DNA of 63,992 bases, counting the filler, from Olpidium bornovanus S191 (taxonomy: Eukaryota; Fungi; Olpidiomycota): assembly GCA_017911155.1 (NCBI GenBank). It is 30 parts of 30 records of this genome, joined end to end, with 100 filler letters (N's around TTAATTAATTAA, not from the genome) between each part and the next. Parts side by side here need not be neighbours in the genome. Positions count along the whole stretch, not along the records: positions 30,449 to 32,017 come from JAEFCI010008433.1; 29 more parts are not named here. One strand, given 5' to 3'. Of this stretch, positions 1 through 63,992 are shown one piece after another. The notes beneath the pieces are model-generated. The model ran no database searches, was not told where the DNA came from, and was given only the letters and a program-made list of their open reading frames with translations. Position numbers and translations under genes: made by a program. Within the stretch, counting starts at the first letter, position 1. The number at the start of each line of letters is the position of its first letter.

Positions 1-1080
1 CGCATGCCAGTCGGGGTTAAATTTTGCTTCGCTGTTGTCAGCCGTGAAGCCTGGTCTGGCATCGGCAGCGCAGTCGTCAGCCAGGTGCCAGAACGAGTCA
101 ATTTTGTCTTTGCAATTGTCGGCCGCGAATGGGTCGGGGAGCTTGTTGGGCTCCCGAAGTTTTTGTTCCCGAGGTGAAAAGAGAGCTTTTGCCAAGAGAT
201 TTTCAGGTCATATTCCCGGAGCCAAGGGGTTCCGAGAATCAGGTATTATTTGACGTCGTCGGTGACGACGAAGTCCGAGTCAACAGTCCACGGCATTCCG
301 CCTTCGTCGAGAAGGGAGACCACCGCGGTCGTGGCACGGGTCGGGCTGCTGGAACAGCCGTCCGCAAAATAAAGGCAGGTTTGCGAGTTTTTCTGCCGAA
401 GCCCCGCGGCTACCCGGGAGTTCATGAGGTTCCCGGTACAGCCGCTGTCAATGAGAACTTCAACAGAGCGATTACCGAGGAGTCCTTTCGCCAGCAGGAG
501 GCACCCCATCGAGGACTTGGTGCCGAGAACGGTAGCGCTCACGGCGATCGTTCCGGGCTCACGCGCCTCGGGGCGCAAGTCAGTGTTTTTGGCAGGGGGT
601 TTGACGGTGTTCCGGAAGTCGGTCGCGGCTTTCGCCGGAGAGTCCATCGCGGCCTCTAGTTTTTTGACTTCCGGATCTTCCTCTTTTTTGGGCGATCCGG
701 CGATCTCGTCGAGCTCCTCCGCGACGGATATGGCCTCCTCCAGGGAGGCGACTCACATAACGCGGAGGTCTCGTTGGAGACTGTTTGACAAGCCCCGTTT
801 GTATGCAAAGTACTTGTTGGCTTCGGTAAGGTCGGGAAGGAGGAGCGCCAAACGCCGGAATCCCTCCGTGTATTGGCGCGCCGAGCCGGTTTGTTGTAGG
901 CTGGCCAGCTGCCTCCGCTCGTTCTTCTCCTCCACGCGCGAGCGTATCCCTGCCAAGGTGAGCGAACCGTGTTCCTGGAATTAGCGGCTGGTGTAATGCG
1001 CCTGTCTTCGATCCTGCCTTGTGTCCGCCCCTCGAGTGCGGTTAGGATGTAGGTTAGAATTAGCAGTATGTTGTGCGGGA
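1..1080 (-). mobile_element. Degenerate Ty3/gypsy LTR retrotransposon, gag plus aspartic protease (truncated by the window edge before RT)
   Basis: One minus frame gives a retrotransposon Gag-like segment (ERRQLASLQQTGSARQYTEGFRRL...KYFAYKRGL), then a retropepsin (VEVLIDSGCTGNLM...YLILGTPWLREYDLKISW). In-frame stops at 981-983, 753-755 and 246-248. No LTR identified. Confidence 0.85.
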
Positions 1081-1730
1081 TTTGGTTGGGAGACAGCTCA
1101 CGCGACGCCAAAACACCAACTGAATGCATATTATAATGTGATGAGGTTAGTTGCCACCCGCGAAGCGTTAAAGAAAGTGAGTCGGTACTTACGCAGGGCA
1201 CTCGGCTGCCTCCAAGCACTTCTTCCATCCTGTCGTGTGTCGTTGGCACGAATCACAGGACGTCACCCAGCCCACCTTTTTCTGCATCTTCCGCCAGAAA
1301 TTCCTCTTCTCAGAGGCCTAGGAGGGTGCGGCGTTGCCAGGGTGGGAGGTGTCGTGTGCCGCGGAGATTAGGAGATCTCGGAAGTTTCCTTTCGTGTATC
1401 CGTCTTCGTGCAGCATGCTTCGAATGCGCTCCAGGGCGTCCGCTTCAAGAGTGCGGGACCTTTATCTTTGATCGTGGGTGACGGGATCTAAGATTCGAAC
1501 TTTACGCCCAGGACAGAGGGAGCCTGATGCAAGGTATCGTGCAAACGGCACGCAAACCAGGCGCACAATCAGCGTGTGAACGTGGCGGGCATGTTATAAA
1601 GCCCGAACAGCATGACTGCGCATTCGAAGTGGCTGTTATGCAGGAAAATTCGATGTTTTACAGAGCTAACGACATTTGATAGTAGCCTTGTGTGAGGTTG
1701 AGGGCTAAAATTACACGAGCTCCAACCAGC

Positions 1731-1830
1731 NNNNNNNNNNNNNNNNNNNNNNNNNNNNNNNNNNNNNNNNNNNNTTAATTAATTAANNNNNNNNNNNNNN
1801 NNNNNNNNNNNNNNNNNNNNNNNNNNNNNN
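1731..1830. other. Artificial contig-joining spacer (44 N + TTAATTAATTAA + 44 N); first of 29 such spacers
   Basis: 100-bp spacers start at 1731, 3459, 7126, 9272, 11488, 13908, 17836, 19384, 20713, 23832, 28412, 30349, 32018, 34158, 35526, 37223, 41308, 42761, 44730, 46386, 49517, 51602, 53194, 55425, 56551, 57996, 59161, 60607 and 62734. TTAATTAATTAA places stops in all six frames, a standard pseudomolecule linker. Confidence 0.98.
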
Positions 1831-1938
1831 AGTAAATCTGAGTTTAGTTAATTTTACTGAGGCAGATAAGATTTCGGTGCGTACTGACGCGGAGCTCGCC
1901 CGAGCAACGTGGCAACAAAGAAAGAAAATAAAAAGAAT

Positions 1939-3313
1939 TTAGAATTTCATGACGGCGGCGCCGCTACCCGGCCGCGTCGCGAAGATGGCCCCGTTGATAA
2001 CCTCCTCGCTTAGGCCGCGCGGCCGGTAGTACGCGTCCTTCACCTTCTCGATGAAGTCCGCGACGATCGTTTCGGGGACGAGGGAGACTGTGCAGCCTCC
2101 CCATCCGGCCCCGGTAAGACGGGAACCGAGAGATCCCGCCAGGCTTTTTATTTTTTGTTTGTTTGTTTTGTTTTGTTTGTTGTTTTCGGACCCGAAGAAC
2201 GGTCGCGTCACCGGTTACACTCCGCGGCGCTCAGAACAGTTTTCAGAAAGCAATCACGCGAACCGGAGGGCACACTTACCGGCAGTGGTCTACGAGCTCG
2301 TTGATCTCGGGGCAGGAACAGTCGAAGTCGTCGCGGCACGACTTTTGCGACATGTTCATCAGCGAACCAAGCTTCTGGAGAACCTCTTTGCCGAAAAGCG
2401 TGCCCTCGTCGTCGCGTCCCGCGCACTTCTCGCACGTGTCCCGGAACTCGTAAACGCGCAGAGCTTCGGAGAAAACGTGCTTCGCGCGGCTGTAAAGGTG
2501 GAAGACGTCTGCGCGGACGGGAAATTGCGTCATGTAGCGGGATTCAAAATCCTGTTTCGCGGGATACGTTTCGCAGATTTCAGTAAGCGGGCAAGGGACC
2601 AAAGCAAGACGTTCTCCGATGGTTGTTAACCGGTTTCACTCCTCACAGCAACGCCGGTCGCCTCAATCATCTCCTCTTTGGTGTAACCCTCCTTCTTGCG
2701 GATGTGAAGTTCGACAAGCTTCATCATTTCCTCAAGCATACTCTTCCACAGTCCCACCGTTTCGGCAGCCAGCTCGTTCTGGCTCGCGCGAGTCGAGAAG
2801 TAAGCGACGCACACTTCTCGGAGAGTGCTGAGCTCGCCGTGCTGTTCAACCGACAGGTCCAGGGCCTTGGCGAGGGCAAGCGCCGCGGCTCGGGTCTCGA
2901 CGACCCGCAGGTTGTAGCACATCGGAGCAGACGTCAGTTTGTTCGAGACAACGAGGGTGTCCGCGATCACGAAAACCAGCGGGGGTTCGGTGACGGGGAG
3001 GGGGATCGGGGTCGGACGGAGCGCGGGCTGGAACTCAACGTGCAGAGCGTAGTTGGGGATGGAGCAAATTGACACGGTCTGGTCCATCCTGCGGAAGAAG
3101 AGTCCCCGTTTTCAGGATTTCTGGGAGCTTGAATGACAAACAAAGACGTGCCGGAAAATCCGCGACATACCCTCCGCTGTTCACGCCGACGTAGCGCTCC
3201 GCCCTGATGGCAATTTCGGCCACCTCCGTCTTAGTCAAGATCGCTCCGTTGGCGGTCAGCGTGGCCAAGGCCGAACAGCACACGAACGCCGATGAGCTGG
3301 AGAGACCGGCACC
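1939..3313 (-). CDS. GAL1: Galactokinase (GHMP kinase), 5'-partial, multi-exon
   Basis: [12 protein letters not shown] (GHMP motif II), [10 protein letters not shown]|[50 protein letters not shown] (motif III). GT-AG introns, e.g. 2279-2144. Stop at 1939-1941. Confidence 0.95.
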
Positions 3314-3403
3314 CTGACGGCAAACGGGCGGAATGCGCTAATCAACACTTTGCTCCGGCACCGCTCGGGCGTCTTCGACTTCTCGCGACGAGCGGAGATC
3401 GCC

Positions 3404-3458
<55 letters not shown>

Positions 3459-3851
3459 NNNNNNNNNNNNNNNNNNNNNNNNNNNNNNNNNNNNNNNNNN
3501 NNTTAATTAATTAANNNNNNNNNNNNNNNNNNNNNNNNNNNNNNNNNNNNNNNNNNNNACTAAAAAAAGGCGGAGAGGAAGGGTTTCTGGGTTTGTTATT
3601 GATTCGCTATTCGGGATTTAAGGCAAAACTATTATTTCCGCGGGAGTATGGCCCGGGTCCGCTGCGCGAGCCGGCATGGCGATTTGTTGTGGCACTGGAG
3701 GCACGGCGGTGCGGGGGCTGAACCCCGGGTCGCGAACGCACTTTTCGGATGTGTTTTAAGGACGGAGGCCTCGTCCACGCCAGCCCGCCTTGCCGTTCTT
3801 CTGTTTGTTTGTTGCGCGGATTCCACCCGCCCGCACAAAAAAAAAAAAAGG

Positions 3852-3893
<42 letters not shown>

Positions 3894-4343
3894 CTCGCCC
3901 TGCCGTTCTTGCCGCAGAAATCGCTCCTCTTCGCCCCCACTCCCACCGCGGCGCGACGCGGGTTCGACGAGGGCGGAAAGGTGTTTCGACCCCCGACCTC
4001 CCCCCTCCTGTACCCTCCGGCGATCCGTCGGGTCGCTTCTCCTTATGTTCGCGTGGCCGGCGGCCACTGCCCAAGGTTCGTGGGGCGCAAGTGAGAGACA
4101 CCCCGCGCTGCGGTCCGTCGTCAAGTCGCTGCGGGCGGAGTTGTGCTCGCCACTTTTTTAACGGGACGAAGGTGGAGCGGAAAGCAGCAAAGAAAGTTTC
4201 CAAGCCCGCCGACACCGGAAAACCGCCTGCCCTGCCCGAACCCCCTGACACCGCGGGGCGAGGCTTGAGCGAATTTCTCGCTTGCCTGCGTCTAACTGTC
4301 GAATCCCGAGAGAGCGCGCGAGAGAGAGAGAGAGAGAGAGGCC

Positions 4344-4793
4344 ATGTCGCGCGCGCTGTTCCCACCGGACACGACGAACTGGTTCGGTTCGTTTAATCTG
4401 ACGTGCTTCAACGTCCCGCTGCCGCTCTGCGCGCTGGTGGGCCTGCCGGCGCGCCAGGGCGGCGTGGCCGCTGAGTGCTACGCGCGGAACTTCGAGATCT
4501 TTGGCATGCTGGTCTTAATGCCCTGTGGGTGCAGTCCCGTCGCGGCTCCCCATTGGCGACGTTTCTTTTCGGTTGTTTCGTCGAAGGCTGCCGCTGACTT
4601 TTTCCTATCGCATCCTCGATTCGACGCGTTCGTTTACGAACGTCCGAAAGCGACGCTCTTCGTCTATTTCGTCGCGTTGTTGATGACCTTTTTTATAATT
4701 TGGTATATCAAGTCCAAGTACACGGCTGTCGGTATGTGGAGAGACGGAATACCCAAAAGAGAGAGAAAGAGAAAGAGAGAGAGAGAGAGAAAA

Positions 4794-4830
<37 letters not shown>

Positions 4831-6088
4831 ACGAGAAAGACACCGTGTCGCGCGAGCTGTTCCCGCCGCCCACGACGAACTGGTTTATTTGCGCCTTCTG
4901 GTTTTGCGTGGCTAATGTTTCTTGTATTTTTTGGATACTGCAGGAAGGAAGGAGATGGTCGTTTTCTTCTATCTGTATTGTGCAACGACCGTATTGGAAT
5001 TCCTGCTGATATCCGGTGCGATTCCCGCGGCGAGCTCGGTGTATCCGGTGAGAGAAAGCCGCGGTGGTTTGTTTTTAACGAAAGACGGGGTTAGCTGACA
5101 AAATCGCCCGGGCCGGCACTAAAGTTCCCCGCTGCGCATGCCTTTTGCGCGTTGTGATCATTCCCTTCGGTCACCCTGTGGCCCCTCCCCTCCTCCCACC
5201 CTACATGGCCCATTTCGGTTCAAAAGTATTTCGTCGCCGGCCACATCGGGTTGGTCTGCGCGTCATTCTGGTCGCTGCTCATGAACGGCTTCGTCGGGTT
5301 CCAGTTTGTCGAAGACGGAACCCCATTGAGCTTGTGGCTTCTGCGCACGCTCTCATTCGCGGCGTTCGGCGCGACTTACTTCATCGCCGCGGCCACTTTT
5401 CAAGGCTGGCTGGGGGGGTTTGACAGGGAGAACCCGGTCGTCCTTTGGATAACGTACTACGGCCTCAGCGGGGTTTGCGTGCTTATTTATGGTGCGCCCG
5501 CTGGAAGACGTGCTTGTTCGAGATGAGTTCGTGCAATTATTGCGCACGGCAGCTGATCAAAGCGTTTTCCAACCCCGCGTGCATCAGTCGTTCTGCAGAT
5601 TATCCTGGTGGTGAACACCCTGGATACGCGCTGGCCGGTCTGTGAGTATAATTACCGCTGCGTTTCTGCATTTCAAAGAAAAAGTCGCCCCCCCCGTCCG
5701 CCCACCTGACCCACGTCTTCTACGCCTTCCGCTCCTCCTTTTTTCGGTAGGGGATGTCATCTTGGGTTCAACGTTTTTTGCGATTGCCTTCGGATGCATG
5801 ATGTTCGCGGCGCGGCCAATATGCGCGCGCTCGTACCACTACGTGGACGGGCTTTTCTTCAGCAGCACGTTCAACTTCCTGGCCGTTCTCATGGTCTACA
5901 AGTACTGGGATTCGATCACCAAGGAGGACCTGGAGTTTTCCGTCGCCGGGGCGGGCGGAAACTGGGAGCTCCGCGAAAAACTGCTGCTGGCCGACGGGAT
6001 GGTTGGAGTCAAGCCGGTCCCCTTGACGTACTATGATGACGACCAGTATCACGTCCAACGCTACCGCCTCGCGGATCCTTCGCACTAG
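4344..6088 (+). CDS. CHS7: Chitin synthase export chaperone (multi-pass ER protein), multi-exon
   Basis: FGSFNLTCFNVPLPLCALVG, ECYARNFEI, IKSKYTAVG|RKEMVVFFYLY, SLLMNGFVGFQFVEDGTPLSLW, HYVDGLFFSSTFNFLAVLMVYKYWDSITKEDLEFSV: characteristic Chs7 segments in the expected order. Introns 4525-4650 and about 4732-4943. Confidence 0.93.
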
Positions 6089-6105
6089 TTTCACGTGAAA
6101 AAGGG

Positions 6106-6136
<31 letters not shown>

Positions 6137-6898
6137 AAAAGTAAACCCTAAACGCGCGTAGAAAAACCGCTAACGTTGGGTACATTTTTCCTCGGCTCCC
6201 ACTCACGATGGATGGTGCCATCGTCGTCCCTTTTGGCTCGACCCGCTTTAGTTTATTAGGGCACCACGGGAAATGTTCTTGAGGTCGCACACATCCAAAA
6301 TCCCGGATCCTTAAACTACGATACAATTCGATTATTCCAGACTCCAATGAATTCCGCTCTTCATAATCTATTCATCCTGACACGTTATTGAGAAATATTT
6401 AGATCTTTTCCTATTTTTGTTTTCATTACCGGATCGCCGTCAGTTAAGTGGATGCGCGTTTAAAGGCGCGCGACGTCCACGAGATGTCCACCCAAGAAAG
6501 TCGCCAAAGAAAAGAAAGAAAAAAAAAAAAGAAGGCGAAAGCGCGTGAACGAACGATTCGAATAAGAGTTTTGATACGTTGCGCACCCGTGCGCAACGTA
6601 TTATTTTACGCACCCTGCGGCTACGCCGCAGAAACCACCACACCCAAAATGCTAGACGACCGAAACAGCGCGGCCATGCCGCCCCCGACATGCAAAGCTT
6701 TAGCCGCAGCTTTGGCTTTTGTGACGTACAGACGGCGGTGTAAGCGTCGGTCTGCAGCAAACCACACCCAAAATTGCTAGACGCCCGCTGTAACGGAGAG
6801 GCCATGCTATAAATACGCAACCCAAACCACTTCACTTTGTTCTCAAATATACGCTACGACAAAGAAGACAAACAACAAAGAAGACAAACAGGCAAGTC

Positions 6899-7022
6899 AA
6901 CCGCAGATAGAAAGAGAGACGCAGATAGCCGAAAGCAAACACCATGCAGACCCCACAACCAACCGCAGATAGAAAGAGAGATGCAGAAAGCCGAAAGCAA
7001 ACACCATGAAGACCCCACAACC
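6899..7022. repeat. Tandem duplication, 62-bp unit x2
   Basis: aaccgcagatagaaagagagacgcagatagccgaaagcaaacaccatgcagaccccacaacc (6899-6960) repeated at 6961-7022 with 3 substitutions. Confidence 0.9.
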
Positions 7023-7311
7023 ACCCTCACTGCTGCTTTGCCTGAAGCACCGGGCGGCCGCTTGTCTTGAAATTCATAGAACAGACCGCGTTGAGTGCGT
7101 TGGATATAGTTGTGAAAGTTGGGTGNNNNNNNNNNNNNNNNNNNNNNNNNNNNNNNNNNNNNNNNNNNNTTAATTAATTAANNNNNNNNNNNNNNNNNNN
7201 NNNNNNNNNNNNNNNNNNNNNNNNNACAACATGAAGCAAATGTTAGATCAATCACGGTGACGACGGGATGGGTACGCTAAGAAACTGAACAGGGAAAAAT
7301 AATCCTTCACC

Positions 7312-9154
7312 TTCCCGCGCGACCTGCTCTCTGTGCCGCTGCAGCTTGGCTTATTGGGACCACGACAAGTGCGTCCATTCCCGTTTGTGGCTCAAACGTC
7401 TTCTGCTTCACAAAGCCGGAGTCGACGACGTACCTAAGCGGTTCATTAAAAGACGCCTTAGCTTTGCAAAATATAATCTTCGGTCATCTCTGGCCATAGG
7501 AAACCGCTTTCCATACCTAATGTTTGGGATCGTGACCGATGTCTTTGAACGACCAGATTATCCTTTTAGAGCGGCAAATGAGCCGGAGGGTTCCCCTCTT
7601 AAGTGCGGCGCGCAGGACAGCGCCAAGGACTTACCTGAGCAATGTTTGTGGAAAAGACCACCTTGCGGTGTCCTGGCCGCGCCCGCTCAAATATCGCACG
7701 TTGCTCCATCGTTTCCAGCGACCCGTAAACGGGCAGGACGGTCAGGCCGGTGACGTCATTGCAGAACCGTACGTCCCGCCGGTAACTGATGTTCCTTTCC
7801 AACTCGGCCAACTGCCTGCAGGCGTTCTCTATTTCGGCACCGCCGGTGAGGAAGACGAGGACGTCTCCGGGCTCCTCCGACTTGTGGATGTGCAGCGCGG
7901 TCTCCACAGCACGCTGGGCATAACAGCCGCGCAGACTGGAAATTTTGGAGTCGGCGTGGTGCAGGATCTCAACGGGAAACATCCTTCCCGGGATGCTGAA
8001 GACCGGACAGCCGTCGTGGAAATCGGAAAACTTCGCCGGGTCCAGCGTCGCCGACATGACGAGCACCCTCAGCTCCGGACGCTTCCGCCGGGCGCGCTTC
8101 AAGAGGCCGACGAGGACGTCCGTGTCGAGCGTGCGCTCGTGCGCCTCGTCCACTATCACCAGGTCTGTTGGTGGAACGCTTTGATGAGTGCGATAGCGGC
8201 TCCAGCCCCCGGTGGCGTAACTTCCGACACAGACAGAAAAAAAAAAAAGTCTACCGCGCAACATACCATACTGGGCCAAAGTCGGATCCACGACCGCCTC
8301 TCGCAGCAGTACCCCGTCGGTCATATACCTCAAGCGTGTCCGTTCCGACGTGCAGTCGTCAAACCGGACTGTGTATCCCACAGTCTCCCTAAGGCTGCAT
8401 CCCACCTCTTCTGCGACGCGCCTGGCTACTGTGACTGCAGCGATCCGCCTGGAACCGTTTCGCCCAAGTAAGCCTTTACTGGACACAGAGCGGACCCGCC
8501 GGTTTCGATTCAAGGCATAATGAAGCTACTGCAGGAAGCTGGGAAGCTCGCCTTGGTTGGGTGACTGCTATGCGACGGCATTTTAACTGTTCGCAATTGA
8601 GGATGTACTGCGGAATTTGCGTCTGCTCGGTCGTGGATTGTATTGGCGTCAGTCCCGGTATGCTGTTGATGCCCTCGGACACAAAACGCAGGTAAATGTC
8701 GACCCGACTCACCGTCTTGCCGGAGCCCGTCTCGCCCTTATTGCGCACGAGTGTCCGCGTTCCATTGCGTCGCATTAGAAACAAGGGTCAGGGTTCTTTC
8801 AGGAAACAGAGAGGAACCGGCGGCCCTCAAAAAACGTGTGGTATTCGGTGTGGGCCAAAACACAGAGAGGACTTGTGGCCATACCAGGACGACCAGCACA
8901 GGATGGCGCAGTATCGCATCCAAGAGCTCGTCCCTATACTTCCACACGGGCAGCGCCGTGTTCGGCATCGGCGGCGGCGGCGGCTGGAGGAGGGGGACCG
9001 GGGGCGGCGTGGACGCGGGAAAAGCCGGGCTGGACGCAGCGAGCGTTGCGGGGGGTCCGCGTCGGGGAGAAGTCACGTGACACCAGCTTGGTACACCGCG
9101 CACCAGAGGGCAACAGCCGGAAACCGGCAATAAAATCCTTTTTCCCCCGCTCAT
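7312..9154 (-). CDS. DEAH-box RNA helicase, DHX40-like, 3'-partial, multi-exon
   Basis: [71 protein letters not shown]|TSVTIPNIR|[18 protein letters not shown]. The insert [22 protein letters not shown] resembles DHX40. Start codon uncertain (8968 or 9154). Confidence 0.9.
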
Positions 9155-9371
9155 GCAGAATGCCTGTAAACAACGAAGCGCATTACGAAGTTTGCCAGCG
9201 CGGTTATGCCTTCGAACACTGTCAACACCTCCCTAACCCCGGCTACTGTGAGATAGCGACCCCGCAGTTGCNNNNNNNNNNNNNNNNNNNNNNNNNNNNN
9301 NNNNNNNNNNNNNNNTTAATTAATTAANNNNNNNNNNNNNNNNNNNNNNNNNNNNNNNNNNNNNNNNNNNN

Positions 9372-11433
9372 GGGAAGGAGAGGGTGGGGGGGGGCCGCGG
9401 AGTCACTGAAAACGCCTCGTTCAGGAGAAACAGCGCGCTCACCGTCACCGGACCGAGGTCGTAAAAGCCCGTCGAGGCACGGCCGTCCCGATGGCCGGCG
9501 GTTCCGAAACGGCGCCGACTTACTCGATTTCTACGCCGCCAGGCGTTCCAAGCGCGTAGACTCCGCGCCGGGCGATGGCGTCCCACACGCGGTGCAGCGG
9601 CGAGGGGAGCTTCGCGCCCGGGGTGACCCAGAGGACCAGACCGCCTATTTCACGGAGGACGTCCGTGATGAGAACAGGCTTCAGGTTGTTGGCCGTGGCG
9701 TCGAGCTGGTCCGGGAAATTCGCGAGGTCAAACGTCCTACGGCCGGGCGGCTGAGTTAGAGCCAAAACACCGGGGCGCATGCTGTTTTTCGCCGTGCCCC
9801 CCGTGCCCCCGGCGATGCCAACGAGAAAAAAACGACCTTCCCACGTCTCATTCACCTTACGTCGACCTGGGGCCAGTTCCGGAGGGCACGCGCGGTTTCG
9901 TCGTCGAGTCCCAGGTCGAAGACGACGAACCTCGCGGGGGAGCGTTGGCGGAAAACGTCCCGAAGGAGTTCCAAGAGGGCGGGCGCGTCCTTGCGGCCGG
10001 AAGCGGTGACCACCGTGCGACGGTGGTCGTGCGGGACGGTCACCGGGCGCTCTTCCCCGTGCTTGACGTCCGACCCGAGGTACTCCCCGTGCCGGGCGAC
10101 GAGGTCCTGCTGGCGCTCCCGGTCGGCGGGCGGAAAGGCGTCCGGCGCGGCCGCGCCGGGGCCCGGGAAAACCCACGCCGGGTCGCTGTAGAAGCTGACG
10201 GGATAGTGCGAGCATTTCCACCGGCGCGCGGCGAAGGCCCGCAGGCAAAGGTCGTCCGCGGCCAGCTCGACCGGCCGGGAGTCCCGGGCGAAGTAGCCCA
10301 GGGCGCGCGCCTTCTCGATGTCGACGAGGAGGGGCCCGCCGCGGCCTGCCACGTCGCGGACGTAGGCGGTCTCCCGCTGGCGAGGCTGGACGTCGAACCT
10401 GTGGAGCGCGCAGGGGCCGACCTGGCCGGCGAGCCGGACGGTGTGGACCGGGCCCGAGCGGTCCAGGCCGACGTCGTGGGCGCAGCGCCCGCTGACGGCG
10501 AGCAGGTCGGGGTAGGCCTTCCGCGGGAGCAGCAGGAGGCGGTCCCAGCCGTAGTCGCCCACGGCGGCGTCGACCCGGACGATCCCGAACGGCGCCGCCG
10601 CCAGGCGGAGCCCGAGGCCGTAGGCGCGCGCCTCAGCGAACGGGCGGCCGGCCTCCACCACGCGCACCCGCGTCAGCCGCGGCTCTTCCGGCTGCCAAGA
10701 AGCGGCGGCGGCGGCGGCGGCCGAGCGCGGGCCGCGCGCCCTCCGGGCGAGCGCGCGGTGCGCCGCGAGGACCTCGGCGGTCGAGTTCCTCGCGGCGCTC
10801 GCGCGCGAGCGCACGACGACGATCAGCTCGTACGCCGACAGCGTCATGGTGAGAACCCGCTCCAGCACCAGCCTGGCGGCGTCTTCCCGGCCAGCCGCGG
10901 TCAGGACCACGCTGACCTCCGGAGCCTTTTCGAGAAGCGTCTCGTCCGCGAGGACCGTGTGCGTCGGCCCCTCCTCCAGCGCCTGGAGAAACGACTTTTG
11001 CCGGCCCTGCCGCGCGAACTTCTGCGGGGGCCGGGGCGGGCGGGGGTAAGGGAGGGAGGGAAAGCCGGCAGACTCGATTTCAGCGCCAATCTCAAAGCGC
11101 GGCGGGAACGGGGCGCGAGGGAGAAAGGGGGGGGCGTTTCGGGAAACGCGAGAGCGGTCAACCGCCGCAGTCTTCTGCGGGGCGGCGCCGGGGTGGGGGT
11201 AAAGGGTCGACGACGGCGCGCGGGACGACGCGGGTGACGACGGCGGCGGCGGCCTGCGGCGGACGGCGGAGGGGCGGCCGCGGACGCACCACCGACGGGG
11301 TGCGCGAAGAGAAGTCGTACGAGAGCAGGCAGGCGACGGCCAGCAGCGCAACGAGGCCCCGGCGGACGACTGATAACGGCGAGCACGTCGGACGGAGTCG
11401 CCATGAGGCGCAGGGCGACGGCTGCCGGCGCAT
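9372..11433 (-). CDS. Type II membrane protein with a GT2-like (GT-A) domain followed by a DUF1647-like GT-A domain; 3'-partial
   Basis: N-terminal hydrophobic anchor (GLVALLAVACLL); SVVLTAAGREDAARLVLERVLTMTLSAYELIVVV matches the GT2 opening strand-helix-strand; second domain RTVVTASG...FVVFDLGL...RTFDLANFP...LKPVLITDVL...VLWVTPG. Intron GTGAAT after QVDVR and GTAAGT at about 9522. Confidence 0.6.
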
Positions 11434-11909
11434 GTCTTTCGCTCTCTCTCTCTCTCTCTTTTTTTTTTTTTTTTTTTTTTGCTGCGANNNNNNNNNNNNN
11501 NNNNNNNNNNNNNNNNNNNNNNNNNNNNNNNTTAATTAATTAANNNNNNNNNNNNNNNNNNNNNNNNNNNNNNNNNNNNNNNNNNNNAACCCTTATTCTG
11601 TGGCCCTGGATCGTAGAATTGACTATCTCAGCAAAAAAAATAATCTACAATAAAAGTCTAAAGAGCTCCGTTTTAACACAGGGCCAGAACGGCACCCTCA
11701 GACGCATGCCGGTGAAGTTACAACTTAGCAAAATGAGCAGAGTCCGGAAAAAGGTACCCCGGATTGAGGGCGAAACGCCCGTTGCGATGGGCCATCGTTT
11801 TCCGAATCCGGCTGCAAGCGAAAACGCAGCTTCGAAAGTGCTCGCTAAACAAAAACCTTTGTCGGTGCACCGAAAATTTGTGGAGGTTACCTGAAAAACT
11901 CGTCCGAGC

Positions 11910-23831: not shown

Positions 23832-25137
23832 NNNNNNNNNNNNNNNNNNNNNNNNNNNNNNNNNNNNNNNNNNNNTTAATTAATTAANNNNNNNNNNNNN
23901 NNNNNNNNNNNNNNNNNNNNNNNNNNNNNNNCGCCCCCCCGCGCTTCTCGACCGCGTCCGCGAGAACCGTTTTCGCTTTTTTTTTTTTCCTGCCCGGATT
24001 TTGCGTTTCTCCCTTCCCCCCTTCCCCCGCGCCCTCACCCGTTGTCGCTGCTCCTGACCCCACGGTTTTCCCCGTCCCGGAGTCAAAGAGGAAGCAGGCA
24101 AAAAAACGTGTTCCCCGCGGCGATTCTTTGATCCGGGCTAGGGCGCTGTTTTGCTTCTGCCGCCCGCCCTGCTGTGTTGACCCCCGTCACAGAACGAACC
24201 CCGCCCCCGCGGCCGCAAGGGGGCGCGCGTTCCCGTTTTGATGAATGCTGCGTCTCCGCTTCGCCGCGAGATCAAAGTATATTACACACGCTCTCTCTGA
24301 CCGACCGCCGCTGTTTGAAGTAGGGGAGGTGCCCGTGCACAAACCGCCCCAAGCTTTGTTGGGTGAAAAATGTGAGAGGGACGGGAGGCGGGAGTGGGAA
24401 GGAAGGCCGGAGAATTGGGGGGGGGGGGGTGAGTGGTGAACCGGGGGTGTAGGGCGGGCGGGGCAAGGACGAGATTATTTAGTGAAAAATGATATATTTT
24501 GAAAAAAAGTCAAAAGACAGCAAAGCGGCCCGTTTGGCAGGAAAAAAAAAAAGACAAAAAGTAAACTGAGGGAGGAGCATAGGGCGCCGGCGCGGGGAAG
24601 AGCATAGGGGAAAAAGAGAAGCGAGGGAGGGCCGGGCGGGAGGGTGGGGGATGTTGGTGTAGAATGACGTTTCGGGAGAATTGATTTCGGTCGCGGCGAA
24701 TTTTCTTTTGGCTGCAAACGAATTTTAAATGACTTGTGGCGCAAAAGAAATAGAAAGAAAACAAAACAAAACCACCTTTCGGGTTTGCGCGCGCAGCCAG
24801 GGGGGTCGGGATAGCCCAGTAATTGGGGCCCCCGCCTTTTGCTCTCACCGCCTTTACATGCCCCTCTTTCCCCCCCCCCCCCCCACCCCCGCACCCCCTC
24901 CTCCTCCCCCGACATGCCCTCATCCTGTCCACCCGGCAAGAAGGGAAGACGGGGGACAGGGTATCGGAGGTGGGCCGGGGCTGCAGAAATCTTCCTCGCT
25001 TTTGCTTTCCTGCAGGTTTGTGGCGGAGGTGGGGGGGAGGGGGGGGGGGGGGGAGAAAGGGGTGGGGATGAAGTTCGGTGGAGTAAAGAAAAAAAGCCGC
25101 GCAAATATTTCTCCGCATTTTCCTTCCTCTTTAGTTT

Positions 25138-28090
25138 TCAAGGGGGAGTCTCCTCCGGTGCCGGACAGCTCGCAGCGCGGAACGCCGCCAAGGCTGCCGC
25201 GGCCGCCGGAGGAGAAATAGGCGACGGCGGCGGCTGCGCCTGGCGGGGGGCGACGCGCTGCTGAGGCTTGGAATGCGTGCCGGCGGGCGCCGCGCAGGCG
25301 GGGCCGGCGGAGCTGCCGGCGGCGGCGATGGCGGCATCTTCCGTCGGCGGTTGGTCTCCGCGGGGCGAATGCGGAGGCGCGTGTGCGGTTGCCGCCCCGT
25401 CTCGCATCTCTTCGCAGGACGACGAAGCGCCCGCAGGGGCGGCGACGGCGACTTCTGTGGGCGCCCACGCGGCGGCGGGGGCGTGGCCGGAAACGTACGT
25501 CGCGTACTCCGGGAAGCTCGCTCCGTGGTAGGGCGAAAGCGCGAAGTGGACCGCCGGATCGTAAGGATTCTGCTGGAAGGTCTGAAACGGGTAGCTGTAA
25601 TAGACCTGGCCTTCGTAATGCCAGCCCTGGTCGGCGGCGGGCGCGTAGTACGGGGCGAACCGAACCTGTTTTGGGGGGAAGGAAGGGGGGGGGGGGGGGC
25701 AAGCGAAGCGCGCGGGGCGAGAGAGATTACATTCGCGCCTGGCGTCCACCTCTCTCCAGATCGACCGTCGACGCCGTTTTCCGGAGAGTGAGGGAGAGAG
25801 GCTAAGCGAAAAAGCCGCGCTTACCCCGGTTTCGTTCCTGGGAGCGTAGAACGCGGCGGCCGGCAAGGACCATCCGCGCTGGTGGTGGTGGTGATGAACC
25901 CCGGCGGCGGGCTGCAGGGCGGAGGCCACGTGCGGGACGCTCCCATTGAGCAGCGAAAATCCGCCGGCGACGTAGTGCGTGGGCGGCGGTGGCCCCGGCG
26001 GCGCAACCTGCGGCGGCACCGGTGGCGGACCCGGCGTAGGTACCGGAGCGGCGCCGACGAAATAGTCAAGCGCCTGGGCGGCCGGGAAGCCGTTCCGCGC
26101 CGCCCGCGGGTACCGGGTGGGCCCGCCGCAGCGCTGCTGCACCCTGATTGGCCGGTCAAACCACTTTTGGCCGTTCTCGCGGGCGATGGCCCTCTGGGCG
26201 GCGGCCTCGTCGGAAAATCGGATGAACGCGAAAGCCGCCCGGTCTGCGCCGACGGTATGTTGGAGATGGGGGGCGGTCAGAATGGCGTAACGGAAAAGAA
26301 AGTCAAAGGGGGGGGGGGGAGGGGGGGTGGGGGGGGAAGGGGGGGGGGGGGGGGGGAAGGGAGGTTGAGGGGGAACATCGGCGGGCGTGCAGGGATGGCG
26401 GATGGGAGGCGCAGGATAAAAACCGCAAAAGCGGAACAAAAACACCTACTAGGTCCGGCGCCGCGGCTGTAGAACTGCCAGGCAATTTATGTGAGAAAAA
26501 GGGCGACCGGTTCCGGTAAACGCCCTCCCTCCCTCTCGCCGCATCAGGAGCCCCATTTTTTTCTCATTTCGCGTGCGTCGGGTCGTGAAAAACCAGGGGA
26601 AGGAAGGAGGTGGGGCGGGTTTGTAGGGCTTACGTCGCAGTTGGAGATGATGCCGTACGCGCGGAAGCGGTCTTCCAGCACACGCTGGTTGACACGCTGC
26701 GGGTTGAGCTGTCCCACGAATATGGCGCACCTGTCGCCGTCTCCGGGCGCCGTGACGGCGGCGGCGGCGGCAGCGCTGGCGGAGTGAGGCGCGGCCGCGC
26801 CAGTGCGGGCCGGCCGCGCCTGGCCTGAATCGCCGTCGTGCTCCAGGTTCGCCGACCACTCGACGTGCCAGCGCTTCAGCTGGCGCAGTCCCTTAAGGAT
26901 TGAAGATAGAAACAAGTAATCCCTCTTTTGAGTCAACCCCCACGAAAAAGAAGCGGCTCCGGCGGGAGGAAAACTCGTTTCTTTTTGTTTTTTTTTTTCC
27001 TGTACACATCCGCAAACGCGACGCGCGGTTTACCAGGTACGCCTTCACGGCGTCGTCCCGGTAACGGAACTTGACGTATGCGGCGGCTCCTTTCGAATGC
27101 GTGAGCTCGCCGTCCTGAGCATCGCCCGCCTCCGGAAAGTGCATGCTCTCGACGAATCCGTACGTCGCTTCCATGATGTCGCGGATTTCCTTTTGGTTTT
27201 TGATTCAAAATCCGAAGAGAAGGAAAGAAGCGCCGGGTTCAGAGCAAATAAAACCCGATGCGGGGGAAAGCGGGCACAGACAATAACCTTTGAAACATTT
27301 CTCTTGTGTCACCGGCACGCGCACGCGTCATTGTTTTCTTTGTCCGCAGATGTTGTTTTGTTTTTCTTTTGTTTACCTCTTCAGTGAGAAGGTCCCCGTT
27401 CGACCGCGTCGTGACATAAAGCGTTCTATTCACCCTTGCCGGCTCGACTCGGATTCTTCGACCGTCGACGACGGCGTCGTGCGCGAGCTGCCTGGCGCGT
27501 TTAGCATCTTCGACTTTCTGAGAAACGACAACGAGCGGAGAGGAAAAGGCGACCTGCCGATCAACAATCGAAGTCCACGCTTCCGTTCACCCCACCCCCG
27601 AATGCGCGCACATCCACGTGACCCGGGGCCCGAACAACATCTCCACACCCCCTCCCCACCCCACCCCCTTCTCCCGGCAGGTCGTTCACCTCAAACTGGA
27701 CAAAGCTGTACGGCCGCCCCTGCGGATCTTTCAGAACTTTCACGTGGATCAGTCTGCCGTACTGCTGGAAGTGGCGCATGACCGAAATGGTCAACTCCGT
27801 ATCCGATTTGGTCTTCTCAAGGCTGCGCGACAACAAAACAAAAAAAAAGTTGGTGTCGTTTTACGGAGTGCGCCCAGGAATGCGTTTGACGCCATCTCCA
27901 AACCAAGGGGATGGTGGGGCGGAATGCGGGGGGATCCCCCCCTTCCCCCCCCCCTCACGCCCGCCCTTGTCATGCTTACCTCGCGACAAAAAGGCAGCCC
28001 TCCGGCTCGCCGCGGGACACCAGCGGGTCCGTTGGCCTCGGCGACAATTTGGCCGGCTCGGACAGGTCGTTCTCGAGACGGCGGCGGGAG
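25138..28090 (-). CDS. RIM4: Rim4-like three-RRM RNA-binding protein with a low-complexity C-terminus, 5' end unresolved
   Basis: RGEPEGCLFVAS|LEKTKSDTEL...HFQQYGRLIHVKVLKDPQGRPYSFVQFE|...DGRRIRVEPARVNRTLYV...KFRYRDDAVKAYL|GLRQLKRWHVEWSANL...AIFVGQLN...FAFIRFSDEAAAQRAIARENG. Collinear with yeast Rim4 (RGRPSACIFVASL, RRLRCEPAKVNRTLY, YRDDAIRAY, WIIEWAQNI, SIFVGQL). Confidence 0.85.
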
Positions 28091-28511
28091 TCATTGCCGT
28101 CGGGGCCGGCCGGAGACATGCGGCAGGCGAGATCGCCGGCGGCCGTGGGGGGGGTGCGGGGGAGGGGACACGACGCGCAGACGCCGAGGGGGCGCGCGGT
28201 GGCCCAGCGCCCGAGATGCGACCCAGAGGGCTTGGTCAGGGGGATGGGTTGAAGGGGCGGGCGGGAGGTGGGGGTGGCTTGGAAAGGGGCGGGGCGCGCG
28301 GGGGTCTGGATCGTCAGTGCTCTGGGGGAGTGCGAGAGAGCAAGGCACGGGAAAAAAAGAGGTCGACTCTACGGCACCATATCGAAAAAAAAGGAAAAGA
28401 AAAGAAGAAAANNNNNNNNNNNNNNNNNNNNNNNNNNNNNNNNNNNNNNNNNNNNTTAATTAATTAANNNNNNNNNNNNNNNNNNNNNNNNNNNNNNNNN
28501 NNNNNNNNNNN

Positions 28512-29686
28512 CCATGAATTTCACTTTTTAGTCGTTGATTCCTCCGCCCACAAGGTTGGCAGACACGGCCGTGGACTTGAACTTGAAGCTGATGCGGTGG
28601 CGGCTAGCCCCATCCTTGCAGCTCGAAAAGGTTTCGGCTACGAAATGCCTGCTGCTCGGAGCGGGAACGCTCGGGTGCTATGTCGCCCGGTGCCTGTTGG
28701 TGCGCGTTCCCGACGGATCCCGCGGTTTCGTTTCGTGAAAAACCCTGAGGGCCTCTGATTGAGACCCGGGGCGGATGGCGCCAATGCAGGGATGGGGAAT
28801 CCGGCGCATCACGTTCGTGGACTCGGCTCGCGTGTCGTTTTCCAATCCCGTGAGGCAACCCCTCTTCGCCTTTGAGGACTGTCTCGAGGGCGGCAAACCC
28901 AAAGCACAGTGCGCGGCGGATAATTTAAAGAAGATATTCCCAGGCGTGGTAAGTGCCATATCGCACCCCGGTCGCCTTTATTATTTTCCCAAGACGGGCT
29001 GCGTCTCTGTTCAAGTTACGGTCTCGCTCGCGGTGCACGGGGTTGGTAGGCGACGATCCACTGAATTCACACAGACGCGTTGCGAAAATTTCAGGTCTCG
29101 GAGGGACACATGATATTGATACCGATGCCGGGCCACGCAGTTCCCCCGGCGATGGCGGCCGAAGTTCGGCAGGCCGTGCGGAACTTGGAGAATCTGTTCC
29201 TCGAGCACGACGTGGTGTTCTTGCTGATGGACAGTCGTGAGAGTCGGTGGCTGCCCACCGTCATCGGTGCCAGCCAAGGAAAGGTAAGCCATAAAAGAAA
29301 AGGAAATATAAGCTGCTCGCGGTTTTGCAATCTTCGTTTCGAATCCGCTGTTTGCTTTGTGCGAGGTGGTACCAGTTGTTCCGTCGCGCGGTGCTGCGCG
29401 GGAAGGCCCGAGACAAGCGCGCCGGTGTGCCGTTTCCGAAAGTTTCTGACGATCCTGGGCCTCCGCAGATCGTCATAAACGCGGCGTTGGGTTTCGACAC
29501 CTACCTCGTCATGCGGCACGGCGCACGTCAGCGGCCCGCCCGTGCGGCCGAGGTGCCAACAGCAGCGTCGGGCGCACCGCCGGCCGACCTCGGATGCTAC
29601 TTCTGCAACGACATCGTCGCTCCTACGGACGTGGGTTCCCTATTCTGACCGCAATGTGTCGGGAGACCACTGCTCCTCGGGACCCC

Positions 29687-29731
<45 letters not shown>

Positions 29732-30175
29732 TCCCTGCTGTTGTCCGTTCTGATGGGCTGCGTGCCTTCTCGATCCGCCTTTTTGTGACGGAAAAGCTCA
29801 GTCGCTCAGCGACAGGACCCTCGACCAGCAGTGCACCGTAACGCGGCCCGGCCTTTCCGCCATCGCGGGCGCGTGCAGCGTGGAGCTCATGATCACACTT
29901 CTGCACCACGACCTTGGGTACGCCGCTCGCTCAAAAACCACGCCGGGAACTCGCCGTACGCCGCGAACGTTCTGTGCGGGCGGGCGCATTTACTGATCAA
30001 AGAGGCCTCTCCGTTCAGGCTGCATGCCCCGGCGGACATGGCTTCGGTGGACTCGGCGTCCTCCACGCCTTTAGGCCTGGTTCCACACCAGATCAGGGGT
30101 TTCCTTTCCCAGTTCAGCAACCTCTTGATGGTCGGCAAATCCTACGACAGGTGCCCGGCGTGCTCCGACAAGGTG
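28512..30175 (+). CDS. ATG7: Autophagy E1-like enzyme, partial at both ends, multi-exon
   Basis: [34 protein letters not shown]...[81 protein letters not shown]. Confidence 0.97.
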
Positions 30176-30633
30176 TGAAAATCCGCTGGAAGCGTGGGGT
30201 GGGGGAAGGGGGAAGGGAAAGGGGGCCGGGGGTGGGAAGGCCGGAGCGGTGGTGGGCCACTACCGTCCGACCTGCTTGCAGTCTGTCCCTTTCTCGTCGT
30301 TTTCGACTCCCCGGAAGCTCGCTTTCGCTCGCAGCGGTCTTTTTTCCCNNNNNNNNNNNNNNNNNNNNNNNNNNNNNNNNNNNNNNNNNNNNTTAATTAA
30401 TTAANNNNNNNNNNNNNNNNNNNNNNNNNNNNNNNNNNNNNNNNNNNNCATGGACCGTTGTGGCGGTACGCGCGCTAATCTGCCGACGCCGCGCTGGCCA
30501 GCCAAATGGCAACTCGCAGTTTGCGGCAATAAACCCTGCTGCAGCCGACCACGTGCGCCAGTCACGTGACTTGCGGATGAGCCGCACGGCCCTGCTCCAC
30601 CGCCCGGCGCCGCCGCACCAGGAAAAGTGAGCG

Positions 30634-30664
<31 letters not shown>

Positions 30665-30798
30665 GACGGCTGGAGGGCGACGGAGGATCCCAGAGGGACC
30701 TTCCGCCCCGAGGCGTGTCCACCACGCGACCGCTTGCTGTACGACTCGGCGCCCGCACGTAAGCTGCGCACCGCCCTGGAATCCACGCCTCGAGCGCG

Positions 30799-32017
30799 AT
30801 GGCGGCGCTGCCGCTCTCCAAGGTGCGCGCGCATTCGGAAATCGCGCGGTGCTCGGCGGGGTGCCGGCCCACGGGTTGCGAGCTGACTCGAGGCTAACCC
30901 CCCCCCCCACCCACCTTCCTGCGCCTCGTGCACCAGGAGACGACCGTCCTGCTCGTCAAGAAGCTGCCCGACTTGGACCCTGCCGCGATGACCGATCTCT
31001 TTCGCCGCTTCGGGGCCAGCGACGTCAGGCCCATGTCTTCTAAGGGTCGTATGGTCTGTATCCTTTTTGGTCCGAGGGGGGCGGGGGAGCTCTCCCCATC
31101 GGCGCCCTCTGGGGTTCGCTATTCCAGCGTGACGTTTACCAAGACCTCCGGAAAACGCGGTTAACGAGTTTCAGGCAGGCACTATCGATGGCGCCCTTAA
31201 GTTGGATTTGACTCCCTTTCCCTTTCCGCACTGCCCGGTTTTGCGCCGTCGCCCGGCCGCTTCGCGCGCCCTGTCCAACGGTTTCCAAAACAAAAATATC
31301 TTCTCGTTCCAAAAAAAAACAAAACAAATACAAAAAGAGAAACAGCGCGTTCGTCAGCTTCCCGGACCGAGAAGCGGCCTCGTACGCGCTTTCCCGGCTG
31401 CTAGCGCTTGACTTCCGCGGCCGCAAGCTGCGAGTGGAGTTCGCCCGTCCGAACAACCACGCTCTCCGCGCCGCAAACACAACATCTTCCGCTGCGAAGA
31501 AGTGGGTGTTGCCTGGGACCATTCCGCCGAGTTTGATTCGGCTTCGAGAACTACAGCCTTGCTTATGTACATTTCGATGTACATGTCGACCTCAGTGCAA
31601 ACCCGCCGCCGCCACCGCAGCAGCAGCAGCAGCAGCGTCGCCACATACCAGCACGACAACCGTCGTTTCAAGTCGGGGACAAGCAGGCCGGTCACTCGAA
31701 TCCTAAGCAGACCACCACCACCACTTATCCTGCACAAGCAGCGGCCGGCGCGTCGCACCAACGCGCCAACCCTGTCCCTATCGCGCCGCGAGTAGGGTGG
31801 GTCCCGGCGTTTGTGCGCGGTATCTTGTTCTATGATCAGCCAGGCAATGCGGAGACCTGAGAGAAAGATCGACGTTCCCCGTTTTTTAGGATCGACTATC
31901 CGCCGCCACCTACCCTTTACTATGACTACCCGGCGCCTACGACTTCGATCCTGACAAACATCGGCCACGCGATAGCGGCTGTGCCGAAGCTGTATGTTCA
32001 GGTTTTACATCTCATGA
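30799..32017 (+). CDS. RNPC3: U11/U12 di-snRNP 65 kDa protein (minor spliceosome), 3'-partial
   Basis: Exons 30799-30822, 30937-31053, 31338-31501, 31596-31796, 31890 onward: VLLVKKLPDLD...DLFRRFGASDVRPMSSKGRM|RNSAFVSFPDREAASYALSRLLALDFRGRKLRVEFARP ... PIAPRVG|IDYP...YDYPAPTTSILTNIGHAIAAVPKLYVQVLHLM. Compare human RNPC3 KGRL|KHTAFATF and YPPPSSTILANIVNALASVPKFYVQVLHLM. Confidence 0.92.
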
Positions 32018-32118
32018 NNNNNNNNNNNNNNNNNNNNNNNNNNNNNNNNNNNNNNNNNNNNTTAATTAATTAANNNNNNNNNNNNNNNNNNNNNNNNNNN
32101 NNNNNNNNNNNNNNNNNC

Positions 32119-32394
32119 ATGACGCACCCGCTCCCTGCGAAACCCAACGGTCCCTCCGGGTCGGGTTCTGCTGCCGCCGCCGCCGCCGCCGCCGCCGCTT
32201 CCGTCTCCGGAACATCTGACGCGCGGAGGAGCGACCGCGACCGTGTCCGTGATCGTGACAGGGAACGGAGCCGCCGCGAGGAGACGCGGCGCGACGACCG
32301 CGACAAAGACAGGGAACGGGACAAGGACAAGGAGAGAAGGAGAGAGCGGCGCCACGGCAGGGAACGCAGCCGGGACAGGAGGGAAGGGAGAGGT
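32119..32394 (+). CDS. RD/RE-rich low-complexity exon, probably the N-terminus of an RNA-processing factor
   Basis: RSDRDRVRDRDRERSRREETRRDDRDKDRERDKDKERRRERR, followed by a GTAACG donor. No folded domain seen. Confidence 0.45.
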
Positions 32395-34072
32395 AACGGC
32401 CGGGCACGACTGGCATCTACGCCCGTCCGGGCGCCGCCGCCCGATGTACACGCTTCTCACCGAGTGCGTTCGAACGATGTAGATTCTTCAACGAGAAAAG
32501 ACAGCAGTCGGTCTGGAAAGCGGAGAGAAAGTGAGGGCTCGGTTTGAAAATTGGTTTGGCAACTGTGTCGAAGTCTGCTGGCATATCGTCCGTTAACAAA
32601 ATGCATCCCTTCCTCTCTCCCCCCACCGCGCCCTCCAGGCGGCCGTGATTCTCCAAACGACGCGAAACGTCCGAGACTGGACAGGTAGCGAACGCAGGCA
32701 ACCTGCGTTGCCGGGTGTTTTCACATTGAAGATTTGTCGAGCCATATCGCGCCCGTTTCCCTCCTCGCTCGCGGATGCCTCCGCGGCACTGTGACCATAA
32801 AAGACCCGAATGTCGCCAGCTAGCTTGGCCGTACGCCGCCCCCCCCCTTAACTTGAGATTTGAGACGTGGGCGGGGCCGCGGGAACTATCCGGCATTGTT
32901 GCGGGACGGTGCCGCTGCGGACTCCGTTTCACGTGTTTTGGATAATGAGGTTGCTGTCGCGAGCCTTTTTTTTTTTTTTTTTTTTACCTCCGCTCTAAAC
33001 GAGAGAGCCACTTGTTTGACATGGTAAGGGCTGTCATCACAAAGTCTGTTTTCGGGGGGCACAAAGAGAGAGAGGCACCCGGACCTTTGCATGCCTTCGT
33101 CCATTACGACAAAATCACGGCAGAGATGACCTATCGCAACAGCTCGAATTAGGAGGGTTCCAGAACCCAGAAGCGAGCGCAGCTGCCATATTCAAGTCGC
33201 AGCCCAGTCGACTGAAGTGGCACGGAGACGAACTGCATCACGCGGATGGGAAAACATGCTTCCACAGGAGCACACGGAGCGGGCGGGGGAACGTCTCTGC
33301 TCTCAGCAAACCAAAATGGCTGGTAATTGGGCTCCAGAAATGCGGGGGCCTCTTCCGTGGCTCTGGTCTGGAAAAGGGTGTGGGGGCCCCAGCTGGCGGG
33401 GCGGGGGGGCAGAGCGAGGAAAATAGGGGCCGGGGATGGCGGAGATCTCGTAACAAAAGCTCAAAAACAGGCGCGCGGTCCTGGCCAATTCGCTTGCCTG
33501 CGAATTCCGCCGTCCGCGCAAGCTGCTGTTGCAGATAAATGTGAAACGTAGGCTCGCTTGTCCTCTGGCGGTTCTTTACGGAAAGCTTGCTCGGTACCGG
33601 GAGGGAAGAAAAAAGGATGACGTACGTCACGTGGACGTGTGGTAGGAAGAAAGTTTTAGGATTGAAAATACTTGGAAGCAAAGTCGTGTGATGAAATAAA
33701 AAAAATAAGAGGCCGGGTGAAATGGGAAGAAAAAGCTCGCGCAAAAAAAAAGGTGCGTCTGCGTTTGCGAATCACGATTTCCGACCGGCGGCTTGCTTCC
33801 CCAGACGTCGTGAGTTGAGAAAGATAGAACCCCGGGGAGAGATTGGAGGGAAAAATGGGGTACTTTGGGGGTGGTGAATCTTTGGCGGTTTTTTTTTTCT
33901 TTTCGCAGAGCAGGCCGGACAAGAGAGCTCTCTTCCCGACGGCCAGTTCTCAGCGCCCCAGGGACCGGCCGGTTTCCCCCCCTCGCATATTTCCCCCCCT
34001 TCCCCCCCTTCCCCCACCCCCATCCCGCGCACGCGGGGCAGAGCCGGGCCGGGCGGGGGGAAGTGGGGGGAA

Positions 34073-34142
<70 letters not shown>

Positions 34143-34583
34143 AGGGGGGGGGGGGGANNNNNNNNNNNNNNNNNNNNNNNNNNNNNNNNNNNNNNNNNNN
34201 NTTAATTAATTAANNNNNNNNNNNNNNNNNNNNNNNNNNNNNNNNNNNNNNNNNNNNCCCCCCTTCCCCGCCCTCCCGCGCACCCCCTCACACGGGTTCC
34301 GCCGCTTTTTTGGCCGGGGGAGAGAGAAAGCGCGCCTGCGGGCTTCGGTTGGCTTTAAAGGTACCGCTACTTGCCTGCGTGACCGGAGCGACGCGACCCT
34401 CGCAGACAGCAGCCGGCGAAAGTCGCGTCGCCTGGTAGCCGTTCCCCTTTCTTCCCCTCCCCCCACCTTTCCCACTTTCTCCGACCCAGGGGCCTCAACA
34501 CCGGTGAAAACGGGACATTGGTGGTCAAAAATACCGCTTTTCTGTTCTACCTCGCGCTCAAAGGTTTTTTTGCCATCCGGCAG

Positions 34584-34640
34584 GAAGCGGAGTTTGAGGT
34601 GGAATGCATCATGGACGCGCGCCTGCCGGACGGAAAATGG
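34584..34640 (+). CDS. Possible chromodomain N-terminal exon fragment
   Basis: cag|EAEFEVECIMDARLPDGKW|gtaggg fits the chromodomain opening E-[YF]-E-V-E-x-I-x-D-x-R. The rest of the domain is not cleanly recoverable. Confidence 0.3.
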
Positions 34641-35870
34641 GTAGGGTGGATGCCCATCTTGTTCTTTTGCAGGGCCCCCACCTTCCCCTCATCCCGCCCG
34701 CGACGTTTTTTTGTTTTTGTGTGCTAAAAAGCCGGCATACTTGTGAGGCGGGCCGGAACTCTCGGACGAGAAGCGGCAGCCTTTGAGGGCACCCTGGCTG
34801 ACAGCACGCTCTCTTCGTCGAGTTCCGCCAGCGCACGAGCTCGTTTTCCGTGACGAGGGAGAGGGTCAAGTGGCCGACGTCCCCGGCGCCGCGCGCCGTG
34901 GTAGAGCGGTGCGTCAGGACCGTCGAAAACGCCGTGAGGCGGGCGGGTCGCCAGCGTTTCGAACCGCGGTCGCATCGTGGCGCGGGACCGCCGCCGCCGC
35001 CGCCTGGCGTTGAAGTTATTTGTGTCGACTCGGAATCCGATCCGGAAACCGTTCCGTCGAAAGTAGGCACTGAGCGGCAGCCACCGACTGCACCGAATTG
35101 TGGGAAGCCGCAAGGTTCGTTTGATTTTTGCGGGCCGTCTTTCGAATAACAACGTGGTTGAGCGGCTCGTTTCGCAGCGCCGTTCGCATTCGTAGCCCTC
35201 ATCTGCCCTTTCGTTTTTTTGTTTTTTTTTTTTTTTTGTTAAAGTGAACTCCGCGTCCGGCCGAGACCTCATTTTTGCTAAAGGACAGTTGTCTGATGTG
35301 TGCCACCGCACCCTTGCACCGAACGGTGCAAACGGGCGCGAAACTGTACGACCCATGAAGCGACCAAGAGTGGGTGATTAGCGCAAGGCGGGGCGCTCTG
35401 GCTGCATGCATACCAGCTGACTCCTTGGGTGTTTTTTTTTTTGGCTGCGGGGCAGAGGAAGGCTGCCCCGCAACGATTTGACTTTTCGGATCCAGCTCTC
35501 ACGGACGAAGAGGAAGAAGAGGCGCNNNNNNNNNNNNNNNNNNNNNNNNNNNNNNNNNNNNNNNNNNNNTTAATTAATTAANNNNNNNNNNNNNNNNNNN
35601 NNNNNNNNNNNNNNNNNNNNNNNNNCGAAGAGAAGGCCCGCTCCCTTGTTCTCTACGTTTGGCCTCCGCTTCGTGCGTCCGCCGTAGTTTGCAAGTTCTC
35701 GGCGGGAGCGATGTACCACCTGGGCAGGGAATTAGTTTAAGTGGTAAAGCGTGGAAAACTAGCTCAAGTGGTAAAGCGCTCGCTTAGAATGACCGAACCG
35801 AATTCTCCACTGCAACACAAGTGCGTTTTGTTTTTGCCCCGCCTCCCTTTTCCCCAGTCTTCCACCTCCC

Positions 35871-35906
<36 letters not shown>

Positions 35907-37153
35907 CCCCCCCCCCCCCCCCCCCCCCCCCCCGCCCGCCCGCCCTTCCCGACTTGGGAAACGAGCAAGTCGCATACAGGCTTTCTCAATCAAAATCTTT
36001 TTTTTTGCTGCCGCGATTTTGACCAGAGTCAGGTTTTTTGTTTGGGTCGCATTTGCGCCCGACAATAGGCGCGTGTTGGCAGGAGCACTGGCGATGGGCG
36101 CGCAGGGAACGTGTGTGGATGCACGCGAAATGCGCCGTACCAATCGCGTGACCCGGACACTAATGTTTCGGCTACAACGCAGTGTAACCCCATCTGACGC
36201 GTGACCCGTCACGCATGCGCTTCCCGCACATGGAAAACCCCGTGTGTGTGGTGCTATGCCAAGGACTCGAACAGCAATTGGCGTCATGGTTGAAAGAACG
36301 AAGGTCCACCCAACGTTCATCCAAGCGAGGCAGGCAGCTTCCGTAAGCGGAACTTTTTGGCAATTTTGACATGCGGCAGCTAGCAAATTAAGCGCCAGAC
36401 AATGGGCGGAAATGCGGCCGGTTATTGGAGTCGTCGGCATTTTCGTCGAATCTATCCGACCTATGCATGTCCTGCCCACTACCGGGCGTCGTGCGCGCTG
36501 CGGAAAGATTTTCCCCAAGGAACGAAAAGACAAAGGCAAGTACATCGTTAAGTCATTGTAATGGCACCTAATCATTCGGAAAAACATTCTCCAGAATGCA
36601 AACCTGCGAAATCAATCAGGGTCGCGGCGTACCACGCCGACGAAGCGTTGTCGGCTGCCGGCCGGAAGATTTTCGACTTGGGGCCGGAGAAAATGTGGAA
36701 AAGCGACATTTACTAAGGACGCAACGCGGTTCTCTCTTCAGCCTTCGTGTTTCACGGTTTCACCCGTTGCCTTGGCGCCGCCTGCATTGAAGCGCCTTTG
36801 TTTTTTTCCCCACACGCGCCGGCTTTCAATAGGCCGCAACGTCGGCAAAGTTGTTTTTTTGTTCAATGTGCCGGACAGGCGGTGGTCAGTGAGGCGGTCT
36901 TGGTGGCAGCGGACCGCGGTCCCGAGTTCAGCGCGTTCGCCGAGATGCTCGTCCCCCTGGTCGCCTGCCATCGTCGAGCTTGTCGGCGTCAGCTTACCTG
37001 TCGGCCGGTGAATTCGGCTTGTGCCGCGGTCGTCGCCGCCGTGAGCGGGCTGCCGCCAGCCTGCCGTGAGGCTTCAGCGTGCGCACCACGTGTGCGGCGC
37101 GGGGGGCGGAACGACTGAGACTCCGTGAAAAAGAAGTAGAGAGGCGGGGCCGC

Positions 37154-37193
<40 letters not shown>

Positions 37194-38079
37194 CGGGCGG
37201 CGGCGGCGGCGGCGGCCCCCCCNNNNNNNNNNNNNNNNNNNNNNNNNNNNNNNNNNNNNNNNNNNNTTAATTAATTAANNNNNNNNNNNNNNNNNNNNNN
37301 NNNNNNNNNNNNNNNNNNNNNNATACCATTTTCTTAATCTGTCTCAGCACGTTTCTTGATGTCGCTGTTCATACATCAGACTGTGTTGTCACTTCATCAA
37401 TGCATCAGTATGTCGCCGTTTCTCTCATACGTCGAACACATGGGGGCATTTACGAATGTCACTGTCGCCAAGACAACGCGCCTGGGCACATTTTCAAAAG
37501 ATTTCTGATCACGTCAGTGACGTCGGCCGTGAACGGCCTAGATGATGGCCTGGTCATCTACATATATTGAGGGGACTGGCTGTGTACAGTGTGTGTGCGT
37601 GTCGCCCGGTGCCGGAAATCTCCGCCCGGGCGCCGGCCCTTTTTTCCGACGCACAACGCCAGCCCCGCGAACACGCACGCGGCGGCGCCGACTCCCTTGC
37701 CGCTCCCCGCACCGGCCTCACTATCGTGGCGCTCGGCCCGCCGCACACTGCGTTTCTGGCGCGGCGGCACGCGCACGCGCGGGAGCTGGCCAAGAGGACG
37801 CGGCGGGCGGCAGCGAGAGGAAGGCGAAACGAGGGAGACCAGGGGGCCCGCCACGAGCGAAAAACGCGACTCGACCGGAGCCCCCGCCGTCGTGTGCGGC
37901 GGACGAGCGGGAGCAGGAATCGGACCGCTGGCCCCGACGCGGAGCGAGCTCCTGGAAACGCTGAACGGACGGCGACGCCGAGCGGGCCCGTCCCAGTGGT
38001 GGTCACCGAAGAAACTGACTGAGGGGTGTAACTCGGCCCTCCCGGCCTGAGCCTGGTAAACCGCGCACAGTGAACTGAA

Positions 38080-41000
38080 ATGGCTGACTACGACGAAGAC
38101 GAGCTCGACCTCTACGGCTACAGCAGCAACCCGGCCAAGCCCGCCGCTCCAGAGGCGTCTCCCGCGCCTGGGGGGGCTGACGCCACGGCCGATGTGGCCT
38201 CCCCGGCTACGCCAGACGACGCGTCTGCAGCTGCCGGTCTGGACGCGAAGAGCGCGGCCGAGGGCACCTACGCAAATCTCGAAATTCCCGCTGTTCGCAC
38301 GGATACAGAGGAGGCGGCAGGGGAGGCGGCAGGGGAGGCGGCAACGCCGGAGGACCCCGGGGATGCGGACGGCGACGAGGAAATGGAAGAAGTGGAATAC
38401 GAGGACAGCGACTCGGTACGTGCGGCCGCGGCGGGGAAAAGCGGGTTCCCGCGAGTCGCACGAGTGACGGGATTCATGGTTAAAGGGGTCAGGCCCCCTT
38501 CCCCCGCGGTCTCGCCGCCGAGAGGTTGTCCCAGGGCCCAGTTTTGTGGGTACTGATCCTCGAAACTCTGCGGACGATCGCACCTGAAAGGACCTGGAGA
38601 TTGTTCTTGATACCAAGTCGCCCGTTAGGCCTGGGGGTGATCAGCTGCGGTAAGGATGTTTTCCGTTCCCACGTAGCCGACTTGCGACGTTCGCTTCCAG
38701 CGTTGTGCCTGGGATTTTTTTGCAGTGTTAAACGGTGTCTGCGTATCCAGGCGAGGGTCGCTCGTCAACCAAAATCACTACATCAAAGGAGCACCTCCGG
38801 ATCCGAAGAAATCTGGTACATTGGAACGAGATGCAGAGCGCGTTACGTTTTCTTTTTCCCTCTTTCCCCGACTTTGGTGCTACATTACGTTCGTTACTTT
38901 AGTTGTATTATTACGTCGATACGGCTAATGCACATTTTGTAGATGCCGCCGCCCCGGTCACCACCACGCCTAGCGTTCCGGCAGTGGATATCGACAAAAT
39001 CGCGAAGCTCGACGGCCAGAGCCTCCTGGACGTGGATCTGGATGGCTTGGAAGAAAAACCTTGGAAAAAGCCAGGTGGGTTAATGTTCAACGGCCTCTTT
39101 GCATACGCAGTTTCCACGGCGTATGATTTCCTTGTTGTAATCCGCGTACTCTCGTACTTCTTGAAAACAGGCGCCGACTTGACCGATTACTTCAACTACG
39201 GCTTCACGGAGGACGTGTGGCGAGCTTATTGTCTAAAACAGAAGCGGCTGCGGGACGAGTACGCTAATGGGCCTACCGTGAGTACCTCGAAATTTGTGTA
39301 TTTCCTGCGCCGTTTTTCGTTCGACATGTTAAACCCGACCATCCGTCGAAAATCGTAGCAGCCGGAGCATTTGCTCGATTTGCCGCCTGAGCTGCGCATG
39401 ATGGCTGCGCACGCGGGGCTCAACCCGTTCATGCCTTTTCCATCATCCATGAAGAAGGACACCACAGATGGCAACATCCAGATTGCCGCAAGCGAGCGCG
39501 AGCGAGCAGCCGAGAACACGGATGAGCAGAGCATGTGTGTCTTATAAGCAAAGCATCGCTGTTAACACAGTTTTTTTTTTACCGCGGATCGCCTGACCTT
39601 TCGCTTTGAAAACTTCTAGGGTTCAAAAGTCTGGGATGGACGTTCCCATGAGTATGCCGGGGCCGATGGGTATGCCGGGACCCATGGGAATGTCTAATCC
39701 GCTGGCCCCGCCGCACGTGGCCATGTTTCCTCCGGTAGGCTGCTTTTGCGCGCACATGGCCATAGCGCATAGGAAATGAAGTCTCCGCTGACCTTTGGCC
39801 TACAATCCGTACGCAATTAGGGTATGCTTTCCGATTTCATAGGAGCCGGCGGCATCCATCCGTACTTCATGGGAGGACCAGGGCTCCCAGGACTGCCTCC
39901 CGGCATGGGCCCTCCCGGCATGGGCCCTCCCGGCATGGGCCCTCCCGGCATGGGCCCTCCCGGCATGGGCCCTCCCGGCATGGGAGGACCGGGCCTGGGC
40001 GGACCTGGTATGGGCGGACCCGGCATGGGCGGGCCCGGCATGGGCGGACACGGCATGGGCGGACCCGGCATGGGCGGACCCGGCATGGGCGGACCCGGCA
40101 TGGGCGGCCCCGGCATGGGCGGCCCCGGCATGGGCGGACCCGGCATTGGCGGGCCTATGCCACCTGGGATGGGTGGACATAGTCTGGGTGGCCCGGGATT
40201 GGCCGGACCCGGGATAACTGGACCGGCGAGCATGCGCTGTGGCATGGGACCAGGAATAGCCGGGTCGGGGGGACCCAACATGGGTGCAGGTCCCGGTGTG
40301 GGCGGTCCCGGAGGTCCCGGAATGTCCAGCGGATCGGGCATAAGCGGCCCCGGCGGTATGTCAGAGATGCCCATGGGTCCTATGTTTGTGGGACGACCGG
40401 GGATGAGGCCTTCCATACACATGATGCGCGGCAGGCCGCGCGGTGGACTACCGAGTCGAGGAGGTCGAAGTGGTGGTCCGGACAGGTGAGGAGGTTTTGG
40501 AGCCGGGTTCGAGAATCTCTGCGCCCTAGAGTTCGGCAGCTGCTGCGCATCGAGAAATATTTCTTCGGGCTGGGCGCGTGATAGAAAATCACGTTCTTCT
40601 CATGAGGCTTGTTCTTTCTTGCTTTGCAGGACGTTCTTCCCCGGGGATGAGACTGGGCCCGCTCGTTTCGGCCCCTCCGATGGCCTAAGCCGCGAAAGAC
40701 CACCGGATCCCTCGATACCGACGGGTCCCGCAGCCGACCGGGAACGGGACCGCGAACGAGCTGAGCGGGCGGAAAGGGGTAATAGGCCTGCGGTGTCTCA
40801 CGACCCTAATACAGACCGCGATGTTCACAACGGGTGGTCGGGAGCAAGCCGGCCCGGGCACGGTAGCGGACCATCACCGCATAGCTCACATAGCCATCCA
40901 CCGCTGCTGCACGAGTCCGCGTCGGCGGGCGGTCCGCCGCCTAGTCGCGATAAAGATACCTGTGACTTAAAGGATCGGGAACGTTCCGAACGGGACTGGG

Positions 41001-41307
41001 AGCACGACAGGGATCGTGACCGGGAGCGGCAGAAGGATCGCGAGGGCGAGCGCGAACGGGAAAGGTCTGAGAAGGAACGCGACCGCGAGCGGGAGCGCGA
41101 AAGATTTGAGAGGGATCGAGAGCGAGAACGCGAACGGGAGCGCGAGCGCGAGCGGCTTGACAGGGACCGCGATCGGGAACGGTTCGACATGGCGCGCAAC
41201 CGGGACCGCCGACCTCCCGCCGAGCAGAATCCCAGGGAGCGGGAACGGCGGCAATCCGTCGAGCAAGGTTTGCGAGAGCGGGACCGGGCCTCATCTGAGC
41301 GAGAGGG
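38080..41307 (+). CDS. FIP1: Pre-mRNA polyadenylation factor Fip1, 3'-partial, multi-exon
   Basis: Acidic N-terminus (MADYDEDELDLYG); Fip1 motif LLDVDLDGLEEKPWKKPG|ADLTDYFNYGFTEDVWRAYCLKQKRLR; Pro/Gly/Met-rich middle; RE/RD-rich C-terminus. Confidence 0.93.
39896..40145 (+). repeat. Coding 15-bp tandem repeat: (GPPGM) then (GGPGM) pentapeptides within FIP1
   Basis: cctcccggcatgggc x6 (39896-39985), then about 10 degenerate ggacccggcatgggc-type units. Confidence 0.9.
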
Positions 41308-42860
41308 NNNNNNNNNNNNNNNNNNNNNNNNNNNNNNNNNNNNNNNNNNNNTTAATTAATTAANNNNNNNNNNNNNNNNNNNNNNNNNNNNNNNNNNNNN
41401 NNNNNNNCATGATGGCGACTCGCCGGGTAAATGACTTACGGAAGGCGGAATCCCCGTTCGGGGCGGGGCTCCGGCATTAGGGACCGATGACGTGGAGGCT
41501 TGTAGACGGCGAATAATCCTGTGAATCTTGGTGATGGCGACCATACCTTTGGAACATATCCGTCGTGCCGCGACAATCCGGGTAAAATATTCCAGCCGGT
41601 TTCCGTCCGCGGTGTCCGGGGCGACGGCTCCGCGAGACGAGATTGGGTTGTTTCCGCGTGGGCGGGCGCTTAGATCGAAGGCCCGGGAGCAGGCCCCTGC
41701 GCAAGGAGCAGTGTGCCCCGCGCAACTTATTACCGACGCGCCGAGCACGAGGCGGGCGAACTCACTGAAGGGATCAGTCAAGCAGCAATTCATCCCCAGT
41801 TTGCGCAGCGCAAGCGGGAATAAATGCCAGGACTTGAGATGCGTTGCAGCAGACCTGCCACGCCCACCGCGGCGTTGGCGCAAAACTTTCTCGGTCTGAC
41901 AATACCTTCAACATGGGCAAAATCTTCCATTTCCCATCCGGTCTCAGAATGTCGGTCGCTTCCATCCGGCTTTAGAAGGCCATGGTGTGGTCCCACTTGG
42001 CTGCCATATACCGGGCAGCCGTTGTTAAGATTGGAGTAATTCCGTAGCCCCCCCCCCCCCCTTCCTCCCCCGCCCCCCACCACTCACGTCACGTGCAAGC
42101 TGACCCCTTCCCTAATATATACGTCGATCTCACCATCCATAATTGATACAGACGACCGCCCGCGATAAACAACGAATCCGAAACCCATTCCCTTGGCGGA
42201 CGCCTCGTGACCGCGGCAGCCCACAGCAAAACCGTCGGCGCGTTCCTTGGGGTCGGAACCCCAAACGCGGGCCCGAACCGGGCGCCGTCGGCCGGATGCC
42301 GGGGATCGGAATCAACCCCGGCGTGCGGGGGGGGCGGGGGCAGCGCGGGCCGGCGCCGGCGGAGCGCTCTACGGCTCCCGGCAGGACATTTGGCACCGGA
42401 ACGTGGGAGCGCGAGATCGGCACGGCGGGAAACACGCAGTTTCAGTTAAATGTAAATTTAGATTTAATTGTGTTCAGATCCTACTCATTGTGGTTTGGTT
42501 CCATCGATGTTGGTATAATTTATGCTAATAATATCGAATGATTAGATCAGTCACCATATATAACTCATATACTGCGGTCTCGCCCGCCGACGCCGGCCCC
42601 GAGGGGGGGGGGGGGGGGGGAAGGGGGGGGGGTGGGGGCCGCGACGGATACGAATACGAGAAAGCAGCGGCCCTCGCCTCCCCCTCCCGTCCCACCTTTA
42701 ATCGCGCTGCTGGTCGAACCCACGCGCGGGCGTTGGGGAAGGGTAGGAAGTTGTTTTTGCNNNNNNNNNNNNNNNNNNNNNNNNNNNNNNNNNNNNNNNN
42801 NNNNTTAATTAATTAANNNNNNNNNNNNNNNNNNNNNNNNNNNNNNNNNNNNNNNNNNNN

Positions 42861-44582
42861 AGAATTATGGTCGCTTGGGTGATAACACGACACGTAACCC
42901 GACCCAGAGGCCCGAAAATAACTCAAGCTTACGTAGTGCAACACGGGAGTCATAAGCGCGACATAGAACTCGTCGTCCATGGTGTAAGGTACGGCGTCGA
43001 AGAACTTCTTGCCAAACGGGTCCTTGTTGGAGCGAGCGACATCGTTGTACTTATCAAAGGTCTCCTTCAACTTCGACGGCGGGACTCCGATCTCCTTGGC
43101 AAGGTCATTGCCGTGCTTAAAAATCTTCATCAGACCTCGCCCCTTGTAGTGCTGCATTGACAAAGAGCGAGTCAAATCCTGATAAAGGGGAAGGCGGGCG
43201 CGACGCCGACTACTGAAAAGGTCACGTAAATTACCTTGCAGTGCCAGATGATGGAACTGCTTGCCTTGGAGTTGAGAACAAGCCGTACCGGCAGTTTGGT
43301 TTTCCATATCTCTCCGGTCACGTAATCACGATGGCCGAGCTCGTCGCAGAAGCGGCTACCTTCGCCGTTGAGCAGGATGCCGCCAACGCCGCGGAGAGCT
43401 TCCGCGGCGAGAAACTTAACCTTGCTTTCCGGGTCAGCCGGATCAACTAAGCCAGTCGGGTGAACCTGAATCTTCTCTAGATGAGTCGCTTTGGCTCTGG
43501 GTAGATTGCGTAAGTGAGTTCAGCGTATTAACCGACCACAACACTCGCGATCCAGATCGCCCGGCGAGCCTAGGTGGTCGTCGCAAAAGGCAACGCCGTG
43601 ATTACCCAATCGCCATAGCCATCTTGTGGCCATCGCCCGTTGTGCCCTCGGCGTTCGTCGTGGGGAGGTGGACGAGCTCAGGCCTATGCTTCTTGATCAA
43701 CGAATTCTCGGTAAAATCCGCGGCGTAGCCACCTGTTGCGAGGATGACGGCACCGTACTCCTGCTTCTTGACGCCGCCCTGCTCGTATTCCACGCCAGTG
43801 ACAGCGCCGGTGGCCTGGTCGGTGAGGAGGCGGGTGGCGCGCGCTTTGGTGATGGCCCTGATGCGGCCCGGGTTCGCCTTGGCAAGCTCCTCATAGCGCT
43901 CCATGAGGGCATAGGTGATTGTCATGCCAGGAAAACGCTCTTTGCCGCGGTGTGTGCGTGGGAAGGAGTGGCCGCCGAGGCGGGCGACGAGGGATAGATC
44001 GAGCTTGAACTTGTCCTGGAGCCATTCGACCGCGGACGCGGACTGTCCTGTTAGCACCTTGATCAGGTCCGGTCGAGCGAGATCACGAGCGGAGCGCGTC
44101 GTGTCCGCCTCGAAGGCTTCCACGCTGTCAGGGATATTCAGAGCGATCTGTGTGCGCGTTAAGGCGCCGTTGATGCCGGAGGTTGCCTGGCCAAAGCAGC
44201 GGGGAGAACAAAAGATGGAAAAAAAAAGGTGAGCAAGAAGGACGCGTCAGAGTGGCACGCGCAGCGAGCAGAGCAAGTTCGGAGCGAAAACAAGACACGG
44301 GTCAGGGGAGGCGCGCGCAGCGAGCGTCGAAAGTTCGGAGCGAAAACGCGGGCGAGACACAAGCGTTCTACAAGATATCCGCCGCGCATGGGGGAAGTGC
44401 CAGCAAGACTGCGTCGTCTCCTCTGCGCTTTCGTGCGCTCCATCTCTCACCTTGGTCGAATTTCCTCCGAAGAACGCCACCTTGTCGATGACAACAACGT
44501 TTCCCCCGTGTTCGATGACGGTGTGCGCGGCGGACAACCCGGAGAGGCCGCCACCAATAACGATCACCTGAGGCGGGGACAT
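42861..44582 (-). CDS. OSM1: Soluble FAD-dependent fumarate reductase (Osm1/Frd1 family), 3'-partial
   Basis: VIVIGGGLSGLSAAH...GGNSTK|ATSGINGA, ARLGGHSFPRTHRG, VILATGGY, TTNAEGTTGDG, QVHPTG, FLAAEALRGVGGILLN, RFCDELGHRD, MTPVLHY. Confidence 0.93.
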
Positions 44583-44844
44583 GGCTTCTGTTTTGCTGTT
44601 CCTTCACTTCCTCGTTTCCCGGATGCGCTCCGCTCCCTTGGGCCCTGGCCGGCGGATCGCCTGCAACTTACCGGCAACGCACTACGACTTTGACGTTCGA
44701 CTCCTTGTCCTTGCTGCCCGCGCCCCCCGNNNNNNNNNNNNNNNNNNNNNNNNNNNNNNNNNNNNNNNNNNNNTTAATTAATTAANNNNNNNNNNNNNNN
44801 NNNNNNNNNNNNNNNNNNNNNNNNNNNNNACTCCCCCCCCCCCC

Positions 44845-44879
<35 letters not shown>

Positions 44880-45517
44880 AAAAAACTTGCCCCGCCCTCC
44901 GCACCCTGCCCATCTGCTCTGCGCTTCTTTCTCCCTTTCGGAAACGAGAGCGCGAGCGAGAGCGAGACCGAGAGACAGAGGCAAAAAAGAAACAGAGGCC
45001 GCTTCGGAGTTTTGTCCCGAGGTCAAAAGAGTCGGACGGAGGAGACCTCCCACCGCCGACCGCCGTCCGCGAGGGAAGAAGAAAAGGGAGGAGAAAGGAA
45101 GAAGAAGAAAACCCTCCGCGCGGGGCGTCCGCCATGTGCGCGCTTCTGAGCAGCGAGCCGCTCGCGGCGGTGCACGCGCTAGGGAAGAACGGCCCCGGTA
45201 CGCCCCTCCTTTAACCCGCCTACCGCTGCAGGGAACGGCGCCTAGCTCCCGACCGCCGCCGAGTCAGTTGCACCCCGCGCGCATCGCCGTCCTTTCCTTA
45301 CCCCCTCATTCAACCGTCGACGGCCCCCGGTCCGCCTATCCGCCTGGGACCTTGTCCGCGGCCGGGCGATCCAGGGCCGGAACTACCAATACGGGAGGGA
45401 GAGCGAGAGGGCGGGCCGGGGAGGTCCGGTGGCGGCGGCGGGCTCTGACTGTGTCCCGCAATTTTTGCTGTTGACGCGTTTTTCGGTCCTTCCGCCCTGT
45501 CCCCTCCTCTCTCACAG

Positions 45518-46294
45518 TGAAGACGTACCTGCACGAGCGGATATTCGCACGGAAGCAGGTATCCGTCCAGGTGCTGGACGCGCTGAGCATGCTGGAGCTG
45601 CACCTGGCGAAGCAGCAGGCGCTGGCGCAAGCACTCGCCCAGCAGCAGCAGCAGAAGACCCCACACCAGGCTTTCGGACGGCCGCCTGCAGGACCGGCCG
45701 CCGCCGCCGCGCCGAGGCCGCCGCTACATCATGACGCGGAGAGGCTGCTGCAGGGGGGCCTGGACAAGATTATCTCGTTACTGTGTGACGAGGGATCGGC
45801 GGCTGTGAGTAGCTTCTTTTCATGCGTCGCAGCGTGGGTTTGAAGCCACCCTGTTCCGTGCGGTGAACCGAGTTTACAAGGGTGGGACAAGGGGCGGAAA
45901 GCGGGAAGAGGGGAGGGGAGAGGAGGCCGAGGTGTGAGCGGGCCGCCGGTTCAGGCTGCTCGTTCCGGTCCTGATTTTCTCGCCCGTCCCAACTCCAGAC
46001 CTACATAACAAAACACAACCTGGCCCCGCTTTTCCCGCTTTCGGCGCGCGCCCTCCGGATACCGTTCCACGAGGATAAGGCGGCAGGTGACCTTGACTGT
46101 AAGGCACACGTTTTTTCGGATCGGAAACTTCTTTGTTACGCTGCTCTGACGCACATCAAATGGCGCCGCTTTGCAAAGCCCACCTGCGCCACATGACCGT
46201 CTTGAATGAGCTGGTCAGCATGGCCGTGCAGCTACAGAACGACATCAAGCTGACAAATCACAAATACATGGCCCACCAGCTGGCGCTTTTATAT
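45518..46294 (+). CDS. Hypothetical helical protein, partial
   Basis: Exons cag|VKTYLHERIF...GGLDKIISLLCDEGSAA|gtgagt and ...MTVLNELVSMAVQLQNDIKLTNHKYMAHQLALLY|gtgcat. Family not identified. Confidence 0.5.
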
Positions 46295-47420
46295 GTGCAT
46301 ATTTTCCACCGAGTTTGCGTTGTTTGGATTTTATTCTTTTTTCGTGATCTCAATCGATCTTGTCCATCTCCTTACTCTCCACACGNNNNNNNNNNNNNNN
46401 NNNNNNNNNNNNNNNNNNNNNNNNNNNNNTTAATTAATTAANNNNNNNNNNNNNNNNNNNNNNNNNNNNNNNNNNNNNNNNNNNNCATGCCACAGCAACG
46501 TGAAGAGATAAGAACGTTACGGGATGCGGCAAGGGGCTGTGTCACGTGCCTCTTCTCGATGGCGGACTCGAAGCGTGCCATGCCGAACTTGTTCAAAGCA
46601 CCTGAAGCACCCGCTGCCAGACAACAAAGCGGGGAAGGCTACACTTTTCCGGGGAGAGGTAGAACGTAAAGCAGTTTTAACGTCTCCCACACACAAAAAA
46701 AGAATATGCGGGCGGCGGGCGAGAGACGAGCGTCGGTTGGCCGACAAAAAGTCTAAGAAGCGCAAGCAGGGCGAGCTTGCACGGGGTGCATGGGCATCTC
46801 AAAAACAAAACCTTCGAATTCATCGGCATCGACAACCAGCCTCACGCTAACGCCACCCGAGCACACACCCGCACACGCGCACACTCGGTTGTAAACGATC
46901 TTCCCCCGTCGCCCTGCGCAAACAAGTTTCCCGGACTTGTCAGCGGTTACGTTGAGGCCCGTCAAACTCCTGGCCAAAAAAAAAGGCTGTCGGCGCATTC
47001 CGAGACGTTCTGGAACGCGCGGCAGCCGGGTATGATGTATGAGGCCTTGGAGGCGAAACGGGACCAGGTCGTTCGTGTGGCAGTTGAACCCGAAGACGAC
47101 GGCCCGGTTGCGCGGGGTTGGGTGGATGCGCGGCGCCCCGCCGGCGCGGGCGGGGCGGCGCGACGACGGTCCGGAGCGGTGACGACCTCGGGTCCGATCG
47201 TCTCCTCTCGGACGATCCGGAAGGGAAAGACAAGGCCTCCTCGCCGAGTTTGCCAGTCCGGTGGTCTCTTGGCAAAGCGGCAAACAAACGCTTTCTCACA
47301 CAATTTTGCGCCGCCGGCGGGTTTCCGGCCGAGCTCCGAGTCGGCGGTTGCCGCGCACGGGCGGCGCCGGAAGTTTCTGGGGGCGGTTGCGGGTTGGTCG
47401 CCTGGGAAATTTTTTTTTTC

Positions 47421-47498
<78 letters not shown>

Positions 47499-47650
47499 GG
47501 GCGGTTTCCGTCCGGTTTCCCCCTTTGTGGGTTCCCCCCATCTGCACGCGCCCGGCGTCGCGCCTCCCGCCCGGCGGTTTTCTTTCCCGCTCTCTCTCCC
47601 TCTCTCCCGCCGGGCGCCGCCCCGCCCAGGACACGGGAAACAGAGCCCGT

Positions 47651-47711
47651 GTTCGTTCGTTCGTTCGTTCGTTCGCTCGTTCGTTCGTTCGCTCGCTCGT
47701 TCGTTCGTTCG
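47651..47711. repeat. (TTCG)n microsatellite
   Basis: About 15 TTCG/CTCG units upstream of MDM31. Confidence 0.9.
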
Positions 47712-47969
47712 TTTCGGTTGCCCCGCGGGCGGAGTGAGCGGCCGCCCCGCCCGCCGTTTCGCCCTCGCCGCCCTTTCCTTACCAGAGGGAGCCCGGCCTT
47801 CTTTATTTTTCTATCTTTTTCGTCCGCAACAGAACCGGGAGAGAGGCGCCGGAGTGATAAGAGCATGCATGGCCGGCCGGCGATGCAGTCCAGGACTCCC
47901 TTGCCTCGCCGGATCTGCGAGCCTGCTCGTATAGCCGCCGCCGCCCGCCGCCCTCGCCTCGTCGCCAAC

Positions 47970-49516
47970 ATGGCCTCCGCGCGAACGCTGCTTCGGCCCC
48001 TCCTGTCCGCCGGCTTGGCCGCCCGGGAAAGTGCGACCGTCGCCCTTGCCGCCGTCGCCGAGCCCGCTGGGTGCACGTCCTTCTGCCGGGCCTCCCGGCA
48101 GTCTGCGCGGTATTCTACCTCCTACGGAAAGCTCCCTTGCGCCGCTCCTTCCGCAGCGCTCGCCGCTGCATTGACCAAGCCCGGCCTGCTGCTCCGTGGG
48201 GGAGTGCCCCCGGCGCCGGGCCTGCATCGGGAACGGCCGCCGCGGAATCCGCACCAGCCAAGCGGCGTTCCGGGACAACCGCTCTCATTTGCGCCGCGTC
48301 CTGCCTGGGTCTTGCCGTCCGGGGTAGCCCGCTTTCGACCTCGAATTCAAAGCACCCGATTCCAAATTCAATGCTGCGCCCTCCACACGGGGCGCGTCTT
48401 TCTTGCGGGGGATGACTTTCCGGCCGACGGGCCAACCAAACTGGGCGGACAAGCACCTGCTCCCAATTTGCGTACCTCTGGGCCACCGTTAGCAGAACGA
48501 CCACACTCCGCTGACTTGACAGCGGACGATGCCGTTCACGCTGGTGATAAGGCCGCGGAGGCGCACGCGCATGCTGCGCATTTTGCCGTCACAAAAGGCT
48601 CTTTCGCACGGCTTCGACTGCGCTTAAAGATTATGCTGATGAAGCAGATCAGGCCATGGACGGTTGATGACTTTATGGCTATGTTCTCGTGGGTGTTTGT
48701 CGCCAATGGCCTGTACATTGTCCTCGGGACTACTAGCTTCGTCAGCATCGTTCTTTGGGTAGTTAATAGCCTTCAGTTTCAAGGTTTGCCTTTATCGCCT
48801 TCGTCCAGTTTCATTCGGTTTTCTGCCGTAAGCTGATGTTGGTTTGGTTAAACATCCGGAATGTTCTGGCCATAAAATCGGACGTCGGCGCGATTGCAAG
48901 AATTTGTCGCGCGGCGGCTCGGAGATTACCTCACTAGAGAGACCGGTGTTACTGTAACTTTTGAGTCGGCGATCGTGCCGAACTGGAAAGACGGGAAGAT
49001 ATCCCTGCGGAACGTCTGTTTCAGTCGGCAGCGGTCGCTTCCCGCGGAAGGGGAGGCAGCGAGCCAAGGATTGCCGAAAGACGACTACATGTACTACGAC
49101 CTCACTGTTGAGCAGATTGACGTGACCCTCGACTTAATGCGGTGGTTGGACGGTAATGCCATACCATGTCTCCCGTACATTTGACTGCCCAAAGATGTCA
49201 GCCGTTTATTGACTGTTGGTTGTCGAACTCGCCCTCTGCAGGAAAAGGCATCCTGCGCGACGCTCGGATAAAGGGCGTGCGCGGGACCCTCGACCGGTCG
49301 CATCTGGTGTACGATCCGAACGCCCCCACGTGGCCAAAGCGCAAGGCTCAGCCAGGTGACTTGCAGTTGGAATCCTTCACGCTGGAGGATCTATTGGTAA
49401 CGATTTTGCAAGTCGGAAACTTTCGCCCGTACACCATAAGCATCTTCAACGCCGATGCGCCGCACGGACTGCGGATACAGTGGCTGCTGTACGACCTGCT
49501 CTGTGCGGAAAGCATG
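47970..49516 (+). CDS. MDM31: Mitochondrial inner-membrane protein Mdm31/Mdm32, 3'-partial
   Basis: Arg/Ala-rich presequence; RLKIMLMKQIRPWTVDDFMAMFSW...GTTSFVS...NSLQFQ|EFVARRLGDYLTRETGVTVTFESAIVPNWKDGKISLRNV...DLTVEQIDVTLDLMRWLDG|KGILRDARIKGVRGTLDR...FRPYTISIFN...QWLLYDLLCAESM. Confidence 0.92.
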
Positions 49517-51457
49517 NNNNNNNNNNNNNNNNNNNNNNNNNNNNNNNNNNNNNNNNNNNNTTAATTAATTAANNNNNNNNNNNNNNNNNNNNNNNNNNNN
49601 NNNNNNNNNNNNNNNNCATGCGGCAGCATCTCTTGCTCGGTTCAACGGCCAACCCAAATGACCGACACCTGGGGTCCAATCAAGCGGGATTTCCGATACT
49701 TGGGCGGCACTGAGCGCTCTGGCATCTGAATCCTACCTCAACAACGTTGGACTTCCAGCACGCATTTCAGAATGATCACGGATGCGTGACCATACCAATG
49801 ATGCCACGGGTGTCCTTACTCCGCCTTCGAGAGGTAAGGGTTAACCATAACGGCCGAAAAGTCGGAATTTAGCTAAATCGGAATCGGATATTGGTTGGTT
49901 ACTACGTTTGTGATAAAGGAGGACGGCACCCCGACAGAGAGGAAGCAGGCCATTTGAATGAACGTATGTGTGAGACAACCAGTTCATCGTTTTCTTTGCG
50001 CATTCTGGTTTCTATTGCCCCTGCCACGATTCGCTTCTACCGCCGCCCCGCCGTTCTCTCTTCTTTGGAAAGAGAAAAGAACATTGTCCGGTTAGGACAT
50101 CTGGTTGTTCTGCGGCAATGCAGACATCAAAAGATCTTTTCGAAATGCTCCCTTAGTACTATTTTTTCCGAGGAAAACAAATTGAAGCGGAGATGAAAAA
50201 AAAATCAAACTGTCCGTCACGGAGATCTCTGGAGGCGCGTCATATGGTCCCGGCTGCGCTATGACGGTTCGCCGAGTCGCCGCAGGCGGCGCAGGCGAAC
50301 CAGATTATTAGAAAGAGAGACGGTTTCACTAGCTTGGTGCGTTCCCATCGCGCGCACTCGCTAGATAATGCGAGCTTTCCCATTCACACTACAAAAGAAA
50401 AACAAACCGATTTGCGTCGGGGCGAAAAATTAAAAGAAAAAGGGACAGAGAAGAGATTTGGCGGGCCGTCCTAAAAATGCGGACGCGAACCGCAAAAGGG
50501 CGGCGCGCCGACTGCAAAAAGCTCCCTCTGCCGCACGCTCTGGGGGTCTGTGCCTTCCGTTACCAAACCGTAGCTCCTCTACCTTGCGCTCCATCGTACC
50601 CTCGCACCGCTCCCGGTGGATATCACCGCCAAAGCAAGAGGCGCGAAGCGTTCGCAAACCACAAAAGGTTGGGGGTTGGGAATTGTTGGGGGGAGGGAAA
50701 GGGGGGAGGAGGAACGCGGGGGGGAAGGAGATGGGAGAGGAGAAAAGCCGCGAGGCGGGGGAGCGGGGGAAAGCAAACAGTGGAGGGGAAGGGCCGAATT
50801 GAGGGGAAGGGCCGGACCGGAAGGGGGGTGGCCCCCGACGTCGCGCACACGCAAGCGGAATTCCCAGATGCTTCTGGTGCTCGGGCGTACGGGGCAGGGG
50901 GTAGGGAGGCGGGAAGGCCGAGGGGGAGGGGGGGGGGATCAGGCGGAAGGCGGGCGGTCCCGTGAGACGTCCTTCTCCGGCCATTTGGGCGCGGTTGTTT
51001 TGTTTTTCTTTTTTTCACTTCTGCCGCGGGCGCAGAGGAAAAAAAAAACAACGGAAACTTGGGCTCGTTTTCCGGGGGGAGAAAGGAGGGGCGGGGGGCG
51101 GGGATGGGGGGTGGGAAGAAGGGGGGGCGGTCACATCGGTATGCGCGAGCGAACCGTCCAAACGTGAAACCGCCGGGTCCACCAAGCCCGGAAGCCTTGG
51201 AAAGGTACTCCCCACGAATTTGGAGCGACCATGGGCACGGTGCGCTTAGTGAAGAAGGGTGTAGAGAATAAAGGGGCAAAATAAAGGGGGAAGCTTAGAC
51301 ACTGCGCGCACCGGCCCGCGTTGTCCCTTTGTAGAATCCCCAGCTCCCGTGGTATAAAATAGAGCTAGAGCAAACTATTAAACAAACGCCCAGAACACAA
51401 AATAAAGTTCTCCTTCCTTCGTCTTCGTCCTCGGCCAGGCTCCAACACCCCTTCCCT

Positions 51458-51595
<138 letters not shown>

Positions 51596-52399
51596 CGTCC
51601 CNNNNNNNNNNNNNNNNNNNNNNNNNNNNNNNNNNNNNNNNNNNNTTAATTAATTAANNNNNNNNNNNNNNNNNNNNNNNNNNNNNNNNNNNNNNNNNNN
51701 NACCAGGCAGGTTGGCCCGGGTCGAGCTACTTTCTGCCCCTCGAAAAACGTCGCATTTTGCTGGTTTACTTTCTCGTGTCATCAGGCTTTCAGCCCATTC
51801 CTCAAAGCACCCAACCAACATGCTGCATATGGACAATGCGAAGGAGTTTGCCTCCAGATCATCCGAGGGAGTCTGCACGGCGGCGGGCAACATTCGGTTC
51901 CGTACAGGCACCAGCAAAATGGCTGCACAGAATGGCTTACAGAAGAATTCAAATGCGCGCGGAACAAAGGGGTCGTCGGTCAGTAGGGCGACTTGCGCGC
52001 CTGCCACAGCGGGGCGCGTCGGGGCGGTCGACAGAAGCGGGCCGGTCTCGGCTCTGGACGTCGAACGACGCCTATCCCTCTCTGCTCGTGCACCAGAAGC
52101 GAGCGACCGGGTTGGGCCTATGTCGTTCGGTTTCTCCGCTCGAAGCGCGCGCCTCCTCCGGTCGCCATCGCAGTTCTGCCAGCCAATCAGAAGCCTCGGC
52201 GGGACAAATTTTCCGCGCTTTGACGTCACCCGCGCCGCTCGGGCTCGCCGGACTCTCCCGCACGCCGACACGCACACGCCCGCCCGGCGGAAACGAAAAT
52301 CCACTCTCCGCGACGATCCCCACCTCGCACAACAAGAAGAAACAAAAAAACAAAAAAAAAAAAAAAAAAAAAAAGATAAGGGAAACCCCCACGCGGCAC

Positions 52400-52942
52400 A
52401 TGTCGAGAAAGAGGGCGGCGGCCAGGGCGACCTCCGTGCCGCTTCCCGACGTCCGCGGCGACGGGGGAGGGGGGGGAGGAGCGTTCGAGCGCGAGTCCGG
52501 GCGGCGGGCGCAGCCCGCGGCCGCGCACACGGGCGCCCCCCCCGCCGCCACCCAGGCCGCCGCGGGGCGGACGTCCTTCTCCTCGGGATCCGCGGTTGGC
52601 CGGGCCGCGCCTGCCGCGGAAGGTAAGGCGGCAGGGGCGGGGACCTCCCTTCAGCCGTCGCGCGCACCGCACCCCGCCGGCTCCCACCATCATCGGTCCG
52701 GCGTGCTGCCGTCGCCGCGGGGCTTCTTCGTCTTCCACGGCGTCTGGGCGTCGCTCGCCGCGCTCTGGATCTTGGCGGCGCGCGCCGGGCAGGTGCCGGA
52801 CCGCCGGCTCGCTGACCCCGCTTTTGCGGCGACGGCGGTCGCGATTGGATACCATTTCACCGTGCACCTTCTCTGCAACTACCGGCGGTGGACGGAGCTG
52901 CGGAGGATGTGGTGCTACGCAGCCGTCCTGGGAGTCGCGCAG
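52400..52942 (+). CDS. Hypothetical multi-pass membrane protein, first exon
   Basis: Low-complexity N-terminus, then hydrophobic helices FFVFHGVWASLAALWILAA, AFAATAVAIGYHFTVHLL, MWCYAAVLGVAQ|gtgggc. Confidence 0.5.
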
Positions 52943-53162
52943 GTGGGCCCGTCTGCTTGCGTCGCCCTTTATCTCCCCCCCCTTCCCTTTGCAGGTCCGC
53001 TCATTCGGGCGATCCTCCCGTCAGATCAGGGGGGGGGGGAAAGCGGGAGGAGGGGGGGCTTTTTTTTTGCCCCGACGATATGCGAGTATGAATGCTTAAC
53101 ACGCTCTTTAACCGCGGACTCTTCCGGCCGGGCGCGCCCCCTCTTCCCGCGCGGGCGTGGGT

Positions 53163-53193
<31 letters not shown>

Positions 53194-53293
53194 NNNNNNN
53201 NNNNNNNNNNNNNNNNNNNNNNNNNNNNNNNNNNNNNTTAATTAATTAANNNNNNNNNNNNNNNNNNNNNNNNNNNNNNNNNNNNNNNNNNNN

Positions 53294-54806
53294 CACCGTG
53301 TCAAAGCTCTGGTCGGCGAAGTCGGACAGGTCGTGAGCGTCGGCCAGCTGTGTTCGCACACGCAACTTTGTCGGCGAGTCTTTCGTCAGACAGTTGCGGC
53401 CAAACCGCTTCATGGCCTTTTTCTTCGCTACCCGCAACATTGCTTCGCTGCGGTCCACGAGGGTGAGGGACTTGACCTGGTTTGGTTTGTAATAATTGAA
53501 ATTGCGACCAGTGCCAGAGGCAATCTCCAGGACGTCGCCCTTCGAGCAAACGTACAACCAGATTACTAGTGTTAGGATTCATAAGACGGACAATTTTCTT
53601 TGAAATAAAATATTTCACCTTCGCATGCCCAGAAAGCAACCATCTCCTTAGCAAGTTGGTGCCCATCGCCAACTCTTCCGTGCCAATTCCCTTATCATAA
53701 CTCTCGGCGAGACTTTCAAAAGTCTCGGCACTTCGCTGGTCAAGCTCAATCGCGGCCTCGTCAAGCTGGACAGGTACTTCGTCCGAGTCGCACATTCTCC
53801 GCCGCCTTTCCTCCATCAGTTCCTGGACGGTCGCTTCGTCTCCAGAGGCCTCGGCGTCCAAAAGCTTGTCAATCCACCTGCGCTCTTCTTCGTGCCGCTG
53901 CCGCTCCTTCCTAGCCTTGTGTTGATAGACCTTGAAGGACCCATAAGAACCAAAAACATAGAAGCCCAAGGCGGCCCAAACGTAGAAAATTGGCACCTTC
54001 CTGAGTTCACTGTCGGTCCGACGGAAATTCTCGGGATTCGTCTCGCTGGCTGCCAGACCTGTATTTTTACTGGAGCGGATGATCTCCAGGTTTGGCGCAA
54101 ACTTTGGCGTCTTGCGCTGCGTGATCTCTAGGTTCACCAACCGACTCTCCATTGAAAGCGAGATGGCTTTGGGATCCGCCGACCGCTTCTTGGCCTCTTC
54201 GACATCGTACCGGGCCCGCTGGCCACGGTGCAACGCGTTGAGCAAAGAGTAACTGTCTCGTGGAGACTCGTTCGGCCGCTCCAATATAACCGGTGACCTC
54301 TCCGGCTCCTGGAACGTTAGGGCCGTATTCCAATGCACAGGCTTCGCGACATCCGTTTGCGCCTGACGCTGCAGTTGCAGCGGAGGCTCGTCGGCGGCCA
54401 GCTCCAGTGACGCCGTCTTCCGCTGTGCAGGCTTCGCGACATCCGTTTTCGCCTCAGGCTGCAGCTGAGGTTCGCCGAAAACCGGCTGCGGCGTGTTGCT
54501 CTTCGGTTGCTGGGCGGGACCCCGAGTTGCGGGCGGTTCGGTTGACCGTGACGTCGTTCCGGCTGGTTCTACTGGGCCAGTCTGCTGCAATCCCCGGTCG
54601 TTCAACCCCTTCGGCACGCGCGCCTTCGGCACAGCCGCAGTGTGGAACGGACAACATAGCGGGCTTCTTCTGAGCGTAAGGCACCCGCGGTCCGTCCGAG
54701 CGATGACGCGAGGCCGAACGCCGGGGACGCTTGCAAGGCCCCTGTTGACCGCCAGGTGAGAGCCGTCTGCGACGCAGACCACGCGCGCGACGCGGGCAGA
54801 AAGCAT
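53294..54806 (-). CDS. OMS1: Mitochondrial class I SAM methyltransferase, Oms1-like, 3'-partial
   Basis: Presequence, one TM helix (IFYVWAALGFYVFGSY), then YDKGIGTEELAMGTNLLRRWLLSGHAK|GDVLEIASGTGRNFNYY...SLTLVDRSEAML...QSFDTV. Compare yeast Oms1 KGDVLEVSCGTGRN. Confidence 0.85.
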
Positions 54807-55037
54807 GGGGAAACAGCGGCGGGTGGGGCGGGGTTTTTTTTCTTCTTTGTCGCGTCACCCGCCGCCTGGCCTGAGGCCGGCGCGGGCACACAGAAAAACC
54901 CCCACGGCCAAGGGCGGGTTGGGCGGGGCAGGCGGTTTACCAATAAAGCCAACGCCCCTTCATGTAGACGCCGCCCGCGGCCGCAAGAGTGCCTCGAGGT
55001 AACTCCGCGTCGCGTCTACACTGCCGAAGGCTGCTGC

Positions 55038-55040
<3 letters not shown>

Positions 55041-55103
<63 letters not shown>
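55041..55103. repeat. (CTG/CAG)21 trinucleotide repeat
   Basis: Perfect CTG run at 55041-55103 with degenerate flanks. Confidence 0.95.
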
Positions 55104-55107
<4 letters not shown>

Positions 55108-56198
55108 TGCTGCAATTTGGCCCCGAGGCCCGAGCGCGGGGCAGCAGCGCTGGCAGGAAGCCTGCCGCAGGAGCAGACTTGCCAGGGACGGTATCTGCCC
55201 GGGTCCTATGTGGCTCTGTCCGCCGCGGATGAACCCTCGCCTGGTCACCGAGGGTAAACTTCGTGCTCGCTTCTCCACTGCGTATTCGCTTTTCATTTGC
55301 AGCTTCCGCTGGGTGCCAGGTGTGCACTTCTTCTCACGATGTCCGGAACCATTTTGCAACCACTCAATGCGATGGAGGCAGATGCGTCAGACGATTCATA
55401 AAGTAAACGAAAGTTTCCTTCATGNNNNNNNNNNNNNNNNNNNNNNNNNNNNNNNNNNNNNNNNNNNNTTAATTAATTAANNNNNNNNNNNNNNNNNNNN
55501 NNNNNNNNNNNNNNNNNNNNNNNNATGTCTAATCGTACGGAACTTTGATTAAAGTACCAGGTATACGTAATGCTCGGCCGGCGATTCCGCCCACAGCGCC
55601 GGCCGGCCCAACCGTGCAAGGTGCTGCTACAGTCGAAACGGCTGGTTTGCACACCGGTCAACGCCAGGCTTTTAGCGATTACAATAGGGCGGATCAGACA
55701 GTCGGCGAGCGCGTACTGGCGAAATACGGGTCCTGATTGGAACATGAGCCGGCAAGGCGCGTTATTTCGAGTCACCGGTGCCGGGGGGGGGGGGAACCCG
55801 TGTCAAAGGCAGGTCCGCTGCTATTGTAGTTCTCGGCGAATGCGCGCGCACGGCGCGCGCGCTCGGTGGTTTCGTGATGCCGGTTGAAACGTGCCGGCGC
55901 GCGCAGCATTTCCCGGCCGCGTCGCGCGACGGGTGGCCGGGCGGGCGGAGGAAGAGGGGCGAGGCGTGTCGGGGGGGGAGGGGGAAAGGGGAATGGGGAA
56001 AGGTTAGGGGGAAAGGTAGGGGGAAAGGCAATTTACAGAAAAAAAAAATCATCAAAAGCAACGTGCCGGCCGGAGAAAAACGACTGTCTTCCCGCATCAC
56101 GACACAACCGCGCGCCCGCACATCGCCGGATCCGACGGCGGATGGGGAAGCGGGAGGGCGCGCGAGCCCGGCTGGACCGCCTCCTCATTCAGGCGCAG

Positions 56199-56450
56199 AT
56201 GTCGCCGGCTGGCGGCGCGGACTCCGGCCGGCGGCGCGGCCTCCGGCCGGCGGCGCGGACTCCGGCCGGCGGCCGCCGCCGGACCCGGGCGCGGCGACCA
56301 GATCTACCTGAACACGCCCCTCCTGGGGAGCGCCGTGGACCATCAGGGGCGGCCGGTCGCGCCGTTTCCGACCGACAAGCTGAAGTACACCCCGCTGACG
56401 TTCCTGCCGAAGAACCTGTTTGAGCAGTTTCGAAGGGTGGCGAAGTGCTT
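56199..56450 (+). CDS. P4-type ATPase (phospholipid flippase, Dnf/Drs2 family), N-terminal fragment
   Basis: QIYLNTPL...DHQGRPVAPFPTDKLKYTPLTFLPKNLFEQFRRVA matches the flippase N-terminal KYT-x-x-TFLPKNLFEQF motif. The ATG at 56199 is out of frame with this motif. Confidence 0.75.
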
Positions 56451-56650
56451 CCCGTTCGTCCCCCTTTCGTAAGCGGAATGTACAGGTTCCCAAGACGTGC
56501 CAGTGCTTTTAGGATGCCGGAAAACGATCCGCGGAGCTGCCGCGAGCATGNNNNNNNNNNNNNNNNNNNNNNNNNNNNNNNNNNNNNNNNNNNNTTAATT
56601 AATTAANNNNNNNNNNNNNNNNNNNNNNNNNNNNNNNNNNNNNNNNNNNN

Positions 56651-57303
56651 CATGTACTTGTCGAAATTGTGGAGCTTCGAGTCCTTCCCCCCCCGGAACT
56701 TGGGGTTGCCCTCTTCGGTGAACGTCAGGTCGGTGAGGTAGAGGCCTGGAAGCAAAGAAAAGTTTGATGGAGCGGTTCACGCGCAGGTCTTATTTTATGG
56801 CGCGTCTCCCCCACGCGTCCACCACAGCAAAAAAACAAAACTAAAAAAAAATAAAAAAAATAAAAAAAATCATAACCGGTCCGGGAAAAAGACAATCTTA
56901 CCGACGTAAGGTAGGCAAGGCGGTTTAGACTCCTTTAGCCTGTTGCGATAATCCGCGTAGTTCTTTGTGTGCTCCGTCGCCTTCCGCAGCATGTTGAGGC
57001 TCGTCATTGTCTTGCTCTTGCCCTTGTTTGACAACATGCCCCACGTCTGCTTTAGGCGCGCTATGGTCGAGGAGTTGAGGGCGCAGAGGATTGCCATCAG
57101 AGCGTCGTAATTTTGCAACGACATGCACCTCTGGGGGCGTGGTATTCACCGGGGGAAGGGGGAGGGGTGAGAGGCCAAGGAAACAAATCAGGAAGGGGAA
57201 CCCGGGGGTGATCGCAGAAAGCAGGCAGTCAGTAGCGAATCCGAATTGAAAACAAGGAAAGGGCCTGGAAAAAAAATTATGGCGAGACGGTGCCTCTTTC
57301 CGT

Positions 57304-57352
<49 letters not shown>

Positions 57353-57822
57353 ACCCCCCCCCCACCCCCCACCGCCATCCTACTTATCACCTCAGCAATC
57401 TTGACGCAGTGCTTTATCAAGGCGCACCGCCTCTTGATGTCGTTTTCCCTCAGTATCGTTTCGGCGATCCAGCCGGTGATCTGCGTGCTCATGGTGCTCA
57501 TGGCCCGGACGTTCACCGCGACCGAGCTGGTCTTCTTCGAGAACTCCTGGTTGATCAGTTCGTAGTACCGGATAGCGCAGAAGATCCTCATCTGCATGAG
57601 GGTGATTTGCCGCGCGAGCTCCTGCGGGTCGATGTCGAGGATGGACCAGCCGGCCTTTGCGGCGAAGCCCTTGGGGATGATGGGAGTCGGCGGCGGGCCG
57701 GCGCCGGCGGGCATGGGCGGGCCGCCGGCGGCGGAGGAGGATGAGGAGGAAGAGGAAGGCAAGAGCGCGGCGGCGAGGTGGAGGTGGCCGCTACCGCCAC
57801 CGCTCCCGCTCCCGCCGCCGCG

Positions 57823-57856
<34 letters not shown>

Positions 57857-57995
57857 TCAAATCGCTCGTACGACCGCGACTTCGACAGCACCCTCGGCGA
57901 GAACTTGATGGCAGGCGGCTCGACCTGCGTCGCCTTCTTGTTTATCAACTCGACCAACTTCGTCCCCAACACCTCCGTCACCGTCTCGGACATGA
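56651..57995 (-). CDS. Ras guanine-nucleotide exchange factor (CDC25-type catalytic domain), partial at both ends
   Basis: ILDIDPQELARQITL, STQITGWIAETIL...KRRCALIKHCVKIAE|CMSLQNYDALMAILCALNSSTIARLKQTW, NYADYR...PPCLPYVG|LYLTDLTFTEEGNP. Confidence 0.93.
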
Positions 57996-58095
57996 NNNNN
58001 NNNNNNNNNNNNNNNNNNNNNNNNNNNNNNNNNNNNNNNTTAATTAATTAANNNNNNNNNNNNNNNNNNNNNNNNNNNNNNNNNNNNNNNNNNNN

Positions 58096-58330
58096 CATGC
58101 ACGAATCCGTGGCAGGCACAGAGGAAATCGCTGATCATAAGCGACGCGCCTTGCCCCTTCTTGCCCAATGTTTGTCCCCTCATCTTTCGAGCCAAACACT
58201 GCCCCGCGCCTTGTCGGAGTAAAACACACACTCGCCCCGGGCGTCGAGCACGTGTTTCCTGTCTCAGATGTCGAGGCGCTCAGGTGCCGCAGCGACCTCC
58301 CACGTCGCCGCCAGTGTACTTTTCCACACT
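58096..58330 (-). mobile_element. Frameshifted remnant of a DDE-type DNA transposase
   Basis: Across frameshifts and a stop: EKYTGGDV / EVAAAPERLDI*DRKHVLDARGECVFYSDKARGSVWLE / GQTLGKKGQGASLMISDFLCACHG. This follows the HDE-x-x-F...W...KKG-x-G-x-S-x-M-x-SDF pattern I recall from fungal transposase-like proteins. Confidence 0.55.
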
Positions 58331-58768
58331 TCTTGCTGTGTTCGGGCGTGCGTTTTGCCCGCAGCCGGCCGCAGGCGGCGACATCTTCTCGCTCACAATC
58401 ACCGAAGTATAACTAGACAAACCAAAAAAAAAAAACAAAAACAGGAAAGACAACGTATTCATTTTTTTTTTTCGTAAGCTCCTAACCCATACTCAAACCC
58501 CGAGCCGAGATCGGCTCTGGCACGTGACCTGCGTTTTGACTTCCCCCCCCCCCACCCGGGCCGTTCCGCACGTGCGGGAAAGAAAAATCGCGGAGGGCGG
58601 GGAAACCGAGCAGAAAGAACGGGAAAAAAAAAAAAAAGAGAGAACGTGCGAGGGGGAGAAGGCAGAGAGTTTCAGGTCGTGGTGACGACGACGAAGAGCC
58701 GGCGGCGGACGAGAGGGCGAGAGGGCGGACGGGAAGCGCGGGGGAGGAGCAGAAACAACAAGAAAGAG

Positions 58769-58805
<37 letters not shown>

Positions 58806-59087
58806 AGAAAGAGAAGGGGCGCCGGTTCCTCTCCTGCCGTTTCATCTCTCACTAGGTTCCCTGGCGGTGCGGAGCCCACGCCGCCGTCGGTAGACGAGTG
58901 CGCGCCGCCAAAAGGGCAAACGACACGCCGGAGAGCCGGAACGGAAAAACCAGCGCCCCGCTCCTCCGCCCCTCGTTCGTGTGAGACGGGAACTCTCCTT
59001 GCCCGCGGAAAAAAGTTCTCTCGCCTCCGCTCTGCCTGTTCTCTGCGGCGGCCCACCTCAAAAGAAAACCCGGTTCGATACGCCCCG

Positions 59088-59160
<73 letters not shown>

Positions 59161-59260
59161 NNNNNNNNNNNNNNNNNNNNNNNNNNNNNNNNNNNNNNNN
59201 NNNNTTAATTAATTAANNNNNNNNNNNNNNNNNNNNNNNNNNNNNNNNNNNNNNNNNNNN

Positions 59261-60229
59261 CATGCTCAGTATGACGACCCCCTGGTGCTCCGGAGTGTCT
59301 TCCGTGATCCTGCCGACGTGGGCCTTGAGCACGTGGTTGCCGTAGACGAAGGGCATTTCGCCGTTCGGTTTGATCCAGACCTTGTACTGTTTCCGGCGAG
59401 GTCAAAGGGAGGAGGCGCCGGTAGGCAGGACGTTAGCGGGACGCGAGTTTTGAACTTGACCTTTTTTTTTTTTTTTTTTCGCTTCGGCCCGCTTCGGTTT
59501 CTCCGGTTCTGTGTTTCTCTCTTGCCGGAAAGTTTTCACACGTTGAGTCGTTCCCCTCCCGCGGGCCCTTCTTCTAAGCCAGGGCCTCCACCCCAATTCA
59601 CGCCGCACCCGTCCTTCCCTCGCGATCCTCATCCCGCTCTTCTCCCCCCCCTCCCTCTCCTCTCCCTTTCGTCGGCCGGCCCGGGGGGGGACGCTTTGCC
59701 CCTTCCCGTCCTCCAAGAGCACCCGCCGCCCCCCTCCGCCGACCAGGCCCCTTCACCGCTCGCGTCCTTCCGCCCGCGCGGGGGTCCGTCCATCGCGATC
59801 CCTCGGCCCTGTCGCCGGCGGGCCGGCCGCGGTTTGCCGCCGCTCTTCGTTCCCCGCCCCCTCCCTTTTTCCCCTATTCCGGCCCGCCTTTCTCCCCCCC
59901 CCTCCCCCCCTTTTTTTTTTCTTTTCTTTCACACGGTCCGCCCGCACCTTGGCGTGCACCGCCAGGGTGTCGAGGGCGGTGACGGCGAGCCTGAACTTTC
60001 CGGTCTTGGTGAACTTGCCGAAGCACACGCCCAGCGAGCACAGGCGGTCCCTCGCGACGGAGGTGGCGAGGCGCATGGTCTTCTCGGACACGTAGTAGAC
60101 GCGGTCCCTGTGCAGCCTGAAGCAGTGCGGGTCGTCGGGCCTGTCGACGAGGCGCGCGAGGTTCTTCCCGATGTAGCGGGCCAGCTTCTCGAAGAAGACC
60201 TTGGTCTCGTCTTCCGTCAGCGGCCTCAT
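59261..60229 (-). CDS. NIP7: 60S ribosome biogenesis protein Nip7, 3'-partial
   Basis: Exon 60229-59948: [21 protein letters not shown]...[12 protein letters not shown]...[19 protein letters not shown]. Exon from 59386: [38 protein letters not shown]. Confidence 0.97.
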
Positions 60230-60964
60230 TCTTTTTTTTTTTTTTTTTTTTTTTGTTCTTTCGTTTCTTTTCGCGGAAGGAGGTTTTTGCCTGTGTCTCG
60301 CACGGGGAGGGCGCGGCGTGCGCGGCTCCTCACCCCTCACGTGACCTCACCCGACCCCTGTAAACTCCCCCTTTCCCCAAATTCCCCGCCGGCTGCTCCA
60401 GCCAATAATCATCTCCTGCGGCCCCTAAAACCACCCCCCCGCCCCACCGACGGCGAACCCCATCCGCGCTTGTTGTCCTGTACAGTGCCATGGACCTTTG
60501 CAGCACCCAGTGTTCTCGTTGCCAGCTTTTGCCAGTTTTAAAGCTGAAACCAACCAACCCCTCCGTTGCGGGTTTCCGGCAGGTTGCGCACGAGATGGGG
60601 GGGGGGNNNNNNNNNNNNNNNNNNNNNNNNNNNNNNNNNNNNNNNNNNNNTTAATTAATTAANNNNNNNNNNNNNNNNNNNNNNNNNNNNNNNNNNNNNN
60701 NNNNNNCATGCAGCATCACGTGCGTCCCTTTCTGCTCCAATCACGCGTTTCCTTCTTTTTCATTTTTCTGATGAAATAACGCGCTCTCTTCCCCTCTCTC
60801 TCCCTCTCTCTCTATCTCTCTCTCTATGTCTCTCTCTCTGGCTCGCTCACACACACGCACGCACACGCACACGCACACGCACACGCACACGCACACACAC
60901 TGGCCCGCCCCACAAACATTAATAAATAAACACACACGGCCCCCAGTGCTGCGTTTCCTTCCAG

Positions 60965-62508
60965 GACACGATCGACTACGATTTCACGTCTCCCGCGCCA
61001 ATCCAACGGAAACACTTCGTTTCGTTCGTCATGCGGGTCAAGCAGCTGGAAGGGCGGCACCAGAACCTGATCGGGAAGCTGCCCGAGGAGGAGATCCACG
61101 TGTACGAGCTGGCCCGCCACGTCGCCTCGCGGGGCCCGAGGGCCAAGCTCGGCAGGAACGAGATGACGGCCATGCGGTTCAACGCCCTCGCGCGCAGGTT
61201 CAACGCCGCCGGGAGGCACGAGGACGCGCGCCTGTACGGCCACGCGGCGCTGAACGTGGGGAGCCGCAACCACGCGGGGACGGCGCTGATCCTCATGAAC
61301 GCGCTCGAGACGGATTTTATGCTGTCGAACGGCGCGCTGGACGAGGGGGAGATGGTGGGCAGGTACAACGCCGCCCTCGGCGTGCTGCGGTTCCACTGGG
61401 GAGAGAACCACCCGCTCATGATCACGATCCACGACAAGCTCGCCCAGCTCTACTGCAAAGGCGGCCAGAACGAACAAGGCTATAACTACCACACCTACAG
61501 CATGACCACCGCGTTCAGGATCCTGGGGAAGAACCATCCTGTTTCGGCCATGCATCTCACAAAGGTACTTCTTTTTTGAACCAGAGAGGGCCGCGGCCGA
61601 ACCTTTCGTGCCGCAAAATTGAGCGCTTCGCGGCTAAAACTGCAAAAATACCGGAGTTCACGCGCAATCCGAAAAGGGGGAATTAAAAAAATGTTATTCT
61701 TTTTTATTCGCAGGCCGGGTACATCTTGCTCGCGACGCGGCGAAACGACGCGGCGGTCCAGAAGTTCCAGGAGGCGCTGGACGTCTTCTCGGCGCTGGAC
61801 CCGGAGAGCGAGCACGTCGCGGAGAACCACTACTGCATCGCCGAGGCCCTCTTCGACAAGGAGGACATCGACGGCGCGACCTGGCACAGCCAGCGCGCGA
61901 AGCGCATCCGGGAGCTCGTCCACGGCAACCTCCACCCGAAGACTGTCGAGAGCTACCAGCAGCTCGCAAAAACCACGCTCGCCAGTTACAGGCACTACGA
62001 GGGGGTGATCACGCCGCACATCAAGCAGTGCTACCACACGGCGATATCGTGCTACGAGAAGATCTTTAAGTACCTGAAATCTCCTCTGGCGGCAGCGCCG
62101 GCGGTCGAAGGCGGCGGCGCGAACCGCAGCGCGAGAGAGCCGCCGCCGCCGCCGCCGCCGGCCGCGGGCGGCATGGTGACGGCGCAGGCGCCGTGCCCCG
62201 CGCCGCCCTCGGCGCCCCCCAGCAAGGACCTGGCGCTGCTGGACCTCACGCGCACACTGATATCGCTCAAGCTGCGGCTCATCCCTTCGCACCTCCGCGA
62301 GCTGCTGCGGGCGCTTAGGGCGCAGGAGAACATCCAGTACCCGGAAGAGCTGGTCAAGGACGTTATCCTCCGCCTGGTCCACCTCACGCCCTGCGTCCTC
62401 ATGGACAACATCTTCCAGAGGGTGGAGGACAAGGAGGCGAGTTCCGTCGCCGAGCTGGCCATCTGCATCCAAATAGCGGAAAAGTCCGACTTGACGTTGG
62501 TGGTGTAG
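60965..62508 (+). CDS. CLU/Clueless-family TPR-repeat protein, C-terminal part
   Basis: DYDFTSPAPIQRKHFVSFVMRVK (CLU-central-like), then TPRs with HWGENHP, ILGKNHP and VHGNLHPKT motifs. Intron about 61565-61713; stop at 62506-62508. Confidence 0.7.
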
Positions 62509-62833
62509 CCGCCCCCTCCGCCCCCTCAGCGTGCGCGCGCGGAACTTGCGTCAGATTTTGTAAGACCAGAACAAGGGCGCACACACCCTACCTTACCCTA
62601 CACGGCCGTTTCTTCTCAACAAAAACGCAACATACTTCGAGATGTATCACGACCTCGCACTGTGATGTCACGCGTCATCACGCGTGATGTCTACACAGGA
62701 ATTATAAATTCGGATCTCGCGACATTGCCATGGNNNNNNNNNNNNNNNNNNNNNNNNNNNNNNNNNNNNNNNNNNNNTTAATTAATTAANNNNNNNNNNN
62801 NNNNNNNNNNNNNNNNNNNNNNNNNNNNNNNNN

Positions 62834-63688
62834 CCCCCCACCATGTTCTCCAGAGAGTTTCGAAACCTCCCGGTAGATCGGAGTGTACCTAGGTGTATTT
62901 CCCGCAGCTGTTCGCCGGCCTCTTCGCCGTCTCGCTCGTGGTCTCTGCGTGTTTTTTTTTTTGACGGCGGACGTAACGCAGAAAACGGCGGGGTCAGGGA
63001 GACTTCCTGATTCCGCTTTTTTTTTTGTTTCCTGAAGAAGGGGCGGCGAAATCGGAGCCGCAACCCCCGCCCTTTCCCCACACACACACACACACTCATC
63101 CCTCGCCCATCCCCCCGCCCAAGCTCACCGGATGACGCTGGACTTCACAATCTCTGGGTGATCTCCGGCGCCTCCGTCCGTATCTTTCCCCTTCCTGCCT
63201 TTCCCGCTTTTCGGCCGCTGGTCTGCCTCTTCTTCCTCCTCCGCGGCGGGGCCGTTGTCGAACAGCGTGTACGTCGGCACCGCGTCCGTCCCCTCGGCGG
63301 CGGCCTCGGCGTCCGAGGGAAGGAGGGGCACGCCCGCGGGTGCGCCCGGGGCGGCGGCGGAGGCGGCGGACGACGACGTGAACGACGACGACAGAGCCGG
63401 CGCACCTTCCAGCTCCGCCTCCCGCCGCAGCTTCGCGTCCTCCCGCGCCTGCTCCTCCTCGGCCAGCGCCATGGCCATCGCCAGCTCCTCGTCCGCGGCC
63501 CGCTGCCGGCGCTGCGGGCGGTGCTGCCCGGCCGGCGGGCCGCCGCTGCTGTAGCCGGGCGTGACGAACGGCGCCGTCTCCGAAGAGGCGGAGGGCGGCG
63601 GCACGGCGGACGCGAAGCCGTCCGACGGCGACGGCGCCTCGTCGTCCACCGGCACGCTGGTAAAAAGCTCGGTGTCGACACGTTGCAT
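62834..63688 (-). CDS. Hypothetical protein with a UIM-like motif, 3'-partial
   Basis: 187-aa first exon with GC-rich third positions, containing ADEELAMAMALAEEE and ending at a GTGAGC donor near 63127. Confidence 0.55.
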
Positions 63689-63992
63689 GGTGGCTTTTTT
63701 TTTTTTTTTTTTTTTTTCCTTTGCCCCCGGTTAACGGTTTTGTTTCTCTTATTTTGTTTTTTTTTTTTTTTTTTTACTTTTCGTCTGCGCCGAGAGACTC
63801 TCTCTGCCCGGCTGGGAAAGGAGTGCGGGCAAGGGGGAGGGGGGGGGTAACGCGGGGGGGTGGGGGTGAGAGGGGGAGGCGGGAAGGGCGCGCGCGTGGC
63901 CGGGTAACCTTGGCGACGGCGCGAAACCCGCGACGACATAAAAACAAATAATAAAAAAAGAAAATAACAACCGCCGACCGCCCCGGGGGGGA

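Follow-up and report, generated by a model that had tools for sequence, protein, structure and literature searches.

A perfect U12-type 5' splice-site consensus over the U2-type donor of intron 2 in the RNPC3 gene of Olpidium bornovanus: a candidate U11-sensing element

In the minor spliceosome, the RNPC3 (U11/U12-65K) protein forms the bridge between U11 and U12. To our knowledge, feedback on this machinery has been described for one type of element only, the tandem USSE, which in animals and plants acts through exon definition, and direct competition between U1 and U11 has so far been known only from a retroviral element. The USSE consists of tandem U12-type 5' splice sites in the 65K and 48K genes and provides feedback; nuclear retention of the 65K RNA requires that U11 be bound (PMC5473595, PMC3584512). 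Animal and plant cases have been reported, and a fungal case is absent from a review and from a pan-eukaryotic survey (PMC3584512, PMC10639083). In the NRS of RSV, U1 and U11 sites overlap and U11 antagonises U1 (PMC8329584). In the prospero twintron, SRSF10 and NCBP2, the choice of site sets the protein output and reports how active the minor spliceosome is (PMC8329584, PMC7244321).

The window analysed here is a stretch of 63,992 nucleotides from O. bornovanus S191, within which positions 30,449 to 32,017 come from a single record, JAEFCI010008433.1 (hereafter the piece; 61.5% GC). Exons 1 to 5 of an RNPC3 gene lie in the piece, whose end cuts the gene. RNA evidence comes from the contigs of four assembled runs (X1-X4) of two studies, and such contigs drop rare variants. 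The gene and the elements around its second intron are laid out as follows.

30799-30822, plus strand: coding part of exon 1, ATG..AAG, encoding MAALPLSK (RNA contigs, translation)
30823-30936, plus strand: intron 1, GT..AG, fully removed (RNA assemblies, joint 30820>30935, cut +2)
30937-31053, plus strand: exon 2 in its productive form, first half of RRM1, ending ...KGRM (Pfam on the spliced protein, intron position in orthologues)
31054-31059, plus strand: U2-type donor GTCTGT with C at +3, the sole donor joining 31338 in frame
31054-31174, plus strand: 121-nt kept segment with an in-frame TAA at 31162-31164 (every assembly that holds the gene well)
31058-31068, plus strand: U12-type 5' splice-site consensus GTATCCTTT, 9/9, plus two extra T, a putative U11 site (motif scan)
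31159-31174, plus strand: GGTTAAC, 7 nt, then AG 31173-74 (sequence)
31175-31337, plus strand: sub-intron of type GC..AG, spliced out of about half the assembled RNA (junction contig)
31338-31501, plus strand: exon 3, second half of RRM1, starting with the RNP1 octamer RNSAFVSF (translation, Pfam, homologues)
31502-31595, plus strand: intron 3, GT..AG, fully removed (RNA joint 31501>31596)
31596-31796, plus strand: exon 4, low-complexity linker (RNA contigs, translation)
31797-31889, plus strand: intron 4, GT..AG, fully removed (RNA joint 31795>31889, cut +1)
31890-32017, plus strand: start of exon 5 with the conserved RNPC3 motif IDYPPPP..VPKLYVQVLHLM (phmmer), cut by the piece end

The assignment to RNPC3/65K made in the original prediction is borne out by two regions, the N-terminal RRM and a 42-aa motif, on which the identity rests, the C-terminal RRM of RNPC3 lying outside the piece. 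The spliced protein matches Pfam RRM_1 in its N-terminal RRM (E=6e-7), and the 42-aa region containing YPPP..VPK[LF]Y[VT]QVLHLMNKMNLP, the 59K-binding-region motif, retrieves 196 RNPC3-like proteins by phmmer (best E=3.6e-10) and is 74-76% identical to fungal orthologues. All 24 source-named matches that were checked are called RNPC3/65K, generic RRM or hypothetical, with no conflicting name. The exon 2 product is ~42% identical to fungal RNPC3, and the nearest RNPC3 relatives of the gene of this GC-rich organism are early-diverging fungi; no relative above ~42% identity was found in the protein collections, and intron 2 is accordingly compared here beyond the genus. A gene on the minus strand was considered and rejected, as three long minus-strand ORFs yielded no Pfam match. 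At the 5' end, RNA contigs over 30674-30820 splice to exon 2, placing the transcript start at or before ~30674, inside or after a (GA)n tract; the interior of intron 1 has an RNA depth of ~0, and its joint is found in two assemblies (X1, X2).

The boundary of exon 2 and intron 2 reads ...AAG GGT CGT ATG/GTCTGTATCCTTTTTGG. Joining 31053 to 31338 gives ...KGRM/RNSAFVSF... and a frame that is open through all five exons. When all GT/GC/AT..AG/AC pairs were enumerated, only 31054..31337 produced a homologue-like RNP1 octamer and loop length; homologues have FRM/RNMIF, KQM/KNTAF and QQL/KNSAF at the same junction, and the human exon boundary, quoted as GRL/KHTAF, is what we take to be the counterpart of GRM/RNSAF. 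Judged by frame and homology, the productive junction must be 31053/31338, and the earlier claim that GTCTGT at 31054 is alone in joining the next exon in frame agrees with both the enumeration and the RNP1 of the homologues. Equally in line with that prediction, splicing from 31058 to the same acceptor ends the frame at once (31057/31338 translates as GRMV, then stop), and pairing the U12 site with either AG 31174 or AG 31337 leads to a stop on translation.

Further 3' signals lie inside the intron. The TTAAC element, as GGTTAAC, matches the U12 branch consensus TCCTTAAC at 5/8 and stands ~10 nt before AG 31173-74, a spacing that fits a 3' end of either type, U12 or U2. At 31174/31175 the sequence tttcAG/GCAGGC sets an acceptor-like sequence directly against a donor, the GC that follows being seen as a donor in RNA; acceptor use of AG 31174 (31053/31175) is found in none of the RNA contigs. 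The only stop-free 3' partner of the U12 site at 31058 is AC 31212, which has a branch-like CCCTTAAG (31194-31201, 6/8 against TCCTTAAC) 12 nt before it. The resulting U12 GT-AC intron, 31058-31212, was rejected, for it is in frame but would put 43 extra residues into RRM1, and it is absent from the RNA contigs. A U12 3' end near 31337 was also discarded, there being no branch-like sequence within 10-20 nt. The micro-exon 31179-31200 raised in the original prediction (after a U12 intron 31058-31178) gains no support from RNA or homologues: it is in frame but adds eight residues that have no counterpart in homologues, and breaks at 31178, 31200 or 31340 are absent from the RNA contigs.

The GTATCCTTT proper, at 31058-31066, matches the U12-type 5' splice site RTATCCTTT at 9/9, confirming the perfect site over the U2 donor that had been predicted, and is the sole match in the piece even when one mismatch is allowed, the next best (7/9) lying elsewhere. 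It begins 4 nt downstream of the U2 donor at 31054-59 and shares 2 nt with it (31058-31059), such that +5G and +6T of the donor double as the U12 site's +1G and +2T. At the composition of the piece, GTATCCTTT is expected by chance at 1.4e-6 per site, which amounts to 0.002 over the piece, to ~3e-5 within 10 nt of the donor and to 0.0004-0.001 within the 284-nt intron 2. RTATCCTT occurred anywhere in intron 2 in 0.37% of Markov simulations. Rfam matches to known RNA families in intron 2 were at chance level only (E>1). An RNA structure that hides the donors was considered and set aside, the fold of 31030-31200 having a stability that does not exceed that of shuffled sequences (z=+0.87).

In the RNA assemblies, introns 1, 3 and 4 show zero retained depth, and intron 2 alone is poorly processed. 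A contig spanning 30937-31174 is unbroken in 4/4 assemblies at a depth equal to that of the exons, and eight runs contain all sampled words of 31054-31144. Beyond 31174, a 58-nt junction contig (likewise 4/4) joins 31145-31174 to the 28 letters of 31338-31365 and confirms the junction 31174/31338, and a third contig retains 31175-31337; in X1-X4 the junction contig has depths of 4/10.6/19.9/11.4 versus 3/14.8/12.5/9.0 for the retained one. Because every assembly reads to 31174 through the in-frame TAA at 31162-64, the dominant RNAs are non-productive. No relatives of the read-through ORF 30937-31161 were found in a search for conservation of 'VCILF'. Contigs using donor 31054 or 31058 number zero in the four assemblies, at a resolution that would miss rare variants, and the two junctions put forward in the original prediction, 31053/31338 and 31057/31338, are thus both missing from these contigs; raw reads of two further RNA runs contained none on the stretch. 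The predicted outcome, a transcript with a premature stop or retained intron, is found, the 121 nt with their TAA being kept in all assemblies. The main splice is at the GC donor 31175, which had not been foreseen. The RNA pattern of intron 2 fits self-regulation, short of proof.

Among fungal orthologues, 11/11 have an intron at exactly the codon of intron 2, with donors GT[A/G], and 0/11 carry the U12 motif in it. Since all of them hold a plain U2-type intron there, the motif in intron 2 is, by this sequence comparison, a lineage-specific, derived gain, and the conservation at +5 that the original prediction proposed to check is not seen in the orthologues sampled. The +3 position is a purine in the 11 orthologous donors and in three other donors of the Olpidium gene; the 31054 donor has C. 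One perfect copy was found in a different intron: in the RNPC3 of the chytrid Quaeritorhiza haematococci (locus L002, region 2555-2727), GTATCCTTT lies 20 nt inside the U2-type 'G/IEYPPPP' intron, whose homologue by orthologue structure is Olpidium intron 4. That intron has an in-frame TAG straight after its donor, and the copy is the sole 9/9 match in 69 introns of 11 loci (~0.05 expected). In 80 metagenomic RNPC3 loci, RTATCCTT shows no gene-strand excess (16 versus 18). Two further candidates were dismissed: ATATCCTTC in loci L069-71 is coding sequence, and ATATCCTAT, at +11 of a 54-nt intron in the AT-rich genome of Basidiobolus, is an 8/9 match and probably due to chance. Three metagenome loci (L046, L048 and L049) carry a canonical tandem pair of U12-type 5' splice sites.

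Our preferred reading, which we regard as an evenly balanced proposition, is that a single-copy putative U11-binding site competes here with the productive U2 donor, as a variant of USSE-type feedback. Binding of U11, its competition with U1, the dependence on the level of the minor spliceosome and the fate of the RNA are all steps that we infer. On this proposal, intron 2, an ancient and normally U2-type position, would have gained one perfect U12-type 5' splice-site consensus 4 nt downstream of its donor. U11, within the U11/U12 di-snRNP, would bind GTATCCTTTTT, its 5' end pairing with AUCCUUUUU, and would shut U1 out of GTCTGT. With the donor blocked, splicing would move to the next usable donor, GC 31175, or the whole intron would be kept, either outcome extending the exon by 121 nt that include an in-frame TAA; were the U12 site itself spliced to AG 31174 or AG 31337, the 4-nt frame shift would again lead to an immediate stop. 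Because the GC donor and retention alike carry the TAA, more U11/U12 would mean less 65K mRNA, that is, negative feedback. U11 on the unspliced site may also keep the stop-containing RNAs in the nucleus, as for the human 65K isoform with a long 3'UTR, and such retention would explain why these RNAs dominate. More tentatively, early-diverging fungi, or a related lineage, may own a U11 sensor in which a single perfect U12-type 5' splice site on or just inside an RNPC3 U2 donor blocks that donor and holds the RNA in the nucleus; it would have arisen at different introns (intron 2 here, the 'G/IEYPPPP' intron in Quaeritorhiza) and, though convergent with the tandem USSE that animals and plants have, would work by a different mechanism.

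Several other readings bear on the same evidence. It is possible, if somewhat unlikely, that the U12 site is used catalytically and that 31058-31174 is a genuine GT-AG U12-type intron in competition for one 3' end with the U2 donor that lies 4 nt upstream; the product would be frame-shifted (GTC T/AG or T/GC..TAA) and destroyed by NMD, and feedback would then proceed by splicing and not by occlusion. U12-type introns are typically slow to splice and often retained, and an intron of this kind would match the retention of exactly the 121-nt segment; its 5' splice site is perfect, and TTAAC has a U12-like branch-to-3'-splice-site spacing of ~10 nt before AG 31173-74. Nested or competing U2 and U12 sites with one shared end are also known, from prospero and SRSF10 (PMC8329584, PMC7244321). 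Yet the branch reaches only 5/8 (GGTTAAC versus TCCTTAAC), stops follow with the AG acceptors 31174 and 31337, the stop-free AC 31212 would add 43 residues within RRM1, and none of the contigs in the four assemblies has a 31057 junction, one that NMD or contig simplification could mask. We think it unlikely that intron 2 is nothing but poorly spliced, with U1 often taking the cryptic GC 31175 or no donor in place of the weak GTCTGT and the 9-mer being incidental. The C at +3, unlike the 14 other donors examined, could by itself account for poor splicing; the motif is absent from the orthologous intron in all 11 cases and RTATCCTT is not enriched on the gene strand of the 80 further loci; and when very many genomes are scanned, some 9-mers are bound to appear by chance. 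What tells against coincidence is the expectation for a perfect 9-mer so close to a donor (~3e-5 within 10 nt, ~0.002 in the piece), in RNPC3 of all genes (regulation via such sites is known for it and just one other), together with a second perfect copy near a U2 donor in a chytrid orthologue; moreover, weak donor and motif look co-adapted, as the U12 motif does not demand the odd bases that the donor has at +3/+4.

That the lineage is losing minor splicing, so that this RNPC3 copy makes no productive mRNA and is damaged around intron 2, seems very unlikely to us. The productive junction is indeed absent from the contigs of four assemblies, and no protein of the gene occurs in a collection of 15 billion proteins; but the frame remains open over five exons once 31053 is joined to 31338, conservation is good for both the RNP1 octamer and the 59K-binding-region motif of 42 aa (74-76% identity), splicing is precise at the three remaining introns, and eight runs show expression of the gene. 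Least probable among the readings weighed here is that an ancestral U12-type intron, under conversion to U2-type, has left the motif behind as a relic. Nested U2/U12 sites have been proposed as intermediates of such a conversion (PMC8329584), and an AC follows 12 nt after the U12-branch-like CCCTTAAG (31194-31201). The ancestral state is U2-type, though, since 11 diverse fungal orthologues have a U2-type intron at this very codon and in the same phase; with the 4-nt offset, no plausible 3' end restoring RNP1 would be in frame, and a 9/9 match would not persist in a relic.

Should the proposal of a U11 site competing with the productive donor be true, feedback on the minor spliceosome would be older, or more easily re-invented, than thought, a single U11 site could suffice, and a cellular gene would make use of direct competition between U1 and U11. 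The proposal would, in addition, account for gene predictors missing or breaking the RNPC3 gene. The element is compact (~300 nt), small enough for a minigene.

Among described systems, recursive splice sites and fungal stwintrons (bioRxiv 10.1101/006163; PMC6616335) resemble the locus in that tttcAG/GCAGGC joins an acceptor and a donor, and removal of 31175-31337 puts AG 31174 against exon 3, from which a second step starting at 31054 would still be productive. In Olpidium, however, only the donor half is seen in use in the RNA contigs, the order would reverse that of classical recursive splicing, and the intron measures 284 nt as against tens of kilobases; and the splice signal of the outer intron is uninterrupted, whereas the definition of a stwintron requires interruption. 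The prospero twintron, SRSF10 and NCBP2 share with it U2 and U12 5' splice sites that lie near one another and might have a 3' end in common (PMC8329584, PMC7244321). There, both sites are demonstrably spliced and the U12 route of SRSF10 is productive; in Olpidium, neither junction is in the contigs and the U12 route could only be non-productive. The RSV NRS offers a likeness in its U11-type site over a U1-type 5' splice site, with mutual exclusion inferred and an RNA that is unspliced or non-productive. It differs in being viral and in its polarity, U1 binding being inhibitory and relieved by U11, whereas in the Olpidium proposal U1 is productive and U11 the inhibitor, and the element sits in a cellular gene for a U11/U12 protein.

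The USSE differs from the Olpidium element in number, place and presumed action. It is a tandem pair, as opposed to one copy in the piece (the 3'UTR lies outside the piece); it stands downstream of an alternative 3' splice site, in a 3'UTR or intron, and not in a coding-region intron atop a productive U2 donor; and it activates the upstream U2-type 3' splice site, at a short and conserved distance, by exon definition, whereas competition or occlusion at the 5' splice site is presumed here. Upstream of the Olpidium U12 site, the only 3' splice site is the constitutive exon 2 acceptor 30936, 121 nt away, and the RNA contigs show no alternative acceptors. What the two have in common is the same gene, 65K, with a U12-type 5' splice-site consensus in non-coding RNA that is apparently unused as a donor, together with non-productive isoforms and a proposed logic of negative feedback on the minor spliceosome.

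The piece of the window at 30449-32017 (1,569 nt, 61.5% GC) contains the 5' portion of a spliced + strand gene. When the second junction is set at 31053|31338, five exons give a 211-residue open frame with an N-terminal RRM (Pfam RRM_1, E=6e-7) and a second conserved element, the motif IDYPPPP...VPKLYVQVLHLM. Compared by phmmer with 1.84 billion proteins, this 42-residue motif gave 196 matches (best E=3.6e-10), and those with specific names are RNA-binding region-containing protein 3 or U11/U12 snRNP 65K. The closest full-length homologues, ~42% identical over 211 residues, belong to Basidiobolus, the chytrid Quaeritorhiza, Glomeromycotina, Polychytrium and Piromyces; animals and an amoebozoan rank after these early-diverging fungi. 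Together, the motif names and the homologues identify the gene by homology as RNPC3, as originally predicted, and its bearer as probably an early-diverging fungus or a member of a neighbouring lineage. No family was found for the minus-strand ORFs of the piece. Within 30550-30672, a pair of CACGTG boxes (~30553 and ~30565, separated by 6 nt) precedes the transcript, and the RNA contigs have their 5' end at or close to a (GA)n tract (30629-30668). Contigs assembled from public RNA runs delimit three introns:

30823-30936, + strand, intron with GT..AG ends
31502-31595, + strand, intron with GT..AG ends
31797-31889, + strand, intron with GT..AG ends

The remaining intron, intron 2 (31054-31337), begins at the boundary ATG|GTCTGTATCCTTTTTGG, where the donor GTCTGT at 31054 is overlapped by GTATCCTTT (31058-31066). 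This perfect U12-type 5' splice site, noted in the original prediction, is the sole match in the piece even when one mismatch is allowed; the next best matches to RTATCCTTT (7/9) are located elsewhere. We computed the background rate of the motif: local composition predicts 0.002 perfect copies in the piece, 0.0004-0.001 in this 284-nt intron and ~3e-5 within 10 nt of the donor, and RTATCCTT appeared anywhere in intron 2 in 0.37% of 200,000 Markov simulations. The observation is thus genuine, and in a single gene chance would hardly ever produce it. With very many genomes scanned, however, such a 9-mer could arise by chance in one RNPC3 gene or another, so that evidence independent of motif statistics matters.

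The coding consequences were likewise as foreseen. Junction 31053|31338 reads KGRM|RNSAFVSF, resembling FRM|RNMIF, KQM|KNTAF, QQL|KNSAF and GRM-KNVAF at the same boundary in homologues, and among all enumerated GT/GC/AT..AG/AC pairs only 31054..31337 restores the RNP1 octamer with a homologue-like loop length. Joining 31057 to 31338 gives GRMV and then a stop, and no 3' end gives the U12 site at 31058 a productive mRNA. RNA structure over the donors is not unusual (z=+0.87), and an Rfam search of intron 2 found no family. Followed upstream into the intron, the frame of exon 3 meets no stop as far as 31213 at least (31213-31337), probably as a by-product of A/C-rich composition; an extended exon 3 has no support from any RNA junction.

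The gene was found in eight RNA assemblies under one organism label, from two studies whose library types are not on record. Four of these, aligned to 30937-31308, each contain the same three contigs. Contig (a) runs unbroken through 30937-31174 (depth 10, 48.8, 33.8 and 31.4) and joins exon 1 upstream with intron 1 removed; contig (b) extends from 31145 into the intron (depth 3, 14.8, 12.5 and 9.0); and contig (c), predicted from k-mer overlaps before its recovery, comprises 58 nt (depth 4, 10.6, 19.9 and 11.4). Because contig (c) fuses 31145-31174 to 28 letters identical to 31338-31365, it proves the junction 31174|31338, which removes an intron with GC..AG ends (31175-31337). The 121 nt beginning with the overlapping donors are kept, and a TAA at 31162-64 lies in frame within them; the remainder of intron 2 is spliced out from the GC donor in roughly 40-60% of assembled depth and is otherwise retained. 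Introns 1, 3 and 4 show zero retained depth, and every sampled word of 31054-31144 is present in 8/8 runs. Thus, only intron 2 is badly processed in steady-state RNA.

The proposed splice switch is therefore partly supported: non-productive, intron-retaining RNAs exist and are specific to intron 2, but the GC donor at 31175 is used instead of the expected pattern. The anticipated junctions 31053/31338 and 31057/31338 do not appear in the four assemblies, nor is any contig interrupted at 31053 or 31057. Such assemblies drop rare variants; the productive junction may thus be present as a minority, which by the assembler's rules would probably be below roughly a quarter. Raw-read runs X14 and X20, of the same species label, yielded no reads on the 1.5-kb stretch in ~1-1.5 Gb sampled from each, although in eight other assemblies with that label the gene reaches depth 10-50; samples filed under the label may contain the window's organism only in a minor amount, as a symbiont, parasite or contaminant. 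Run X1 alone has a C>T difference at 31195, in its retained-intron contig (depth 3), which probably reflects variation between strains or alleles.

We rebuilt the exon-intron structures of 11 fungal RNPC3 loci from annotated proteins, several of which are short models (207-276 aa) lacking the C-terminal RRM. All 11 share with the window gene an intron before the RNP1 octamer (phase 0), exactly at the intron 2 position, and another before G-I-x-Y-P (phase 2). Their donors at the former position (GTAAAT, GTGAGG, GTATGC, GTAAGC, GTAAGT, GTAAAA, GTAGGT, GTACGC, GTAAAA, GTATGA and GTAATA) all have a purine at +3, and none of the 11 carries a U12-like motif there, so that the suggested conservation of RTATCCTT at +5 does not hold among these orthologues. 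The other donors of the window gene are GTGCGC, GTGGGT and GTGGGT. By comparison with these orthologues, intron 2 is an old U2-type intron, and GTCTGT (+3 C) with the U12 consensus at +5 a derived state.

Exactly one perfect RTATCCTTT occurs in the 69 introns of the 11 loci, versus ~0.05 expected: GTATCCTTTT at +20 (L002:2574) of the intron before G|IEYPPPP in Quaeritorhiza haematococci RNPC3 (L002:2555-2727). An in-frame TAG directly follows its U2 donor GG|GTAGTT, and a U12-branch-like TCCTCAAC lies ~65 nt beyond the motif; to judge by sequence, the site follows the same logic as the window gene in a different intron. A metagenome contig scan gave 80 further RNPC3 loci, in which RTATCCTT is overall no more frequent on the gene strand than on the other (16 vs 18). 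In one metagenome eukaryote, a tandem pair ATATCCTTTT-N17-GTATCCTTTT, then CCTTAAC, lies ~300 nt past the stop codon on three contigs (L046:3168-3215, L048:2617-2664 and L049:3293-3340); its RNPC3 gene is nearly intron-less, with a possible 3' splice site (ctgcag) ~170 nt upstream of the pair. This canonical, USSE-like arrangement provides a positive control for the classical architecture, with tandem copies where the window gene has one.

Productive mRNA would require U1/U2-type use of GTCTGT at 31054, and a U11 snRNP on GTATCCTTTTT would cover that donor. Abundant U11/U12 would then keep U1 off 31054, and the GC donor at 31175 would be used or the transcript left unspliced, with a stop in both forms. 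Because stop-containing RNAs dominate, escape from NMD is suggested; one possible cause is nuclear retention by bound U11, which is reported to act on the long-3'UTR isoform of human 65K (PMC5473595). The productive route could run directly from 31054 to AG 31337. Acceptor-like and donor sequence also stand side by side at 31174/31175 (tttcAG|GCAGGC), which with the GC-donor splice would allow a two-step, recursive-like route: removal of 31175-31337 would place AG 31174 against exon 3, with TTAAC ~10 nt upstream of that AG as candidate branch site.

The simplest reading, U11/U1 competition at 31054 with stop-containing RNAs perhaps retained in the nucleus by putative U11 binding, stands in our judgement about an even chance; the U11 role, the productive state and regulation are putative. 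In a close variant, the U12 site truly serves as a donor, with AG 31174 as its acceptor, and the resulting frame-shifted RNA is degraded. We consider this unlikely; the branch match of only 5/8 and the absence of the junction from the contigs weigh on it without being decisive. That GTCTGT is merely a weak donor and the motif incidental seems somewhat less likely again, and a decaying gene quite improbable. Least credible is a relic of U12-to-U2 conversion, against which the derived U12 motif and the U2-type intron 2 of 11/11 orthologues count.

USSEs of the 65K and 48K genes, known from animals and plants, are tandem U12-type 5' splice-site copies that bind U11 without being spliced and activate an upstream U2-type 3' splice site by exon definition (PMC3584512, PMC5473595, PMC8329584). 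The window element resembles them in host gene, type of sequence and non-productive outcome, but has neither the tandem repeat nor activation of an upstream alternative 3' splice site; because these two defining features fail, we do not class it as a USSE. Neither a review (PMC3584512) nor a pan-eukaryotic minor-intron survey (PMC10639083) mentions such an element in fungi. AG|GC at 31174/31175 resembles a zero-length-exon recursive site, but its donor half alone is seen used. Competing U2 and U12 donors are known in prospero and SRSF10 (PMC8329584, PMC7244321), and the RSV negative regulator of splicing, in which U1 and U11 sites overlap and U11 antagonises U1 (PMC8329584), offers a precedent for the overlapping arrangement of the window gene.
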